Both the position numbers and the translations under genes were made by a program. Source: Candidatus Cloacimonadales bacterium (GTDB lineage: Bacteria; Cloacimonadota; Cloacimonadia; Cloacimonadales; JAFGVF01). From it: a stretch of DNA of 64,000 nucleotides. Under the pieces are notes generated by a model, which had not been told where the DNA came from, made no database searches, and saw nothing but the letters and a program-made list of their open reading frames with translations. The stretch lies in NCBI GenBank assembly GCA_963677495.2, contig CAXXOU010000003.1, positions 352,001 through 416,000 on the forward strand. The letters run 5' to 3'. Numbering within the stretch: position 1 is the stretch's first letter; each line of letters opens with the position of its first letter. Below, in pieces: positions 1-64,000 of the stretch.

Positions 1-164
1 GCTACCTGATGTTATTGATTATATTTCAAATTTCATATATCATTATTCAACCTATGCTAGCATAAAGTACGATTAGAGCTTTTTTACTCAAAACCATCGA
101 GACCGTGTTAAATATAAGTAAAAATTTAGTTTATGTGTAAGATTTGCAAAACTAAAACTTGTAC

Positions 165-299
165 GTGAAGATTGTAAATATTATTCAAACTATCCAATAC
201 ACAACCCAATATTATTCAGGCATCACAGACGATGTAGAAAGAAGATTATCAGATCATAACTCTAGAAAATCATACTATTCTTTGATAGAATTGCTTTAG
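165..299 (+). pseudogene. truncated GIY-YIG (YhbQ/UPF0213-like) nuclease remnant
   Basis: 44-codon frame not in the ORF track: VKIVNIIQTIQYTTQYYSGITDDVERRLSDHNSRKSYYS..., matching the Y.G.T.D..RRL..HN motif. It stops before the C-terminal half. Confidence 0.55.
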
Positions 300-308
300 A
301 TTATCCCC

Positions 309-671
309 CTATCTCAACCACTCCATAGCCTTATCATAATCAGAAGTTATCATAAAGAATAAACCTCGATTGTTTGTGACAGTTTCATAAAAGTTACCGG
401 CTTCGAGCTCATTTTTATCATATAATACTGCAACCCGAACAACTCTTGGTGCAGCTGCTTTAATCTGCTTTGCTAATCTGACTGTATCAAAAGTATCAAG
501 CTTATGCTTTAAATGCTTTTCATTGCAAAATATTTTTTTACTCTCATGCTTTGCAGCCATTTCGATAACTGCTTCTACATATTGAAGAGTATCCTCGAGT
601 TTATCTGCAACACCTGTTGCATTAACCTTTAAGAAATCACCTGCTATCTCTATTTGATAATCGATTTTCAT
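309..671 (-). CDS. hypothetical protein, STAS/SpoIIAA-like fold
   Basis: 120 aa with AGGAG RBS. The pattern ending 'D.DKAMEWL' is typical of SpoIIAA-like small proteins. Confidence 0.6.
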   Translation of the reverse strand: MKIDYQIEIAGDFLKVNATGVADKLEDTLQYVEAVIEMAAKHESKKIFCNEKHLKHKLDTFDTVRLAKQIKAAAPRVVRVAVLYDKNELEAGNFYETVTNNRGLFFMITSDYDKAMEWLR

Positions 672-813
672 AGATTAATGTCTCCTTAGAATTATTAGAC
701 TATAGCGATTTACATAGAATCGTCTACAAGACCCTTTTATAAAAGTATACACCAAACTATGATAAAGCATAATTATTTATAGATTGCTTTTTTTCTTATA
801 GTTAGCTTATGGG

Positions 814-1248
814 CTAAGATTCATACTTCTCATAATAATCTAAGTCTTTTAAAACCTTATTTCTGGCAAATGGATAGATGATAATTAAAGAAACTAACTG
901 CGTTAAGAAAGCCCATCCAATTGCATTACTATTAAGATCTATTACATTACTTACTGAAAACATAATCAACCACAATGTCATGCAGGGATATATGAAATAA
1001 AAAGATACTTTATGGGCTATCTGCGTTCGTATTTCCTGCTTTAACTGTTTTCTCTTTCTTAAAATTAGCAAAACAACAACAGCAACTACCCAACCTGCAA
1101 TAAAAAGTGGCAATACAAATGAATCAGGAATCATAGATTTATCAAAGATCTCCGGATGCTTTGTTACAATTATTTTAGCTATTTGTGCCAGTAAAACACT
1201 AACAAAAATTTCTATTGATAGAATAACATATAACTTTCGTTTATTCAT
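814..1248 (-). CDS. hypothetical membrane protein (about 4 TM)
   Basis: AGGAG RBS and four hydrophobic segments. Confidence 0.7.
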   Translation of the reverse strand: MNKRKLYVILSIEIFVSVLLAQIAKIIVTKHPEIFDKSMIPDSFVLPLFIAGWVVAVVVLLILRKRKQLKQEIRTQIAHKVSFYFIYPCMTLWLIMFSVSNVIDLNSNAIGWAFLTQLVSLIIIYPFARNKVLKDLDYYEKYES

Positions 1249-1295
1249 GGACTTCTCCTTGCAATTTGTAGGTAACCTCTTTAGCTATTTTCACA

Positions 1296-4200
1296 CTACT
1301 TCATCAGAAGCATTTTTCTGGTTTTGTGATAATTATCAGTAGTCATTCGATAGAAGTATACACCACTTGAGCAGTTTCTTCCATTATTATCTTTCCCCTT
1401 CCAGACAATCTCATGATCTCCGGTAGGTTGATACTTATCAGTAATTGTTTTTACTAACTGCCCTCTTATGTTGTAAATTGATATGTTCACATGTTGCGGA
1501 CTCTTTAGATTGTATCGAATTGTCGTTTCAGGATTAAAAGGATTAGGGTAATTGTTACCTAAAAGCGTAACAAACGGCTGTTGTAAATCATCTTCAATAT
1601 CTACAAGTTCGTTGTTTGAGATCCTAATGTTATCAATCATAAGTACACCTGAGTTGTCAGAAATATTCTGAATTACGATTTGAATAGAATCAGCATTTGT
1701 TTCTGATAAATCATATTCATATAGAGTCCAACAATCAGGTGGTTCGATAGGAGTATCACCATTAAGGCATATATAATCCTCATCATCACAAATGTTATCA
1801 ACCAATACATTGAATTTACATGGGTTGCCATCATAAGAATATGATTTAGTAACAAAGTTCAATATCTCTGTACTATTCTCTATTTCGAATGGAGTTGATA
1901 ACAGCCAGTCATTTGCAACTCCTGAAGTTGGAGTGAATGCAGCAGCATAACGATCTCCGTTAAAGGCAGGAGCTGATGTAAATGGAGGAGTTGTTTGGCT
2001 AGGATTAAAGGTAATGAATCCCATAGTATTCTCTTCGACGGAGAAGTCGCACTCCGGTAACGCAATTGTTGGCAGAGAATCTAGATCTATTGTAGACCAG
2101 CTACCTTGAATAGCATAGAAGTTTTGGAGACTATCAAAGTCTTCAGAGTAGTAAGAATCAGTCTCATTAGAGATGTAAAAACTCACACTATTAGATACTA
2201 CTGATTGTCTATATGGGTTTTGGTAAACAGCACTCACAGTAAACTCATAATCATGTACTATTACAAGCGCGTCTTTAGGTACAAAGAAGGAAGAAGATAC
2301 TATTGGGCTTTCATTAAAGAGAATACCATTAGCAAATACATTGTATCCAACAAAATCTTCCTCTGATGGCATAGCTTCATTCCAGTTTAAGCAGACACCT
2401 GAACTACATAAGTAGCCTGTTAAGTCTTCCGGTGCATTCAGCGTACTCTCACCTGGTGGGGCGTCGAAAACTTTCACATCATCAAGACAGATATCACCCA
2501 GTTGATTTGAACCTAAAGCTTCATGCCCAATGAATGTAACGGTTATTGTATTAGCAGATAGTTCAGGAATAGGAATGACTTGTTCCTTCCAGAAATTGGT
2601 ACCGTTAGGACAAACTGCATTAGCAACGATTACAGAATCGCTGTCTGTCCTAATAAGTACATCCATAGATGATTCATTGGAGCTACTACCAATCCAATAC
2701 TTAAAACTAACATGTGGATTTGATAATCTAGATATATCAATAGGGACGCTATTCAGATATACCGGTGATATATTAGGCCACATAGTGTCTTGCATCATAT
2801 AATATCCACCATTACCGGTAGCCTCTTCTGATGCTCCAAATCTAGCGTCCTGATCTGTTACAAACCAGCTATCTTCTCCTAGCTGAGGTTCAATTACCCA
2901 ACCATCAGGGGATAAATCTGTGTCAAATGATTCAAAGTAGGGAGGTGAAAGCACAAAGTGATCAGTTCCTACAGCATTTACAGGAATAGTAGTCGTTCCC
3001 ATGCCTGATAATATTGTAATGTAATTACCTAATGCACCACACTCTCTACGTTTTAAGTTAACTGTTACTAATTCAGTTCCTCCAGCCATCAGGGTGAACG
3101 GACATTGAGTGTGAAGTAGTGAGTAGTTAATAGTATCATCAGTTAGGATTGATTGAATATTCAAAGGAGTTTGACCTAGATTTTGAATCTCAATGATTTT
3201 AGATTCTTGTAAAGAGCCAACGGAGTTGGTACCAAAGTCCAACTCCACAGGAGAAACTCTTACTTCTGATTCGGTCTCTAAAGGAGTGCAATGGAATCTA
3301 GTATCAACTACATATTCTTCCAACCTAAATCCATAGAAAGGACTATCTATATTAATTGGAGTATCACTATCAGATGAGCCACAACTTAGAGTTTTTGTGC
3401 CAATAACTTGAGTTGAGATATATCTGTATGGCATAGATTCATCTGTAAGAATCTCTTCGAAAAGAGCAATAACAATATTATCTGAGCCATTAAAAATAAA
3501 AGCAGTATCAAGTTCAACCTCAACCCATTGGTCAATAGTTTCTATGGGCATTGGCCCATTATATACTTCTAGCATTCTCTCTGTTGAAATCCAATCACTA
3601 TTTGAATCAAAAACAGATTTAGATGTATGTCCCACAAGAATCTTCCAATTAGCTATATCTTCCTCAAAATATTGATATTTACGTTTGAATGCAATATGCT
3701 CAATCTTAGAAGGTATTGAATTCAATGTTGAATGAGTGTAAAGAGATTGAGAATATGATTGAAATCGATTGTTATATACCGGAACCCCATAATGTTCACT
3801 ATCTCCACTGCCGAAGAATATATTCTCACCTGTTCTTGTTGTGAAGCTTCGAATTTGAGAGTTTGTAGCATCTCCTATATCGTTATATGGAATTACTTGC
3901 CAATAGTATTGGGTGTTTTCTTGTAAATCACTATAGTTATAGTTTGTAGTTAAACCTATATCTAGGTTATTTATGAGGTTAGTAGGCGGATTGTCTGTAC
4001 CCAATGATAATCTATATCCTTGCGTGTTCAGAGAGTGCTCCCACATTAGAGAGCCATATGAAAAGACATCATTTGCCTGGTCAAATGGTTTAGTTACTAA
4101 AGTAGGTTCTGGAATATCCTGATAACATCCACAACCAAGACGCAGATTTGGAAGTAGGGGTTGAAGGAATTGAGCATTACCGTACTCAGTCATATAGTCC

Positions 4201-5699
4201 TTAAATTTGTAGTCATGACTTATTCTAGTCAATGTTCTTATCGAGTTGTCAGAAGTGCAATCCCCATAAAAGCTAATACCTTCTCCATATGAATATGAAT
4301 TATCATTAATATCATTTACAGCAATCACAAGGTTTAACAAGGGGTTAAAAACTAATGGACTGCTAAGTGGTATCTCAATCCAACCATCTACTCCAATGGG
4401 AGGGATTATTCCTTCATATACAAGATTTAATGATGGATATGGAATCCAATCTTCTCTGTCAGAAAAGTGGTCTTTAGACGTTTGTCCGATGAAAACCTTC
4501 CAATCATTGCACTGGTCCAGATTGTCTCCTTGGAGTTGGAATGAGATTCTTTCAATAGGAGTATCAATATAACTGATTTCTGAGTTTAGGACAATAAACT
4601 GAGCTGTTGAGTATTTAAAACCTGTTGATAGTGGTGCATTATCCGCAGTCTCAACACCATTTATAACATTGAAAAAGTCACCTGTAGTGAAGGAGTAATT
4701 ATCTTCTATTTCTTCTCTGGTAGCGGAGTTACGAGAGATAACTTTCCAGTAATAAGTTGTCATAGGGGCTAGATTAACATCTATACACTCAGATGCTTCA
4801 GCAACTCCATTTGACACTATCATTTCCTGCGGGGGGTAGGTTGTATCAAGATAAAGATCGTATTGATCAACATCTCCATTAAAATTCCATGATAGCTGAG
4901 TATTTATTGGTTCAGAGACCTGCCCATCAAGGGGTTCATATTCACTAATATGCCCCATTGTACCATCCCCGGTAGTAAACTCAAATACATGTTCGAAATT
5001 GAAAGTACCTGACTGAAATATAACTACCCAGAGGTATTGAGTATTTGGCATAAGTGCTTCAGTAACCTGATAGCTTTCAAACTCAGATGCCTGGTCGGGT
5101 TCATCCACAACAAGGATTGGAAACCCTGTTCCTAAACAGAGGATATACCCACTATTTATTAAATCTGTGTCTATACTATATTCCCACTGAAGATTTGGTA
5201 AAAGTCCGACATTAGTTGCCCCCATTGCCGGTGAGACATTGATAGGCTCAGCTCCGTTTAAATAACCTACATCTGTATATTCGAGAGTTATTGCAATCGG
5301 ATAATAACCTGAATGAGGTAAATTAATAACATTCCCCCCTTCGATACAAATGTAATAATCGTGCCCACCCTCAAGGCTTAAGTCTTCAATTTTCCCCCAA
5401 GAGCATCCCTCATGGTTCATGTCGGGAATTTCAACTTGGTTTTCATCGAATAATCTCAGCCTACTATTGAAATCACTACCATACAGTGAGATCTCAATGT
5501 TGTGCAGATCTTGAGGAAAGTTAATAAGATAGAAGCAATCCTGAGAGTCGTTCCCGATAGTGTCAGTGAATGGGGTTGTGTTACCTGAGTCATTGAATGG
5601 TAATGTTGATATTGGTGTTGCTGTAGCAAAAGTATCTCCCCCTACTGCATAGAGAGCTGTTGATACGATGATAAGAATTAAAGTCAGAACCTTCATCAT
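1296..5699 (-). CDS. large secreted surface/adhesin-like protein (Fn3-like repeats, Ig-like, MAM/cleaved-adhesin-like domains, C-terminal FlgD-Ig/T9SS-A-like tail)
   Basis: Signal peptide; repeated 'L.PNT.YYW.V' Fn3-like motifs; 'NDWLLST...IDNIRI' cleaved-adhesin-like segment; NYPNPFNPETTI tail. Confidence 0.85.
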   Translation of the reverse strand: MMKVLTLILIIVSTALYAVGGDTFATATPISTLPFNDSGNTTPFTDTIGNDSQDCFYLINFPQDLHNIEISLYGSDFNSRLRLFDENQVEIPDMNHEGCSWGKIEDLSLEGGHDYYICIEGGNVINLPHSGYYPIAITLEYTDVGYLNGAEPINVSPAMGATNVGLLPNLQWEYSIDTDLINSGYILCLGTGFPILVVDEPDQASEFESYQVTEALMPNTQYLWVVIFQSGTFNFEHVFEFTTGDGTMGHISEYEPLDGQVSEPINTQLSWNFNGDVDQYDLYLDTTYPPQEMIVSNGVAEASECIDVNLAPMTTYYWKVISRNSATREEIEDNYSFTTGDFFNVINGVETADNAPLSTGFKYSTAQFIVLNSEISYIDTPIERISFQLQGDNLDQCNDWKVFIGQTSKDHFSDREDWIPYPSLNLVYEGIIPPIGVDGWIEIPLSSPLVFNPLLNLVIAVNDINDNSYSYGEGISFYGDCTSDNSIRTLTRISHDYKFKDYMTEYGNAQFLQPLLPNLRLGCGCYQDIPEPTLVTKPFDQANDVFSYGSLMWEHSLNTQGYRLSLGTDNPPTNLINNLDIGLTTNYNYSDLQENTQYYWQVIPYNDIGDATNSQIRSFTTRTGENIFFGSGDSEHYGVPVYNNRFQSYSQSLYTHSTLNSIPSKIEHIAFKRKYQYFEEDIANWKILVGHTSKSVFDSNSDWISTERMLEVYNGPMPIETIDQWVEVELDTAFIFNGSDNIVIALFEEILTDESMPYRYISTQVIGTKTLSCGSSDSDTPINIDSPFYGFRLEEYVVDTRFHCTPLETESEVRVSPVELDFGTNSVGSLQESKIIEIQNLGQTPLNIQSILTDDTINYSLLHTQCPFTLMAGGTELVTVNLKRRECGALGNYITILSGMGTTTIPVNAVGTDHFVLSPPYFESFDTDLSPDGWVIEPQLGEDSWFVTDQDARFGASEEATGNGGYYMMQDTMWPNISPVYLNSVPIDISRLSNPHVSFKYWIGSSSNESSMDVLIRTDSDSVIVANAVCPNGTNFWKEQVIPIPELSANTITVTFIGHEALGSNQLGDICLDDVKVFDAPPGESTLNAPEDLTGYLCSSGVCLNWNEAMPSEEDFVGYNVFANGILFNESPIVSSSFFVPKDALVIVHDYEFTVSAVYQNPYRQSVVSNSVSFYISNETDSYYSEDFDSLQNFYAIQGSWSTIDLDSLPTIALPECDFSVEENTMGFITFNPSQTTPPFTSAPAFNGDRYAAAFTPTSGVANDWLLSTPFEIENSTEILNFVTKSYSYDGNPCKFNVLVDNICDDEDYICLNGDTPIEPPDCWTLYEYDLSETNADSIQIVIQNISDNSGVLMIDNIRISNNELVDIEDDLQQPFVTLLGNNYPNPFNPETTIRYNLKSPQHVNISIYNIRGQLVKTITDKYQPTGDHEIVWKGKDNNGRNCSSGVYFYRMTTDNYHKTRKMLLMK

Positions 5700-5945
5700 A
5701 ATCTCCTCCGAAGATCAAGAAGCAGCTTGCCTGCCCAGATAATTAATGAACATTATTCAATTATTGCTGTTATCAATTGAATAATGGGTCAAACATTTGT
5801 ATTGTCAATACTTTTTTTTAATAGGTGATAAAATAGTATATTTCCATTACAGACATAATGTGCATTTATAATTACTTTGAATAGTGTTCAATAAAAGTAT
5901 TGACAAATCTTTGCAATGCGTATATTTATAGTTCTAGAGGAAACT

Positions 5946-6269
5946 ATGAAGGTACATAAGACAACAACACTTGGAGTGTTTTTTAGCGTGATTTCTTTTG
6001 TTTTCATCGTGAGTGAAGAATATGGCGAGAATACATTAGTAATATATCATTACCTACAATACTTAATTGCAGGGGGAATTATCACTGCATCTGTCCTTTC
6101 TATAAAGCAACCAAGATTTTCCAGTGTTATTACAGGAACTATTTTCATTTTGCATTTTATGCTTATACTACAATATCTATCTGTACTGAGCTTTGTTTTA
6201 ACTACTTTCTGTATTCTATTAGCTTCGGTTTTCTACTTTATTACTCCCAAAAACACATACCAGTATTAG
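5946..6269 (+). CDS. small hypothetical membrane protein
   Basis: Start moved to ATG 5946, which follows a GAGG RBS. Hydrophobic, about 4 TM. Confidence 0.55.
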   Translation: MKVHKTTTLGVFFSVISFVFIVSEEYGENTLVIYHYLQYLIAGGIITASVLSIKQPRFSSVITGTIFILHFMLILQYLSVLSFVLTTFCILLASVFYFITPKNTYQY

Positions 6270-6300
6270 TAAGAATCACTCAACAGGCTGAAATGTGATA

Positions 6301-6318
6301 AGTATGAAAATTCATATT
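6301..6318. promoter_or_regulatory. palindromic operator candidate (AGTATGAAAATTCATATT) upstream of the sulfur-relay operon
   Basis: Near-perfect inverted repeat just upstream of TTGACT (-35-like). The operon encodes an AbrB-family regulator. Confidence 0.35.
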
Positions 6319-6381
6319 TAGCTTGACTTGTATGCAGCGAAAACTTCTTTGGCTCCAGAAATAATATTTTAGGAGACAGGA

Positions 6382-8808
6382 ATGAAAGTTCTTATTGTTG
6401 GTGGAGTTGCCGGAGGTGCTAGTACATTAGCACGACTGAGACGTTTAGATGAACGTGCTGAGATAGTTATGGTTGAGCGAGGTAAATACATAAGTTTTGC
6501 TAACTGTGGATTGCCTTACCATATTGGCGGGGTTATCAAGAACCGAGAGAACCTTTTAGTGGAGATTGAAGAGGGTTTAGAACAAAAATTCAATGTAGAC
6601 ATTAGAGTAGAGACTGAAGCAATCACAATAGATAGATCACGAAAGGTGGTTGTTCTTAAGAATCTCCACACAGGAGTTGAGTATGAAGAATCATATGATA
6701 AACTTGTTCTTTCTCCAGGTTCAATTCCATTTATCCCTGACCTCCCTGGAATCAATTCAAGAAGAGTACATTCACTTCGCAACATGAGTGATATGGATGG
6801 CATTATCGAATATATAAACACTCATAAAGTTAAGAATGCAATTGTAGTTGGTGGGGGATTTATAGGAGTTGAGACTGCTGAAAACCTCTTTGAACGTGGC
6901 ATTGATGTAGCAGTAGTAGAACGCGCACCTCAAATACTCGGTCAATTCGATTGGGACTTTGCCCAGATGGCTCATGAACAACTCGCTGATCATGGAATAA
7001 AAATCTATCTTGAGACATCAGTGGAAGGCTTTGAAGAGGTACCTGATGGTGTAAAAGTCATTCTTGATAATGATAGTGAACTTGAAGCCCAATTAGTCAT
7101 ACTTTCTATCGGAGTAGTGCCGGAAAGTAAGCTTGCTGTTGACGCTGGACTCGATATTGGTCATAAAGGTGCAATAATTGTAAATGAGAACTTACTTACT
7201 TCTGATCCTGATATCTATGCTGTTGGAGATGCAATTCAAGTTACATGTCAGATTCGTAATGAACCGATTTTAGTTCCTTTGGCATGGGGAGCAAACAGAC
7301 AGGGGAGACTCTGTGCTGATAATATCTGCGGTATGGATAAGAAATTCAGCCCACAGCTTGGTACATCAATTCTGAAAGTTTTTGATTATACTGGAGCAGC
7401 AACAGGGCTTAGCGCATTTCAATTAGAAAAAGCAGGCATTGAGTTTAAAACCGTCGTTGCAACACGTAACAATCATGCGGGTTATTATCCGGGTGCATTC
7501 CCAATGATGCTGAAGCTACATTATGCTGAGGATGGAACAATACTAGGTGCGCAAGGATTTGGTCTTGATGGAGTAGACAAAAGAATCGATGTCATTGCAA
7601 CAGCTATAAAAGGTAACTTAAAAGCGTGGGATTTACAAGATATTGAAGTAGCCTATGCACCACCTTTCAATTCTGCAAAAGATCCTGTTAACATCTTGGG
7701 CTATATGGCTGAGAACCGCAAGACCGGTATGGAGGAATCCATCACATGGAAAGAACTTGTCCAAGTTCAAGACAAAGTACAGATTTTAGATATCAGAACA
7801 TATGCAGAACGCTCTTTAGGTCACATAGAAAATGACATTCATATTGAATTAAATGATCTTCGAACAAGAATCGAGGAGTTGGATAAAGGTAAAGAATATG
7901 TTGTTTATTGTGCAATGGGGCATAGAGGATATATCGCATTCAGAATTCTGAAGCAGTATGGATTCAGAGTTCGGAATCTTATTGGTGGTTATAAACTATA
8001 TAAATATGCTTTCTCAAGCTTCGAACCTAAAGATGTAGCTGCAAAGAAAGATAAGCACTACCTGGAAAGCAACATTGATATAAGTAAACGCATTGTACTT
8101 GATGCATGTGGATTACAATGTCCCGGTCCGATAATGAAAACAAAAGAGGCGATGGAGACTCTAGAAAATGGTCAACTGCTTGAAGTTAAAGCGAGTGACC
8201 CCGGATTTAAGAAAGATGTTTATCATTGGGCCGATAGTACCGGTAATCAGGTTATCGAAACTAGCTTTGAAAAAGGGATAGTTACAGCTATTCTTCAAAA
8301 GGGTACAGGACGATCAAAAAACATTGGACTGACAGTTGAGAAGAATGGGCAAACAATCGTTGTGTTTAGTGGTGACTTAGATAAAGTTCTTGCGTCCATG
8401 ATTATCGCAAACGGTGCACTTGCTATGGGAAAAGATGTAACGCTATTCTTTACTTTCTGGGGATTAAATGCACTTAGAAGGAAAGGAACAAAGGTTAAGA
8501 AACCTTTGCTTGAGAAGATGTTTGGTGCTATGATGCCTGAGGGTATGGATGAACTCAAAATCTCTAAGATGAACATGGGTGGTATGGGCACTGCATTGAT
8601 GAAATCAATTATGCAGGAGAAGAATGTTGATAGTCTAGACACGCATTTGAAAAGTTTCTTGAAAAATGGTGGAAAAATAATTGCCTGTACAATGTCAATG
8701 GATGTATTAGGTATAACAAAAGATGAATTAATAGATGGAATCGAGTATGCCGGTGTTGCTTCATATTTAGGTGAAGCAGAGAAGGCAAGTTCTAACCTGT
8801 TTATTTAG
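6382..8808 (+). CDS. CoA-disulfide/persulfide reductase fused to rhodanese, TusA/SirA and DsrE-like domains
   Basis: GGVAGG FAD motif, SFANCGLP redox Cys, GGGFIG NADH motif, YAPPF; rhodanese CAMGHRG; TusA LDACGLQCPGP; DsrE FFTFWGL...ACTMSMD. Confidence 0.92.
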   Translation: MKVLIVGGVAGGASTLARLRRLDERAEIVMVERGKYISFANCGLPYHIGGVIKNRENLLVEIEEGLEQKFNVDIRVETEAITIDRSRKVVVLKNLHTGVEYEESYDKLVLSPGSIPFIPDLPGINSRRVHSLRNMSDMDGIIEYINTHKVKNAIVVGGGFIGVETAENLFERGIDVAVVERAPQILGQFDWDFAQMAHEQLADHGIKIYLETSVEGFEEVPDGVKVILDNDSELEAQLVILSIGVVPESKLAVDAGLDIGHKGAIIVNENLLTSDPDIYAVGDAIQVTCQIRNEPILVPLAWGANRQGRLCADNICGMDKKFSPQLGTSILKVFDYTGAATGLSAFQLEKAGIEFKTVVATRNNHAGYYPGAFPMMLKLHYAEDGTILGAQGFGLDGVDKRIDVIATAIKGNLKAWDLQDIEVAYAPPFNSAKDPVNILGYMAENRKTGMEESITWKELVQVQDKVQILDIRTYAERSLGHIENDIHIELNDLRTRIEELDKGKEYVVYCAMGHRGYIAFRILKQYGFRVRNLIGGYKLYKYAFSSFEPKDVAAKKDKHYLESNIDISKRIVLDACGLQCPGPIMKTKEAMETLENGQLLEVKASDPGFKKDVYHWADSTGNQVIETSFEKGIVTAILQKGTGRSKNIGLTVEKNGQTIVVFSGDLDKVLASMIIANGALAMGKDVTLFFTFWGLNALRRKGTKVKKPLLEKMFGAMMPEGMDELKISKMNMGGMGTALMKSIMQEKNVDSLDTHLKSFLKNGGKIIACTMSMDVLGITKDELIDGIEYAGVASYLGEAEKASSNLFI

Positions 8809-8817
8809 GAGGTAAAC

Positions 8818-9054
8818 ATGATAGAATTCAAAGATGGTGCATGTATTTGCGGTACTGTTAAAGTTGGAGAACGTGGTCAGATAGTAATACCTAAGAAAGC
8901 TAGGGATTACTTTGATATCCAAGCAGGTGACTCTCTAATTGTGCTTGGAGATAAGAATAAAGGTATCACAATTATTAAGGCTGATAAGCTTGAAAGCTTT
9001 GCAAACATGTTGTTGCAGAATGTTCAGGAAAATAAGGAGCAGGAAAATGATTAA
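8818..9054 (+). CDS. AbrB/MazE/SpoVT family DNA-binding protein
   Basis: GTVKVGERGQIVIPKKAR motif; AGGAGG RBS. Confidence 0.9.
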   Translation: MIEFKDGACICGTVKVGERGQIVIPKKARDYFDIQAGDSLIVLGDKNKGITIIKADKLESFANMLLQNVQENKEQEND

Positions 9055-9220
9055 GGTTATCAAAGAGTTTTGTCCACAGAACCATTTCTGTCCAACAAAG
9101 CGAATCTGTCCGGTAGATGCCATAAAGCAGGATGGGTTTAATGCCCCGACTATTGACAAAGATAAATGTATAGATTGTGGGAAGTGTATTAGGTCATGTC
9201 CCGCATTCAGAAAAGCATAA
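9047..9220 (+). CDS. small 4Fe-4S ferredoxin-like protein
   Basis: Start at ATG 9047 (MIKVIKEFCPQNHFCP...), overlapping the upstream stop. CxxCxxCxxxCP motif CIDCGKCIRSCP. Confidence 0.85.
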   Translation: MIKVIKEFCPQNHFCPTKRICPVDAIKQDGFNAPTIDKDKCIDCGKCIRSCPAFRKA

Positions 9221-9268
9221 AAATCACTATCAGTATTTTGACATGATATGAATGTAATCCATAACTAA

Positions 9269-9398
9269 ACCCCTTCAATCCTCGGGAGTGAATGGGGACT
9301 TAGTTGAGGATTTGGTGGGAATTTCTCGGGCAAAGCCCCGAGTGATTCCCGAGAGAGTCCCGGGAGATTCCCGTGTGTGTCCCGGGGATTGAAAGGGT
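9269..9398. repeat. 130-bp imperfect palindrome made of inverted 11-bp-phased arrays
   Basis: G-rich cores at 9284/9295/9306/9317/9328 and CCCG cores at 9337/9348/9359/9370/9381; terminal IR CCCTTCAATCC...GGATTGAAAGGG. Confidence 0.85.
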
Positions 9399-9615
9399 GC
9401 ATAGAGAGTATAAAGATGTTGCACTTCGTTCGAAGGACAGATTTCTTATATAATCAGAGACTTACAGGGACAGACAGGGACTAACAGCTAAGCACAGTTC
9501 TACTGTTTTTTGTTCCTTACTTTTATGCGTTCTCTATATAGTTTTTCAGTGAAGCCACTTTCTGAACAAATTTGTCTGCTAAATGCTTAACCTGTTTGTC
9601 ATTGCTATCTCTTAT

Positions 9616-9993
9616 CTACTTCTCCGGTATAGTAAAATAACTGGCATCGAAACGGTCGCTACCTACCCATAAGTCGATCTTTGTGCCACTTGATGTGCGA
9701 CTCACATCTGCATGTTTAATCTGCCAACCGATGAGATTAAGACGGGCTGCTCCGAGCATATCACCACCGCCCATTGTACCGTAGTAATCTGCTAATTCAG
9801 GACGTGTACCTGTATTTAGTGCTTTGTTGATATCTTCAAGTTCCTCATCTGTTCGCAGATGGTTGTCAACAACTGCAAGATGCATTCCATCCTCTTCCTG
9901 ATGAAGACTAATCACCATACGTTTGGGCTTTGTTTCTAATATGAAGTTAGATATTTCTCCGATTATATGAAGCAAGTACTCTTTGCTTTGCAT
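9616..9993 (-). CDS. conserved hypothetical protein, possible degenerate HATPase/RsbW-like fold
   Basis: GGAG RBS; co-transcribed with the upstream membrane protein; C-terminal 'GTKIDLW' strand. Confidence 0.6.
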   Translation of the reverse strand: MQSKEYLLHIIGEISNFILETKPKRMVISLHQEEDGMHLAVVDNHLRTDEELEDINKALNTGTRPELADYYGTMGGGDMLGAARLNLIGWQIKHADVSRTSSGTKIDLWVGSDRFDASYFTIPEK

Positions 9994-10004
9994 AGAAGAT
10001 CTCC

Positions 10005-11261
10005 TTATTTATTTTTTATTCCTTTAAACCATTGAATTATCGCTAAGAACAGAGTAGCTGTTAAACCACCTGCAAAACCATTATTGTATAGATCTATACC
10101 ACCATGCCACGCTGCACTGCGTTCTACTAAAGATAGGTGTACAAATCCTGCTAAGATACCAACTATTGGGCCAAACTGACCGCTTAACGGTGCTAATGTA
10201 GTTACAAAAAGAGCTGCAAGAACAGGTCCCGGTGCGTTTAAACCTTTCCCATAAAGGAGAGTTGCGATTATAACTCCAATAACGCAAGGGATAGTATTTT
10301 TAAGATGCTTACCAAAAGTGGCGAAGCCAATAACCGTAAACAGTCCACCAATAACAGGTCCATTTAAAGGTGCATTTACTAGAAGCAAGTATCCGGTAAA
10401 AACAAGTCCCAGAATACCGGCATTCACTAAAGCTGATCCCGGAGTTATTAAGGACATAAAATCTGTTGGTAGTCGTCCGGATAACTTCATAATCTTGATA
10501 AGATTTTTAAATAGTTTAGGTCCATCCATGATAGCACCCCAAACCAGAAGAAGTAGTGATATTGCAGGCGTTAAAAGAACTAATGCAATGTGAGGTTCTG
10601 TATTCCAGATAACGTTAATTCCAATATTTTGCTTTGCTCCTACTAGGAATGAAGCAAAGAAAAGAGCTATAAAACCACAGGCAAGACCAATGTTATAGAG
10701 GTTAAATCCTTCATGCATTCGTAGCATAGCAACACCAATACCGGGGAGTATGAAACCTGCAACAGTACCACTAATAATACCAAGTAGCATTCCTAAAGGT
10801 CCGGTAAAACCTGATTCGAACAGAATATAGCTAACTAATGGACCTAGTGCTGTACCAAAAAGAGCAAAAAGAAGGTAACTACTAAAAGCTTTTTTGGTTA
10901 CTTTGCTTGCAATAAAAACACCTAAAACAATTGGTAACGCGTTGAGAGGAGTCTTTCCGAAAAGACTAAAGCCAACAATTGTAAAGAACGCGGCAATTGT
11001 GGGTCCAGATAAGCTGACTCCGGCAAGTTTGATTAAGAGTAAAGACAGAAATCCCATTATCCCCGCATTAACAAGAGCTCCCCCAACACCACCTATGGAT
11101 GTAAAATCATTAATTAATCTTGCAGCGTGAGTTTGGATAGTTATAAATCCTTGAAGACTTGGGATAACTCCATCAATTACAAATCCCAGTACAATAATTC
11201 CCAAAGCGCAAATCGACATAAGTAGATAGTTCTTCTTCTCGTAAACAAGCATAGTCTGCAT
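10005..11261 (-). CDS. DUF1576-family multi-pass membrane protein
   Basis: Internal duplication with 'GFSLFGK/GFATFGK', 'TALGP/TTLAP' and 'H.G.NLYN.G' motifs. Confidence 0.8.
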   Translation of the reverse strand: MQTMLVYEKKNYLLMSICALGIIVLGFVIDGVIPSLQGFITIQTHAARLINDFTSIGGVGGALVNAGIMGFLSLLLIKLAGVSLSGPTIAAFFTIVGFSLFGKTPLNALPIVLGVFIASKVTKKAFSSYLLFALFGTALGPLVSYILFESGFTGPLGMLLGIISGTVAGFILPGIGVAMLRMHEGFNLYNIGLACGFIALFFASFLVGAKQNIGINVIWNTEPHIALVLLTPAISLLLLVWGAIMDGPKLFKNLIKIMKLSGRLPTDFMSLITPGSALVNAGILGLVFTGYLLLVNAPLNGPVIGGLFTVIGFATFGKHLKNTIPCVIGVIIATLLYGKGLNAPGPVLAALFVTTLAPLSGQFGPIVGILAGFVHLSLVERSAAWHGGIDLYNNGFAGGLTATLFLAIIQWFKGIKNK

Positions 11262-11392
11262 TTATCCTTTCTTTATGGTTACCTTTTAGAATGCAATATT
11301 ACACTATTTTAGATATGATGTCAATTTATTGATTAACTTTGATTATGTATTATCTAACATTGACTGCTTCTAAAGTTCGTATACAAAGAATA

Positions 11393-11418
11393 AGAAGCCA
11401 CCTTGCAAGATGGCTTCT
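11393..11418 (-). terminator. intrinsic terminator after the APH-RIO gene
   Basis: AGAAGCCA...TGGCTTCT hairpin followed by a T-rich tract on the minus strand. Confidence 0.7.
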
Positions 11419-11442
11419 AAGAATCAATAGCACCTTAAATCA

Positions 11443-13128
11443 TTAACAATATCCATACCTAGGTTTCCAGAAACCTTTTGCGATTTCATCCGGGTTTGCC
11501 TCAATATCATAACGCTTGAAATATTTACACACATTTACTATATCTCTAACCAGCAAATCGTATGCATATTGATTTACTGAAGGGTTAACTGCTTGAGGAA
11601 AGTCAATGATGTATGGTTCCTCTTCATGATATAGGATGTTATAAGCAGATAGATCACCATGAACAATTCCATATTCAAGCATCGTTTCTATATCATCCAA
11701 TAACTTAGTGAATACTATCTTAGCTTCATCTTTAGTGAGTCTCGTATCTTTGAGTAATGAAGAGCACAAGTCCTGTTCTCCTAAGAACTCCATGACGATT
11801 GCATCATGTGTATGAGCAATTGGTTTAGGAACATTGACTCCAGCATCGTATAGTGTAGCTAATGTGTCATATTCATTACTCACCCAATTGGATCTTTCAG
11901 CATCTTGACCAACAGCAGTCTTCTTTCTAATAGCTCTTAGTAATCTTTGGTCCCACACTCTACCTATATGATATACTTTATCACGTTTGAAGTTCCTATA
12001 TTTCTTCTCTTTATACAATTTAACTGCCATGTACTCGCTATCCATGTTTTCATGTGATCTGCAACAAATGACGGTAGCTTCCTTTCCTTGTTTCACTACT
12101 CTGACGATATCTGATATTATCTTTTCATTATAGAAATCTACACAAGACTCACCATATCGCATCAGATCAGTTTTCATGACATTGTCAGAATTTAAGTACT
12201 TCAAGAAGATCGATTCATACAGCTTAACTCTCTCTAAATCAACCTCCGGTACAGAGTCTTTATTGAATCTCTGTCCAAGTTCACTCATGAAGTCAAGACA
12301 GCAAACAGTTGTATAAAAGTTAAGAATCTCTATCTTTCTAGGTTCCAGGTCATACTCATCTAACATGTAGTCAATATAGTCAGTATCACTACCTTGTGAA
12401 AGTAGTGCCATACGCGTCAAGGCAACATGGAAGAGTCTATCACCAAAGCATATATTATCAACATCAACTATACCCGTTAGCTTACCTTCATGGATAAGTA
12501 CGTTTTTAGTGGTTATATCATCAAGGAACGGTTTAGGTCTGATCCTATCTAAATAGTCACTGTACTTCTGTAGTTTAGAAAGAAGCTGTTCTGCATACTT
12601 AAGATCAAATATCCTTGTCTCTTCCAGTCTTCTTTTAGAACGCAAGATTGATTTGAAGACAACATCTTTCCAACTACTGTTTTCTCGAAGACTGCTGTCA
12701 TTGTAGCATTCAGCATATCCATAATAATCATTTTTCTGCAGTTTGGAAACAAGACTCTGAATACTAACTATCTCTCTTGCCAGAACTTGTTTCTGTTCTC
12801 CTGTCAGCTCATCATATACATAACATAAGTCTTTTCCGGGTAGTTTAGCAACAACCATGTATGGAAGCTTTTCATTTAAGTTATAGTGTAGTAGTTTTGC
12901 CAGTGGAAGGTCTAATCCTTTAAGATATTCATTCCAATAAACTCCACTTCTGATTAAAGACTCAGTACCTTCTCTTGCTATTCTGATTACGACTTCTTCG
13001 CCGTTACCGGACTTCACATTATAAACATAGTGACATAATCCTGTCGCTAATCTTTCAATCTCAATTATCTCTTCATTGTAGTGTCTTCTTATATATTTTT
13101 TTACTAACTCTATGTAGTTTGTTTTCAT
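11443..13128 (-). CDS. fusion of an aminoglycoside-phosphotransferase-like kinase (N-terminal) and a RIO1-family Ser/Thr kinase (C-terminal)
   Basis: N-terminal 'FLDDITTKNVLI..GIVDVD' APH-like motif. C-terminal GKEA, AVKLY, HGDLSAYNIL, IIDFPQAV RIO1 motifs. Confidence 0.85.
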   Translation of the reverse strand: MKTNYIELVKKYIRRHYNEEIIEIERLATGLCHYVYNVKSGNGEEVVIRIAREGTESLIRSGVYWNEYLKGLDLPLAKLLHYNLNEKLPYMVVAKLPGKDLCYVYDELTGEQKQVLAREIVSIQSLVSKLQKNDYYGYAECYNDSSLRENSSWKDVVFKSILRSKRRLEETRIFDLKYAEQLLSKLQKYSDYLDRIRPKPFLDDITTKNVLIHEGKLTGIVDVDNICFGDRLFHVALTRMALLSQGSDTDYIDYMLDEYDLEPRKIEILNFYTTVCCLDFMSELGQRFNKDSVPEVDLERVKLYESIFLKYLNSDNVMKTDLMRYGESCVDFYNEKIISDIVRVVKQGKEATVICCRSHENMDSEYMAVKLYKEKKYRNFKRDKVYHIGRVWDQRLLRAIRKKTAVGQDAERSNWVSNEYDTLATLYDAGVNVPKPIAHTHDAIVMEFLGEQDLCSSLLKDTRLTKDEAKIVFTKLLDDIETMLEYGIVHGDLSAYNILYHEEEPYIIDFPQAVNPSVNQYAYDLLVRDIVNVCKYFKRYDIEANPDEIAKGFWKPRYGYC

Positions 13129-13266
13129 TATTTCTCCGGTTAATATGATTAATTATATACTCAATTATATTTACTTCTCTTGTGTGTGTTGCAACATGTA
13201 CATTTCCATTCATTACGCTTAAGGCTTGCATTTTTACTCCTTTTGATGTGTTATCTTGTTAAATGT

Positions 13267-13404
13267 AAAGAAGCCTTTGGAACTATGTCCCAAAGGCTTA
13301 AAAATACTTTGGGATTAGACGTGTTCTTGCCTAATCCCAAGATTATATGTTACTTTTAAATCGTTGTGTCTGTCACTAATTCAAATACTAAAATGAGATT
13401 AGAC
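13267..13404 (-). promoter_or_regulatory. transcription attenuator (alternative hairpins plus terminator) in the leader of the APH-RIO gene
   Basis: Mutually exclusive stems GTCTAATCTCA / TTGGGATTAGGC / GTCTAATCCCAAAG / CTTTGGGA...TCCAAAGGCTT followed by CTTT. Confidence 0.75.
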
Positions 13405-13446
13405 TTACTTTGCTCTTGATTCCTTTTCGATTGATTTCATGTTCAT
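13405..13446 (-). CDS. leader peptide MNMKSIEKESRAK
   Basis: GGAGGA RBS at 13451-13456, directly downstream of the promoter. The stop codon abuts attenuator segment 1. Confidence 0.7.
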   Translation of the reverse strand: MNMKSIEKESRAK

Positions 13447-13477
13447 AAGTTCCTCCAATTCATTTAATATTTGTCCC

Positions 13478-13506
13478 AATATAAGGTTACATGCATTATT
13501 TGTCAA
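13478..13506 (-). promoter_or_regulatory. sigma70-type promoter TTGACA-N17-TATATT
   Basis: Near-consensus -35 and -10 boxes with 17-bp spacing. Confidence 0.8.
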
Positions 13507-13831
13507 GCAAAGAAGAGTTTGAAGAGTTTGAAGTCTTCGGACTTGCACCGCAACGATAGTGTACCGAAAACGGACTTCATCAATTGGTAGTATGACCGGA
13601 ACAGACATAACACAGTTAAATGATCAAGGAAGTCCGTTTTCGCTTCTCTTCGTTCAGCTCTGGCAAACTCCCTTGAGTATTTAGAAACAGTACAAAAGAC
13701 AGAGCAGTGTTTTAGTTGACAAGTTTCATTTATCACTAACAATATGCATATGATTGGCTTTGAGTATATTCCAGCTTGATTGGAATCAAGTCATGTTCAG
13801 TAACAGTTAAAAGGTTTAAGGGTATGAAATT

Positions 13832-16123
13832 ATGTCTTTAGATAATAGGCAAAAGATAACAGTAGAAGAGGATTCTGTAAAGGGATTGATTAATAAATAC
13901 ATAAAGTATATTTCCAGGACAAAGGCAGAAGATGAAGTCTATAAATGGAAATTGATTAAGGAATACGCAGGAAGACCCAATACTTATGCTAATGATTTTG
14001 CAAAGGAAGTAAAAGAAGTTAAGTTCGAGAACTTAATATGGGGTGTGGCTGGATCTGCCTTAAATACTCTGGCACAAAATAGACCGGAGAAGTTGCGATT
14101 TTTGTTTCAAAATCTATTCGATGAATCTATTGATTTAACAGAGCGAGTTATTGCTTTTAGCGAAGGAACGTTAAACCTTTACCATGAATTCGATGTGACA
14201 AAAAAGAGCTTTCAAGGTGAAAGGGAGATGTCTGTCTATTTAACTTACCATAATCCAGAAAAATATACATTTTATAAATCCTCATACTATGTAAAATATT
14301 GTAAGCTTATTGGGGTTAAACCTGCAAAAACAAATGAAAAATACGCTCATTATCTAACTTTGATTGATGAACTGATAGAGAAGTATATTAAAAATAATAC
14401 TGAGTTAATTGAATTAGTTAAATCTATCATCCCTGAGTATTATGCTGGTTCAAACCATAAAGTCTTAGCACAAGATATTTTGTATCAAACATTGGATAAC
14501 AATAAAGATATTGTATCATTCGAAGTAATTAAAGATAAGTTTGATGATGATGTATTCAATACCTATATTAAGTATTTACGAAACATTGTATCACGCCTTA
14601 ATATAGGACAAAACGATGATAGAGTTGTGTTTAGTGTTAGAACTGATAGATTAAGCTTTACTGTAGGACAACGATACTGTTTAAACATCTTCCTTAATAA
14701 TCCAAAAGGAATTTATGGGGTTATATCTAAAGATAAATTACTTGAGAATAGTGAAACCTATGATGGAGCTCAACCGGTTCCATATTACAGCTACTTTGAT
14801 GATTTTAATCCTAGCCAAAAAGATTTGGAGTCCATTATCTCTGCAGTAAAAAATGAATTGGATCATACAACAAAATCAAGCTTTAAAAAATACAATGATG
14901 AAAGTTTTGAGAACTATGTATATCAAGGTATCTCTACAATTAGGAGTTTAGACAATATGAACTACCCACTAAATACAATCTTCTATGGTCCTCCGGGAAC
15001 AGGTAAAACATATAACACAATCCTAAGAGCTGCTGAGATAATTGAAAACAGACGAATAGATTCCTTTAGTAAGGCATTAGAGATATACAAAGAGAACCTT
15101 CACGAGCAGATAGAGTTTATAACTTTTCATCAGAACTATAGTTATGAAGACTTCATCCAAGGTTTAAGGCCTGATACTGAAAATGATAGTAATCTAACTT
15201 TTGAGAGGAAGGATGGTATTTTTAAAGAGATTGCAGATAAAGCGTTAAAGAATATCAATGACTCAGAAAGGTCACCTATTGCTAAGAAATCTTTTGAGGT
15301 TGCTTTCAATGAATATGTAAGTCCTCTTATAGAGGGAGATGTTGAGGAAATCGAAGTTCAGATGAAACGAGTCTCTTATTATATAACAGCAGTTACTAAT
15401 AAATCTATTCAATTTAGAAAGGATAGTGGCGGAACAGCCCATACATTGAGTATTAGCACTCTAAAGAAAATGTATGAAGCAGAATCTGTTTTAGATATTC
15501 AAGGTCTTTCTTCGTATTATAAACCACTTTTGAGAGTACTTCTTAGTATTGGTAAAGATTCTTCCGGTAAAAAGCAAATTGTACAAAAGAAAAACTATGT
15601 TCTTATCATAGACGAGATAAACAGAGCCAATATATCAAGAGTATTTGGCGAGCTTATCACTCTGATAGAACCGGATAAACGCTCGCATGGAGCATTCCCT
15701 TTAAAAGCGAAGTTGCCATCCGGAGAGTTGTTCATTATACCTTCGAACTTATACATCATTGGTACTATGAATACAGCTGATAAGTCAATTGCTTTATTGG
15801 ATATTGCTCTTAGAAGAAGGTTTGATTTTGAAGCGATGTATCCTAAATACGATATACCGAATCAAGAGATATATGATGTTGATATTCTTAAGAAGTTAAA
15901 CGAAAAGATTATCGAGTCTAAAGGACACGATTTCCAAATTGGGCACTCTTACTTTATGGATAAAGACATGGATCTGCTTCAAAGAATGAACAAGAAAGTG
16001 ATTCCATTACTTTTGGAATACTTTATGAATGATGAAAAAGAGGTTAGGGCAATACTTCAGTCCGCAGGCTTAATCATCGAAAAGGGTTCATGGCCTATTA
16101 GAATAATCGGTAAGAATGAATAA
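13832..16123 (+). CDS. mcrB: McrB-family AAA+ GTPase, modification-dependent restriction subunit
   Basis: GPPGTGKT, TFHQNYSYEDF, IIDEINRAN, GTMNTADKS and ALRRRF motifs. Confidence 0.93.
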   Translation: MSLDNRQKITVEEDSVKGLINKYIKYISRTKAEDEVYKWKLIKEYAGRPNTYANDFAKEVKEVKFENLIWGVAGSALNTLAQNRPEKLRFLFQNLFDESIDLTERVIAFSEGTLNLYHEFDVTKKSFQGEREMSVYLTYHNPEKYTFYKSSYYVKYCKLIGVKPAKTNEKYAHYLTLIDELIEKYIKNNTELIELVKSIIPEYYAGSNHKVLAQDILYQTLDNNKDIVSFEVIKDKFDDDVFNTYIKYLRNIVSRLNIGQNDDRVVFSVRTDRLSFTVGQRYCLNIFLNNPKGIYGVISKDKLLENSETYDGAQPVPYYSYFDDFNPSQKDLESIISAVKNELDHTTKSSFKKYNDESFENYVYQGISTIRSLDNMNYPLNTIFYGPPGTGKTYNTILRAAEIIENRRIDSFSKALEIYKENLHEQIEFITFHQNYSYEDFIQGLRPDTENDSNLTFERKDGIFKEIADKALKNINDSERSPIAKKSFEVAFNEYVSPLIEGDVEEIEVQMKRVSYYITAVTNKSIQFRKDSGGTAHTLSISTLKKMYEAESVLDIQGLSSYYKPLLRVLLSIGKDSSGKKQIVQKKNYVLIIDEINRANISRVFGELITLIEPDKRSHGAFPLKAKLPSGELFIIPSNLYIIGTMNTADKSIALLDIALRRRFDFEAMYPKYDIPNQEIYDVDILKKLNEKIIESKGHDFQIGHSYFMDKDMDLLQRMNKKVIPLLLEYFMNDEKEVRAILQSAGLIIEKGSWPIRIIGKNE

Positions 16124-17504
16124 TCTCTTTGAGTATCGTAACAAAATAAAGTTTCAAGATAGTTTCGAAGGCTTAGAAAGCTTTCTTGATGAGATTTGGA
16201 ACAATCGTGATAAGAATTCCTTCTTTAGAAACAATGATGAAGATACGATAGAATCTCAAAGATTCATACAGTTTATCCACAAAACCAGTGAGTTAAAATC
16301 TAATAAATATGTTGGTGTAATTCACTATAAAGGCCAAAGGATAAATCTGTTACCAAAGATATTTTATGATTCCGAGAAAGAATACTCTGACAATCATATA
16401 TATCAGATCCATAATCACATTCTCTGGTGGTTAAGTTATTGTCGCAAAATCAAGTTTCCAAGCTACCAAACCACTTTGGGAAATAAAGAAAGTGATTTCT
16501 TTGAAGTCTTAATCTATCTCTTCTCCAAATACACTCGAAAACTCTTAAATTCCTCTATCTATCAGCAGTATCAGGAAGTTAATCGTGAGCTTTCGTATAT
16601 AAAAGGAAGACTTAATACTACCGGATATATCAATGAGAATGTGAGTAGAGGGAATTGGCATAAGCTCAATTGTACTTATGATGCATTTGTCATTGATAAT
16701 GAGTTCAATCGGATAATTAAATATGTTACAACCCTACTATTCAATGTTGCTACTAGGCAAGAGAATAAGAAGAATTTAAGAGAGATTCTGTTCATTTTGG
16801 ATGAGGTCACCGATGAAAGAGTCACTGCTGAGCAGTGTTCTAGAATTTCTTTTAATCCAATGTTTGGTGAGTTTGAAACTGTTAGAGACTATTGTCATTT
16901 ATTCCTTTCTAACAGCGTTTCTTTCGATTATAAGAATGATCTAAAGCTCTTTGCCTTTCTCTTACCTATGGAGTATGTCTTCGAAGACTTTATCTTCGGG
17001 TTTATTGATAAAGAGTTACCGGACATATCTGTAAAAGCTCAAAGAGGTGATACCTTCTTAGATATAGACAAAACATTTAAGATTAAACCGGACTTATGGA
17101 TTGAAACAGAAGACTTATCATTGATTGCTGATGCAAAGTATAAGATTATCTATGAGGATAACAGTGATCCCAAGAAAGGCATTTCTCAACCAGATCTTTA
17201 CCAGATGCTTGCCTATGCTGTAAGGTTTAAGGTGTGCAATATAATTCTGTTTTATCCAAGTACTGTTATACAAGATCAAGAAGAAGAAACTGAAATCATA
17301 ATTAAAGATACACTTGCATTAGAGAAAGAAGTTAAAATAAAGGTACATCAGTTACCAATAATAAATATCCCTCTATTGGAGACAAAGATAAGTTCAAATG
17401 TTGATATAAAAGAATTGTTTAAACCAACGCGCGACAATTTAGCTAATAAAATAAGAAGTATTCTCACTCAAATATGTAATAAACAGTCAATTGATTCCAA
17501 TTAA
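16116..17504 (+). CDS. mcrC: McrC-family restriction nuclease subunit
   Basis: Overlaps mcrB. YVGVI..I.LLPK, MEYVFEDFI, KPDL..IADAKYK and DLYQMLAYA motifs. Confidence 0.92.
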   Translation: MNNLFEYRNKIKFQDSFEGLESFLDEIWNNRDKNSFFRNNDEDTIESQRFIQFIHKTSELKSNKYVGVIHYKGQRINLLPKIFYDSEKEYSDNHIYQIHNHILWWLSYCRKIKFPSYQTTLGNKESDFFEVLIYLFSKYTRKLLNSSIYQQYQEVNRELSYIKGRLNTTGYINENVSRGNWHKLNCTYDAFVIDNEFNRIIKYVTTLLFNVATRQENKKNLREILFILDEVTDERVTAEQCSRISFNPMFGEFETVRDYCHLFLSNSVSFDYKNDLKLFAFLLPMEYVFEDFIFGFIDKELPDISVKAQRGDTFLDIDKTFKIKPDLWIETEDLSLIADAKYKIIYEDNSDPKKGISQPDLYQMLAYAVRFKVCNIILFYPSTVIQDQEEETEIIIKDTLALEKEVKIKVHQLPIINIPLLETKISSNVDIKELFKPTRDNLANKIRSILTQICNKQSIDSN

Positions 17505-17622
17505 TACTTTTAGGCACAAGTTCATAGATAAAACTGGTTTGAAATTGAAGTTGTTTTCCTAATTATAAGTGTTATACTAATAATAGTATATACACAATGA
17601 ATTAGACAAGGGAAAAATATAA

Positions 17623-18789
17623 GTGAGAAAGTATTTATCTGTAGTTGCTTCTTTTATCATAATGCTCTGCATAGGGGGGATATATTCCTGGAGTATTATT
17701 GCATCAGAGTTAATCAGTGAGATTGGCTTTACTGCCTTACAGACCCAGATAATATTCGGAGTTGTCATTGCTACTTTCCCAATTACAATGATATTTACGG
17801 GTCGATATAGTCATAAGATAAAGTACAAGTTCTTTGGATTTATCGCCGGCATATTGTTTTTGCTTGGATATCTCTTAGCAAGTTTCTCAAAAGGCAACTT
17901 CATACTTGTAACTTTAGGTATCGGATTACTCAGTGGAGTAGCAACAGGTACCGGATATTGGGTTTCTCTAACATCCCCTGTACAACTATTTCCTGAAAGA
18001 AAAGGACTCATAACAGGCATAGCTGCTGCAGGCTTTGGCTTAGGAGCTGTTTTCATGTCATCTGTCTTCGAGTTCTTTATTGATCATGGTTATTGTGTTC
18101 TTGAGATAATGAGGAGAGTGGGTATAATCTATGGTCTTACTATATTTTTTGCATCATTCCTTATATATCAAGATCAAAACAGATCTGATGGAAATGATAA
18201 AGAAGTTAATACATCCCGATTTCTGACATCCCCTGTATTCAGAAAGCTCATAATAGGTATCTTCTTAGGTACTTTTGCCGGTTTACTGATTATCGGTAGC
18301 TTAAGAATAATCGGGGGGCAATACGGAATCTCGAAACACAATCTGATCATTGGAGTATCTGTTTTCGCAGCAGCTAACTTCTTAGGAAGATTGATATGGG
18401 GATTGTTAAGTGACTATTTAGGTGCAAGTTTAAGCATTTTCTTAGCACTACTCCTGCAAGCAGTTTCAATTATATCCTTAAACTTAATACCTTTGAATGA
18501 TGTATGGTACTTAGTGCTGTCAGCACTAATCGGTTTTGGATTCGGTGGAAACTTCGTTCTCTTTGCTAAAGAAACTGCCCACGTATTCGGTGTTAAAGAC
18601 TTAGGAGTTATCTACCCATATATATTATTAGGATACGCAACTGGTGGGATTGCCGGTCCTTTTGTTGGTGGTGTTCTATATGACATCTCAGGTTCGTATA
18701 AGACATCAATCTATCTTGCCAGTACAATGAGTCTGATTGGGAGTTTGCTGTTCCTAAACAATTATGTGAAAAGAAGAATAACTAAGTAA
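17623..18789 (+). CDS. MFS transporter, OFA (oxalate/formate antiporter-like) family
   Basis: 12 TM; GGIYSWS, FPERKGLITG..AAGFGLG and NFLGRLIWGLLSD motifs. Confidence 0.85.
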   Translation: MRKYLSVVASFIIMLCIGGIYSWSIIASELISEIGFTALQTQIIFGVVIATFPITMIFTGRYSHKIKYKFFGFIAGILFLLGYLLASFSKGNFILVTLGIGLLSGVATGTGYWVSLTSPVQLFPERKGLITGIAAAGFGLGAVFMSSVFEFFIDHGYCVLEIMRRVGIIYGLTIFFASFLIYQDQNRSDGNDKEVNTSRFLTSPVFRKLIIGIFLGTFAGLLIIGSLRIIGGQYGISKHNLIIGVSVFAAANFLGRLIWGLLSDYLGASLSIFLALLLQAVSIISLNLIPLNDVWYLVLSALIGFGFGGNFVLFAKETAHVFGVKDLGVIYPYILLGYATGGIAGPFVGGVLYDISGSYKTSIYLASTMSLIGSLLFLNNYVKRRITK

Positions 18790-18852
18790 TTGGATTATCT
18801 ATATTCTTCAATTTCTCGATTTGAAAAGCAGATATAAGCCTATCGAATCACT

Positions 18853-18983
18853 ACCCAATCCGGCAAACCCTCCCGTAGCCCACACGAAGATCTCCCGTAG
18901 GTCTCCCGTAGCTACTTACGAGTGGCGTACGTATCGGGTATCAATTAACTACTTGAGAGAGTACCGCTTTGGGCACATTGGGT
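18853..18983. repeat. degenerate inverted 11-bp-phased array (CCCGTA / TACG cores)
   Basis: CGTA/CGAA at 18874/18885/18896/18907; TAC/TAT at 18917/18928/18939/18950; ends ACCCAAT...ATTGGGT. Confidence 0.65.
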
Positions 18984-19091
18984 CTGTAAACATCCCTGTT
19001 CGCGCCCCTTTTTTACGTATTCTTTAAATTAACAATAGATATTGACTATCTTATGTTAACACTGAATAGCTATACCTTAACTTTTATACCC

Positions 19092-19176
19092 GACCTCGGG
19101 TTAACCACGGGACTCCCATAGGTTGACCACGGCTTCCGTGGTTTGGGCGTGTTTTAGGCGTAGTTTGTCCTTGGAT
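19092..19176. repeat. inverted 11-bp-phased array (CCACGG / CCGTGG cores)
   Basis: Left cores at 19094/19105/19116/19127; right cores at 19136/19147/19158/19169. Confidence 0.75.
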
Positions 19177-19434
19177 GACTAACAGTCATTTACTGGACTG
19201 CTATCAGTATTCGCATTGAGTTGCGTTCCTATTAATTATATCCTGTCTTACTTTTGAAGTATAGAGGTCTGTCTTGACAAGTCAGCAAGTTAATCGCACT
19301 AGATAGCATAAACAGCGTAGAATAACACCACCAGTTACTTTTTTCTTCCTTGACAAACTATTGTCTTAAGCAGTTTTATATCGTATAATGCAAGAATTGT
19401 AAACTAAAGTTTTGAAATACTTAGAGGAGATAAT

Positions 19435-22400
19435 ATGAAAAAGATTCTAACAATTGCTATTTTACTCACTATTATCGTGGGCTTAGTAGCACGTGTTCCT
19501 TTTGAAAAGGGACGTTATTATGACAACATACTACATGCTTGTTTTAAAATGGAGTCAGTAGGAAACATGGATGGTATTATTGAGTTTGATTTAAACGAAG
19601 ATAGTATCATTGTAACAGGTATGGAGAGCTTTGATAAGCTTGCTGAGACATACAAGTTTATCGACATGAAACAGATTTACACTCCAAAAGACAAGGAATG
19701 GAATAAAGACGGTCACTATTTACAATGTATTTATGAGATTAGAATCTCTGATAATGACCAGATGGAAGAAGTGCTTGTTGCTCTTAATCATGATGAGAAC
19801 ATTCATTATGCTCAATACGATGTTATAATGAGAGAACGTTATGTACCTAATGATCCTGACTATCATTTCCAATATTATATCCCTATTACGCATACAGATG
19901 AAGCATGGGAGTTTGGCTTAGGTTCTGAAGATATTACTGTCGGTATCTCAGACTCAGGTGTTTACTGGAATCATCCTGACCTTAGAGACAATATTTGGAT
20001 TAATGAAGCTGAAATGACAGAAGATGTTTTCATCGATTGGGATAATGGTGAAATATATGGCGGTGACGGTCTTGATAATGACCAGAACGGTAAAGTTGAT
20101 GACGTTATCGGCTGGAACTTCGCTATGAATACTAACAACCCACACCAAGATTTCCCTGGTAATGAACATGGAACCCATGTTGCCGGTTGTGCTTCTGCTG
20201 TTGGTGATAATGGTATCGGTGTTGCAGGTCCCGGATTCAATGTTAAAATCATGTGTGCAAGCGGAAGACCTGATAATGAATCAGGAACAGGTGTTGGCTA
20301 TGGTTATGCAATGCTTCAATACTTTGCTGACCTCGGTTGTGATGTTGGTAATGCAAGTTGGGGTGGACAGGAACCAAGTGATTATTGGTTCAATGAATAT
20401 AGAGAAGTTATCCAATATTGTAATGCACAGGGTATGCTTGTTGTAGCTGCAGCGGGTAATGACAATACTGAACATACAGCTGAATACCGTGATGCTCCCG
20501 GTGATATCCCTGAAGTTCTTTGTGTAGCTGCTACTTCCAGTAACGACACAAAAGCAGGTTTCTCTGATTATGGTGTTCCAATTGATATCAGTGCTCCGGG
20601 TGCAGGTATCTATTCAACATATTATGGAACTAACATGTACGAATCAAACAATGGTACATCAATGGCGTCTCCAATTGTTGCAGGTATTGCAGGACTTGTT
20701 AAGTCAGTTCATCCTGACCTTACACATGACCAGTTAAGAGCAAGACTTGAAACAACTGCTGATGATATATATCCAATGAACGAATCATATGCTGACGTTG
20801 CAGCCGGTGAGTTCTTACTCGGTAGTGGAAGAGTCAACGCTTTAGCTGCTGCTTATTATGATGTATTACCAAACGTAAACATAGAAGAAGTATTCATTGA
20901 AGAAGTAAATGGTGACGGCGATGGCATCCCTAATCCGGGAGAGACTATTGAAGTTGCTGTTCAGATTAATAACCTTATGTATATGGGAACAATGACTCCT
21001 ACTTTCTATACTTGGGCAACTGCTTATGATGTACAAGCTACGCTTTCAAGCCCTTTAGCAGGTGTTACTGTTTCTAACGAAACAAGTGATTTTGGAACTA
21101 TCTCAGGTGGTTCCTCTATTGCAAACTTCAATGATAAGTTTGTTGTAAATACTACAACTGACTTAACACCTGATAATATTCCAATGGAATTAACTATCAC
21201 ATCTAATCTGGATACTGAATGGCCTTATACTATTACAAGAACATTCAATCTTGACCTTTCACTTTTGCATGCAGACTTCCCTGTGAACATCGGTGGTGGA
21301 TCTGTTTCTTCGCCAACAATTCTTGACCTTAACAACGATGGAACTAATGAGATTGTTTTCACTCGTCCTGATGGTTCTTTAGATGCTCTTTATGCTGATG
21401 GTACACAGTATATGCCCGGTACATTCCCTGTAGCTATGGGTGGAACTATCACAAGTTCACCGGCATTTGCAGACTTAGACAATGACGGAACTATCGAAAC
21501 TGTTCTTTGTATGCAGAGTGGTCAAATCAGATGCATCAGTGCTGATGGTACTGATTTCTTTACACCTTATGATAATATTGGTGCTACACGTACTAACCCT
21601 ATTATCGCTGACCTTGATGGTAATGGTTCATTAGAAATCATCGCTGTTTCTCAGGCTCGTGAGCTTGTTATTCTTAACAGTGATGGAACTACTTACTCAG
21701 ATACGTATCCATTGAATATTAATGAATCTGCTCTTGCTCCAAGTGCTGTTGGTGATGTGAACAATGATGGTACACTTGATATCGTTGTTGCCACTACATC
21801 TTCTAACCTTCATGTATTTGATTCTTCTACAGGTGCAGAACTTACAGGCTTCCCTGTAAACTATGATTCATACTCACTTACAGGTCCTACACTAACTCAG
21901 CTTGATGATGATGCAAATATGGAAATCATCGTAGCTTCAACAGCAACCGGTGAAGTTCATGCTTATGATGATGACGGTTCAGTTATCTTTGAAAGAACTC
22001 TCGATGACCAGGTTAAAACTTCTCCTGTTGTAGGTAAAGTAAACGGTACTGTTGGCGAAGCTCAGATTGTTGTTATCTCTAACGCAGGTACTGTTTATGT
22101 GATGGATGAAAATGGTAATGACATCCCTAACTTCCCTGTGTCAGTTGATGCTAACGTTGAATCTTCACCTATCCTTGCCGGTCTTAACGGTGCAGGTGAT
22201 GCAACTATTATTTTTGGTGATAATGATGGTAACCTCCATGGTATCAAATGGAATGGTCAGGAAAACATAAACTTCCCTATGGCTTTCGAAAGCTCAATCA
22301 AATCAAGTCCATCAGTTGGTGACCTTGATGGTGATGGCCAGATGGACGTAGTATTTGCTGATCAGTATTCAATCTATGACTTAGATCTTAAGTACGGTCT

Positions 22401-22779
22401 AGGCAACGATGACAGTATTTATTACCGTGGTGATATTGCTAGAACTGGTAGCAGAGGTTATCTCATAGTAGATAATGATGATCAGGTCGTAAAACCTATC
22501 GTTGCTAACGTATTACATAATGCTTACCCTAATCCTTTCAACCCAGAGACAACTCTCTCTTTCGAACTTAAAGCTGCATCTGATGCAACTCTCGAAGTGT
22601 TCAATATCAAAGGACAGAAAGTTAATACTCTCGTAGAAAGAAGATTAAGTAAAGGTTCACATACAGTAGTTTGGAGTGGTGATGACAAGAATGGTAACAC
22701 AGTACCAAGTGGTATCTATTTCTACAAACTAACTGCAGGTAACGAAACACTTACAAAGAAAGCTGTATTAATGAAATAA
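19435..22779 (+). CDS. secreted S8 subtilisin-family serine protease with FG-GAP/VCBS repeats and sorting tail
   Basis: Catalytic triad ISDSG, HGTHVAG, GTSMASP; AAAGN oxyanion motif; DLDNDG repeats; YPNPFNPET tail. Confidence 0.93.
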   Translation: MKKILTIAILLTIIVGLVARVPFEKGRYYDNILHACFKMESVGNMDGIIEFDLNEDSIIVTGMESFDKLAETYKFIDMKQIYTPKDKEWNKDGHYLQCIYEIRISDNDQMEEVLVALNHDENIHYAQYDVIMRERYVPNDPDYHFQYYIPITHTDEAWEFGLGSEDITVGISDSGVYWNHPDLRDNIWINEAEMTEDVFIDWDNGEIYGGDGLDNDQNGKVDDVIGWNFAMNTNNPHQDFPGNEHGTHVAGCASAVGDNGIGVAGPGFNVKIMCASGRPDNESGTGVGYGYAMLQYFADLGCDVGNASWGGQEPSDYWFNEYREVIQYCNAQGMLVVAAAGNDNTEHTAEYRDAPGDIPEVLCVAATSSNDTKAGFSDYGVPIDISAPGAGIYSTYYGTNMYESNNGTSMASPIVAGIAGLVKSVHPDLTHDQLRARLETTADDIYPMNESYADVAAGEFLLGSGRVNALAAAYYDVLPNVNIEEVFIEEVNGDGDGIPNPGETIEVAVQINNLMYMGTMTPTFYTWATAYDVQATLSSPLAGVTVSNETSDFGTISGGSSIANFNDKFVVNTTTDLTPDNIPMELTITSNLDTEWPYTITRTFNLDLSLLHADFPVNIGGGSVSSPTILDLNNDGTNEIVFTRPDGSLDALYADGTQYMPGTFPVAMGGTITSSPAFADLDNDGTIETVLCMQSGQIRCISADGTDFFTPYDNIGATRTNPIIADLDGNGSLEIIAVSQARELVILNSDGTTYSDTYPLNINESALAPSAVGDVNNDGTLDIVVATTSSNLHVFDSSTGAELTGFPVNYDSYSLTGPTLTQLDDDANMEIIVASTATGEVHAYDDDGSVIFERTLDDQVKTSPVVGKVNGTVGEAQIVVISNAGTVYVMDENGNDIPNFPVSVDANVESSPILAGLNGAGDATIIFGDNDGNLHGIKWNGQENINFPMAFESSIKSSPSVGDLDGDGQMDVVFADQYSIYDLDLKYGLGNDDSIYYRGDIARTGSRGYLIVDNDDQVVKPIVANVLHNAYPNPFNPETTLSFELKAASDATLEVFNIKGQKVNTLVERRLSKGSHTVVWSGDDKNGNTVPSGIYFYKLTAGNETLTKKAVLMK

Positions 22780-22800
22780 ACTTACAAACATAGACTATGA

Positions 22801-22832
22801 AAGGCTAAAGCGGAACGCTTTAGCCTTTTTTT
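22801..22832 (+). terminator. intrinsic terminator
   Basis: AAGGCTAAAGCG-GAA-CGCTTTAGCCTT followed by a T tract. Confidence 0.85.
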
Positions 22833-23012
22833 AGATTCAGGACAGTCTTTCATACAAACTAATAAATGTGAAGAAGATATGTAATATATAAAATTGACAA
22901 TTTATCTAGATCGTGTAAAAAATAAACTTGCACTTCAAAGAAAAGAAAGTAGGGTGGTTTAAATAGTCTGGTAGGATTTAACAAAGATTCAGTAGGAACT
23001 GAAGGAGAAGTT

Positions 23013-24401
23013 ATGAAAAAGCTTTTGTTTGTGTTGATTGTCATATTAATGTTGCCTATTGCTTTATTCTCTCAAGACACATGGGATAGAATGGTTAGAC
23101 CATTAACATGGTTTCACCATATGTTTGAGGTATATGAGATAAAGGAATGCTATGACGGTGGGTATGCAATGATTGGTAGCTGTCAGTGGTATTTAGATGA
23201 AGTAGATATGCATCCAAGAACATATATTATGAAAACTGATAGTGAAGGCATACTGCAGTGGTCTATTCAGGATTCAATTGATGCTACCGGAAACAATAAC
23301 CATTTTAGCCATATTGGATTTGTAGAAACTCCTGATCATGGATTCATTGTTGCAACTCACAGAAGTCTATTTAAATATGATGAATTTGGGAATAGATGTT
23401 GGTCTCATAATGAAGATAGTGAAACTGGATTCGATATGACAGATATAACTATGACAAATGATGGCAATATTTTGCTCAGCGGCAGAATAAATTACGTTGC
23501 TTCATGCAGGAAGATAACTCAAGATAATGAGATAATTTGGGAAAAAACTTATCCTGTTCCAGATAATCAATATAGCATTGTTCGTACTAGTTTTTATACT
23601 GAGTCAAATAATCTAATTCAAGTAGTTGCTGCTCAACCTGACTTCTTTGAAGATGGATTCATTTTGATATATAAGTGTGATTCACTGGGGGATACATTAT
23701 TAGTAAACAGAGATATACCAGATGAATATTTTCGCTGTTTCGGTAATATATATGAGGATATTGACACTTCTAATCTTTATTTCACAAATGGGAATGCAAC
23801 TTTGATAGCTAACTCAGATTGTGAGATAATTAGTTATAATTTCCCAACCATTGATGCGACTAAATTAGAATATCACTCTCCAAGTACATTAATCACAAGA
23901 GGAATATACTATCATGTGTTAGATAAGAATAGTCTCGTAGAAATATATTCCTCAGAGGAGACCGGCACAGAACTGGGGCATATTGATGGATATGAAACTT
24001 TTATTATCCTGGACGATGGTTTTATGGTGACTGCAGGTGATTTTACATACAGTGATGGAATTCGCATTATCAAAACAAACTCACTTGGTGCTGTACCTAG
24101 CTGCGATTACACAATTCCTGAACCAAATCAGATGATACTGAGTAACTACCCTAATCCTTTCAACCCTGAGACAACTCTTTCTTTTGAACTTAAGGCTGAT
24201 TCTGATGCAACTCTTGAAGTGTTCAATATCAAAGGACAGAAAGTTAATACTCTCGTAGAAAGAAGATTAAGTAAAGGTTCACATACAGTAGTTTGGAGTG
24301 GTGAAGACAAGAAAGGTAATACTGTAACAAGTGGTATCTATTTCTACAAACTAACTGCAGGTAACGAATCAGTAACAAAGAAAGCTGTATTAATGAAATA
24401 A
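23013..24401 (+). CDS. secreted beta-propeller-like protein with sorting tail
   Basis: Signal peptide; DGGY / KTDSEG...W repeats; NYPNPFNPET tail. Confidence 0.8.
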   Translation: MKKLLFVLIVILMLPIALFSQDTWDRMVRPLTWFHHMFEVYEIKECYDGGYAMIGSCQWYLDEVDMHPRTYIMKTDSEGILQWSIQDSIDATGNNNHFSHIGFVETPDHGFIVATHRSLFKYDEFGNRCWSHNEDSETGFDMTDITMTNDGNILLSGRINYVASCRKITQDNEIIWEKTYPVPDNQYSIVRTSFYTESNNLIQVVAAQPDFFEDGFILIYKCDSLGDTLLVNRDIPDEYFRCFGNIYEDIDTSNLYFTNGNATLIANSDCEIISYNFPTIDATKLEYHSPSTLITRGIYYHVLDKNSLVEIYSSEETGTELGHIDGYETFIILDDGFMVTAGDFTYSDGIRIIKTNSLGAVPSCDYTIPEPNQMILSNYPNPFNPETTLSFELKADSDATLEVFNIKGQKVNTLVERRLSKGSHTVVWSGEDKKGNTVTSGIYFYKLTAGNESVTKKAVLMK

Positions 24402-24422
24402 TCTTGTATATTCTAATAAACA

Positions 24423-24457
24423 AAGGCTAAAGCAGAAAACTTTAGCCTCTTTTTTTT
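24423..24457 (+). terminator. intrinsic terminator
   Basis: AGGCTAAAG...CTTTAGCCT followed by a T tract. Confidence 0.8.
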
Positions 24458-24569
24458 AAAGTAACAACCTCTTTGTCGACCATAACATCATTATCTATCA
24501 GGCAATTACTAAGCAAATCATTTATCATAATGATTAGCTAGGTCCTAACTGGTTCTCTTTATCTAATCT

Positions 24570-24677
24570 CATCAAAAACCTAGAATCTCGCATGTCCCTC
24601 CCTTTAGCCTCCCTAGACCCTCCCTATGAACCCCTAAAGTTATCCACATCGTGTGCATAACCTGTTTGACGGTGCAA
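24570..24677. repeat. 108-bp dispersed repeat, copy 1 (11-bp-phased TCCCT array plus inverted DnaA-box pair)
   Basis: Reverse complement of 61333-61440 with 6 mismatches counted by eye. Confidence 0.9.
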
Positions 24678-24824
24678 TAATGCTCTTGAAGTGATTAAAT
24701 AAAGAGAAGGTACAGCTTGAAGAACGATGTAGTTCGCTGTATTTCAAACTCAGGTTAAGTATTTTTTAAAAGAACTCTGAGATTGAAGAGAAAAGTATGA
24801 CACTAAGTGGATTATTTGTTGAAT

Positions 24825-24848
24825 AAAAAAAACCGGCATGAAGCCGGT
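24825..24848 (-). terminator. tRNA operon terminator
   Basis: ACCGGC-TTCAT-GCCGGT followed by a T tract on the minus strand. Confidence 0.8.
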
Positions 24849-24852
24849 AAAG

Positions 24853-24928
24853 TGGCATCCCCAGGGAGAATCGAACTCCCGTTGCAGGAATGAGAATCCT
24901 GAGTCCTAGGCCACTAGACGATGGGGAC
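24853..24928 (-). tRNA. tRNA-Glu(CTC)
   Basis: Cloverleaf; anticodon arm CAGGA-TTCTCAT-TCCTG; GTTCGA; encoded CCA. Confidence 0.95.
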
Positions 24929-24971
24929 ATTTAAGGTTCGTGGTTACCACTAAAATATGACAAATAAAAAG

Positions 24972-25047
24972 TGGCGACCCCTAGGGGAATCGAACCCCTG
25001 TTGCCAGAATGAAAATCTGGAGTCCTAGTCCACTAGACGAAGGGGTC
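24972..25047 (-). tRNA. tRNA-Glu(TTC)
   Basis: Anticodon arm CCAGA-TTTTCAT-TCTGG; encoded CCA. Confidence 0.95.
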
Positions 25048-25052
25048 GCTTC

Positions 25053-25127
25053 TGGTGATCCAGGATGGGCTCGAACCATCGACTCTCTGCTTAAAAGGCA
25101 GATACTCTACCACTGAGTTACTGGACC
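25053..25127 (-). tRNA. tRNA-Lys(TTT)
   Basis: Anticodon arm TCTGC-CTTTTAA-GCAGA; encoded CCA. Confidence 0.95.
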
Positions 25128-25169
25128 ATAGCGTTACATCTAAAAGCCTTCGCTGTGCGATGTATGGAC

Positions 25170-25198
25170 AAGCTATTTAGGTGCCCTATGAGTGTCAA
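25170..25198 (-). promoter_or_regulatory. tRNA operon promoter TTGACA-N17-TAGCTT
   Basis: Consensus -35, 17-bp spacer, about 40 bp upstream of tRNA-Lys. Confidence 0.7.
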
Positions 25199-25271
25199 AT
25201 GTTTTTTACTAATTTCTTTAAGAAATAATTAAGAGAACAGCTTATACATTGTTTATAAAGAAGTTACAGTC

Positions 25272-26045
25272 CTATTGAAAATTGGAATAGCAGTCATTGA
25301 TTGCACTGTAGGCCTCCCTACAAAGCTCTCTTCTTCCCCCATTTCTATTTTTTACTGGTCTCAGAAATTCTACTTTCACATCAATACTATCTGCATCCAA
25401 AATATGCTTTAAGTTCTCTTTAAAAGGTTGGTTATCAATCCATGCTATCTGTTTTACATCCTCTTTGGTCAGCCCTTCACCATTTAGAGCAGTATATTTA
25501 ATGCATACCGGAATAATAGACTTTCCGGATTTAACTGCACTTTCGAAGAGAGAAGACCTGAAAGCTTTTACATCAACTCCATCATGACTTGTGCCTTCCG
25601 GGAAAAGACAAATATTAAAACCTGATGTAAGTTTATCTGATATTGTAGCAATCTCCTCCGGCAGACCGGTCGCTGATCGACGCTCTGTATAGAAGCTACC
25701 ACCAAGCCTGGTCATAAAACCAAGTAACGGGTGACTTTTCATTTCCACAGATGTTATAAAATTGACAGGCATAACTGAGGAGATTATGAGAATATCCAGA
25801 AAGCTGATATGATTAGAAACAATCAGATAGTTATCAGTCAGTTTCTCAATATCAATAGCTAAATGGCGCTCAACATGGATGTTCAAAGCATCAAGTATTC
25901 TACGTGAAGATATGTGGATACTACGAGCAAGAATCTTGTGTCGTAGTTCCTTATCAAAAACCAGTGCTTTAAGAAGAACTCCTCTCAAAACAAACTGTGT
26001 TAGGTATAACCCGTTAATTATTACTTTACGAAAATTAGTAGCCAT
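25272..26045 (-). CDS. 1-acyl-sn-glycerol-3-phosphate (lysophospholipid) acyltransferase family
   Basis: NHISFLD and FPEGT motifs. Confidence 0.9.
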   Translation of the reverse strand: MATNFRKVIINGLYLTQFVLRGVLLKALVFDKELRHKILARSIHISSRRILDALNIHVERHLAIDIEKLTDNYLIVSNHISFLDILIISSVMPVNFITSVEMKSHPLLGFMTRLGGSFYTERRSATGLPEEIATISDKLTSGFNICLFPEGTSHDGVDVKAFRSSLFESAVKSGKSIIPVCIKYTALNGEGLTKEDVKQIAWIDNQPFKENLKHILDADSIDVKVEFLRPVKNRNGGRRELCREAYSAINDCYSNFQ

Positions 26046-26133
26046 TTATTTTATCTTATTGAAACGATTTACCCTCGACAAGTATTACACAGGGTAAGTT
26101 GTCAATAAAGAAATATCTAAGTTTGGAGAATAG

Positions 26134-27390
26134 ATGCCTAATAAAAAGCTGATTGCAATCATCTCAGCTGTAATGATAGTTATCATTGCGTTTGTAATAT
26201 CAATTTCAATTAAACATCAGAAACATGTTGCCAAAGAGTTAATAGAAGTTAACAGGTATGAAGGATTCGAGAAAAGAATCATTCAACCCGGAGAAAGCCT
26301 TTTCCAAATACTTCTTGGGTATAAGATACCTAATCAAAAAGTGATAAAACTTACCAATGCAATGGCAAATCATATTGATATGTCCGGTTTTAAAGCCGGT
26401 CATGAGCTATATTTAAAGATAAACACAGAGATACAGATGATCTCTGAGTTTTATTATATTGAGAATGAGATTGTCAGGCACTATCTAAAGCTAAAGATTG
26501 CAGAGCAAATTGAAGATTCAGAATATGAGTATGAGCTTCTTAAAGAACCTTATGAGCGTAAGAACACTTTCCTCACAGCAACAGTTGAAGCTGGTGGAAC
26601 ATTCCTTATTGCCCTCCAGAAAGCAGGCATCAATAAGTCAGTTAGACAGAAGATAGCAAATATTCTTGAATCTCAAGCAGATATGGGAAGAGTTCAACCG
26701 GGGGACTGGATAGAAGTACTTGTTGATGACAAGATATATAAAGGTAAACAACTACCCTATAGTGAACCTATATATGTAGCTTTCCATGGTAAATACATTA
26801 AGAGTTTCGAAGCATTCTGGTATGATGAAGGGGATAAGACATCCGCATTTAACGGTATGTACAGCAGCAAAGGTGATGCTCTAGCCTCTAATGCAGTAAG
26901 GTACCCTTTAAATCGAATCCGTGTTACTTCTCCATATGGGAAAAGACTCCATCCAATCAGTGGTAAATGGAAGATGCATCAGGGAATAGACTATGCAGGT
27001 TCTACCGGAACTCCGGTATACACTGTTACAAGTGGAACTGTTATCTCAGCAGGTCGAAATGGTGGATATGGTAAAGAGGTAAAAATTAAGCATCCCGGTG
27101 GTATGATAACACAATATGCACATCTTCATAGAATCAGAGTGAAAAGAGGGCAGCGAGTTTCTAGAGGACGTGTAATCGGTACTGTTGGAAGTACAGGGTA
27201 CTCTACAGGGCCACATCTTCATTTTGGCGTGCAAAAGAATGGTCGTTGGGTAAATCCACGAACAAGCTTACGAATGGTTGGTGCTCATAAACTTACAGGT
27301 AGCAAATTAAAACAATTTAAGGAACAACAAAATCAGATTAGATTATTGGTAGAAGAAACTAAAAATGGGAGTAAACCTATCGAGGAGTAG
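26134..27390 (+). CDS. M23 family peptidoglycan endopeptidase (MepM-like)
   Basis: N-terminal TM; HQGIDY, YAHL and TGPHLHF motifs. Confidence 0.92.
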   Translation: MPNKKLIAIISAVMIVIIAFVISISIKHQKHVAKELIEVNRYEGFEKRIIQPGESLFQILLGYKIPNQKVIKLTNAMANHIDMSGFKAGHELYLKINTEIQMISEFYYIENEIVRHYLKLKIAEQIEDSEYEYELLKEPYERKNTFLTATVEAGGTFLIALQKAGINKSVRQKIANILESQADMGRVQPGDWIEVLVDDKIYKGKQLPYSEPIYVAFHGKYIKSFEAFWYDEGDKTSAFNGMYSSKGDALASNAVRYPLNRIRVTSPYGKRLHPISGKWKMHQGIDYAGSTGTPVYTVTSGTVISAGRNGGYGKEVKIKHPGGMITQYAHLHRIRVKRGQRVSRGRVIGTVGSTGYSTGPHLHFGVQKNGRWVNPRTSLRMVGAHKLTGSKLKQFKEQQNQIRLLVEETKNGSKPIEE

Positions 27391-27393
27391 ATT

Positions 27394-30135
27394 ATGAAAA
27401 AACTCTATGTAGTTATGGTATTATGCCTGATTGGCAACTTGTTTGGTACCGTTTTGAATGTTGATTACATGACGCCAAATGCGGAAATCGAAGTGAATGA
27501 CAAAAAACTTGAAATCATAATGGGAAATGATTTCGGACAAGTAACTGTACCGGGAAAATATATGCTTCCTTCAAAGCAATTGAACATATTGATTCCACCC
27601 GGAAAGAAAATCATCTCACAGAAAGCAACGCTAAATAGTTCAACTAAATCTTTTGAATACTCACCACAAATTAACTCACCTTACCATGACCAAGAGAATT
27701 TCACGAGTTCAGCTACAACTCCAGAGCTAAGTGAACAGCTTATCTATCTTGGTGAGGGATACTGGGGAAATCTACATTTTCTTAGATATAGATTTGCACC
27801 TTATGCTTATGATAATGGTTCTCTAACTAGAGTGGAAAGTATCAGCTTTTCTATTGGATTTGAAGATAGTGAGGCTAATGAAGCTCTTGTCTCTAAGTCC
27901 TTGGCAGATTTGAGCCGTAGAGCATTTATTAATGCAGAGCTTATCAATGAATATAATGTTTTGAATACACGCCAACAAACACTTCATTTGATAACAACGC
28001 AAAGCATCAGAGCAAGTATGCAGAACTACATAGACTTGAGAAGTATGCAAGGGATAACGCTTAACTTTAGTGATATAGAAGATATTTTGATGAATTCTCC
28101 CGGTTCAACTGAACCTGAACAGGTTAGAAACTACCTTATAGAGAACTTTAATCCTTCAGGAGATAACTTCCTTCTCCTTGTGGGGGACTTTGAAACGATT
28201 CCAATTCAATATCTAAACGCTTCTCCGAACGAGAATAGCTTAACACCATCTGATTTCTATTACTCTGACTTAACCTCCAATTTTAATAGCGATGGAGATA
28301 ACTTCTGGGGTGAATACTCAAACGGTTTTGGTGATGAAGACTATGAAATCGACTTTACACCGGAGATGTATGTTGGGCGTATTCCCTTCAGTGATCTGGC
28401 TAAATTGGATGTCATATTCCAAAGAATCATTGATTTTGAACAATCAGATGCACTTTGGAAAGATAAAGTCCTCTCCCCTATGGCTATGTTCAATTTTGAG
28501 AATCAGGACTATGAATATGGTTGGAACAGAACTGACGGGGCTGACTATACTGAGTACATGAAAAGCACAATATTAAGAAACAACCCGGTAACAACCATGT
28601 ATGAACAGGTAGGATTCGATAACTCTCCATACCCATCCGATTGGGATTTGAGCTCTATAAATCTGAATATTGCTCTAAATACAGAAGACTTTGGTTTTGT
28701 ATGTTTAGGTGCACACGGAAGTCCAACATCATCGTCCCGTTTGGTCTGGGAAGATGATTATGATAACAATAATATCTGTACAGGTGATGAACGTTATTGG
28801 GAAGGACTGATTATGGTAGATATGTTCGACACAATATCAAATAGTACCGGTTCTGTCTTTTTCACTCAATCATGCCTTAATGGTGGATTTGATCTTACAG
28901 ATAACCCACGTGGTTCATTAGGTGAATATATACTTGAGAAAAAGGGAGTTGCTACATTAACGGCAACACGTACCGGCTGGTATAAGATTGGTTGGATTAA
29001 TCCCGGTTGGGGAGGAATTCATTCCTTAAACTACTATCAAATGGATAACTATTATACACATAATCAAGCATTAGGTATGTCTCATGCAAATGCCAATTTC
29101 ATGTTTAGCAACTACTTCTTCTTCGGTGACCCACTTGATTCTGATGGTATCATTTGGCCTGAGCAGAAGAACATCTACACTTATATCTTATATGGTGATC
29201 CATTAATTAACTACCAACCGGAATACAACACAACTGATGGAGAAATCCTTGTTTGGGAGCCTAATGGTTTTAGTAATAGCTTTGAGGTTGTAAACGCTAT
29301 ATCTGAAACAGGAAACTGGAATATTTATTACACCGACAAGCTTGATGATGAAATGAGTTCGTTAGATAGTTTCTCTGCAGTATTCTGCCTATTTGGATTT
29401 CAGGATGAAGCCTTCTACTTGGAAGAAGCAAGCATAGAAAGTCAAATGCTAGTTGACTATCTACAGAATGGAGGTAAAGTCTATACAGAAAGTTCAATAG
29501 AATACTCATACAATACTGCTTTCTATGACTTCTTCAACATCTGGGCACCATTTGATCATGTGGTAGACTTGGAAACAGTACAATCAGTTGAATCGAATCA
29601 AATGTGGGACTATGATGGTGAAATAAATGGTTTGCAAGCACTTGAGATTATGCAGCCTGATGCAACGACACAAAGCGTTTACCTTGCCCCTCAAGAGAGT
29701 TACTCTGATGTAATTGCCATCAAGACGATAACACAAGATGCAATCACCGTTGGTGCAAGCTTTCCAATATTTGGTCTTACTGATGAAACAGGTTTGATCA
29801 ATGATTACATATATGAAGTTATGTACACGCATTTCCAATTGCAGTCCCCACAGGATAATGAAGACATAATACAAGCGATTCAGCAGAATTTATCAGTATA
29901 TCCAAATCCTGCAAGTGAATTGGTGACTTTCAAGACTAGTAAGATAATTCCAAACCAAGAGATACAGATCTTTAATATTAAAGGGCAACTTGAAAGAACA
30001 ATCGTTACAGGAACATCTAAACTATCTCGATGGGATATGACAGATAGTAAGGGAAACAAACTTAGCAATGGTATATATTTCTCTAGAATTAAAGGAACTG
30101 ATGCCAGACCTGCCAAGTTTATCATTATGAAGTAA
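27394..30135 (+). CDS. C25 (gingipain-like) cysteine peptidase with sorting tail
   Basis: LLLVGD, SDFYY, VGRIP; catalytic GAHGS and QSCLNG; LYGDP; VYPNP tail. Confidence 0.88.
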   Translation: MKKLYVVMVLCLIGNLFGTVLNVDYMTPNAEIEVNDKKLEIIMGNDFGQVTVPGKYMLPSKQLNILIPPGKKIISQKATLNSSTKSFEYSPQINSPYHDQENFTSSATTPELSEQLIYLGEGYWGNLHFLRYRFAPYAYDNGSLTRVESISFSIGFEDSEANEALVSKSLADLSRRAFINAELINEYNVLNTRQQTLHLITTQSIRASMQNYIDLRSMQGITLNFSDIEDILMNSPGSTEPEQVRNYLIENFNPSGDNFLLLVGDFETIPIQYLNASPNENSLTPSDFYYSDLTSNFNSDGDNFWGEYSNGFGDEDYEIDFTPEMYVGRIPFSDLAKLDVIFQRIIDFEQSDALWKDKVLSPMAMFNFENQDYEYGWNRTDGADYTEYMKSTILRNNPVTTMYEQVGFDNSPYPSDWDLSSINLNIALNTEDFGFVCLGAHGSPTSSSRLVWEDDYDNNNICTGDERYWEGLIMVDMFDTISNSTGSVFFTQSCLNGGFDLTDNPRGSLGEYILEKKGVATLTATRTGWYKIGWINPGWGGIHSLNYYQMDNYYTHNQALGMSHANANFMFSNYFFFGDPLDSDGIIWPEQKNIYTYILYGDPLINYQPEYNTTDGEILVWEPNGFSNSFEVVNAISETGNWNIYYTDKLDDEMSSLDSFSAVFCLFGFQDEAFYLEEASIESQMLVDYLQNGGKVYTESSIEYSYNTAFYDFFNIWAPFDHVVDLETVQSVESNQMWDYDGEINGLQALEIMQPDATTQSVYLAPQESYSDVIAIKTITQDAITVGASFPIFGLTDETGLINDYIYEVMYTHFQLQSPQDNEDIIQAIQQNLSVYPNPASELVTFKTSKIIPNQEIQIFNIKGQLERTIVTGTSKLSRWDMTDSKGNKLSNGIYFSRIKGTDARPAKFIIMK

Positions 30136-30154
30136 TAATTTAATTGATATAATT

Positions 30155-30183
30155 AAGGCTGTTGATTGTCTCAACAGCCTTTG
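30155..30183. terminator. terminator between convergent genes
   Basis: AAGGCTGTTGA-TTGTC-TCAACAGCCTT. Confidence 0.75.
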
Positions 30184-30187
30184 CTTA

Positions 30188-31528
30188 TTAATGTTTCAGA
30201 CCTAGGTCTTTTATCTTTCTCGATAAATTGCTTTGTTGTAACCCCAAGGCATGAGCAGTTTTGGTAATATTCCACTCATACTTTTTAAGCTGTTCTGAGA
30301 GGTACCGCTTCTCACACTGAGCTTTCTTCTCCTGATATGGTATAGATTCAGACCAAAACTCATGCTCAGAGGAGAACTCATCCGGATTGATTGCTAAATC
30401 ACACTTGTCGATTACTGGACCATCAGTGAAAATATATAGCCTTTCAATTAGATTTCTTAACTGCCTGACATTGCCTGGGAAAGCTACTTTACATAGACTT
30501 TCAAGAACTGCATCAGATATCTGTTTGACAGGCATATTCATCTCATTTGCGAAAAGCATCGAAAAATATTGGGCTAGTACAGGAATGTCATCTCTTCTTT
30601 CTCTTAAAGGAGGAATGGTAATTGGTACAACATTCAATCTGTAATAAAGATCTTCTCTAAATGTTCCTTTGCTAACCATTTCTTCCAGATTTTTATGAGT
30701 TGCAGCTACAACTCGAGTTTCAATGCGAATAGGCTTATTTGAACCCACTCTTTCAAACTCACCCTCTTGAATTACACGTAATATTTTTGCTTGAGCAGAA
30801 AGGTTCATATCGCCGATTTCATCAAGAAACAGTGTTCCACCATCCGCCTCTTCTATCTTACCTTTCTTACTGCCAACAGCACCAGTAAATGCACCTTTCT
30901 CATAACCGAACAATTCACTTTCAACTAGTTCCGCAGGGATAGCGGCACTGTTGAACCTAATGAAGTTCCCTTTTCGACCGCTTAATTTATGAATTGCCCA
31001 TGCAACCAGCTCTTTACCGGTTCCACTTTCCCCCCTGATTAAGACTTTGGAATTGGTTGGTGCAACCCTTTCTATACGTACTTTCAACTCTTTTATGGAC
31101 TGACTAACACCCACCATTCGGTACTTGCTTTCAGCATCTTTTTGGAGCTTCTTTATTCCTTGAGTCAAGCGAAGGATTTTCAGGTTACGTTGAAGGGTTA
31201 GTCTTACCATAGGCAATGAGAGTGGTTTTTCAAGAAAGTCAACTGCACCAGTCTTTAATGCTTTTACAGCAAGAGGTATATTCCCGTGACCTGAAATCAT
31301 TACAATTGGGCAACTATATCCACTGTTCCTGATAACTTCGAGTAAATCTAGCCCACTCTTATCAGGTAGCTTCACATCCAGAAAGAGCATATCAGGATTG
31401 AAAGATGTAAGTTTCTTCAGACCATCTTCAGCAGTGAACGCAACATCTGCTGAATAGCCTTCTTCTTCAGAAATCTCTTTTAGAAGTCGACAAATATTCT
31501 TCTCATCATCAATTATTAGTACTTTCAT
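30188..31528 (-). CDS. sigma54-dependent response regulator (NtrC/NtrX family)
   Basis: Receiver domain, GESGTGKE, intact GAFTGA, FLDEIGD, C-terminal Fis-type HTH. Confidence 0.95.
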   Translation of the reverse strand: MKVLIIDDEKNICRLLKEISEEEGYSADVAFTAEDGLKKLTSFNPDMLFLDVKLPDKSGLDLLEVIRNSGYSCPIVMISGHGNIPLAVKALKTGAVDFLEKPLSLPMVRLTLQRNLKILRLTQGIKKLQKDAESKYRMVGVSQSIKELKVRIERVAPTNSKVLIRGESGTGKELVAWAIHKLSGRKGNFIRFNSAAIPAELVESELFGYEKGAFTGAVGSKKGKIEEADGGTLFLDEIGDMNLSAQAKILRVIQEGEFERVGSNKPIRIETRVVAATHKNLEEMVSKGTFREDLYYRLNVVPITIPPLRERRDDIPVLAQYFSMLFANEMNMPVKQISDAVLESLCKVAFPGNVRQLRNLIERLYIFTDGPVIDKCDLAINPDEFSSEHEFWSESIPYQEKKAQCEKRYLSEQLKKYEWNITKTAHALGLQQSNLSRKIKDLGLKH

Positions 31529-32672
31529 CAGACCTCTCCAATGTGATTATAAACTTAGTTCCTTCCCCTAACTGACTATCAACCCAGACATCACCGGCAT
31601 TAGCAGTAATCAACTTCTTCACAACTGATAAACCTAGTCCCGTACCATTCTGTTTCTTAGTAAAATACGGATCGAAGATTCTTGGTAAATCTTCTCCTGC
31701 AATACCGGAGCCCTTATCCTCAATAACTAGCAGAACGCGCCCGACCTTACTATTCAACCTGATTTGGACACAACCTTTTTCCGAACAGGCATCGAGAGCA
31801 TTCTGCAAAAGGTTTGTAAATATCTGATAAAAGTGGTTTCGATCAAAGCAGATATGTGCACTCTCATCTAGGTCTGTACCGATTTCATATCTTCCTGAGT
31901 AACCGGTTATAATCTCTTTGATTAGTGTTGCAGGTGCAAAAATAGTTTTGTCTGGTTCTACTGGTCGTGCAAAATCCGAGAAGTTTCTTGAAATAGCTAG
32001 AAGGTTCTCAATCTCATGGTTTATTACCTCTAATGCTGATGGGAAATATGTTTGGAAAGAATCTTTATCAGCTATGTACTTCTCTTCTAATCGTTCTAAA
32101 GCAAGTTTTATAGGAGTAAGTGGATTTTTTATTTCATGTGCAAGTATTCGTGAAAGGTCCTTCCAAAGTAACTCTTTTTCAGATGCAAGTAACTTTTGTT
32201 GAGTAGTTTCTAACTCTTCAGACATCATGTTAAAAGATTTCTTCAGGTCTCTTAGTTCCGGAATACCCTTTTCAGTTAAATGTACATTGAAGTTTCCTGC
32301 TGAAATCAAATCCGTTGCTTTCCTTAGCTCATATAGTGGTTTACTAATGGTGTTAATAATAAAAATGAATGTACTTATTCCGGCTACGAACAGTATCAAT
32401 GCCCATACCCACGAATAAACTCTCATTTTAATGAGAGATGTACCAGAGGCTGCTCTTGCTTGTAAATAATTGTTGAGTAGTTTCTCTGCTTTAACTGAAT
32501 CCTGAGCTGTTGTGTATGAAGCATCAGATAAAAACTCTTCCAACCCTAAGTTCTCATAAACAATACCTATATCATTTTGTCCATCTTGAACTACCTTGTT
32601 AAGTAACCATATACTTCCCGAAAAGAGAAGAATAAAGACTATTATTAAGTAATACTTCAAACCTATCTTCAT
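31509..32672 (-). CDS. HAMP-domain sensor histidine kinase (NtrY-like)
   Basis: 2 TM, HAMP, LAHEIKNPLTPI, NLLQNA, GTGLGL. Confidence 0.93.
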   Translation of the reverse strand: MKIGLKYYLIIVFILLFSGSIWLLNKVVQDGQNDIGIVYENLGLEEFLSDASYTTAQDSVKAEKLLNNYLQARAASGTSLIKMRVYSWVWALILFVAGISTFIFIINTISKPLYELRKATDLISAGNFNVHLTEKGIPELRDLKKSFNMMSEELETTQQKLLASEKELLWKDLSRILAHEIKNPLTPIKLALERLEEKYIADKDSFQTYFPSALEVINHEIENLLAISRNFSDFARPVEPDKTIFAPATLIKEIITGYSGRYEIGTDLDESAHICFDRNHFYQIFTNLLQNALDACSEKGCVQIRLNSKVGRVLLVIEDKGSGIAGEDLPRIFDPYFTKKQNGTGLGLSVVKKLITANAGDVWVDSQLGEGTKFIITLERSDESTNN

Positions 32673-33214
32673 TGTAGATCCACCGGATTAAGTTTAATGG
32701 TAAGTTCTGGAAGTTTATTTTTCCAGAGTAGATTAAGATCAAACTCCTTTTGTTGTGATGCAAAGAACAGCTTGTTCAGTTTAGCACTTATCTTTATGAT
32801 GCAATTATCACAATCTGGGAGTGGCAACAACTTATCGAACTGAGCAAATGCTTCTACCATTTCATCGATCTCAGAAAAGTATTTTGTCAACCCTCCCGAA
32901 TCGCTTTTCAGCTCGTAGGTTCTATCCATTGGGTTATATTCAACTGTTAAGTTATGGGTAAAGTTTGAGTGCTGTTCCCCATCTGCAATTATAACAACTG
33001 TATAATCAAGACTTACCTCTTCTCCGGACTTAAAAACATCCTCGAAGTCGTTATCAAATGCACCCACTAACTCAGTTTTACAGCTGATACCTTTGTTATG
33101 CAACTCCAATTGAGGTGTATTGAAAGATGCATTGTTACCTTCATAAGATGAAAATAACAGAAATGAAAGTGAGATTACTCCTTTCACAAGCTTATCAGCT
33201 AATTTTTCAAACAT
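32669..33214 (-). CDS. exported protein, DUF4390-like
   Basis: Overlaps the kinase gene. Hydrophobic N-terminus and 'VEYNPMDRTY'. Position matches DUF4390-ntrY-ntrX synteny. Confidence 0.6.
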   Translation of the reverse strand: MFEKLADKLVKGVISLSFLLFSSYEGNNASFNTPQLELHNKGISCKTELVGAFDNDFEDVFKSGEEVSLDYTVVIIADGEQHSNFTHNLTVEYNPMDRTYELKSDSGGLTKYFSEIDEMVEAFAQFDKLLPLPDCDNCIIKISAKLNKLFFASQQKEFDLNLLWKNKLPELTIKLNPVDLQ

Positions 33215-33333
33215 GGATATTACCTCTACAATATTTTTGCCTTGTATCCCTTCTTGGCAACCTTTTTCCTAAAAAAATGAGGAGAGGCCCCACCAATTTG
33301 GTAAGGCCCGACCCTGACCGCTTAGAGAATTAA

Positions 33334-34602
33334 TTAAAACTGAACCCAAGGACCAACAGTGAATGCATACCCGTTCATTGTTGTCTCAGGTGAATTATCT
33401 ATAATGAAGTTACCACTTGTTTCAGTCCAGCCTGGTTTAGAGCTATATCCAATCATATAGGCACCTTCAGCTCTGATTCCAAGCCATGAAAGTATGCCCA
33501 CGTAGAGTTCAACTCTTGGTTGTACTATAAAGAAGCTTCTTTTCATTTCCATTGCATTATTACTATCTGAATCAAATTGTGTGTTTAAATCAGTCCAATC
33601 ATATTCACCATTAGTTTGAGTAAATTTGATAGTTTGGCTACCTGCACCAAGTACAACACCTAACGCTGGCTGTACCCATTTACCAAGCATGAACTTCTTA
33701 TCAAGAGTCACACCACCCCAACCACTTGAAAACTTCATTCTTCTGGTTACATTGAAATCTTTTGAACCTTTCATGTAGTCATGTGGCTGAGTAGGATCTG
33801 TTTGTCCTGTAGTTGTAACTGTATGTCCGACTTTACGATTTATATGATATCCGGCTCCCATACCACCAATATAAAAACCTTTTCCAACATTCGCTCTTGC
33901 AGCAAAGCCATTATACAACATTCCATCTTCATCAAGGTTATTGAACTCCATGTTGTTCATTACATGGTTTAGATCATCAATATCATCCATCATATACCAA
34001 TAAGGAGTATACATAAACTCTACATGCGGATACGATGTTTTTTTCTTTTTAGTACTATCTCCACCTTTCTTGGTAATAATCGTTTTCTTTTCAGGTTTTC
34101 TACCGAAAGTGAAGCTTATCTCTTTCTCAACTTCATTAGAGAATATTTTAATGGGTACTGTCTGGTCAGGCATATATGATGCTACTATCTTTACGAACTT
34201 ATCCTTATCAGTACATTTCTTTCCATCAATAGACATTAAAATATCATCAGCAGCGAGTCCATGCTGATGGGCAGCTGAACCGGCTCCGGTTCCTGTAATC
34301 AATACACCATAATTATATGGATAGTTCAACGCTCTAACTTTCTTTAAAGTTAAATCTTCATAATACACACCAAGATATGCCCTATCTCCTGATGTCGCAG
34401 TTAAAGTGTTGATAGTAATGACTTGATCATCACCAAGTTTTTCAACCTTCATCTCAATCTCTTCACCCATTGCTTCAAGCTTTTCGCCTAATGCTTCCAT
34501 TTTAACTTCCAATTCCTCAGCATTCTCCGCTTCAACTGTAACAGCTAATAACCAAACTAGCGGAAACAAAGCTACTAGTAAGAGTACAAATAATTTCTTC
34601 AT
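33334..34602 (-). CDS. secreted PDZ-domain protein with C-terminal outer-membrane beta-barrel-like domain
   Basis: Start at ATG 34602 (GGAGGA RBS, MKKLF signal peptide). AYLGV..GVLI..GSAA..GL..DDIL.SIDG PDZ; amphipathic strands; terminal Phe. Confidence 0.75.
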   Translation of the reverse strand: MKKLFVLLLVALFPLVWLLAVTVEAENAEELEVKMEALGEKLEAMGEEIEMKVEKLGDDQVITINTLTATSGDRAYLGVYYEDLTLKKVRALNYPYNYGVLITGTGAGSAAHQHGLAADDILMSIDGKKCTDKDKFVKIVASYMPDQTVPIKIFSNEVEKEISFTFGRKPEKKTIITKKGGDSTKKKKTSYPHVEFMYTPYWYMMDDIDDLNHVMNNMEFNNLDEDGMLYNGFAARANVGKGFYIGGMGAGYHINRKVGHTVTTTGQTDPTQPHDYMKGSKDFNVTRRMKFSSGWGGVTLDKKFMLGKWVQPALGVVLGAGSQTIKFTQTNGEYDWTDLNTQFDSDSNNAMEMKRSFFIVQPRVELYVGILSWLGIRAEGAYMIGYSSKPGWTETSGNFIIDNSPETTMNGYAFTVGPWVQF

Positions 34603-34640
34603 TTTATCCTCCCGTGTGTTTTTCTTACTCTTTCTTTTAT

Positions 34641-34657
34641 CGCATATTGCGTTCCAA
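34641..34657 (-). promoter_or_regulatory. sigma54 (-24/-12) promoter TTGGAACGCAATATGCG
   Basis: GG-N10-GC spacing, about 40 bp upstream of ATG 34602. Confidence 0.65.
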
Positions 34658-34741
34658 AGTTGCAGCATATCGCTATATCATTGCTAAACAAGCATTAATG
34701 CGAGACCGCAATCTTAATTACTCCTAATATTTTAGCTCAAA

Positions 34742-34781
34742 ATATATCAATATGATATATTCAGAATGTATTTATGATATA
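34742..34781. promoter_or_regulatory. putative enhancer sites for the sigma54 activator
   Basis: Palindrome ATATATCA-ATA-TGATATAT plus an adjacent degenerate copy, 85-125 bp upstream of the -24 box. Confidence 0.5.
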
Positions 34782-34897
34782 GATTTGATCAAGTAAGATA
34801 CTGGCTATGTAAAATTAGCATAGCTTAAATTGCTATTAAAACAAATCCTTTGACAAAGAGATTAGTAAGTTATCAATAGTAATAAAATGGAGGAGAA

Positions 34898-35260
34898 ATG
34901 ATTGAATTAACATTTGAAAGGTTCGTTGAGATAGTAGGTAGCTCAGTAAAAACAAATAATTTGAGACTTGAAAAGCCAATGATGATAAACTTCTATGCCT
35001 CATGGTGTCCAGTATGTCAAGAAGTGATGGAGATCGTTGAGAAAATAGAGGGAGAATATGAGAAGGTCGATAGTTTCAAAGTGGATACTGACGAAGATGT
35101 AATCTTATCCTCCTTTTTCGGTGTTGTAAGTCTACCGACAATAGTCTTGTTTTCAAATGGGGAAAAACCAGTCTTACTAAAAGGCAGGAAAAGTGAAGGT
35201 GAATTACGCAAGATGTTTGAAGATACTATAATGAAACATGAACAAGCAAACTTAAGTTGA
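34898..35260 (+). CDS. thioredoxin family protein
   Basis: FYASWCPVC and SLPT cis-Pro motif. Confidence 0.9.
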   Translation: MIELTFERFVEIVGSSVKTNNLRLEKPMMINFYASWCPVCQEVMEIVEKIEGEYEKVDSFKVDTDEDVILSSFFGVVSLPTIVLFSNGEKPVLLKGRKSEGELRKMFEDTIMKHEQANLS

Positions 35261-35294
35261 CACATATCTTATGTTATTATGTTTGCGATGATAT

Positions 35295-36683
35295 ATGAGG
35301 ATTATGATGAAAAGAAGTATAATATTAGCTATAATTTGTTTAGCATTCCTATCTGCCTGTAATGATAAAGGCTGGAAAGTGGTGGATGGGAAATTCCACA
35401 GAATTGATACTCTTGCTAAACTAAAGGAGATGTCTGATTTTAACTTTACTGTAATGGGTGAGAATGAAGGCCTTGCTTTAAGCAATAATAATTTCAAGAA
35501 ACTAACTGAATTTACTGGGAACAATGATACAGCCTTTATACTTGGTACAGGTGACCACTTAAACAATCAAAAACAGGATGAGTTCATTAAATACGTTGGT
35601 GATAACAATTGGTGGAAAACAAGATTCTTTCCAAATATATCAACATATGAGAATGAGTTTTTTGGCTCTAAATACTCCGATTGGAACTCTGGTAAGAAGA
35701 TGATAGAATCTCTTAAATTCCCTGTATATAGTGAGACCAAGTTTTTTAATAACGGTGCTGATTATTATGTAAAAGTTAAAGAGGCATTCTACACAATCCA
35801 TCTCTTCCAGCTTCATAATCATGAACGAGAAGGAATATGTCAGGAAAAAACCGATCTTTATAAATGGTTATTTGATGAGGTATCAGGTATTAACAAAACG
35901 GAAAGGGACTTCATAATAATCTCAGGTCGTGGTTTAGCTCAAAGCTTTTCAACTGATATGCATATAGATAACTACAAATTATTGAAGAACAAGTCAGACT
36001 TGATTATATCTGATGACTTCAGTCCATTTCAGACCTCATATAAAGAAAGTGAAGCTGTTGTTATGAATGCTAGTTCCATAATCAATAATAGCAAATATAC
36101 ACCTGCAGGATTTGTTCAAGTATATCACCTAATTGAACCCTCTGCTTTTGTTATACTAAACCTTAATGTTGAAGAAGATAAGCTTAGATTACCATCTGAG
36201 GGTAACTCAATAATTAAATATGTTAATGGTACTTCTGAACCACTCTTCCTTAGAGAAGCTGAAGAACATGAGCTACCTGATAGAGCTATTTGTGAGTTGA
36301 ATAGAGACTTTACCAAAGAAGAACTACAGACTATAGCTGAAAAGCTTTATGCAGGTGTTGGTGAAAATGATAAGACATGGGTGATCGTAGAATCAGGACT
36401 TGATAAGGGTGTTATAAAATACAGTGACCTATGGAATGTTTTCCCCAGAAATGGAGAAGTTTATATACTGAATCTTTCATATAATCAATTAAGAAAAACA
36501 TTTGGAAAGAATATGATTCTTGATACTAAAGGGGATTATAGAGTTGCTATTGGTGATTATTTTGGGGATTATCTTATAAATACCTTTAATCTTTCGGAAG
36601 AGAGAATCCAAAAAACCGGTAAAGAAGAGATAAAACTACTTGAGACATATCTTAAGGCTACACAGAGACCGATTCGACCTTAA
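35295..36683 (+). CDS. lipoprotein with degenerate metallophosphoesterase-like and 5'-nucleotidase C-terminal-like regions
   Basis: Lipobox LSAC; FTVMGE..LGTGDH; 'GLDKGVIKYSDLWNVFP'. The true start is probably a few codons downstream. Confidence 0.6.
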   Translation: MRIMMKRSIILAIICLAFLSACNDKGWKVVDGKFHRIDTLAKLKEMSDFNFTVMGENEGLALSNNNFKKLTEFTGNNDTAFILGTGDHLNNQKQDEFIKYVGDNNWWKTRFFPNISTYENEFFGSKYSDWNSGKKMIESLKFPVYSETKFFNNGADYYVKVKEAFYTIHLFQLHNHEREGICQEKTDLYKWLFDEVSGINKTERDFIIISGRGLAQSFSTDMHIDNYKLLKNKSDLIISDDFSPFQTSYKESEAVVMNASSIINNSKYTPAGFVQVYHLIEPSAFVILNLNVEEDKLRLPSEGNSIIKYVNGTSEPLFLREAEEHELPDRAICELNRDFTKEELQTIAEKLYAGVGENDKTWVIVESGLDKGVIKYSDLWNVFPRNGEVYILNLSYNQLRKTFGKNMILDTKGDYRVAIGDYFGDYLINTFNLSEERIQKTGKEEIKLLETYLKATQRPIRP

Positions 36684-37750
36684 AGAAACGATTTAATAGT
36701 TTTAGATACAAGTTTAGTCAGATCAGATAATGTCCCTTTAGGGGCATTATCTTTTTGTTTTATAGCATAGATATTCGTTACATCAACATCTGAAACTCCG
36801 CAATAATAGACAACTTCTTTTCCATATTTGTTAGACAACTGCTGAATCTGATATGGTAGCTTACCGTGTCTTGTTTGCTCATCTATCTTACCTTCTCCAG
36901 TAATGACAAGATCAGCTCTTTCAATCAATTGTTCAATATTAGATATGATTTTCATTAACTTGAAGCCAGATTCCATTCTACAATCGAAGAGCGATAAAAG
37001 ACTGAGAGGGATCCCTCCCGCTGAACCACAGCCACTTAAGTGTGACACATCATTATCGGTAATCTTTTTTAATAGATTTGAGTAGTTATTTAGACCATCT
37101 TCAAGGATAACCATATCTTCCTCATATGCACCCTTTTGTTTAGAGTAGCTATAGACTGCACCATTCCCCCCAAGTAGTGGATTGCTAACATCTGTTGCAA
37201 GTACAAACTTCACATTTCTGAAATACTGAGCTACTGATGTATCTATTTCAACTATATTTCTTAAGTTGCCACCATTGGGAATCACTTTGTTACCTTTAGA
37301 ATCATAGAAAACTACTCCTAATGCATGTAAGATCCCGCTTCCACCATCACTAGTAGCAGTTCCACCTAATGTTAGGTAGATTTCATTACAGCCATTCTTT
37401 ATCGCTGACTTTATTTGCAACCCTGTCCCATAACTACTTGCTTTTAAAGGAGCTAATTCATTTAGCAGATGTAATCCTGAAGCTTGAGCAACTTCAATGT
37501 AAGCACAATTGTCGGCTTTCAGCCAGTTAGTATTAATAGCTTTACCAATCGGATCGACTGTAACACAACTCATTATGTGAACATCCAGATAATAGTTGAT
37601 TACTTCAAGTGCACCATCTCCCCCATCAGACATTGGAAGAAGCATTGTTTCAATGCTTTCATCTACTAAGTTGATACCTTCCTGAATAGCTTTGCCCACT
37701 TGTAGGCTAGAATAAGTCCCTTTGAAAGAATCAGGGGCAATGAGAATCAT
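36680..37750 (-). CDS. glxK: glycerate kinase
   Basis: IAPDSFKG, SDGGDG, LGGTATSDGG, ITGEGKID.QT..GK. Confidence 0.92.
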   Translation of the reverse strand: MILIAPDSFKGTYSSLQVGKAIQEGINLVDESIETMLLPMSDGGDGALEVINYYLDVHIMSCVTVDPIGKAINTNWLKADNCAYIEVAQASGLHLLNELAPLKASSYGTGLQIKSAIKNGCNEIYLTLGGTATSDGGSGILHALGVVFYDSKGNKVIPNGGNLRNIVEIDTSVAQYFRNVKFVLATDVSNPLLGGNGAVYSYSKQKGAYEEDMVILEDGLNNYSNLLKKITDNDVSHLSGCGSAGGIPLSLLSLFDCRMESGFKLMKIISNIEQLIERADLVITGEGKIDEQTRHGKLPYQIQQLSNKYGKEVVYYCGVSDVDVTNIYAIKQKDNAPKGTLSDLTKLVSKTIKSFL

Positions 37751-38562
37751 CTTTCAGCCTTGAGAAGCATGAATAATCTTTGTAGGTTCAGTTCATGCAT
37801 TTTAGGCACCCATAAATCAGATTCCTTTATATTAGGAAGTACAGAATCAATCTTCAGCTCATTTATGAAGGATTCTAAGTCTATCTTACGATCAATACTC
37901 AGTAAATACTCTGCTTGTGAAATACTATTTTCCAAATATGTTATTCCAAGTTCAAGAAAACCAATTCCTACCGGTTGCCCATGTCCCGGGATTATAGTCT
38001 CTATACTGAGTTCTTTTATCTTGGTTAGTGACTCTAAAAGGCTATGTGGATTATCCCAATAGTAGTATGGTAATGTTATACCTGGTCCGTTAAGAACTGT
38101 GTCTCCGGCAATTAGGATTCGTTTATCTTTGAGCAATACAACAGATGAATCAGGTGAATGCCCGGGAGTATGCATTATCTCAATATTATATTGAGATAAA
38201 GAATAATTATCATCAAATGTAATGGTTGGAGATACAACTTTTAGTTTTTTCTTTTCAACTGTTCGCTTTGATCGAAGCATGTTTCTTTCACGCAGAAGAG
38301 TGTTTATGCCATCAACATATCCAATAACTTTGGTTTTATCCGATATAAGAACAGGATTTCCATAACAATGATCACTATGGTAGTGAGTGTTGATAATATA
38401 ATCTACACCCTTTTGCTTAACAAGGGAATTGAGGTGCTGGATATCTTCAGGACTTTGCTGAGTATCAACAACTATAATATCCTCATTTGCCCTGATTATA
38501 GTTGAGTTTACTAAATTCCTTTCAGATTGATAGACATTAATACTATCTGTAATCTTTATCAT
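37747..38562 (-). CDS. MBL-fold metallo-hydrolase
   Basis: THYHSDH, TPGHS, AGD, IPGHG. Confidence 0.9.
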   Translation of the reverse strand: MIKITDSINVYQSERNLVNSTIIRANEDIIVVDTQQSPEDIQHLNSLVKQKGVDYIINTHYHSDHCYGNPVLISDKTKVIGYVDGINTLLRERNMLRSKRTVEKKKLKVVSPTITFDDNYSLSQYNIEIMHTPGHSPDSSVVLLKDKRILIAGDTVLNGPGITLPYYYWDNPHSLLESLTKIKELSIETIIPGHGQPVGIGFLELGITYLENSISQAEYLLSIDRKIDLESFINELKIDSVLPNIKESDLWVPKMHELNLQRLFMLLKAER

Positions 38563-38611
38563 AATTTTATATGAAAGAGCCGGTGGTTACCGACTCTTAA
38601 AATTATTTGCT

Positions 38612-39697
38612 CTATTTTATTAGTAACAGTGATTTAACCACAGTGTCAGAACTTGTGATTAGTTTGTAATAATAAACACCATTTGGCAATCTTTCATTGT
38701 TATCATCAGTACCGTTCCAAGTTATACTATGTTCTCCGGAAGTATTCATAGCGTTTACCAGACTACGTACTTTTCTGCCCTTAATATCATAGATAGAAAT
38801 ATTTACATTCTCATTTTGGGTAAGCTTGTAATCAATTTTAGTCTGAGGAGAGAATGGGTTAGGATAATTCTGTTTTAAGATAGGCTTAACAGCTTGCGTA
38901 TTTTCTGTTATATTAAGAGGATCGTCAACTGTAACTGTCCACGTATACTCCATAGTATGAACGCTATTATCAAAAACAACTTTAACTACATACTCACCTT
39001 CCGCTTCGAATGAATGAGAAAAGTCGAATAGAGAAACACCTTCAGAAACTAGCACATCATCAACATACCAGCTCATGGTTAGCGTATGATTAACTGAGAA
39101 TGCCAAAGCCATGAAATTTACTAACTCATCTACATCTACTGTGAAAGACTCTTCTGCCGGTTGAAGATGATTGATACTAATATCTATTACAGTAACGCTA
39201 TAAATCTCAACATCCACAATTGGTTTGTCATTTGAATCTGTTTCTACTTCAGAAATAGCAAAAACAACATCCATGCCTTCAATAATATGTCCAAATACTG
39301 AATGGGCATTATCAAGCCATGATGTTGGAGCTACTGTAATAAAGTATTGTGAGCCATTAGTATTAGGACCACTATTTGCCATTGAAAGCACACCCGGTAC
39401 ATCATGCACAAGGTCAGGATGGAACTCATCAGGAATTGTGTATCCCGGTCCACCATAACCGGTTCCTAAAGGGCAACCATCTTGAATCATGAAACCGGAA
39501 ATTACTCTATGGAAAATAAGATCATTATAGAAACCACTATTCGCTAAATCAATGAAGTTTCCTGCAATCCCCGGTACAAGATCTTCTCTCAACTCAGCTC
39601 TAAAGTTACCCATTGAGGTTTGCCATTCCACTTGTGTTTGTGCAAATAGGGCATTTATTACTATAAATAAAATTAAAACAATCAGTGTTCTTTTCAT
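38612..39697 (-). CDS. secreted cyclophilin-type peptidyl-prolyl isomerase with Ig/PKD-like domain and sorting tail
   Basis: Start at ATG 39697 (signal peptide). FHRVISGFMIQ, LSMANSGPNTNGSQYFIT, HSVFG; NYPNPFSP tail. Confidence 0.92.
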   Translation of the reverse strand: MKRTLIVLILFIVINALFAQTQVEWQTSMGNFRAELREDLVPGIAGNFIDLANSGFYNDLIFHRVISGFMIQDGCPLGTGYGGPGYTIPDEFHPDLVHDVPGVLSMANSGPNTNGSQYFITVAPTSWLDNAHSVFGHIIEGMDVVFAISEVETDSNDKPIVDVEIYSVTVIDISINHLQPAEESFTVDVDELVNFMALAFSVNHTLTMSWYVDDVLVSEGVSLFDFSHSFEAEGEYVVKVVFDNSVHTMEYTWTVTVDDPLNITENTQAVKPILKQNYPNPFSPQTKIDYKLTQNENVNISIYDIKGRKVRSLVNAMNTSGEHSITWNGTDDNNERLPNGVYYYKLITSSDTVVKSLLLIK

Positions 39698-40437
39698 AAC
39701 TTCTCCTTCAATAACAGTTCTTGAAAACGATTTATACATAACTCTCCTATAGGAGCAACTTTTTTCTCTAAAAGGAAGCTTTTGATTTCATCGAACTGAA
39801 GAAACTCTATCTCACTATGCTCATCAAAATCAATTGCTTCTCTCATCTTTTCTATTAACTCCTCAGATTTAATAGAAAGTTTTGTATATGTAAGCAATTC
39901 CGGTTTATGATAAATGTGATTGATTCCCAATCCAAGATATGATATCTCTTCGATATCTGCAGAATCTATGTTTAACTCTTCCTTTAACTCCTCTTTCATA
40001 AAGGAAGTTGGACTCATTCCATTCAAAACTCTCTCATCAAATGTACCCCCTACAACATGCCACTCTTCATTGCCTTCGGCTAGTGACTGACTTCGTTTTC
40101 CAATTACAATTAGGTTATCTGAAGTAATGGGGGCTGTACATATTGCAAGTGTATTAGTATACAATTCTGGTAGAATCTGTTTTATGTTTAGACAATAGAA
40201 TTCAGAGTAGTTACCTGGTTTAAGTGTAATTGTAAGAATTCCATCATCAAAACTATACTCCTCTAATATGGCATTAGTCCCATCAAAAAGGTGCTTAGAT
40301 TTGCTTAACGATTCCCAATAGCAACATACCTGCTTAATCACATCATCTGAGTAAATCGCATGTTCTTTATTAACAACTACTTTTACAGATTCTTCATTTC
40401 CAATGAAATCTATTAGTAACTCAGAATTCGGTACCAT
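39694..40437 (-). CDS. NUDIX-fold hydrolase-like protein
   Basis: ITSDN..VIG.RS and GG..D...EELKEELNI Nudix-like box. Confidence 0.7.
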   Translation of the reverse strand: MVPNSELLIDFIGNEESVKVVVNKEHAIYSDDVIKQVCCYWESLSKSKHLFDGTNAILEEYSFDDGILTITLKPGNYSEFYCLNIKQILPELYTNTLAICTAPITSDNLIVIGKRSQSLAEGNEEWHVVGGTFDERVLNGMSPTSFMKEELKEELNIDSADIEEISYLGLGINHIYHKPELLTYTKLSIKSEELIEKMREAIDFDEHSEIEFLQFDEIKSFLLEKKVAPIGELCINRFQELLLKEKL

Positions 40438-40444
40438 GTAAGAG

Positions 40445-41140
40445 CTATCTTCTCTTAACTCTCTTTCTGATTACAACAACAAACTCACCTTTGGGTAGGC
40501 CTTCTGTCATAGTAATAATTTCTCCAATAGTACCTATAAACACTTGTTCTTCAGGATAAGTAAGTTTGTAACCTAACATTGCTTTTCTGTTACTTCCAAG
40601 CACTGTAGCCATATCTCTAAGCAATGATGGCATTCTATATGGAGCTTCAAGAAGAACTATGTCTTCATTAATCTGACCATTAAGAGAGCGTAATTCAGAA
40701 ATTCTTGCATCTTTACTTGGTGGCAAGAACCCATAATAGAAGAACTTCTTCAATGGTAATCCACTCACCTGCAACATAGCCATAATCGATGAAGGTCCGG
40801 GTACTGAGTGTACAGGAATACCGTTCTCATGACATAATCTAACTAATCTATTCCCGGGATCAGCAAAAAGTGGCGTTCCGGCATCAGAAATAAGAGCTAA
40901 TGTCTTCTTCTGCATTATGAGCATATCAAACAGCTCCATTGAACCTTCTTTCTCATTATGTTCATTTAACTCATACCACTCATTCTTTATACCATGGGCT
41001 CGGAGTAACTTCGTTCCGGGTTTTCTCTCTTCAAGAACTATCAAATCAACTGCTTTAAGTACATTCAAAGCTCTGATAGTTATGTCATCAGGGTTTCCAA
41101 TCGGGGTTGCGACAATATATAAACCGTGTTTTAATTCCAT
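40445..41140 (-). CDS. rsmI: 16S rRNA (cytidine1402-2'-O)-methyltransferase
   Basis: LYIVATPIGN..DIT.RA, ISDAGTP..ADPG, KGEFV. Confidence 0.93.
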   Translation of the reverse strand: MELKHGLYIVATPIGNPDDITIRALNVLKAVDLIVLEERKPGTKLLRAHGIKNEWYELNEHNEKEGSMELFDMLIMQKKTLALISDAGTPLFADPGNRLVRLCHENGIPVHSVPGPSSIMAMLQVSGLPLKKFFYYGFLPPSKDARISELRSLNGQINEDIVLLEAPYRMPSLLRDMATVLGSNRKAMLGYKLTYPEEQVFIGTIGEIITMTEGLPKGEFVVVIRKRVKRR

Positions 41141-43506
41141 TGTTTCCTTCTTATTAATTGGTAGCTTCCTACAGCCGTTGCAAGAATTGATAAAATCAAG
41201 CCAATCAAGCTTAATCTCAAACCTGTGTAATAACTCTTGGGCTTGAACTCCATTACTATCTCGTGATTACCTTCAGGTACTACTATACCTCGTAGAATTC
41301 CGTTCACAGGATATATTTCTGTTGCCTTTCCATCAATATATGCATTCCAACCTGCCGGGTAATATACTTCACTAACGACCATTAAGGCCTGTTTATCTGT
41401 TGTTGCATTAAATGCTAATCTATGAAGACCATATTCAGCAACTTTAACATCAGTATTTGTTGGAGTATTGACTTCAAGCACTTCTTTCTCAACTAATGCT
41501 GTATTAGCAGGATTAAATAGGTTGCTACTAACTTGGGCAGGTATCTTCGACAGTTCAGCGACTCTAACATTATCCACAAACCAGGCTTTTGGAAGTGCCA
41601 TTGGATTCTGGAACAATTTGAGTTCACCTTTAGTTACTAATGCTCTTCCTAAATCCTTTGTTGAAAGGATATATTTACCATTCATCATGTTTATGAAATT
41701 CATTGAATTAAAGTATTCCGGATTCTCCCAGTACTTCTGATATCTGGTGAGTTTAGCCCCATGATAACCTGAAGTTGTAGGAACAAATGCTGAGTAAGTA
41801 TTATCCATAGACTTCTCCGGATAGTGAAGCCTGTAATGACCATCTTGTTTCTGAATATAACGAGCAATAGAATCGGCTTTTAACTCTTTCTTTCTAGCTT
41901 TCTTCATATCATTCATATAGTTATTATCTACAATCTTCAAATCAATGAATACTGCTGCCATTATTAAGAGTAGATATGGTAACTGCTTTAGTTTCTTCAA
42001 GGAATACATCCAACTTAAGCCTAGTGTCAATACTCCGAACAGCACTGCTCTTATAATACCATTATATGCCATGTTTAATCTGACATCTTTCAATTGTTGT
42101 AGAATGTTTGCCGGATATTGAGCCTCTTTTGCAGTCATAAGGTCTGAGCCAGCCATAATAGAACGTCCTAAAACCAAACCAAGAACTGCTAATCCAACAA
42201 AACTGAAGAAGGTAATCTTCAACTGTTTCTGTGATTTCTTGTTTTGCGAGCTTAGAACAGCTTTCAAACCAAATCCTGCAAGAACAACTACAGCTCCTTG
42301 GCATACAACGAGTATTGTTACCGGTACTCTAAACTTGTTAAATCCAGGTAAGAATTTAAGGAGGAAGTCACTTAATCCGGGACTGTATTTTCCGAATGAC
42401 ATTAATGTAAATATTGCTAAAGAAATCCAGAGGAAGACAACCTCTTTCCGCCTATTAAGAACTAACGCTAATATTGCCAGAAGTAGTATTACCAATCCAA
42501 CATAATGATATACTTGAGTAAATGTCATCCATCCCCAGTAACCGGGTAAACCATATCGGTTCAACTCTCCTTTTACCGGAATAGAGATTCCCCCAAACAG
42601 ATCAGGTACAATAAAACTCCATAACTCAGCAGGATGTAGCGACCATCCTTGTGCATAATCTTTATCAAGACCTGTATCACCACCTCTAATCGTATATTTA
42701 GAATACTCATAAGTCGATAAAAATGGGTTCATTACTGCCATAGTTACAATTATAGCTGCTACTATGCCGAGAGCTGTGAATAAACCAAAATCTTTCATAT
42801 CCTTGCTCTTAAGTGCTAAGATAAGTTCATAAATCCAATAAACACCAACAAAAAGAAGTGTGTAATATGTTATTTGTAGATGATTAGCTCTGAACTGTGC
42901 GATAAGAAAAGCTGAAAAGAGTCCCAGACCAAGTAAGTTTCTCTTATCTCTTAGATAGAAAAGACTCCAGAAAATCCATGGGATAAACATAATAGCTCTA
43001 AACTTAGTATTATGCCCAATATCAAGAAGACCTACAACATGCCCTGTTAGCGCAAATGCCAGCCCCATTATAACTGCTATTAGTGCACCAAAACCAAAAT
43101 ATACACCAATAAGGTACATACCGGCTGCACCTAAGAAAAGATAGGTTAATCTCCAGTTTACTATCTTCTTGGATAAAGCTAAAGTCTCTTTAATAAAAGG
43201 ATACTTATTGGGCAATGATACCAAATAGGATGGCATTCCAGCAAATATATTTGGTGCCCAAAGTGCCTGATCCTTATGTTCTGCATTATAATCTTGTAGT
43301 ACTTTCGCTGAAGCTGCCCATTGCATACTGTCATGTGTCTTAGGTTCATAACCCTGGTATCCAATCTTAAAGAAAACAATACTCAATACTATAAATAGGA
43401 ACAATAATGCAACAATGTGCTGATACTTTTGGGGAAGTCCTAAACTATTATTCTCTTTTATTTCAGGCTGTATATTTACACTCTTCGAAGGTTTCTTCTT
43501 TGCCAT
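41131..43506 (-). CDS. YfhO-family multi-pass membrane protein (GT-C glycosyltransferase-like)
   Basis: LW.PNIF.GMP, GH..K, H.QITYY, PGFNKFR.P, SEVYYP.GW.A.IDG. Confidence 0.85.
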   Translation of the reverse strand: MAKKKPSKSVNIQPEIKENNSLGLPQKYQHIVALLFLFIVLSIVFFKIGYQGYEPKTHDSMQWAASAKVLQDYNAEHKDQALWAPNIFAGMPSYLVSLPNKYPFIKETLALSKKIVNWRLTYLFLGAAGMYLIGVYFGFGALIAVIMGLAFALTGHVVGLLDIGHNTKFRAIMFIPWIFWSLFYLRDKRNLLGLGLFSAFLIAQFRANHLQITYYTLLFVGVYWIYELILALKSKDMKDFGLFTALGIVAAIIVTMAVMNPFLSTYEYSKYTIRGGDTGLDKDYAQGWSLHPAELWSFIVPDLFGGISIPVKGELNRYGLPGYWGWMTFTQVYHYVGLVILLLAILALVLNRRKEVVFLWISLAIFTLMSFGKYSPGLSDFLLKFLPGFNKFRVPVTILVVCQGAVVVLAGFGLKAVLSSQNKKSQKQLKITFFSFVGLAVLGLVLGRSIMAGSDLMTAKEAQYPANILQQLKDVRLNMAYNGIIRAVLFGVLTLGLSWMYSLKKLKQLPYLLLIMAAVFIDLKIVDNNYMNDMKKARKKELKADSIARYIQKQDGHYRLHYPEKSMDNTYSAFVPTTSGYHGAKLTRYQKYWENPEYFNSMNFINMMNGKYILSTKDLGRALVTKGELKLFQNPMALPKAWFVDNVRVAELSKIPAQVSSNLFNPANTALVEKEVLEVNTPTNTDVKVAEYGLHRLAFNATTDKQALMVVSEVYYPAGWNAYIDGKATEIYPVNGILRGIVVPEGNHEIVMEFKPKSYYTGLRLSLIGLILSILATAVGSYQLIRRKQWN

Positions 43507-43513
43507 CTATTAA

Positions 43514-44560
43514 TTACTCCTTATTAACATTACTACACATAATGTAATATATAAATCTAAGTTCTTTCACTTCTTTTGCTATAAGTGAAATAGTAGAAGC
43601 TATAGGTACAGCTAAAATCATTCCGACAGGTCCCCATACCCAAGACCAGAAGATCAGAGATATAAGTATTGTTATAGGTGAAAGATTCAATGCATCCCCC
43701 ATCACTTTGGGTTCTATTAGATTACCCATTCCAATTTGCAGTGAAGTCAATGCAATAGCTAATCCAACTACTTCCAAACCAAATCCATACTGAAGTAAAC
43801 AAACTGCAATTGGAAATGCTGAAGCTACTGTTGAACCAATATTGGGAACATAATTCAGGAAGAATAAAAGAACTCCGGATATAATTACAAAATCGACTTT
43901 AAATAGTGATACAATACCCATACCAATCAGAGCAGTTAAAAGACTAATAAGCGTTTTCCTACTAAGATAATATTGAATACTTCTCTCAATCGTTCTAAGG
44001 ATTCTATGAAAATCATTGTTTCTTTTTGTTCCTAATGCACTATTTATTCTACTACTTATTGAATCTCTTTCCAGCATAACGAAGATAAAGAAAACGAATG
44101 TAAGAAACACACTTATCGAGAAGCTCAGAAATGTACCCATAGTATTCGATAATATTTTGGTTAATGATAATCTATTTGCCACATTCATCCAATTTACATC
44201 ATTTACTAAATATGCTTTCACGTCAGTTATTGGTAAGTTTAGCTTTTCAATACCCATTTCTGCAGCAGATATCACTTTTGCTTCATATCTGGGCAGCTCC
44301 TCCATAAACCCATCAAAACTGGCAAAGAGTGTAATTCCAACAACGATACTGATTGAAACAAGAATTAGTACAGATAGCAGTAAACTTATAATTTTAGGTG
44401 TTTGTCTCTTAAACAACTTAGTTAGAGGACTGAAACTTATAGCAAGAAATCCTGCTATAGCTAAGGGGATAAAAATACCCTTTAATTCGCGTAAAATCAC
44501 GACAACAATCGCTAAGGCTATTATACTTAGCAAAACAACTACATATCTCATTTTATCCAT
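43514..44560 (-). CDS. AI-2E (PerM) family transporter
   Basis: LNYVPNIGS, N.IEPKVMG..LNLSP, FW.WVWG..G.ILAVP. Confidence 0.92.
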   Translation of the reverse strand: MDKMRYVVVLLSIIALAIVVVILRELKGIFIPLAIAGFLAISFSPLTKLFKRQTPKIISLLLSVLILVSISIVVGITLFASFDGFMEELPRYEAKVISAAEMGIEKLNLPITDVKAYLVNDVNWMNVANRLSLTKILSNTMGTFLSFSISVFLTFVFFIFVMLERDSISSRINSALGTKRNNDFHRILRTIERSIQYYLSRKTLISLLTALIGMGIVSLFKVDFVIISGVLLFFLNYVPNIGSTVASAFPIAVCLLQYGFGLEVVGLAIALTSLQIGMGNLIEPKVMGDALNLSPITILISLIFWSWVWGPVGMILAVPIASTISLIAKEVKELRFIYYIMCSNVNKE

Positions 44561-45075
44561 GAATGTAGTGTCAATTATTGAGTTTTAATGTCAATGCTAA
44601 TTTAGAGTTATTTATAAATCATCTGGTTTATGAGAAATCTAGGTCTGATTCCCACACCCAACACTTTTTTAAGTTGAAGGCTCATGAATTCAGTATTGTG
44701 TTTTAAAAGATACACTCAGATATGTAGCTTTCCCATACCCTAACAATAAGGTATTTCTTAGCTATCTACAGGAATTTTTGCTGATTTTGTTGATTTTTAA
44801 TCTGAGTACGTATTTTTACAATCAACTCTTCCTAAACACTTTCAAAATAGTTTCTTATGCTCCAACTCAAGAGACTCCCTAGATTTAGTACTTGATTGCT
44901 CTCTCGTACCTGTAATTGTTCTTGTATCTTTACGTCATCTGAAACCAATCCGATTCCCATTCTCTGTAACGTGTTTCTAACGGGTAGCTAACGGGCATCT
45001 CATGGAATTGTGACAGTACAATCATTTGTATTGTCCTAAAACAATAACTCAAGTGCACTCAAGTGCACTCCCTAG

Positions 45076-45220
45076 TCTCAGCAGTAATTCTTTGTAATTT
45101 GATAGCGATATCTTGGTAATAACTTAGTAATAACTTAGTAATTAAACCAAGAATAGGCCAAGGATTGACCAAGGGTTGACCAAGTGTTTACCAAGTGTTT
45201 ACCAAGAATTACTGCTGAGA
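45076..45220. repeat. 145-bp element: 22-bp terminal inverted repeats around inverted 11-bp-phased arrays (CTTGGT / ACCAAG cores)
   Basis: TCTCAGCAGTAATTCTTTGTAA ... TTACCAAGAATTACTGCTGAGA; six (A/G)CCAAG units spaced 11 bp apart. Confidence 0.9.
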
Positions 45221-45661
45221 AGAGAGAGGGTAGTATAGCATAAAAACATTAGAATAGGGCAGTTAAAAATCAGAAATAACTATAGATTATTTAATAATGA
45301 TTATTACCTGCCAGCTTGTCCAACTAACGGAATGCATTTTGAAGCAAATGTGCTCTGAGATAATTGCTAAAGACTTCTCAGATTAACTCTGATGTATTTA
45401 TTCCCACGTTACCAATTGATTCTTCGTAGAGGTCCAACAACTTCTCCCTTGATAATAGATTATGTATCAGTTAACTTGATAGATCCAGTTAAAGCTGTAT
45501 ATTAGCACTAGGCTGGCTATGCTTCAATATTGCACAATATGTTCAAGTTGTATGCACACGCTAATCCATTGTTTGAAAAGCAGATTGATTAATTTCATTT
45601 GACGGTAATTACATAGTATATAATTTGGGAAACTGAATAAATATCACAATGAAGAGGTACC

Positions 45662-45913
45662 ATGATTAAGGCTAAAGTTTATATTACCCTGAAACCAAGC
45701 GTTCTTGACCCTCAGGGAAAGGTTGTAATGAACACATTACACAGTTTAGGACACGAAGGTGTGAGTGATGTTCGCGTAAGTAAATTCATTGAAATTAAAT
45801 TCGATAACAATAATGAAGAAGAAGTAAAAGCTGAATTAGAAAAGATTTGTGACAAAGTTCTCGCAAATCCTAATACAGAAACCTATTATTACGAACTCGA
45901 AACAGGTAAGTAA
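45662..45913 (+). CDS. purS: FGAM synthase subunit PurS
   Basis: LKPSVLDPQG...LANP..E.Y. Confidence 0.95.
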   Translation: MIKAKVYITLKPSVLDPQGKVVMNTLHSLGHEGVSDVRVSKFIEIKFDNNNEEEVKAELEKICDKVLANPNTETYYYELETGK

Positions 45914-45916
45914 ACA

Positions 45917-46606
45917 ATGAGAATTAATGTTATCATGTTTCCCGGCTCCAACTGTGACGGTGATGCTTTTCATATTAGCAAGATTCGCGGTCATGAAGTT
46001 GAGTTTGTATGGCACAAAGATACAGAACTGAAGAATCCGGATATGGTTTTCCTACCGGGTGGTTTTTCTTACGGTGATTATCTCCGTTGTGGAGCAATCG
46101 CAAAGCATTCTCCAATTATCCAAAAGGTGATTGAGTTTGCTAATGCCGGTGGACTTGTAATTGGTGTTTGTAACGGTTTCCAGATACTTACAGAAACAGG
46201 GCTCTTACCAGGAGCTTTAATGCAGAACAGAGACCTTGAATTTATCTGTAAACATCAGACAATACGAGTTGAAACTCAAGATTCACCATTTACAAACGCT
46301 TGTTCAAAAGAACAGGTTATTGATATTCCAATCGCTCATAAAGAGGGAAACTACTTTATCGATGAAGCAGGATTGAAAAGCTTGCAAGAGAACAACCAGA
46401 TTCTTTTCCGTTATTGTGATGAAACCGGTAATGTAACTGATGAAGCTAATCCTAATGGTGCTGTTGATAATATTGCAGGTATCTGTAATAAGAACCGCAA
46501 TGTTCTTGGAATGATGCCTCACCCGGAAAGAGCAGCTGAAGATGTTGTTCCAAGTGTTGATGGTAAGATAATCTTCGAATCAATAGAGAAGTTTTTAGGC
46601 CTTTAA
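45917..46606 (+). CDS. purQ: FGAM synthase glutaminase subunit PurQ
   Basis: [36 protein letters not shown]. Confidence 0.96.
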
Positions 46607-47337
46607 TGATAACCAAAGTTTCTGCAATGTGCAAAGGATTGAAAGAGATAATTAATCTTAATCTTCTCTTTCCACCTGTATGCCAGCATTGTGGAGATAG
46701 AATAGATAAATCTGATGACTATCTTTGTGACAGTTGCTCAGAGAAGTTAATGCTACTTGAACCTAACTTATGCCCCTATTGCGGGAAAAAGATGGTTCGA
46801 GGTGAATGTTTTGACTGCGGAAGACCGGAAGAACCTTGGACAGAAGCACAGGCTATATTTGCTTATAGAGACAGCCTTAGAGCTTTGATCCATAGTTTAA
46901 AATATGATGGTAAACGTGGAATTGCCAAGTTCCTAGCTAAGAAGACATCTGAATGGTTGCAACAAAACAGAATATTTACTGATGCAAACCTAATTTTACC
47001 AATCCCTTTGCATAGGGTAAGGTTGAAAGAAAGGGGATTTAACCAGTCTGCTATCATATCGAAGTATATTGCAAAAATGCAGAACTGGTCATTTAGTGAT
47101 TCATCATTGATTAGAAACAGAGCAACAACCAAGCAGTCAAAAGTTGCCGATCATGAGCGTGCTATGAATGTTCATAACGCCTTCTCAGTAAAGAAGCCGG
47201 AATTGATACTTAGTAACAATGTCGTGTTACTTGATGATATTTTTACATCAGGTTCAACAATGCGAGAAGTATGTAACGTTGTGAACAAGTGTAACCCTAA
47301 AAGACTTTATGTATTAACAATAGGGAAAGTATGTTAA
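46606..47337 (+). CDS. comF: ComF-family protein (double zinc ribbon plus phosphoribosyltransferase)
   Basis: CxxC pairs, PIPLH..R..ERGFNQS, LLDDIFTSGST. Confidence 0.9.
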   Translation: MITKVSAMCKGLKEIINLNLLFPPVCQHCGDRIDKSDDYLCDSCSEKLMLLEPNLCPYCGKKMVRGECFDCGRPEEPWTEAQAIFAYRDSLRALIHSLKYDGKRGIAKFLAKKTSEWLQQNRIFTDANLILPIPLHRVRLKERGFNQSAIISKYIAKMQNWSFSDSSLIRNRATTKQSKVADHERAMNVHNAFSVKKPELILSNNVVLLDDIFTSGSTMREVCNVVNKCNPKRLYVLTIGKVC

Positions 47338-47720
47338 ACGAAGAAAGCTTCATTGTAGAAGTACCAAGAGAAAAAGCTTTAATGCTTATTGATAAGGCAG
47401 CCAGGTTCTTTGTTGAAAGAAAGCTTACTCCTGCCGCTATCATGACAATTGAGTCACTAAAACCGCTTCATGGGATTACAAGTGCAGCAATGTATGCTGT
47501 GTTACCGGTGATGGAGTTGATATTCGATTCAAAGAGTTATCAGGAATTTGCTGTAATACTTGAAAATCGTGAATATGTGAATCTGCTTGTGAAACGCATT
47601 GAAGATATAGATGATGAGATGTATTGGGAAGAGCGCGAGAAGAATCGTGCAATCCGGATTAAACGACGCAAGCAGTTTAGAAACTGGTTAAGAAGAATAT
47701 TTAAAATAAATAAAAAATAA
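47331..47720 (+). CDS. conserved hypothetical helical protein
   Basis: Overlaps comF and lies 14 bp before the glmL-like gene; 'PAAIM..ES.KPL' motif. Confidence 0.75.
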   Translation: MLNEESFIVEVPREKALMLIDKAARFFVERKLTPAAIMTIESLKPLHGITSAAMYAVLPVMELIFDSKSYQEFAVILENREYVNLLVKRIEDIDDEMYWEEREKNRAIRIKRRKQFRNWLRRIFKINKK

Positions 47721-47734
47721 TAGCGGAGGAGTGT

Positions 47735-49597
47735 ATGCAATATCCAAAAGAGAAACTTACCAGGATTATTGCTACGGACTGTGGTAGTACCACAACCAAA
47801 GCGATCCTCATTGAGTATGTTGACGGTGAATATCGTCAAACTGTTAGAGGTGAATCCCCAACTACGGTGGAATCACCCCTTAACGATGTTACTCGAGGTG
47901 TCCTGAATGCTGTGCAAGAGCTTGAAGAGCTTGCACGTTTAAAATATAACAATGACAACATTAAGCTAATTGAAAATGATAAGCTTGTTATCCCAAGAGA
48001 TGGAGACTTAGGTGCTGATGCTTATGTTTCTACATCTTCTGCAGGTGGTGGTCTCCAGATGATGGTGACAGGTGTTGTTGCAAAGATGACCGGTGAATCT
48101 GCTGAGCGTGCTGCTCTCGGTGCCGGTGCTATCGTTATGGACCTTATCGCTTCAAATGATAAGAGAATGAATCACCAAAAGATTGAACGTATCAGACAGC
48201 TTCGTCCGGATATGATTCTTATGGCCGGTGGTGTTGACGGTGGAACAACTAAACACGTTGTGGAGATGGCTGAGCTTGTTGCTGCTGCTGACCCTAGACC
48301 ACGTCTTGGATCCTCTTATAACCTTCCTGTTATTTTTGCAGGTAATACAAAAGCTGTTGATGAGATTAAAGAAACTCTCGATAAGAAGGTTGACCTTATC
48401 GTTACTGATAACTTAAGACCTACTCTTGAGAACGAAAATCTCGGACCGGCTCGTGATAAAATTCATGACCTCTTCCTTGAGCACGTTATGCAACAGGCTC
48501 CCGGTTATAGCAAATTAATGTCTTGGGCAATCGGTCCTGACCACAAAACGGTTCCAATTATGCCTACACCTGCTGCTGTGGGTAACATCATGCAGACTAT
48601 CGCTAAGATGAACCAGATTGAGGTTCTTGGTGTGGATATCGGTGGTGCTACAACTGACGTATTCTCAGTTTTCACTGATGAGTATATCTTCAACCGTACA
48701 GTTAGTGCTAACCTTGGTATGAGTTATTCTATCTCTAACGTTCTTGCATCTGCAGGACTTGATAATATCTTACGTTGGGTTCCATTCGATATTGATAAGA
48801 AAGAACTCCGTAACATGATTAAGAATAAGATGATCCGTCCTACAACAATTCCTGCTAAAGCTACTGAACTTGTGCTTGAACAGGCAATTGCTAAAGAAGC
48901 TCTTCGTCTTGCTCTTATTCAACATAAAGAATTTGCTGTTTCGCTTAAGGGTGCTCAGCAGCAACGTGACATCTCTCAGGCTTTCGCTCAGAGCGAAACA
49001 GGTGCTACTATCGTTAACATGTCTACTCTTGATCTTCTTGTTGGTTCTGGTGGTGTTTTATCACATGCTCCACGTAGAAATCAGACTGTTATGATGATGA
49101 TTGATGCCTTCTTACCAGAATGTGTAACTCGTCTTGCTGTGGATTCAATCTTCATGATGCCTCACCTTGGTGTGATTGCATCTATCAATGAAGAAGCAGC
49201 TACTGAAGTATTTGATAAAGACTGTATGGTTTACCTTGGAACATGTGTTGCTCCTGTTGGTAAAATTAAAGAAGATGCTATTGCTCTTGAAGCTAAACTT
49301 ACACTACCTGATGGTTCTACATTCGATGAGAAGATTCCATTCGGTGAAGTAAGAATGATTCCTTGTGGTGTTGGTGAAAAAGCTAAAGCTGTACTTAAAC
49401 CGGGTCGTGGACTTGATGTCGGTGCCGGTAAAAACCAAGTACTTGAAACTGAGCTTCATGGTGGCGTTGTTGGTATCGTTCTTGATACTCGTGGACGTAG
49501 ACCATTTGTTTTACCTGTGGAAGCACAGCAGCGTGTGCCTCGTCTCCTTAAGTGGATGAAAGAGTTCAAAGCATACCCTGAAACAATGTTGGATTAG
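47735..49597 (+). CDS. GlmL/MutL (glutamate mutase L)-like ASKHA ATPase with C-terminal extension
   Basis: DCGSTTTK, SSAGGGL.M, AALGAGA, AGGVDGG, MPTP.AV, DIGGATTDV.S, RTV...LGM. Confidence 0.85.
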   Translation: MQYPKEKLTRIIATDCGSTTTKAILIEYVDGEYRQTVRGESPTTVESPLNDVTRGVLNAVQELEELARLKYNNDNIKLIENDKLVIPRDGDLGADAYVSTSSAGGGLQMMVTGVVAKMTGESAERAALGAGAIVMDLIASNDKRMNHQKIERIRQLRPDMILMAGGVDGGTTKHVVEMAELVAAADPRPRLGSSYNLPVIFAGNTKAVDEIKETLDKKVDLIVTDNLRPTLENENLGPARDKIHDLFLEHVMQQAPGYSKLMSWAIGPDHKTVPIMPTPAAVGNIMQTIAKMNQIEVLGVDIGGATTDVFSVFTDEYIFNRTVSANLGMSYSISNVLASAGLDNILRWVPFDIDKKELRNMIKNKMIRPTTIPAKATELVLEQAIAKEALRLALIQHKEFAVSLKGAQQQRDISQAFAQSETGATIVNMSTLDLLVGSGGVLSHAPRRNQTVMMMIDAFLPECVTRLAVDSIFMMPHLGVIASINEEAATEVFDKDCMVYLGTCVAPVGKIKEDAIALEAKLTLPDGSTFDEKIPFGEVRMIPCGVGEKAKAVLKPGRGLDVGAGKNQVLETELHGGVVGIVLDTRGRRPFVLPVEAQQRVPRLLKWMKEFKAYPETMLD

Positions 49598-49606
49598 GAG
49601 GAAAGA

Positions 49607-50737
49607 ATGGCACAAGCATATTCAGCAGGATTGACAGTTACTGACAGTATTGTACTTAGAAAAGAAAGAATTCTTCCTATCAAGGGTAAAGTCCTTGTGA
49701 AGGTTGGAGATAAAGTAAAGGCTGAAGACCTCGTAGCTGAGACACTCTTACCTGGTAATGTTATCCCAGTGAAACTTGCCAATAAGATGGGTTGTACAGC
49801 AGAACAGCTTCAGACTTACTTAAAAATTAAACCGGGTGATGAGATTAAGAAAGACCAAATTCTTGCTGAGAATAATGGTTTCTTAGGTCTTGGATTCTGG
49901 AAAAATAGCTATAAATCACCAACAGATGGTGAGGTTGAAAGTATTTCAAAACACACAGGACAGATGCTTCTTAGAGAACCAAGAATTCCGATTCAGGTTA
50001 AGGCATTTATCGATGGTGTTGTTACCGAAGTTATCCCTGAAGAGGGTGTTGTTATCGAGAATAAATCAGCCTATATCCAAGGTATCTTTGGTATTGGTGG
50101 TGAAACTTTCGGTGAAATCAAAGTCCTTGCAAAGAACCCAACTGATTCCCTTGAAGCAAGTATGATTACTGAGGCTTGCAAAGGTAAACTTGTTGTTGGT
50201 GGTAACCTTGTAACTCTTGATGCTATTAAAAAAGCTAATGAGATTGGTGTTTCTGCTATCATTACAGGTGGTATTGAAGACCAGGATATCAAAGAACTTC
50301 TTGGATATGACATTGGTGTTGCTATCACAGGTCACGAAGAGATCAACACAACTATCGTTGTTACTGAAGGTTTCGGTCCTATCAATATGGCTCGTAAGAC
50401 TTTCGATCTTCTTAAGAGCTTTGAAGGCAAAAAAGCATCATGCCACGGTAAGACACAGATCCGTGCCGGTGTTATGAGACCTGAAGTTATCATCCCTCTT
50501 GAATTCCAAGAAGATGAGCTTAATGTGAAAGAAGCTAAGATGCCTACACTCGAAGTTGGTTCAACTATCCGTGTTATCAGACAGCCTAACTTCGGTAGTA
50601 TTGGTAAAATCACAGGCTTACCAGAGAAACTTACACAGGTTGATTCAGAAACTTGGGTTCGTGTTCTTGAAGCTGAACTTGAAAGTGGTGAGAAAGTTGT
50701 TATTCCACGTGCGAACGTTGAAGTTATCGACGAATAG
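49607..50737 (+). CDS. conserved hypothetical protein (barrel-sandwich-hybrid repeats, central alpha/beta domain, C-terminal KOW/SH3-like)
   Basis: LVKVGDKVKAED, IKPGDEIKKDQILA, TEGFG, GSTIRVIRQPNFG..G...IPRANVE; AGGAGG RBS. Confidence 0.8.
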   Translation: MAQAYSAGLTVTDSIVLRKERILPIKGKVLVKVGDKVKAEDLVAETLLPGNVIPVKLANKMGCTAEQLQTYLKIKPGDEIKKDQILAENNGFLGLGFWKNSYKSPTDGEVESISKHTGQMLLREPRIPIQVKAFIDGVVTEVIPEEGVVIENKSAYIQGIFGIGGETFGEIKVLAKNPTDSLEASMITEACKGKLVVGGNLVTLDAIKKANEIGVSAIITGGIEDQDIKELLGYDIGVAITGHEEINTTIVVTEGFGPINMARKTFDLLKSFEGKKASCHGKTQIRAGVMRPEVIIPLEFQEDELNVKEAKMPTLEVGSTIRVIRQPNFGSIGKITGLPEKLTQVDSETWVRVLEAELESGEKVVIPRANVEVIDE

Positions 50738-50759
50738 TCATTGCTAAGAATAAATATCG

Positions 50760-50790
50760 AGCCCTGCATGAATGCAGGGCTTTTTTGTTT
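50760..50790 (+). terminator. intrinsic terminator
   Basis: AGCCCTGCAT-GA-ATGCAGGGCT followed by a T tract. Confidence 0.85.
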
Positions 50791-51097
50791 ATAAAAAGAT
50801 AGTAGATCTGATATCAAAAGTAATCAATCATAAGAACTGAATCAGATTGTTAAATCAATTCAATTGTTACAGTGAACACCTATACATTATACTCAGTGAT
50901 TCAGTAATGGTACCGTAAGTACGTTTTTTCAACTGAACCAACTGTTAAATGGTCTGCATGCAGTTAATGCTTAGTTCTGCTGCTTTCTATCGACTTGAAA
51001 CTTTGATTACTCCTATAAAGACTTCAAAGGGCTTCCCTTCAGTTAAGTATAAGGGTTTCTCACCATCCATCGGCTCAGTAAACATTCTGGGCAAACC

Positions 51098-51125
51098 AAA
51101 AAGGGAACCTAAACAGGTTCCCTTT
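51098..51125 (-). terminator. intrinsic terminator
   Basis: AAAGGGAACCT-AAAC-AGGTTCCCTTT. Confidence 0.8.
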
Positions 51126-51139
51126 GATAATTTCATCCT

Positions 51140-52012
51140 TTATTTCAATAACATCATCTTTTGGGTAATATTGCTTCTCTCTGTTTCAATCCTATAGAAA
51201 TATATTCCAGAAGAGACAGATTTATTATTCTTATCTGTGCCATCCCATCTAATTGTGTGATACCCGGAATCAAAATGGTCATTAGCTAATTGCTTAACTT
51301 TCTGTCCTCTGATATTATAAACGCTCAGTTTTACATCTGATTGTTCAGGTAGATAGTATTTAATTGTGGTCTCAGGATTAAATGGATTTGGGTAGTTATT
51401 CAATGTAACCTTTGTAGGTAGTGGAGTATTCACATAATCCTCAGCATTGAATCCTAGAAGACTATTGTATCTAGTCCAGCATTCTGAGTTCTTACGCATT
51501 ACTCTTTTAATACGCTTCATTTTATTTTCCACACTATCCTGACTTTTTGCTGAACTCTCAATTATCTCAAGTAGTTCAATATTGTTTGAATCCATTGTTG
51601 CACACAATTGATCTAGCTCAGAATCGGGATTATCGATACGGTCTTGAACAATCACTTTTGCTCCATCTTTATCACCAACAGCAATCTTACATTTCTTAAT
51701 ATAATCAGATAAAAGTGCTATGTAGTCAGCTTCTTCTGTCACAGTTAAATATGTTGGAAGATTGTCTATAAGGGATTGATAGAATATTACTAACAAATCA
51801 AAATCACCTTTTATTATACCGGTAATACTAAAAGCTTTATCCATACATAAGCCCCAATCCTTTTGCTCCTCTACCAGCTGATCTATTAGAATTGCTCTGT
51901 AAATGTTCAAAGCTGAATTGTCTTGTACATAAAATCTCCAAATGTTTGATTAGTTGAAATTTTTGAGTCCTACATAAGTACTCACCCAAATTATTACCGT
52001 GATCTTGTTTGT
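51140..52012 (-). pseudogene. 5'-truncated, decayed secreted protein gene (Reg_prop-like repeat remnant plus intact sorting tail)
   Basis: The 256-aa ORF lacks a signal peptide. Its frame continues upstream through one TAA as IWVSTYVGLKNFN*SNIWRFYVQDNSAL, and after a frameshift as QDHGN. Confidence 0.6.
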
Positions 52013-52084
52013 CCTCGCCCCACACTCCGTTGCGGTGCAAGTTCAATCATCATACCTGCACCGCAACGAAGTGTGGGGCGGGAA
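52012..52084. repeat. GC-rich REP-like hairpin
   Basis: CGCCCCACACTCCGTTGCGGTGCA...TGCACCGCAACGAAGTGTGGGGCG; partial copies at 53833-53952 and 13541-13562. Confidence 0.85.
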
Positions 52085-52109
52085 TGGTGATAGAATACCA
52101 ATACTAAAT

Positions 52110-53747
52110 CTATTTTATCAAAGACACCTTAACAGAACTTAAAATTGCACTTCCTGAAGCTAATTTACAGAGATAAATCCCGGAAGAAACTCTGTTTCCC
52201 TTACTATCTACACCATCCCAAGTAACGGTTTGCTCTCTTTGCACTTTACCTGCATTCAGCGTGTTTACAAGTTGCCCTTTCACATTATATATTTCAATCT
52301 CAAGTTTATCATAACTCTTATCAGTTACTACACTGAATTTAACGGATGGATTAAAGGGATTGGGATACGCCTTAAACTCAACTCCATTAGGTGAAGGAAT
52401 AGTATCATCTGAGTTAGATACTGTAGTATCATATAAAAGCTCATTACCGGCATAAACATAAGCATAACCAGAGGAATTAGTTGCATGTGCCGGGGCTCCG
52501 ATACCAATGTCATCAAAACCATCGTTGTTAAAATCACCTATTGCGATTGATGTCCCAAATTCTCTAAAAGCTACAAATGGAAGAGTTACCTCATGATCTC
52601 TAAGACCATTAGGTTCTGTGCTTCCAAAGAAGAAATAAACTTTACCCCTGTCCAAGTTCCATGCCGGATTTCCTAAAGCAATATCTGAATATCCGTCATT
52701 ATTAAAGTCTCCATAAGCTATTCCATTTTCGTATTCACCACATTCTGAAAGCTGAAAATCTGGGACACTGTTGTTTTGATTACCACCAAACCAAACTGCA
52801 GGATAAGTACCAATATACCTTTTTGTTCCAATGAAATCATCTATTCCGTCTCCATTTACATCTCCACATCCTAATCCTCCCGTTGCCGTTTCTACCTCTT
52901 GGTAAACTACATTTGTGATAACAGTATCAATGATTGTTGCCCCATAAATTACTGAATTCTTAACTGCCAATACTTCAGCATCGAAATAACCTATTATGAA
53001 ATCATCGAACCCATCACTGTTGATATCGCCTATTTCACGAATTGAACTACCTCCCATATCGTCTCCAACAAGATAGGGTCCTGTATCTTTCCAAAACTCA
53101 ACATAAGGTTCATTTTCATCCCCATAGAGGATATAGAAATGAGTATAAGGATTTGTATAAGGATTTGCATAAGAACCGACTAAAATGAATCCTGCATCGC
53201 AATAACCATCTCCATTTATATCTCCAAGTGGGTAGAGAGACCTAATGTCATCAACATAATCATCGCCACTACCACGCATTATAGTATAACTAAAATCAGG
53301 GATCGTATCACAATTTACTCCTCCATAGTAAATGTCGATAACCCTTTTTATTTCATAGATAGGTTCTCCACGATATAGACCAAGATCATCATAACCATCC
53401 CCATTTACATCTCCCAAGTTTTGTAATGACATACCAAGCCTATGACTGGAAGAACCAGTTATAGTTAAATCAGGAGTTGTTGAAAAACTATCTCCCCCAT
53501 AAAAGAAATATACTTTGCCTAAATATGCATTCGTTCCACCCGGTTCATATGCTAACGACCCTACTACCAAATCATCTATTCCATCACCATTATAGTCCAT
53601 TGATGTCATGGAAGAACCATATTCAGAATCAGGATGTTCACCCTGACTCTCCCAAATCAGTTCCATTGAATTCTCTGCAAAGAGTGTGGCAATCGCTATT
53701 AAAAGGATTAATAGCATTAAAAAGTTGTGTCCAATACCTATTTTCAT
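52110..53747 (-). CDS. FG-GAP (integrin-alpha-like beta-propeller) repeat protein with sorting tail, paralog 1
   Basis: GD.NGDG.DD repeats, FG.S..IGAP..G.AYVY; YPNPFNP tail. Confidence 0.9.
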   Translation of the reverse strand: MKIGIGHNFLMLLILLIAIATLFAENSMELIWESQGEHPDSEYGSSMTSMDYNGDGIDDLVVGSLAYEPGGTNAYLGKVYFFYGGDSFSTTPDLTITGSSSHRLGMSLQNLGDVNGDGYDDLGLYRGEPIYEIKRVIDIYYGGVNCDTIPDFSYTIMRGSGDDYVDDIRSLYPLGDINGDGYCDAGFILVGSYANPYTNPYTHFYILYGDENEPYVEFWKDTGPYLVGDDMGGSSIREIGDINSDGFDDFIIGYFDAEVLAVKNSVIYGATIIDTVITNVVYQEVETATGGLGCGDVNGDGIDDFIGTKRYIGTYPAVWFGGNQNNSVPDFQLSECGEYENGIAYGDFNNDGYSDIALGNPAWNLDRGKVYFFFGSTEPNGLRDHEVTLPFVAFREFGTSIAIGDFNNDGFDDIGIGAPAHATNSSGYAYVYAGNELLYDTTVSNSDDTIPSPNGVEFKAYPNPFNPSVKFSVVTDKSYDKLEIEIYNVKGQLVNTLNAGKVQREQTVTWDGVDSKGNRVSSGIYLCKLASGSAILSSVKVSLIK

Positions 53748-53832
53748 ATCTTCCTCCGCTGGAGTTCTAACTACATATCTATTAATTACGGTTGAGTATT
53801 AAAACATTATCTAATACTGGCAAGTTCTTTAT

Positions 53833-53952
53833 TCCTTGCTCCACATTCGCATCAGACCTGCACCGTAGCGTAGCATGGGGCGGGAATGATGAAATCAAAG
53901 TCTGAACTCCTCGCCCCACATTCGCAGCAATACTGCTCACTGCGGAGCAAGT
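53833..53952. repeat. cluster of degenerate REP-like half-sites
   Basis: ACCTGCACCG...TGGGGCGGGAATG and TCCTCGCCCCACA, shared with 52012-52084. Confidence 0.7.
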
Positions 53953-53961
53953 AGACTACAT

Positions 53962-55590
53962 CTATTTTATCAATGAAACCTTAACAGAACTTAGAATTGT
54001 ATTACTCGAAGTTAACTTACAGAGATAAATCCCTGAAGATACATTCTTACCCTTACTATCGACTCCATCCCAAGTAACTGTTTGCTCCTTTTGAGTTTTA
54101 CTTGCATTAAGTATATTTACAAGTTGTCCTTTCACATTATAAATCTGTATTTCAAGTTTATTATACTCTTTATCTGTCTTTACACTGAATTGCACTGATG
54201 GATTAAATGGATTTGGGTATGCTGTAAACTCAATTCCAGAAGGTGCAGGAATTGTATCATCCGAGATTGATACTGTAGTATCATACAATGATGCATCTCC
54301 AGCATATACATAGGCATGTCCAGCATAATTCGTACCTGTTCCGGGAGCCCCAACTGCTGTATCATCATATCCATCACTATTAAAATCACCAATTGCAACG
54401 GAAGTCCCAAATTCAGAATGGTTTATGATAGGGGCTTCAATCTCATAATCGCGAAGTCCATTAGGCTCATCATTCCCAAAGAAGAAATATGTCTTACCCT
54501 GATATAAACTCCACCCGGGGCTACCAATCACTAAATCTGAATAACCATCTCCATTTAAATCACCATGTGCTATCCCGTTCTCATATTGACCATAATTGGA
54601 TAAGTGAATATCAGGGACTACATTGTTCTGATTTCCACCCAACCAAACTCCCGGACATGTACCGGAATATTTTTTAGCTCCAATAAAATCATCAACACTA
54701 TCTCCATTTATATCCCCGCAAGCAACTCCACCCGGTCGAAAGTTAGTTCCTTGAAAAACAATGTTTGTTAAAATTGTATCAACCACAGTTGCACCATAGA
54801 TAATTGAGTTTTTGATTAACAGGTCTTCAGCATCAAAATAACCAATAATAAAATCATCGAATCCATCACTATTGATATCACCAATCTCTCGTATTGCACT
54901 TCCTCCTGAATTATCTCCAATACGGTATGGTCCTGTATCCTTCCAAAGCTCTACATAAGGTTCTAATTCATCACCATATAATAAATAGAAATGAGTAAAT
55001 GGATTTCCTGAAAAACTACCCCAGATGACAAATCCAGCATCAGAACAACCATCTCCATTAATATCACCTAAAGGATAAAGAGAAAAAATGTCAAATATCT
55101 CGTCATCTCCGCTTCCACGCATAATATCATAGCTAAAATCTGGGATCGTATCACAGTTTACTCCTCCATAGTAAATGTCGATAACAGCTTTTATCTCATA
55201 GACTGGGTCACGGCGATATAGCCCGAGATCGTCATAACCATCACCATTCACATCACCAAAATTATGTATTGACTTACCAAGCCAATTAGCAGTAGAGCCT
55301 GTTATAGTTAAATCAGGTGTAGTTGAAAAACTATCTCCCCCATAATAGAAATATACCTTACCTAAAAATGCACTTCCTCCTCCAGGTTCATACGCTAATG
55401 AACCTACTACCAAATCATCTATTCCATCACCATTATAGTCCATTGATGTCATGGAAGAACCATATTCAGAATCAGGATGTTCACCCTGACTCTCCCAAAT
55501 CAGTTCCATTGAATTCTCTGCAAAGAGTGTGGCAATCGCTATTAAAAGGATTAATAGCATTAAAAAGTTGTGTCCAATACCTATTTTCAT
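53962..55590 (-). CDS. FG-GAP repeat protein with sorting tail, paralog 2
   Basis: Tandem paralog of 52110-53747 with an identical first ~70 aa. Confidence 0.9.
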   Translation of the reverse strand: MKIGIGHNFLMLLILLIAIATLFAENSMELIWESQGEHPDSEYGSSMTSMDYNGDGIDDLVVGSLAYEPGGGSAFLGKVYFYYGGDSFSTTPDLTITGSTANWLGKSIHNFGDVNGDGYDDLGLYRRDPVYEIKAVIDIYYGGVNCDTIPDFSYDIMRGSGDDEIFDIFSLYPLGDINGDGCSDAGFVIWGSFSGNPFTHFYLLYGDELEPYVELWKDTGPYRIGDNSGGSAIREIGDINSDGFDDFIIGYFDAEDLLIKNSIIYGATVVDTILTNIVFQGTNFRPGGVACGDINGDSVDDFIGAKKYSGTCPGVWLGGNQNNVVPDIHLSNYGQYENGIAHGDLNGDGYSDLVIGSPGWSLYQGKTYFFFGNDEPNGLRDYEIEAPIINHSEFGTSVAIGDFNSDGYDDTAVGAPGTGTNYAGHAYVYAGDASLYDTTVSISDDTIPAPSGIEFTAYPNPFNPSVQFSVKTDKEYNKLEIQIYNVKGQLVNILNASKTQKEQTVTWDGVDSKGKNVSSGIYLCKLTSSNTILSSVKVSLIK

Positions 55591-55730
55591 ATCATCCTCC
55601 GATGGAGTTCTAACTACATATCTATTAATTTCGGTTGAATATTAAAATATAAACTATGATTGGCAAGATTTTTTCAAATACTTCACCACACTCTTCGTTT
55701 AGTATGCCCTTTGTACATTGCCATATATGC

Positions 55731-55761
55731 AAAAAGGGAACCTGATTTAGGTTCCCTTTTT
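55731..55761 (-). terminator. rRNA operon terminator
   Basis: AAAAAGGGAACCT-GATTT-AGGTTCCCTTTTT downstream of 5S. Confidence 0.85.
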
Positions 55762-55811
55762 GTATTAAAAGTGTTGTCGCTAACTTTGTTTATAAAAGTC
55801 AACAGCGGCTG

Positions 55812-55931
55812 AAGATGGCGGCGATCTACTCTCCCACATCGTTGCCAATGCAGTACCATCGACGCTGGTGAGCTTAACTGCTGTGTTCGGAATGGGTACA
55901 GGTGTATCATCACCGCAATTGCCACCATCTT
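55812..55931 (-). rRNA. rrf: 5S rRNA
   Basis: ACACCTGTACCCATTCCGAACACAGCAGTTAAG...GTGGGAGAGTAG; ends approximate. Confidence 0.95.
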
Positions 55932-55980
55932 CAGCCGCTGCTATGCGACTATATTGTCTGGGATAGAGTATATAAAGTTT

Positions 55981-58860
<2,880 letters not shown>

Positions 58861-59006
58861 AATATCCTCTATACACTCTATCCCACGTATTTCACTATTT
58901 AAGATCTATTTCTTAATAAAATTTATAAAAGTGAGTGAACAACTTACCAAACATTGAATTATTGCAATGGAATCTGATTAAAAGATTCATCGCATTATAC
59001 ACCTTT

Positions 59007-60553
<1,547 letters not shown>

Positions 60554-60657
60554 CATAATTGACTTGTTGGCTTATTATTCACTCACTATTTCTGACTTCT
60601 TAAAGATCAACCCATCTCCCTTCCGCGTTTCCGCTTCCGTTCAACAAGTGTTTGGAC

Positions 60658-60685
60658 AACCTATTGAGGGCTGTTCTAGCGTCAA
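60658..60685 (-). promoter_or_regulatory. rRNA operon promoter TTGACG-N16-TAGGTT
   Basis: 16-bp spacer with AT-rich upstream tract; boxA-like TGATCTTTAAGAA at about 60597-60609. Confidence 0.65.
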
Positions 60686-61332
60686 TAAAAAAAGCACTAC
60701 TTTCCACCACTAGGGCAAAATAATGCTCTTTAACTTATTGGTTTTCATTACAATATAATTGTGAAACTTTTTTTAGCAAACAGTTAATTTCTGCATTTCA
60801 GTTAGGCAATTTTGGTACCAATTTTCATTTTTTCGTTTTTTTTGTCATAATTACTCTAAAATCCAGCTTACAGCTATCCCCCTCTACATTATATAAGGCC
60901 ATTAAATCTGGAAATTATTCTGTGTTTTTTTGTAGTTCTCCCTAATGGCCAAAGATTAGATAGAATCATGCTCTGAAACCTGTACCTTCGGAATGGTTGA
61001 GTTTGCGAGACCTTGCGAATGGTGCAACTCGAAGAGGTAAAATCCTGCAGTTAAAAACAACACCCATTCTAGGATAAACAAAGTATGCTATCCTTTATCA
61101 TTTAGACAGTAAAGTAAATATTCAGCTCCAAGGGCTGGGTTTTGGTTTTTCTCATTCCTATGGGTTTGCACCCTAGCTATTCAGATTCAGAACACAAGAT
61201 GCTGATATAAGAATCACTAGAAGAGGATACTTTGCTTTAAAGCAGTTTGATAGAATAGTTGTTAAAGAGGATTTTCTATATTGTAACATCAAGTCAACTT
61301 CTTCTCTTTAGGAAGTCGCATCAAGAACTTCC

Positions 61333-61440
61333 TTGCACCGTTAAATAAGTTATGCACACGATGTGGATAACTTTAGGGTTTCATAGGGAGGGTCTAGGGA
61401 GGCTAAAGGGAGGGACAAGCGAGATTCCAGGTTTTTGATG
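61333..61440. repeat. 108-bp dispersed repeat, copy 2 (inverted relative to 24570-24677)
   Basis: About 94% identical to copy 1; contains TTATGCACA-CGA-TGTGGATAA. Confidence 0.9.
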
Positions 61441-61584
61441 CAGCACGTACCAGACTCGTAGGGGACGAGGAGTTATAAAAGAATCCTTTTCAGCACTAAA
61501 ATTTGCGAGAATAATCCATTTGAAACTTTATATTCACGTCTTTTCATGTTAAATTTAATAATTTCCTAGTAGTAGTCATTAAGA

Positions 61585-61611
61585 AAGGCAGTTGATTTTT
61601 CAACTGCCTTC
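61585..61611 (-). terminator. terminator after trxB
   Basis: AAGGCAGTTGA-TTTT-TCAACTGCCTT. Confidence 0.8.
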
Positions 61612-61630
61612 ATTTATCTGAAAACTTTAT

Positions 61631-62581
61631 TTAGATTAAATCACACTTTCCATCTTGGAAGTGTTCTTCATTTTCTTCAATCCATTTTTCAGCAGACCAA
61701 CCGGCAATAGCACCATCAGCGGCAGCAGTTACAACCTGACGGAGAGGTTTCTCTCTTAAATCACCTGCAACATAAACACCGGGAAGGTTTGATTGCATAA
61801 GAGGATTAGTCACAGCAAAGCCTGCTTCGTTAAGATCGATTCTAGACTCTAACAAGTTGTTGTTAGGAAAAATCCCAACATATATGAATACACCCTGAAC
61901 AGGCAAATCAAACTCTTTTTCCTCTTTACGATTATAGAGTTTAAGGTTTGCAACTATTGGGTCACCTTCAACCTCATTTACTACAGTATCCCAGATAAAC
62001 TCAATCTTTTCATTAGCAAAAGCTCTATTCTGGATAACTTTTTCAGCTCTAAGTGCATCTCTTCTGTGGATAAGATATACTTTCTCAGCAAATTTTGTTA
62101 AGTAGATAGCTTCTTCAACAGCAGAGTCACCACCACCAATAACAGCAACTGTTTTGCCTCTGTATAGTGCACCATCGCATACAGCACAATAGGAAACACC
62201 ACGACCAGTAAGTCTATCTTCTCCCGGTACATTTAATCTTCTTGGGGAAGCACCAGTAGCAATAATTAATGCCTTAGCTCTATATGTAGCTTTAGAAGTC
62301 TCAACAACCTTGCAGTAACCATCAAGTGAAACGGCAGTTATCTCTTCATACTTGAATTCAGTACCAAACTTCTCAGCTTGAGCTTTCATTTTCATTCCCA
62401 TTTCGTAGCCTGTCACGACATTCTCAAATCCGGGATAGTTTTCAATCTCATCAGTTAAGTTCATCTGACCACCTTCGATACCTTTATCGAAAACAGCAGT
62501 CTTCATCTCGCCTCTGGCAGCATAAACGGCTGCAGCTAAGCCGGCAGGTCCGGCTCCTATGATGATTACATCGTAGTTCAT
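61631..62581 (-). CDS. trxB: thioredoxin-disulfide reductase
   Basis: GAGPAG, IENYPG, GVSYCAVCDG, GGGDSAVEEA, HRRD, AGD. Confidence 0.96.
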   Translation of the reverse strand: MNYDVIIIGAGPAGLAAAVYAARGEMKTAVFDKGIEGGQMNLTDEIENYPGFENVVTGYEMGMKMKAQAEKFGTEFKYEEITAVSLDGYCKVVETSKATYRAKALIIATGASPRRLNVPGEDRLTGRGVSYCAVCDGALYRGKTVAVIGGGDSAVEEAIYLTKFAEKVYLIHRRDALRAEKVIQNRAFANEKIEFIWDTVVNEVEGDPIVANLKLYNRKEEKEFDLPVQGVFIYVGIFPNNNLLESRIDLNEAGFAVTNPLMQSNLPGVYVAGDLREKPLRQVVTAAADGAIAGWSAEKWIEENEEHFQDGKCDLI

Positions 62582-62741
62582 TGATCCTCCACTTTATATA
62601 TCAATCCTTTGCCTATATATTTGCTCTCAATTTTTACACAAGGAAAAATATAATCCAAATATGGTTGTTGACAAATCGAGCTCTATTTTCGTCGAGTAAA
62701 ACATAGAAATTCTCAGGTATGAGAAACATAGAAGGTTATAA

Positions 62742-64000
62742 ATGAATAAAGATAGAAAGCACGTTTTAAGCGATGAGCATGTAGGTAGATTACTTATAAA
62801 ATTATCAGTTCCGGCAATGACAGGTATGATAGTTATGGCACTCTTCAATGTTGTAGATGCTATTTTTATCGGGCATGGAGTTGGGACGATGGGATTAGCA
62901 GGTTTAACAATTGCCTTCCCAATTCAGATGGCGATTATGGCATTCTCATTTGTTTTTGGCATGGGTGGTGCTTCTCTTATCTCCAGAGCTCTCGGAGAAC
63001 AAAACGTTAAGAAAGCTGAACTCACTCTCTACACAATTCATATAAGTGTTCTCTTCTTTACTACGCTTATTGTTATAACCGGTCAGCTCTTCCTTGAACC
63101 CATTCTAAGTGTTTTCGGTGCAACTCCTGCCATAATGCCTTATGCAAAGGAGTATATGCGAGTTATCTTCATGGGTACACTCTTCTTCACTTTCATGCAG
63201 GTTAACAATAATGTTATAAGAGCTGAAGGTAATGCTAAATGGGCTATGATAAGTATGATTCTTGCTGCCGGATTAAACATTATCCTCGATCCTATCTTCA
63301 TCTTTGTTTTCAAGATGGGCATTAGAGGGGCTGCTATAGCAACAGTTATCTCTCAGGTAGTAACTGTAATATATCTATTCTACTACTATATTAGCGGACG
63401 CAGTATCTTCAAACTAAAGCTTAGCCATTATAAATGGAACTTCACTGTTTTCAAAGAGGTTGTTATAATCGGCATGCCGTCATTTGTACGACAGATTGGG
63501 GCATCAGTTCTTATCGCTTTGATTAATCAGACATTGAAGAGTTATAGTGGTGACCTGGCTATTGCTACATATGGAGTGATTAACCGTGCTATGTCATTTA
63601 TGATGATGCCGATGTTTGGTGTAGGTCAGGGACTTCAGCCAATTGTTGGTTATAACTATGGCAGAAAACGTTTCGATCTTGTGCGTAAGGTTATGAAAGA
63701 TGCAACTATCGGTGCAACAATTATCGCAGTCCTTGGAATGCTGACAGTATTGATTGTTCCATCATTGATAATAAAGATGTTCACATCAGATACCGAAGTA
63801 CTAGCTTTGGGAACACATGCTTTCAGGATAATTGTAACAGTATTTCTGTTCGTGGGATTTCAGGTTACATCAAGTTCATTTTTCCAGGCTCTAGGAAAAG
63901 CCAAACCATCGTTTATACTATCAATTTCCCGACAGATTGTGTTTATGATACCACTCGTTATCATACTTCCTAAAGTCATAGGTTTAGATGGTGTATGGTG
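62742..64000 (+). CDS. MATE family efflux transporter (MepA-like), runs off the window end
   Basis: Missing from the ORF track: MNKDRKHVLSDEHVGRLLIKLSVPAMTGMIVMALFNVVDAIFIG...NIILDPIFIF..GIRGAAIAT...QPIVGYNYG. Confidence 0.93.
   Translation, partial: MNKDRKHVLSDEHVGRLLIKLSVPAMTGMIVMALFNVVDAIFIGHGVGTMGLAGLTIAFPIQMAIMAFSFVFGMGGASLISRALGEQNVKKAELTLYTIHISVLFFTTLIVITGQLFLEPILSVFGATPAIMPYAKEYMRVIFMGTLFFTFMQVNNNVIRAEGNAKWAMISMILAAGLNIILDPIFIFVFKMGIRGAAIATVISQVVTVIYLFYYYISGRSIFKLKLSHYKWNFTVFKEVVIIGMPSFVRQIGASVLIALINQTLKSYSGDLAIATYGVINRAMSFMMMPMFGVGQGLQPIVGYNYGRKRFDLVRKVMKDATIGATIIAVLGMLTVLIVPSLIIKMFTSDTEVLALGTHAFRIIVTVFLFVGFQVTSSSFFQALGKAKPSFILSISRQIVFMIPLVIILPKVIGLDGVW

Follow-up and report, generated by a model that had tools for sequence, protein, structure and literature searches.

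A putative leader-peptide transcription attenuator upstream of RIO-type kinase genes in Cloacimonadota

Introduction

In the trp and his leaders, a peptide similar in size to the one treated here is followed by alternately complementary RNA segments (six in the case of his), and the pairing of these segments is coupled to the position of the lead ribosome. Stalling on a short upstream ORF (uORF) also remodels hairpins in the erm-type leaders (e.g., ermC, ermD), some of which carry +X+ or RLR motifs; ermC acts on translation, by freeing the Shine-Dalgarno (SD) sequence of the structural gene. To our knowledge, leader-peptide attenuation of drug-response-like genes is known mainly from Firmicutes.

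Three described systems are especially relevant for comparison. The rli80-hflXr leader of Listeria monocytogenes is reported to be an attenuator with a 14-codon RLR uORF that depends on stalled ribosomes (PMC6310831). The bmrB-bmrCD system of Bacillus subtilis is described as ribosome-mediated attenuation that answers ribosome-targeting antibiotics and uses three alternative stem-loops (PMC4191407). Leaders of the mef/msr type, reported for mef/mel, have a short uORF on which a stalled ribosome remodels downstream hairpins (PMC4335068).

Here we analyze a leader on the minus strand of a 64,000-nt stretch of DNA (hereafter ‘the window’) from a Candidatus Cloacimonadales bacterium (assembly GCA_963677495.2, contig CAXXOU010000003.1), starting from a preliminary description of the same sequence. 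We conclude that the leader is probably a ribosome-dependent (leader-peptide) transcription attenuator, built as a six-segment relay, that controls a small ORF (ORF2) and the gene for an APH-RIO kinase. Its parts, their complementarity, their conservation and covariation, and the cargo genes were established computationally. The mechanism class, leader-peptide transcription attenuation, is already known; the novelty lies in the phylum, in a RIO1-like kinase as cargo, in a chain that begins with the SD of the uORF itself, and in the reuse of one leader design for ribosome-related and drug-response-like operons.

Results

Parts of the leader

The preliminary description had placed a promoter, a GGAGGA ribosome-binding site, a 13-codon uORF, five complementary segments and a terminator in this region, and all of them were located on the minus strand, where the whole layout spans positions 13506-13261. 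The five segments are present as described, but a sixth partner, the 5’UTR with its SD, had been missed. The features are as follows.

13506-13478, minus strand: near-consensus promoter, with -35 TTGACA (13506-13501), a 17-nt spacer and -10 TATATT (13483-13478); 11 of 12 consensus matches
~13471, minus strand: predicted transcription start, placed from the promoter
13471-13447, minus strand: segment 0, the 5’UTR of ~25 nt, including the uORF’s SD GGAGGA (13456-13451)
13446-13405, minus strand: uORF MNMKSIEKESRAK, 13 codons from the ATG at 13446, plus TAA (13407-13405)
13425-13420, minus strand: internal SD-like AAGGAA in the uORF
13404-13382, minus strand: segment 1 (13404-13394, adjoining the stop codon) with its 3’ extension
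53 nt, minus strand: spacer from segment 1 to hairpin A, so that the uORF ends 64 nt before hairpin A
13340-13309, minus strand: hairpin A, 12 bp, formed by segment 2 (13340-13329), an 8-nt loop and segment 3 (13320-13309)
9 nt, minus strand: U-rich linker; AGTATTTTTA follows hairpin A
13299-13271, minus strand: terminator hairpin, 13 bp with 6 GC pairs, formed by segment 4 (13299-13287), the loop ATA and segment 5 (13283-13271)
13270-13261, minus strand: terminator tail CTTTACATTT, U-rich, interrupted

The GGAGGA of the window lies 4 nt from the uORF’s ATG, and segments 1 and 3 are direct copies of one another (10 of 11 positions identical, 91%). The 251-nt leader, which is single-copy in its own genome, folds at -59 kcal/mol; 200 dinucleotide shuffles average -35.6 ± 3.7 kcal/mol, and none of them folds as well (z = -6.3). 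The 13-bp terminator hairpin is where it had been reported, but its U-tract is interrupted in this genome. The relatives have clean U6-U8 tracts; in the window, the terminator could be leaky.

Two terminator-like sites occur in the leader, against 0.4 ± 0.7 expected. Such a tandem would suit a reading without regulation, in which plain terminators end a small upstream transcript, or an amino-acid-starvation attenuator, but we consider both most improbable. The 13-codon uORF is the sole gene that ends there, and covariation (see below) backs alternative helices over plain terminators. As for starvation, no amino acid has a codon run in the window uORF, and the kinase encoded downstream is not a biosynthetic enzyme.

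Two other candidate features were considered. A 67-codon ORF (13608-13405) that is in frame with the uORF was rejected as a gene, having no family match and a start upstream of the conserved promoter. In the window leader, a 14-nt pairing of 86% complementarity connects the A-T linker and segment 4 with the SD and start of ORF2.

Genes downstream of the leader

The leader had been described as standing in front of a double kinase. The kinase gene is downstream as stated, with an overlooked 52-codon frame, ORF2, between it and the terminator.

13231-13073, minus strand: ORF2, 52 codons, with a strong SD (AAAGGAG); the first frame past the terminator, overlapping the start of the kinase gene by 56 nt
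13128-11443, minus strand: APH-RIO kinase, 561 aa, with an APH-like phosphotransferase at residues 24-260 and a RIO1-like kinase at residues 362-543
11418-11393, minus strand: terminator-like hairpin, 25 nt past the stop of the kinase gene

The SD of ORF2 lies ~30 nt beyond the terminator. ORF2 has no Pfam or NCBIfam match, and an ORF of 38-61 codons is present at all 11 directly led APH-RIO loci. Domain searches with the kinase matched RIO1 (1.4e-40) and APH (3.3e-16), while matches to the PA4780-family RIO1-like proteins (9.5e-49) and to APH(3’) (5.4e-15) were both under the curated cut-offs; Rio1 structures were matched at 4e-19. The residues of the RIO1-like domain that we take to be its catalytic-loop and metal-binding motifs are invariant in 10 homologues. 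PADLOC gave only weak kinase-domain matches, the best being PD-T4-6 (3.7e-07).

The hairpin at 11418-11393 is likely the end of the attenuator-controlled unit. The DUF1576 gene and the gene for a 125-aa protein were rejected as members of this unit, since the hairpin and a promoter-like site (TTGACA at 11324, ahead of the DUF1576 gene) intervene and the two genes are conserved within the genus only.

Conservation upstream of RIO-type kinases

Conservation upstream of RIO1 homologues, proposed as a check in the preliminary description, was assessed across the phylum. A kinase search of 232 Cloacimonadota genomes (E ≤ 1e-60) gave 19 matches, one of which lies on a truncated contig and was left out. 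Each of the 18 RIO-type kinase loci that could be assessed is led by this layout, 16 of them immediately and the other 2 from the start of a longer operon, a count in which related genomes are kin rather than independent samples and ~six lineages carry the weight. The leader is found at 11 of 11 fused APH-RIO loci with a directly upstream intergenic region and at 5 of 5 RIO-only loci, which encode proteins of ~250 aa without the APH domain and are without ORF2.

The two remaining fused genes, in genomes G150 and G168, belong to another family and have no adjacent leader. In both, the kinase gene is the last of a same-strand, presumably co-transcribed cluster, and each cluster is headed by a leader of the same design. 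TTGACA is present in all 16 RIO leaders, at 58-62 nt before the uORF ATG in 14 and at 90-91 nt in 2, and the uORFs of all 16 have 11-14 codons and a strong SD. In other phyla, 11 RIO-only genes were inspected by eye, and the region upstream of none of them combines an SD with a short uORF and tandem hairpins.

Sibling leaders in the phylum

R1, a covariance model covering the terminator and hairpin A, was built from the RIO leaders and used to scan 151 of the 232 Cloacimonadota genomes; by construction it finds only siblings with similar hairpins, and the phylum may hold further ones. Nine siblings have the full layout, eight among the 17 R1 loci inspected and the ninth in G168. Their cargo is as follows.

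G180, G176 and G040: two ABC exporter genes, then HflX
G174 and G022: ABC exporter; the locus runs off the contig
G150: 47-codon basic ORF, ABC, GNAT, ABC, APH-RIO
G168: 47-codon basic ORF, ABC, ABC, 203-aa protein, 1028-aa GNAT protein, APH-RIO
G058: RsgA
G027 (second-copy leader): amidohydrolase and 1038-aa GNAT protein

The other nine of the 17 inspected matches lack a uORF, resemble ordinary terminators with the GGGAUU stem in common, and were dropped. One of these nine is L066, whose apparent uORF overlaps the match itself.

RLR occurs in four of the nine sibling uORFs, all four before ABC exporter genes. By footprint arithmetic, the stall predicted there, with codon 4 or 8 in the P site, would leave segment 1 uncovered, and this fits a requirement of the attenuator model set out below. 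The preliminary description had likened the leader to antibiotic-responsive attenuators, and operons with HflX, ABC exporter, GNAT and APH-RIO genes as sibling cargo are in keeping with that logic.

Complementary segments and covariation

Pairing between the segments was evaluated with and without an alignment. In an alignment-free scan, the 5’ arm of hairpin A was compared with all 18-nt stretches of transcript that precede it (92-186 per leader, 16 RIO leaders). In all 16, the stretch that pairs best with segment 2 begins between -8 and +7 nt from the first post-stop base, and both partners of this helix (1:2) vary in sequence between families. In a MAFFT alignment of whole leaders, made with no fitting to structure, helix 1:2 (columns 105-115 with 254-264) is 89.2% paired and 5 of its 11 pairs have changed on both sides. 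These results support the competition between segments 1 and 3 for pairing with segment 2 that had been proposed earlier.

Helix 3:4 is 77.7% paired in the same alignment, with 3 of 8 pairs changed on both sides. Taken together, the pairs of the predicted ON state (1:2 and 3:4) have a covariation score of 0.391, compared with 0.223 ± 0.017 for shuffles (0 of 500 as high) and ≤0.204 for slid controls. Hairpin A (2:3) reaches 96% pairing, with two-sided changes in 7 of 12 pairs, and the terminator (4:5) 78%, with such changes in 6 of 13; in a whole-structure control, 0 of 500 shuffles reach the covariation score of this terminator-state structure (2:3 and 4:5).

It had also been suggested that a free segment 3 can pair with the 5’ arm of the terminator. 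In the window, CTTTGGGA of segment 4 can pair with TCCCAAAG at the end of segment 3, and this 3:4 pairing has an energy of -12.0 kcal/mol (0 of 300 shuffles as good). The corresponding values within the window’s family are -12.0 to -15.7 kcal/mol (0-7 of 300 shuffles as good), whereas outside this family 3:4 is no better than shuffles (28-128 of 300 as good). The RIO-only leaders have a clean U-run right after hairpin A itself, so that 1:2 would be a direct antiterminator of hairpin A in these leaders.

The additional link is formed by the 5’UTR. In the minimum free energy (MFE) structure of the window leader, helix 0:1 has 18-20 pairs and joins the 5’UTR, including the SD, to the stretch that starts at segment 1; its pairing energy is -12.1 kcal/mol, compared with -8.0 kcal/mol for the next best site elsewhere. 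The best partner of the 5’UTR lies directly post-stop in 13 of the 16 leaders (alignment-free scan), with sequences that are quite different between families. In the other three (L004, L009, L010) 0:1 is not the best 5’UTR pairing, and it is weak in L005. As modeled, the leader is a chain of six alternately complementary segments, in which 0:1, 2:3 and 4:5 are set against 1:2 and 3:4.

GGGAU and AUCCC cores are conserved across the leader families, beyond what pairing alone would need. This could indicate a riboregulator in which a protein or ligand acts on repeated GUCUAAUC(U/C)CA / GGGAUU motifs and the uORF is incidental. Such a riboregulator is very improbable in our judgment. No family of Rfam 15 matches the window leader at its gathering score; a search by E-value gave nothing relevant either, and the best hit below threshold, an unrelated snoRNA model, scores 21.4 bits where 44 are required. 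All 25 leaders (RIO and siblings) keep a strong SD, an ATG, a uORF of 11-15 codons and a stop that adjoins segment 1, which argues against an incidental uORF. Moreover, the conservation of the cores would be explained by a chain anchored on the SD in which each segment has two partners: GGA-like and UCC-like cores would be kept across families because segment 0 is the SD and the later segments inherit its core.

Folding and proposed mechanism

Without any mask, the window transcript folds 0:1 and 2:3, then 4:5. For prefix folding, the transcript was cut at segment 2 or segment 4 and a mask was laid over the 5’UTR and codons 1-5. In the masked prefix to segment 2, helix 1:2 is part of the MFE structure in all 16 leaders. 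In the masked prefix to segment 4, the ON structure lies within 0-1.0 kcal/mol of the OFF structure in all 7 leaders of the window’s family (+0.2 kcal/mol for the window) and is the MFE in 4 of these 7; for the other nine leaders it is 2.8-9.3 kcal/mol worse than OFF. Full-length equilibrium folds always contained both terminator-state hairpins, whichever ribosome mask was used, and the ON structure of the window was never the MFE. Since the full-length RNA prefers the terminator state at equilibrium, the switch must be kinetic. Classical attenuators are kinetic switches; in the trp and his leaders, the antiterminator prevails over a more stable terminator because it forms earlier.

The claim of a complete leader-peptide attenuator is supported computationally by its parts, its fold (z = -6.3), the conserved layout and the compensatory changes. 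From these we infer that termination takes place and depends on the ribosome, and likewise which way the switch works and what kind of inducer acts on it. In the mechanism that we propose, transcription would start at ~13471, and a ribosome would load on GGAGGA and read the 13 codons. During normal translation the ribosome would reach the stop and cover segment 1; this follows by arithmetic for a ribosome whose A site holds the stop codon, if the footprint is assumed to extend ~13 nt past the P site. On release, segment 1 would re-pair with the 5’UTR and SD (0:1), hairpin A (2:3) and the terminator (4:5) would form, and RNA polymerase would halt before ORF2 (OFF). Were the ribosome delayed within about the first ten codons, the 5’UTR would be occupied and segment 1 bare when segment 2 emerges. 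Helix 1:2 would then form, segment 3 would be free for the antiterminator 3:4, and segment 5 would be left partnerless, allowing read-through (ON).

Not all leaders behave alike in these folds. Unmasked and folded up to segment 4, L004 adopts the ON structure, and only masks at codons 11-14 give OFF. This points to a default state that may differ between leader lineages.

All 16 RIO uORFs also have an SD-like tetramer 18-24 nt after the A of the ATG. This conserved internal SD-like motif of the uORF has no place in the main model.

The same RNA relay could also read initiation or termination load instead of stalled elongation. In one version, a second ribosome or a 30S subunit would hold the SD after the first ribosome has left the stop, which would turn the switch ON; in another, OFF would need a ribosome parked on the stop and held there by the internal SD-like motif. 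What the leader measures would then be the supply of ribosomes or the efficiency of their release and recycling. This would suit the stop codon that adjoins segment 1 in 16 of 16 leaders, the SD-like tetramer found 12-24 nt before the stop in 16 of 16 uORFs (compared with 35% of background windows), and the behavior of leaders in which 0:1 is absent (L004) or weak (L005), with ON switched to OFF by P-site masks 11-14 only. It is less easily reconciled with the four sibling leaders that have RLR arrest motifs in mid-uORF, with cargo (HflX, exporters, GNAT, APH) that resembles drug-response operons, and with the untranslated RNA of the window, which folds OFF. On balance, we think a sensor of initiation or termination load unlikely, and favor the attenuator that responds to delayed elongation.

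The uORF peptide and what is sensed

The window uORF ends in R-A-K, which had been read as a +X+ macrolide-arrest motif; a macrolide-bound ribosome would then arrest at R11-A12-K13 and turn the gene on. A documented arrest motif for macrolides and ketolides is +X+ (PMC8298421, PMC12583479), and the RLR of the four sibling ABC-exporter leaders would fit with this reading as well. However, [KR]-x-[KR], counted by eye, is present in only 2 of the 16 RIO leaders (RAK in the window, KKK in L010), and no arrest motif is common to the 16. The same-genus relative of the window encodes a kinase that is 88% identical, yet the two uORF peptides differ at 4 of 13 residues and that of the relative ends in S-T-R. 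The site is also badly placed. With codon 12 of the 13 in the P site, a footprint that extends 13 nt downstream covers ~4 nt of segment 1 (by arithmetic), and 2:3 persists under masks at codons 12-14; such a stall would put the ribosome over segment 1 and would favor hairpin A and termination rather than expression. We therefore did not retain R-A-K as the arrest site, and regard macrolide arrest at this motif as quite improbable.

The peptide changes quickly in sequence, at a fixed length and with a fixed stop position, which favors a general slowing of translation over a drug-specific arrest as the sensed event. Judged from these sequence patterns, it is more likely that the RIO leader reads general slowing or stalling of translation than that it encodes a drug-specific arrest peptide. 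The natural trigger would most likely be one or more ribosome-targeting antibiotics, by analogy with the character of the sibling leaders. The RLR siblings, together with the parallels to Listeria hflXr and to bmrCD, place the leader design among the antibiotic-responsive leaders.

Discussion

We know of no role for the RIO-type kinases of bacteria; those of archaea and eukaryotes act on the small ribosomal subunit. Literature searches of limited coverage returned no work on RIO kinases, or on their regulation, in bacteria, and nothing on leader peptides or attenuators in Cloacimonadota (Cloacimonetes). A RIO kinase gene under a predicted ribosome-sensing leader offers a testable lead, namely production of the kinase in response to impaired translation. 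In this uncultured phylum of anaerobic digesters, leader-peptide attenuation would, in addition, serve as a module that can be reused.

More speculatively, the leaders could define a phylum-wide translation-stress regulon (HflX, RsgA, ABC exporters, GNAT, APH-RIO), in which the RIO1-like kinase, alone or fused to an APH-like domain, is induced by stalling and acts on the small ribosomal subunit or on a drug that targets ribosomes. The link between leader and kinase would then be old, as the leader is found with the RIO domain both with and without the APH domain and ORF2. We put this forward tentatively, as a possibility that is somewhat doubtful at present. If true, the RIO1-like kinase would represent a new antibiotic-tolerance or ribosome-rescue function, analogous to HflXr.

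Comparison with known systems

The window leader differs from those of the trp/his/leu type in having neither regulatory codon runs nor biosynthetic cargo, and from trp and his in that its first segment is the uORF’s own Shine-Dalgarno region. In contrast to ermC, its predicted output is a terminator, with the SD of ORF2 lying beyond it. The bmrB leader is reported to have 53 codons and to contain the stem-loops within its frame, whereas the window uORF has 13 codons and is finished 64 nt ahead of hairpin A; the heterodimeric ABC exporter that bmrCD encodes, on the other hand, resembles the cargo of the sibling leaders (PMC4191407). Relative to rli80-hflXr, the window leader comes from another phylum and is predicted from sequence, its uORF lacks RLR, and its cargo is an APH-RIO kinase. 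The window uORF also lacks the overlap with an anti-anti-terminator that is reported for rli80, and would act through segment 1 at the stop and through a helix that sequesters the SD. The sibling leaders of Cloacimonadota are closer to the Listeria system, sharing with it both the RLR uORF and the HflX cargo (PMC6310831).

Conserved SD-like motif within the uORF

An SD-like tetramer lies inside the short uORF of the predicted attenuator leader upstream of the APH-RIO kinase fusion, and is found in the same place in relatives' loci L003-L014 and L041-L043:

13420-13425, minus strand: SD-like tetramer within the uORF

The tetramer is located 18-24 nt past the A of the ATG in all 16 RIO leaders compared, versus 35% of coding windows of equal length. 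Its reading frame varies, being AAG GAA in one family and including a GGA glycine codon in others; because the frame differs among families, the tetramer is kept at the nucleotide level.

A small frame between terminator and kinase

ORF2, the first frame past the terminator, overlaps the start of the kinase gene:

13073-13231, minus strand: ORF2, small frame with a strong SD, 3′ of the terminator

Comparable frames of 38-61 codons, each with a strong SD and 3′ of the terminator, are present at all 11 directly led APH-RIO loci, and in nine of these they overlap the kinase start by 40-89 nt. Conservation of ORF2 is good within the genus and poor outside it; the frame could encode a small protein or serve as a coupling frame.

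The beginning of ORF2 is complementary to the U-rich linker and segment 4 (the 5′ arm of the terminator):

13230-13243 with 13292-13305: ORF2 SD and start versus linker and segment 4

This pairing (14 nt, 86% complementary), also present in the MFE structure of the leader, may constitute a second, translational layer of control.

Neighboring sequences and relatives' loci

Just 5′ of the leader −35, the divergent region that separates the leader from the McrBC genes holds two repeat features, and the McrBC genes follow:

13512-13529: two tandem copies of a 9-nt repeat, close to the −35 on its 5′ side
13558-13649: 21-nt inverted repeat, 50 nt between arms, upstream of the −35
13832-17504, plus strand: McrB-like AAA ATPase (763 aa) and McrC (462 aa), divergent from the leader

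Two genomes (G150 and G168) have a 47-codon, very basic ORF (MK..IQK.YNRKRPA...) between the leader and the ABC exporter genes:

L075 9147-9290, minus strand: basic ORF
L080 about 8788-8931, minus strand: basic ORF

Loci L025 and L027, from two MAGs, share an identical stretch about 55 nt 5′ of a RIO-only gene (lacking the APH domain). These MAGs are labeled as different phyla, Gammaproteobacteria and Patescibacteria; binning error or transfer could account for the identity.

The APH-RIO gene of genome G004 (L008/L015) matches as two pieces, residues 2-474 and 472-555, and is therefore split or frameshifted; its leader is intact.
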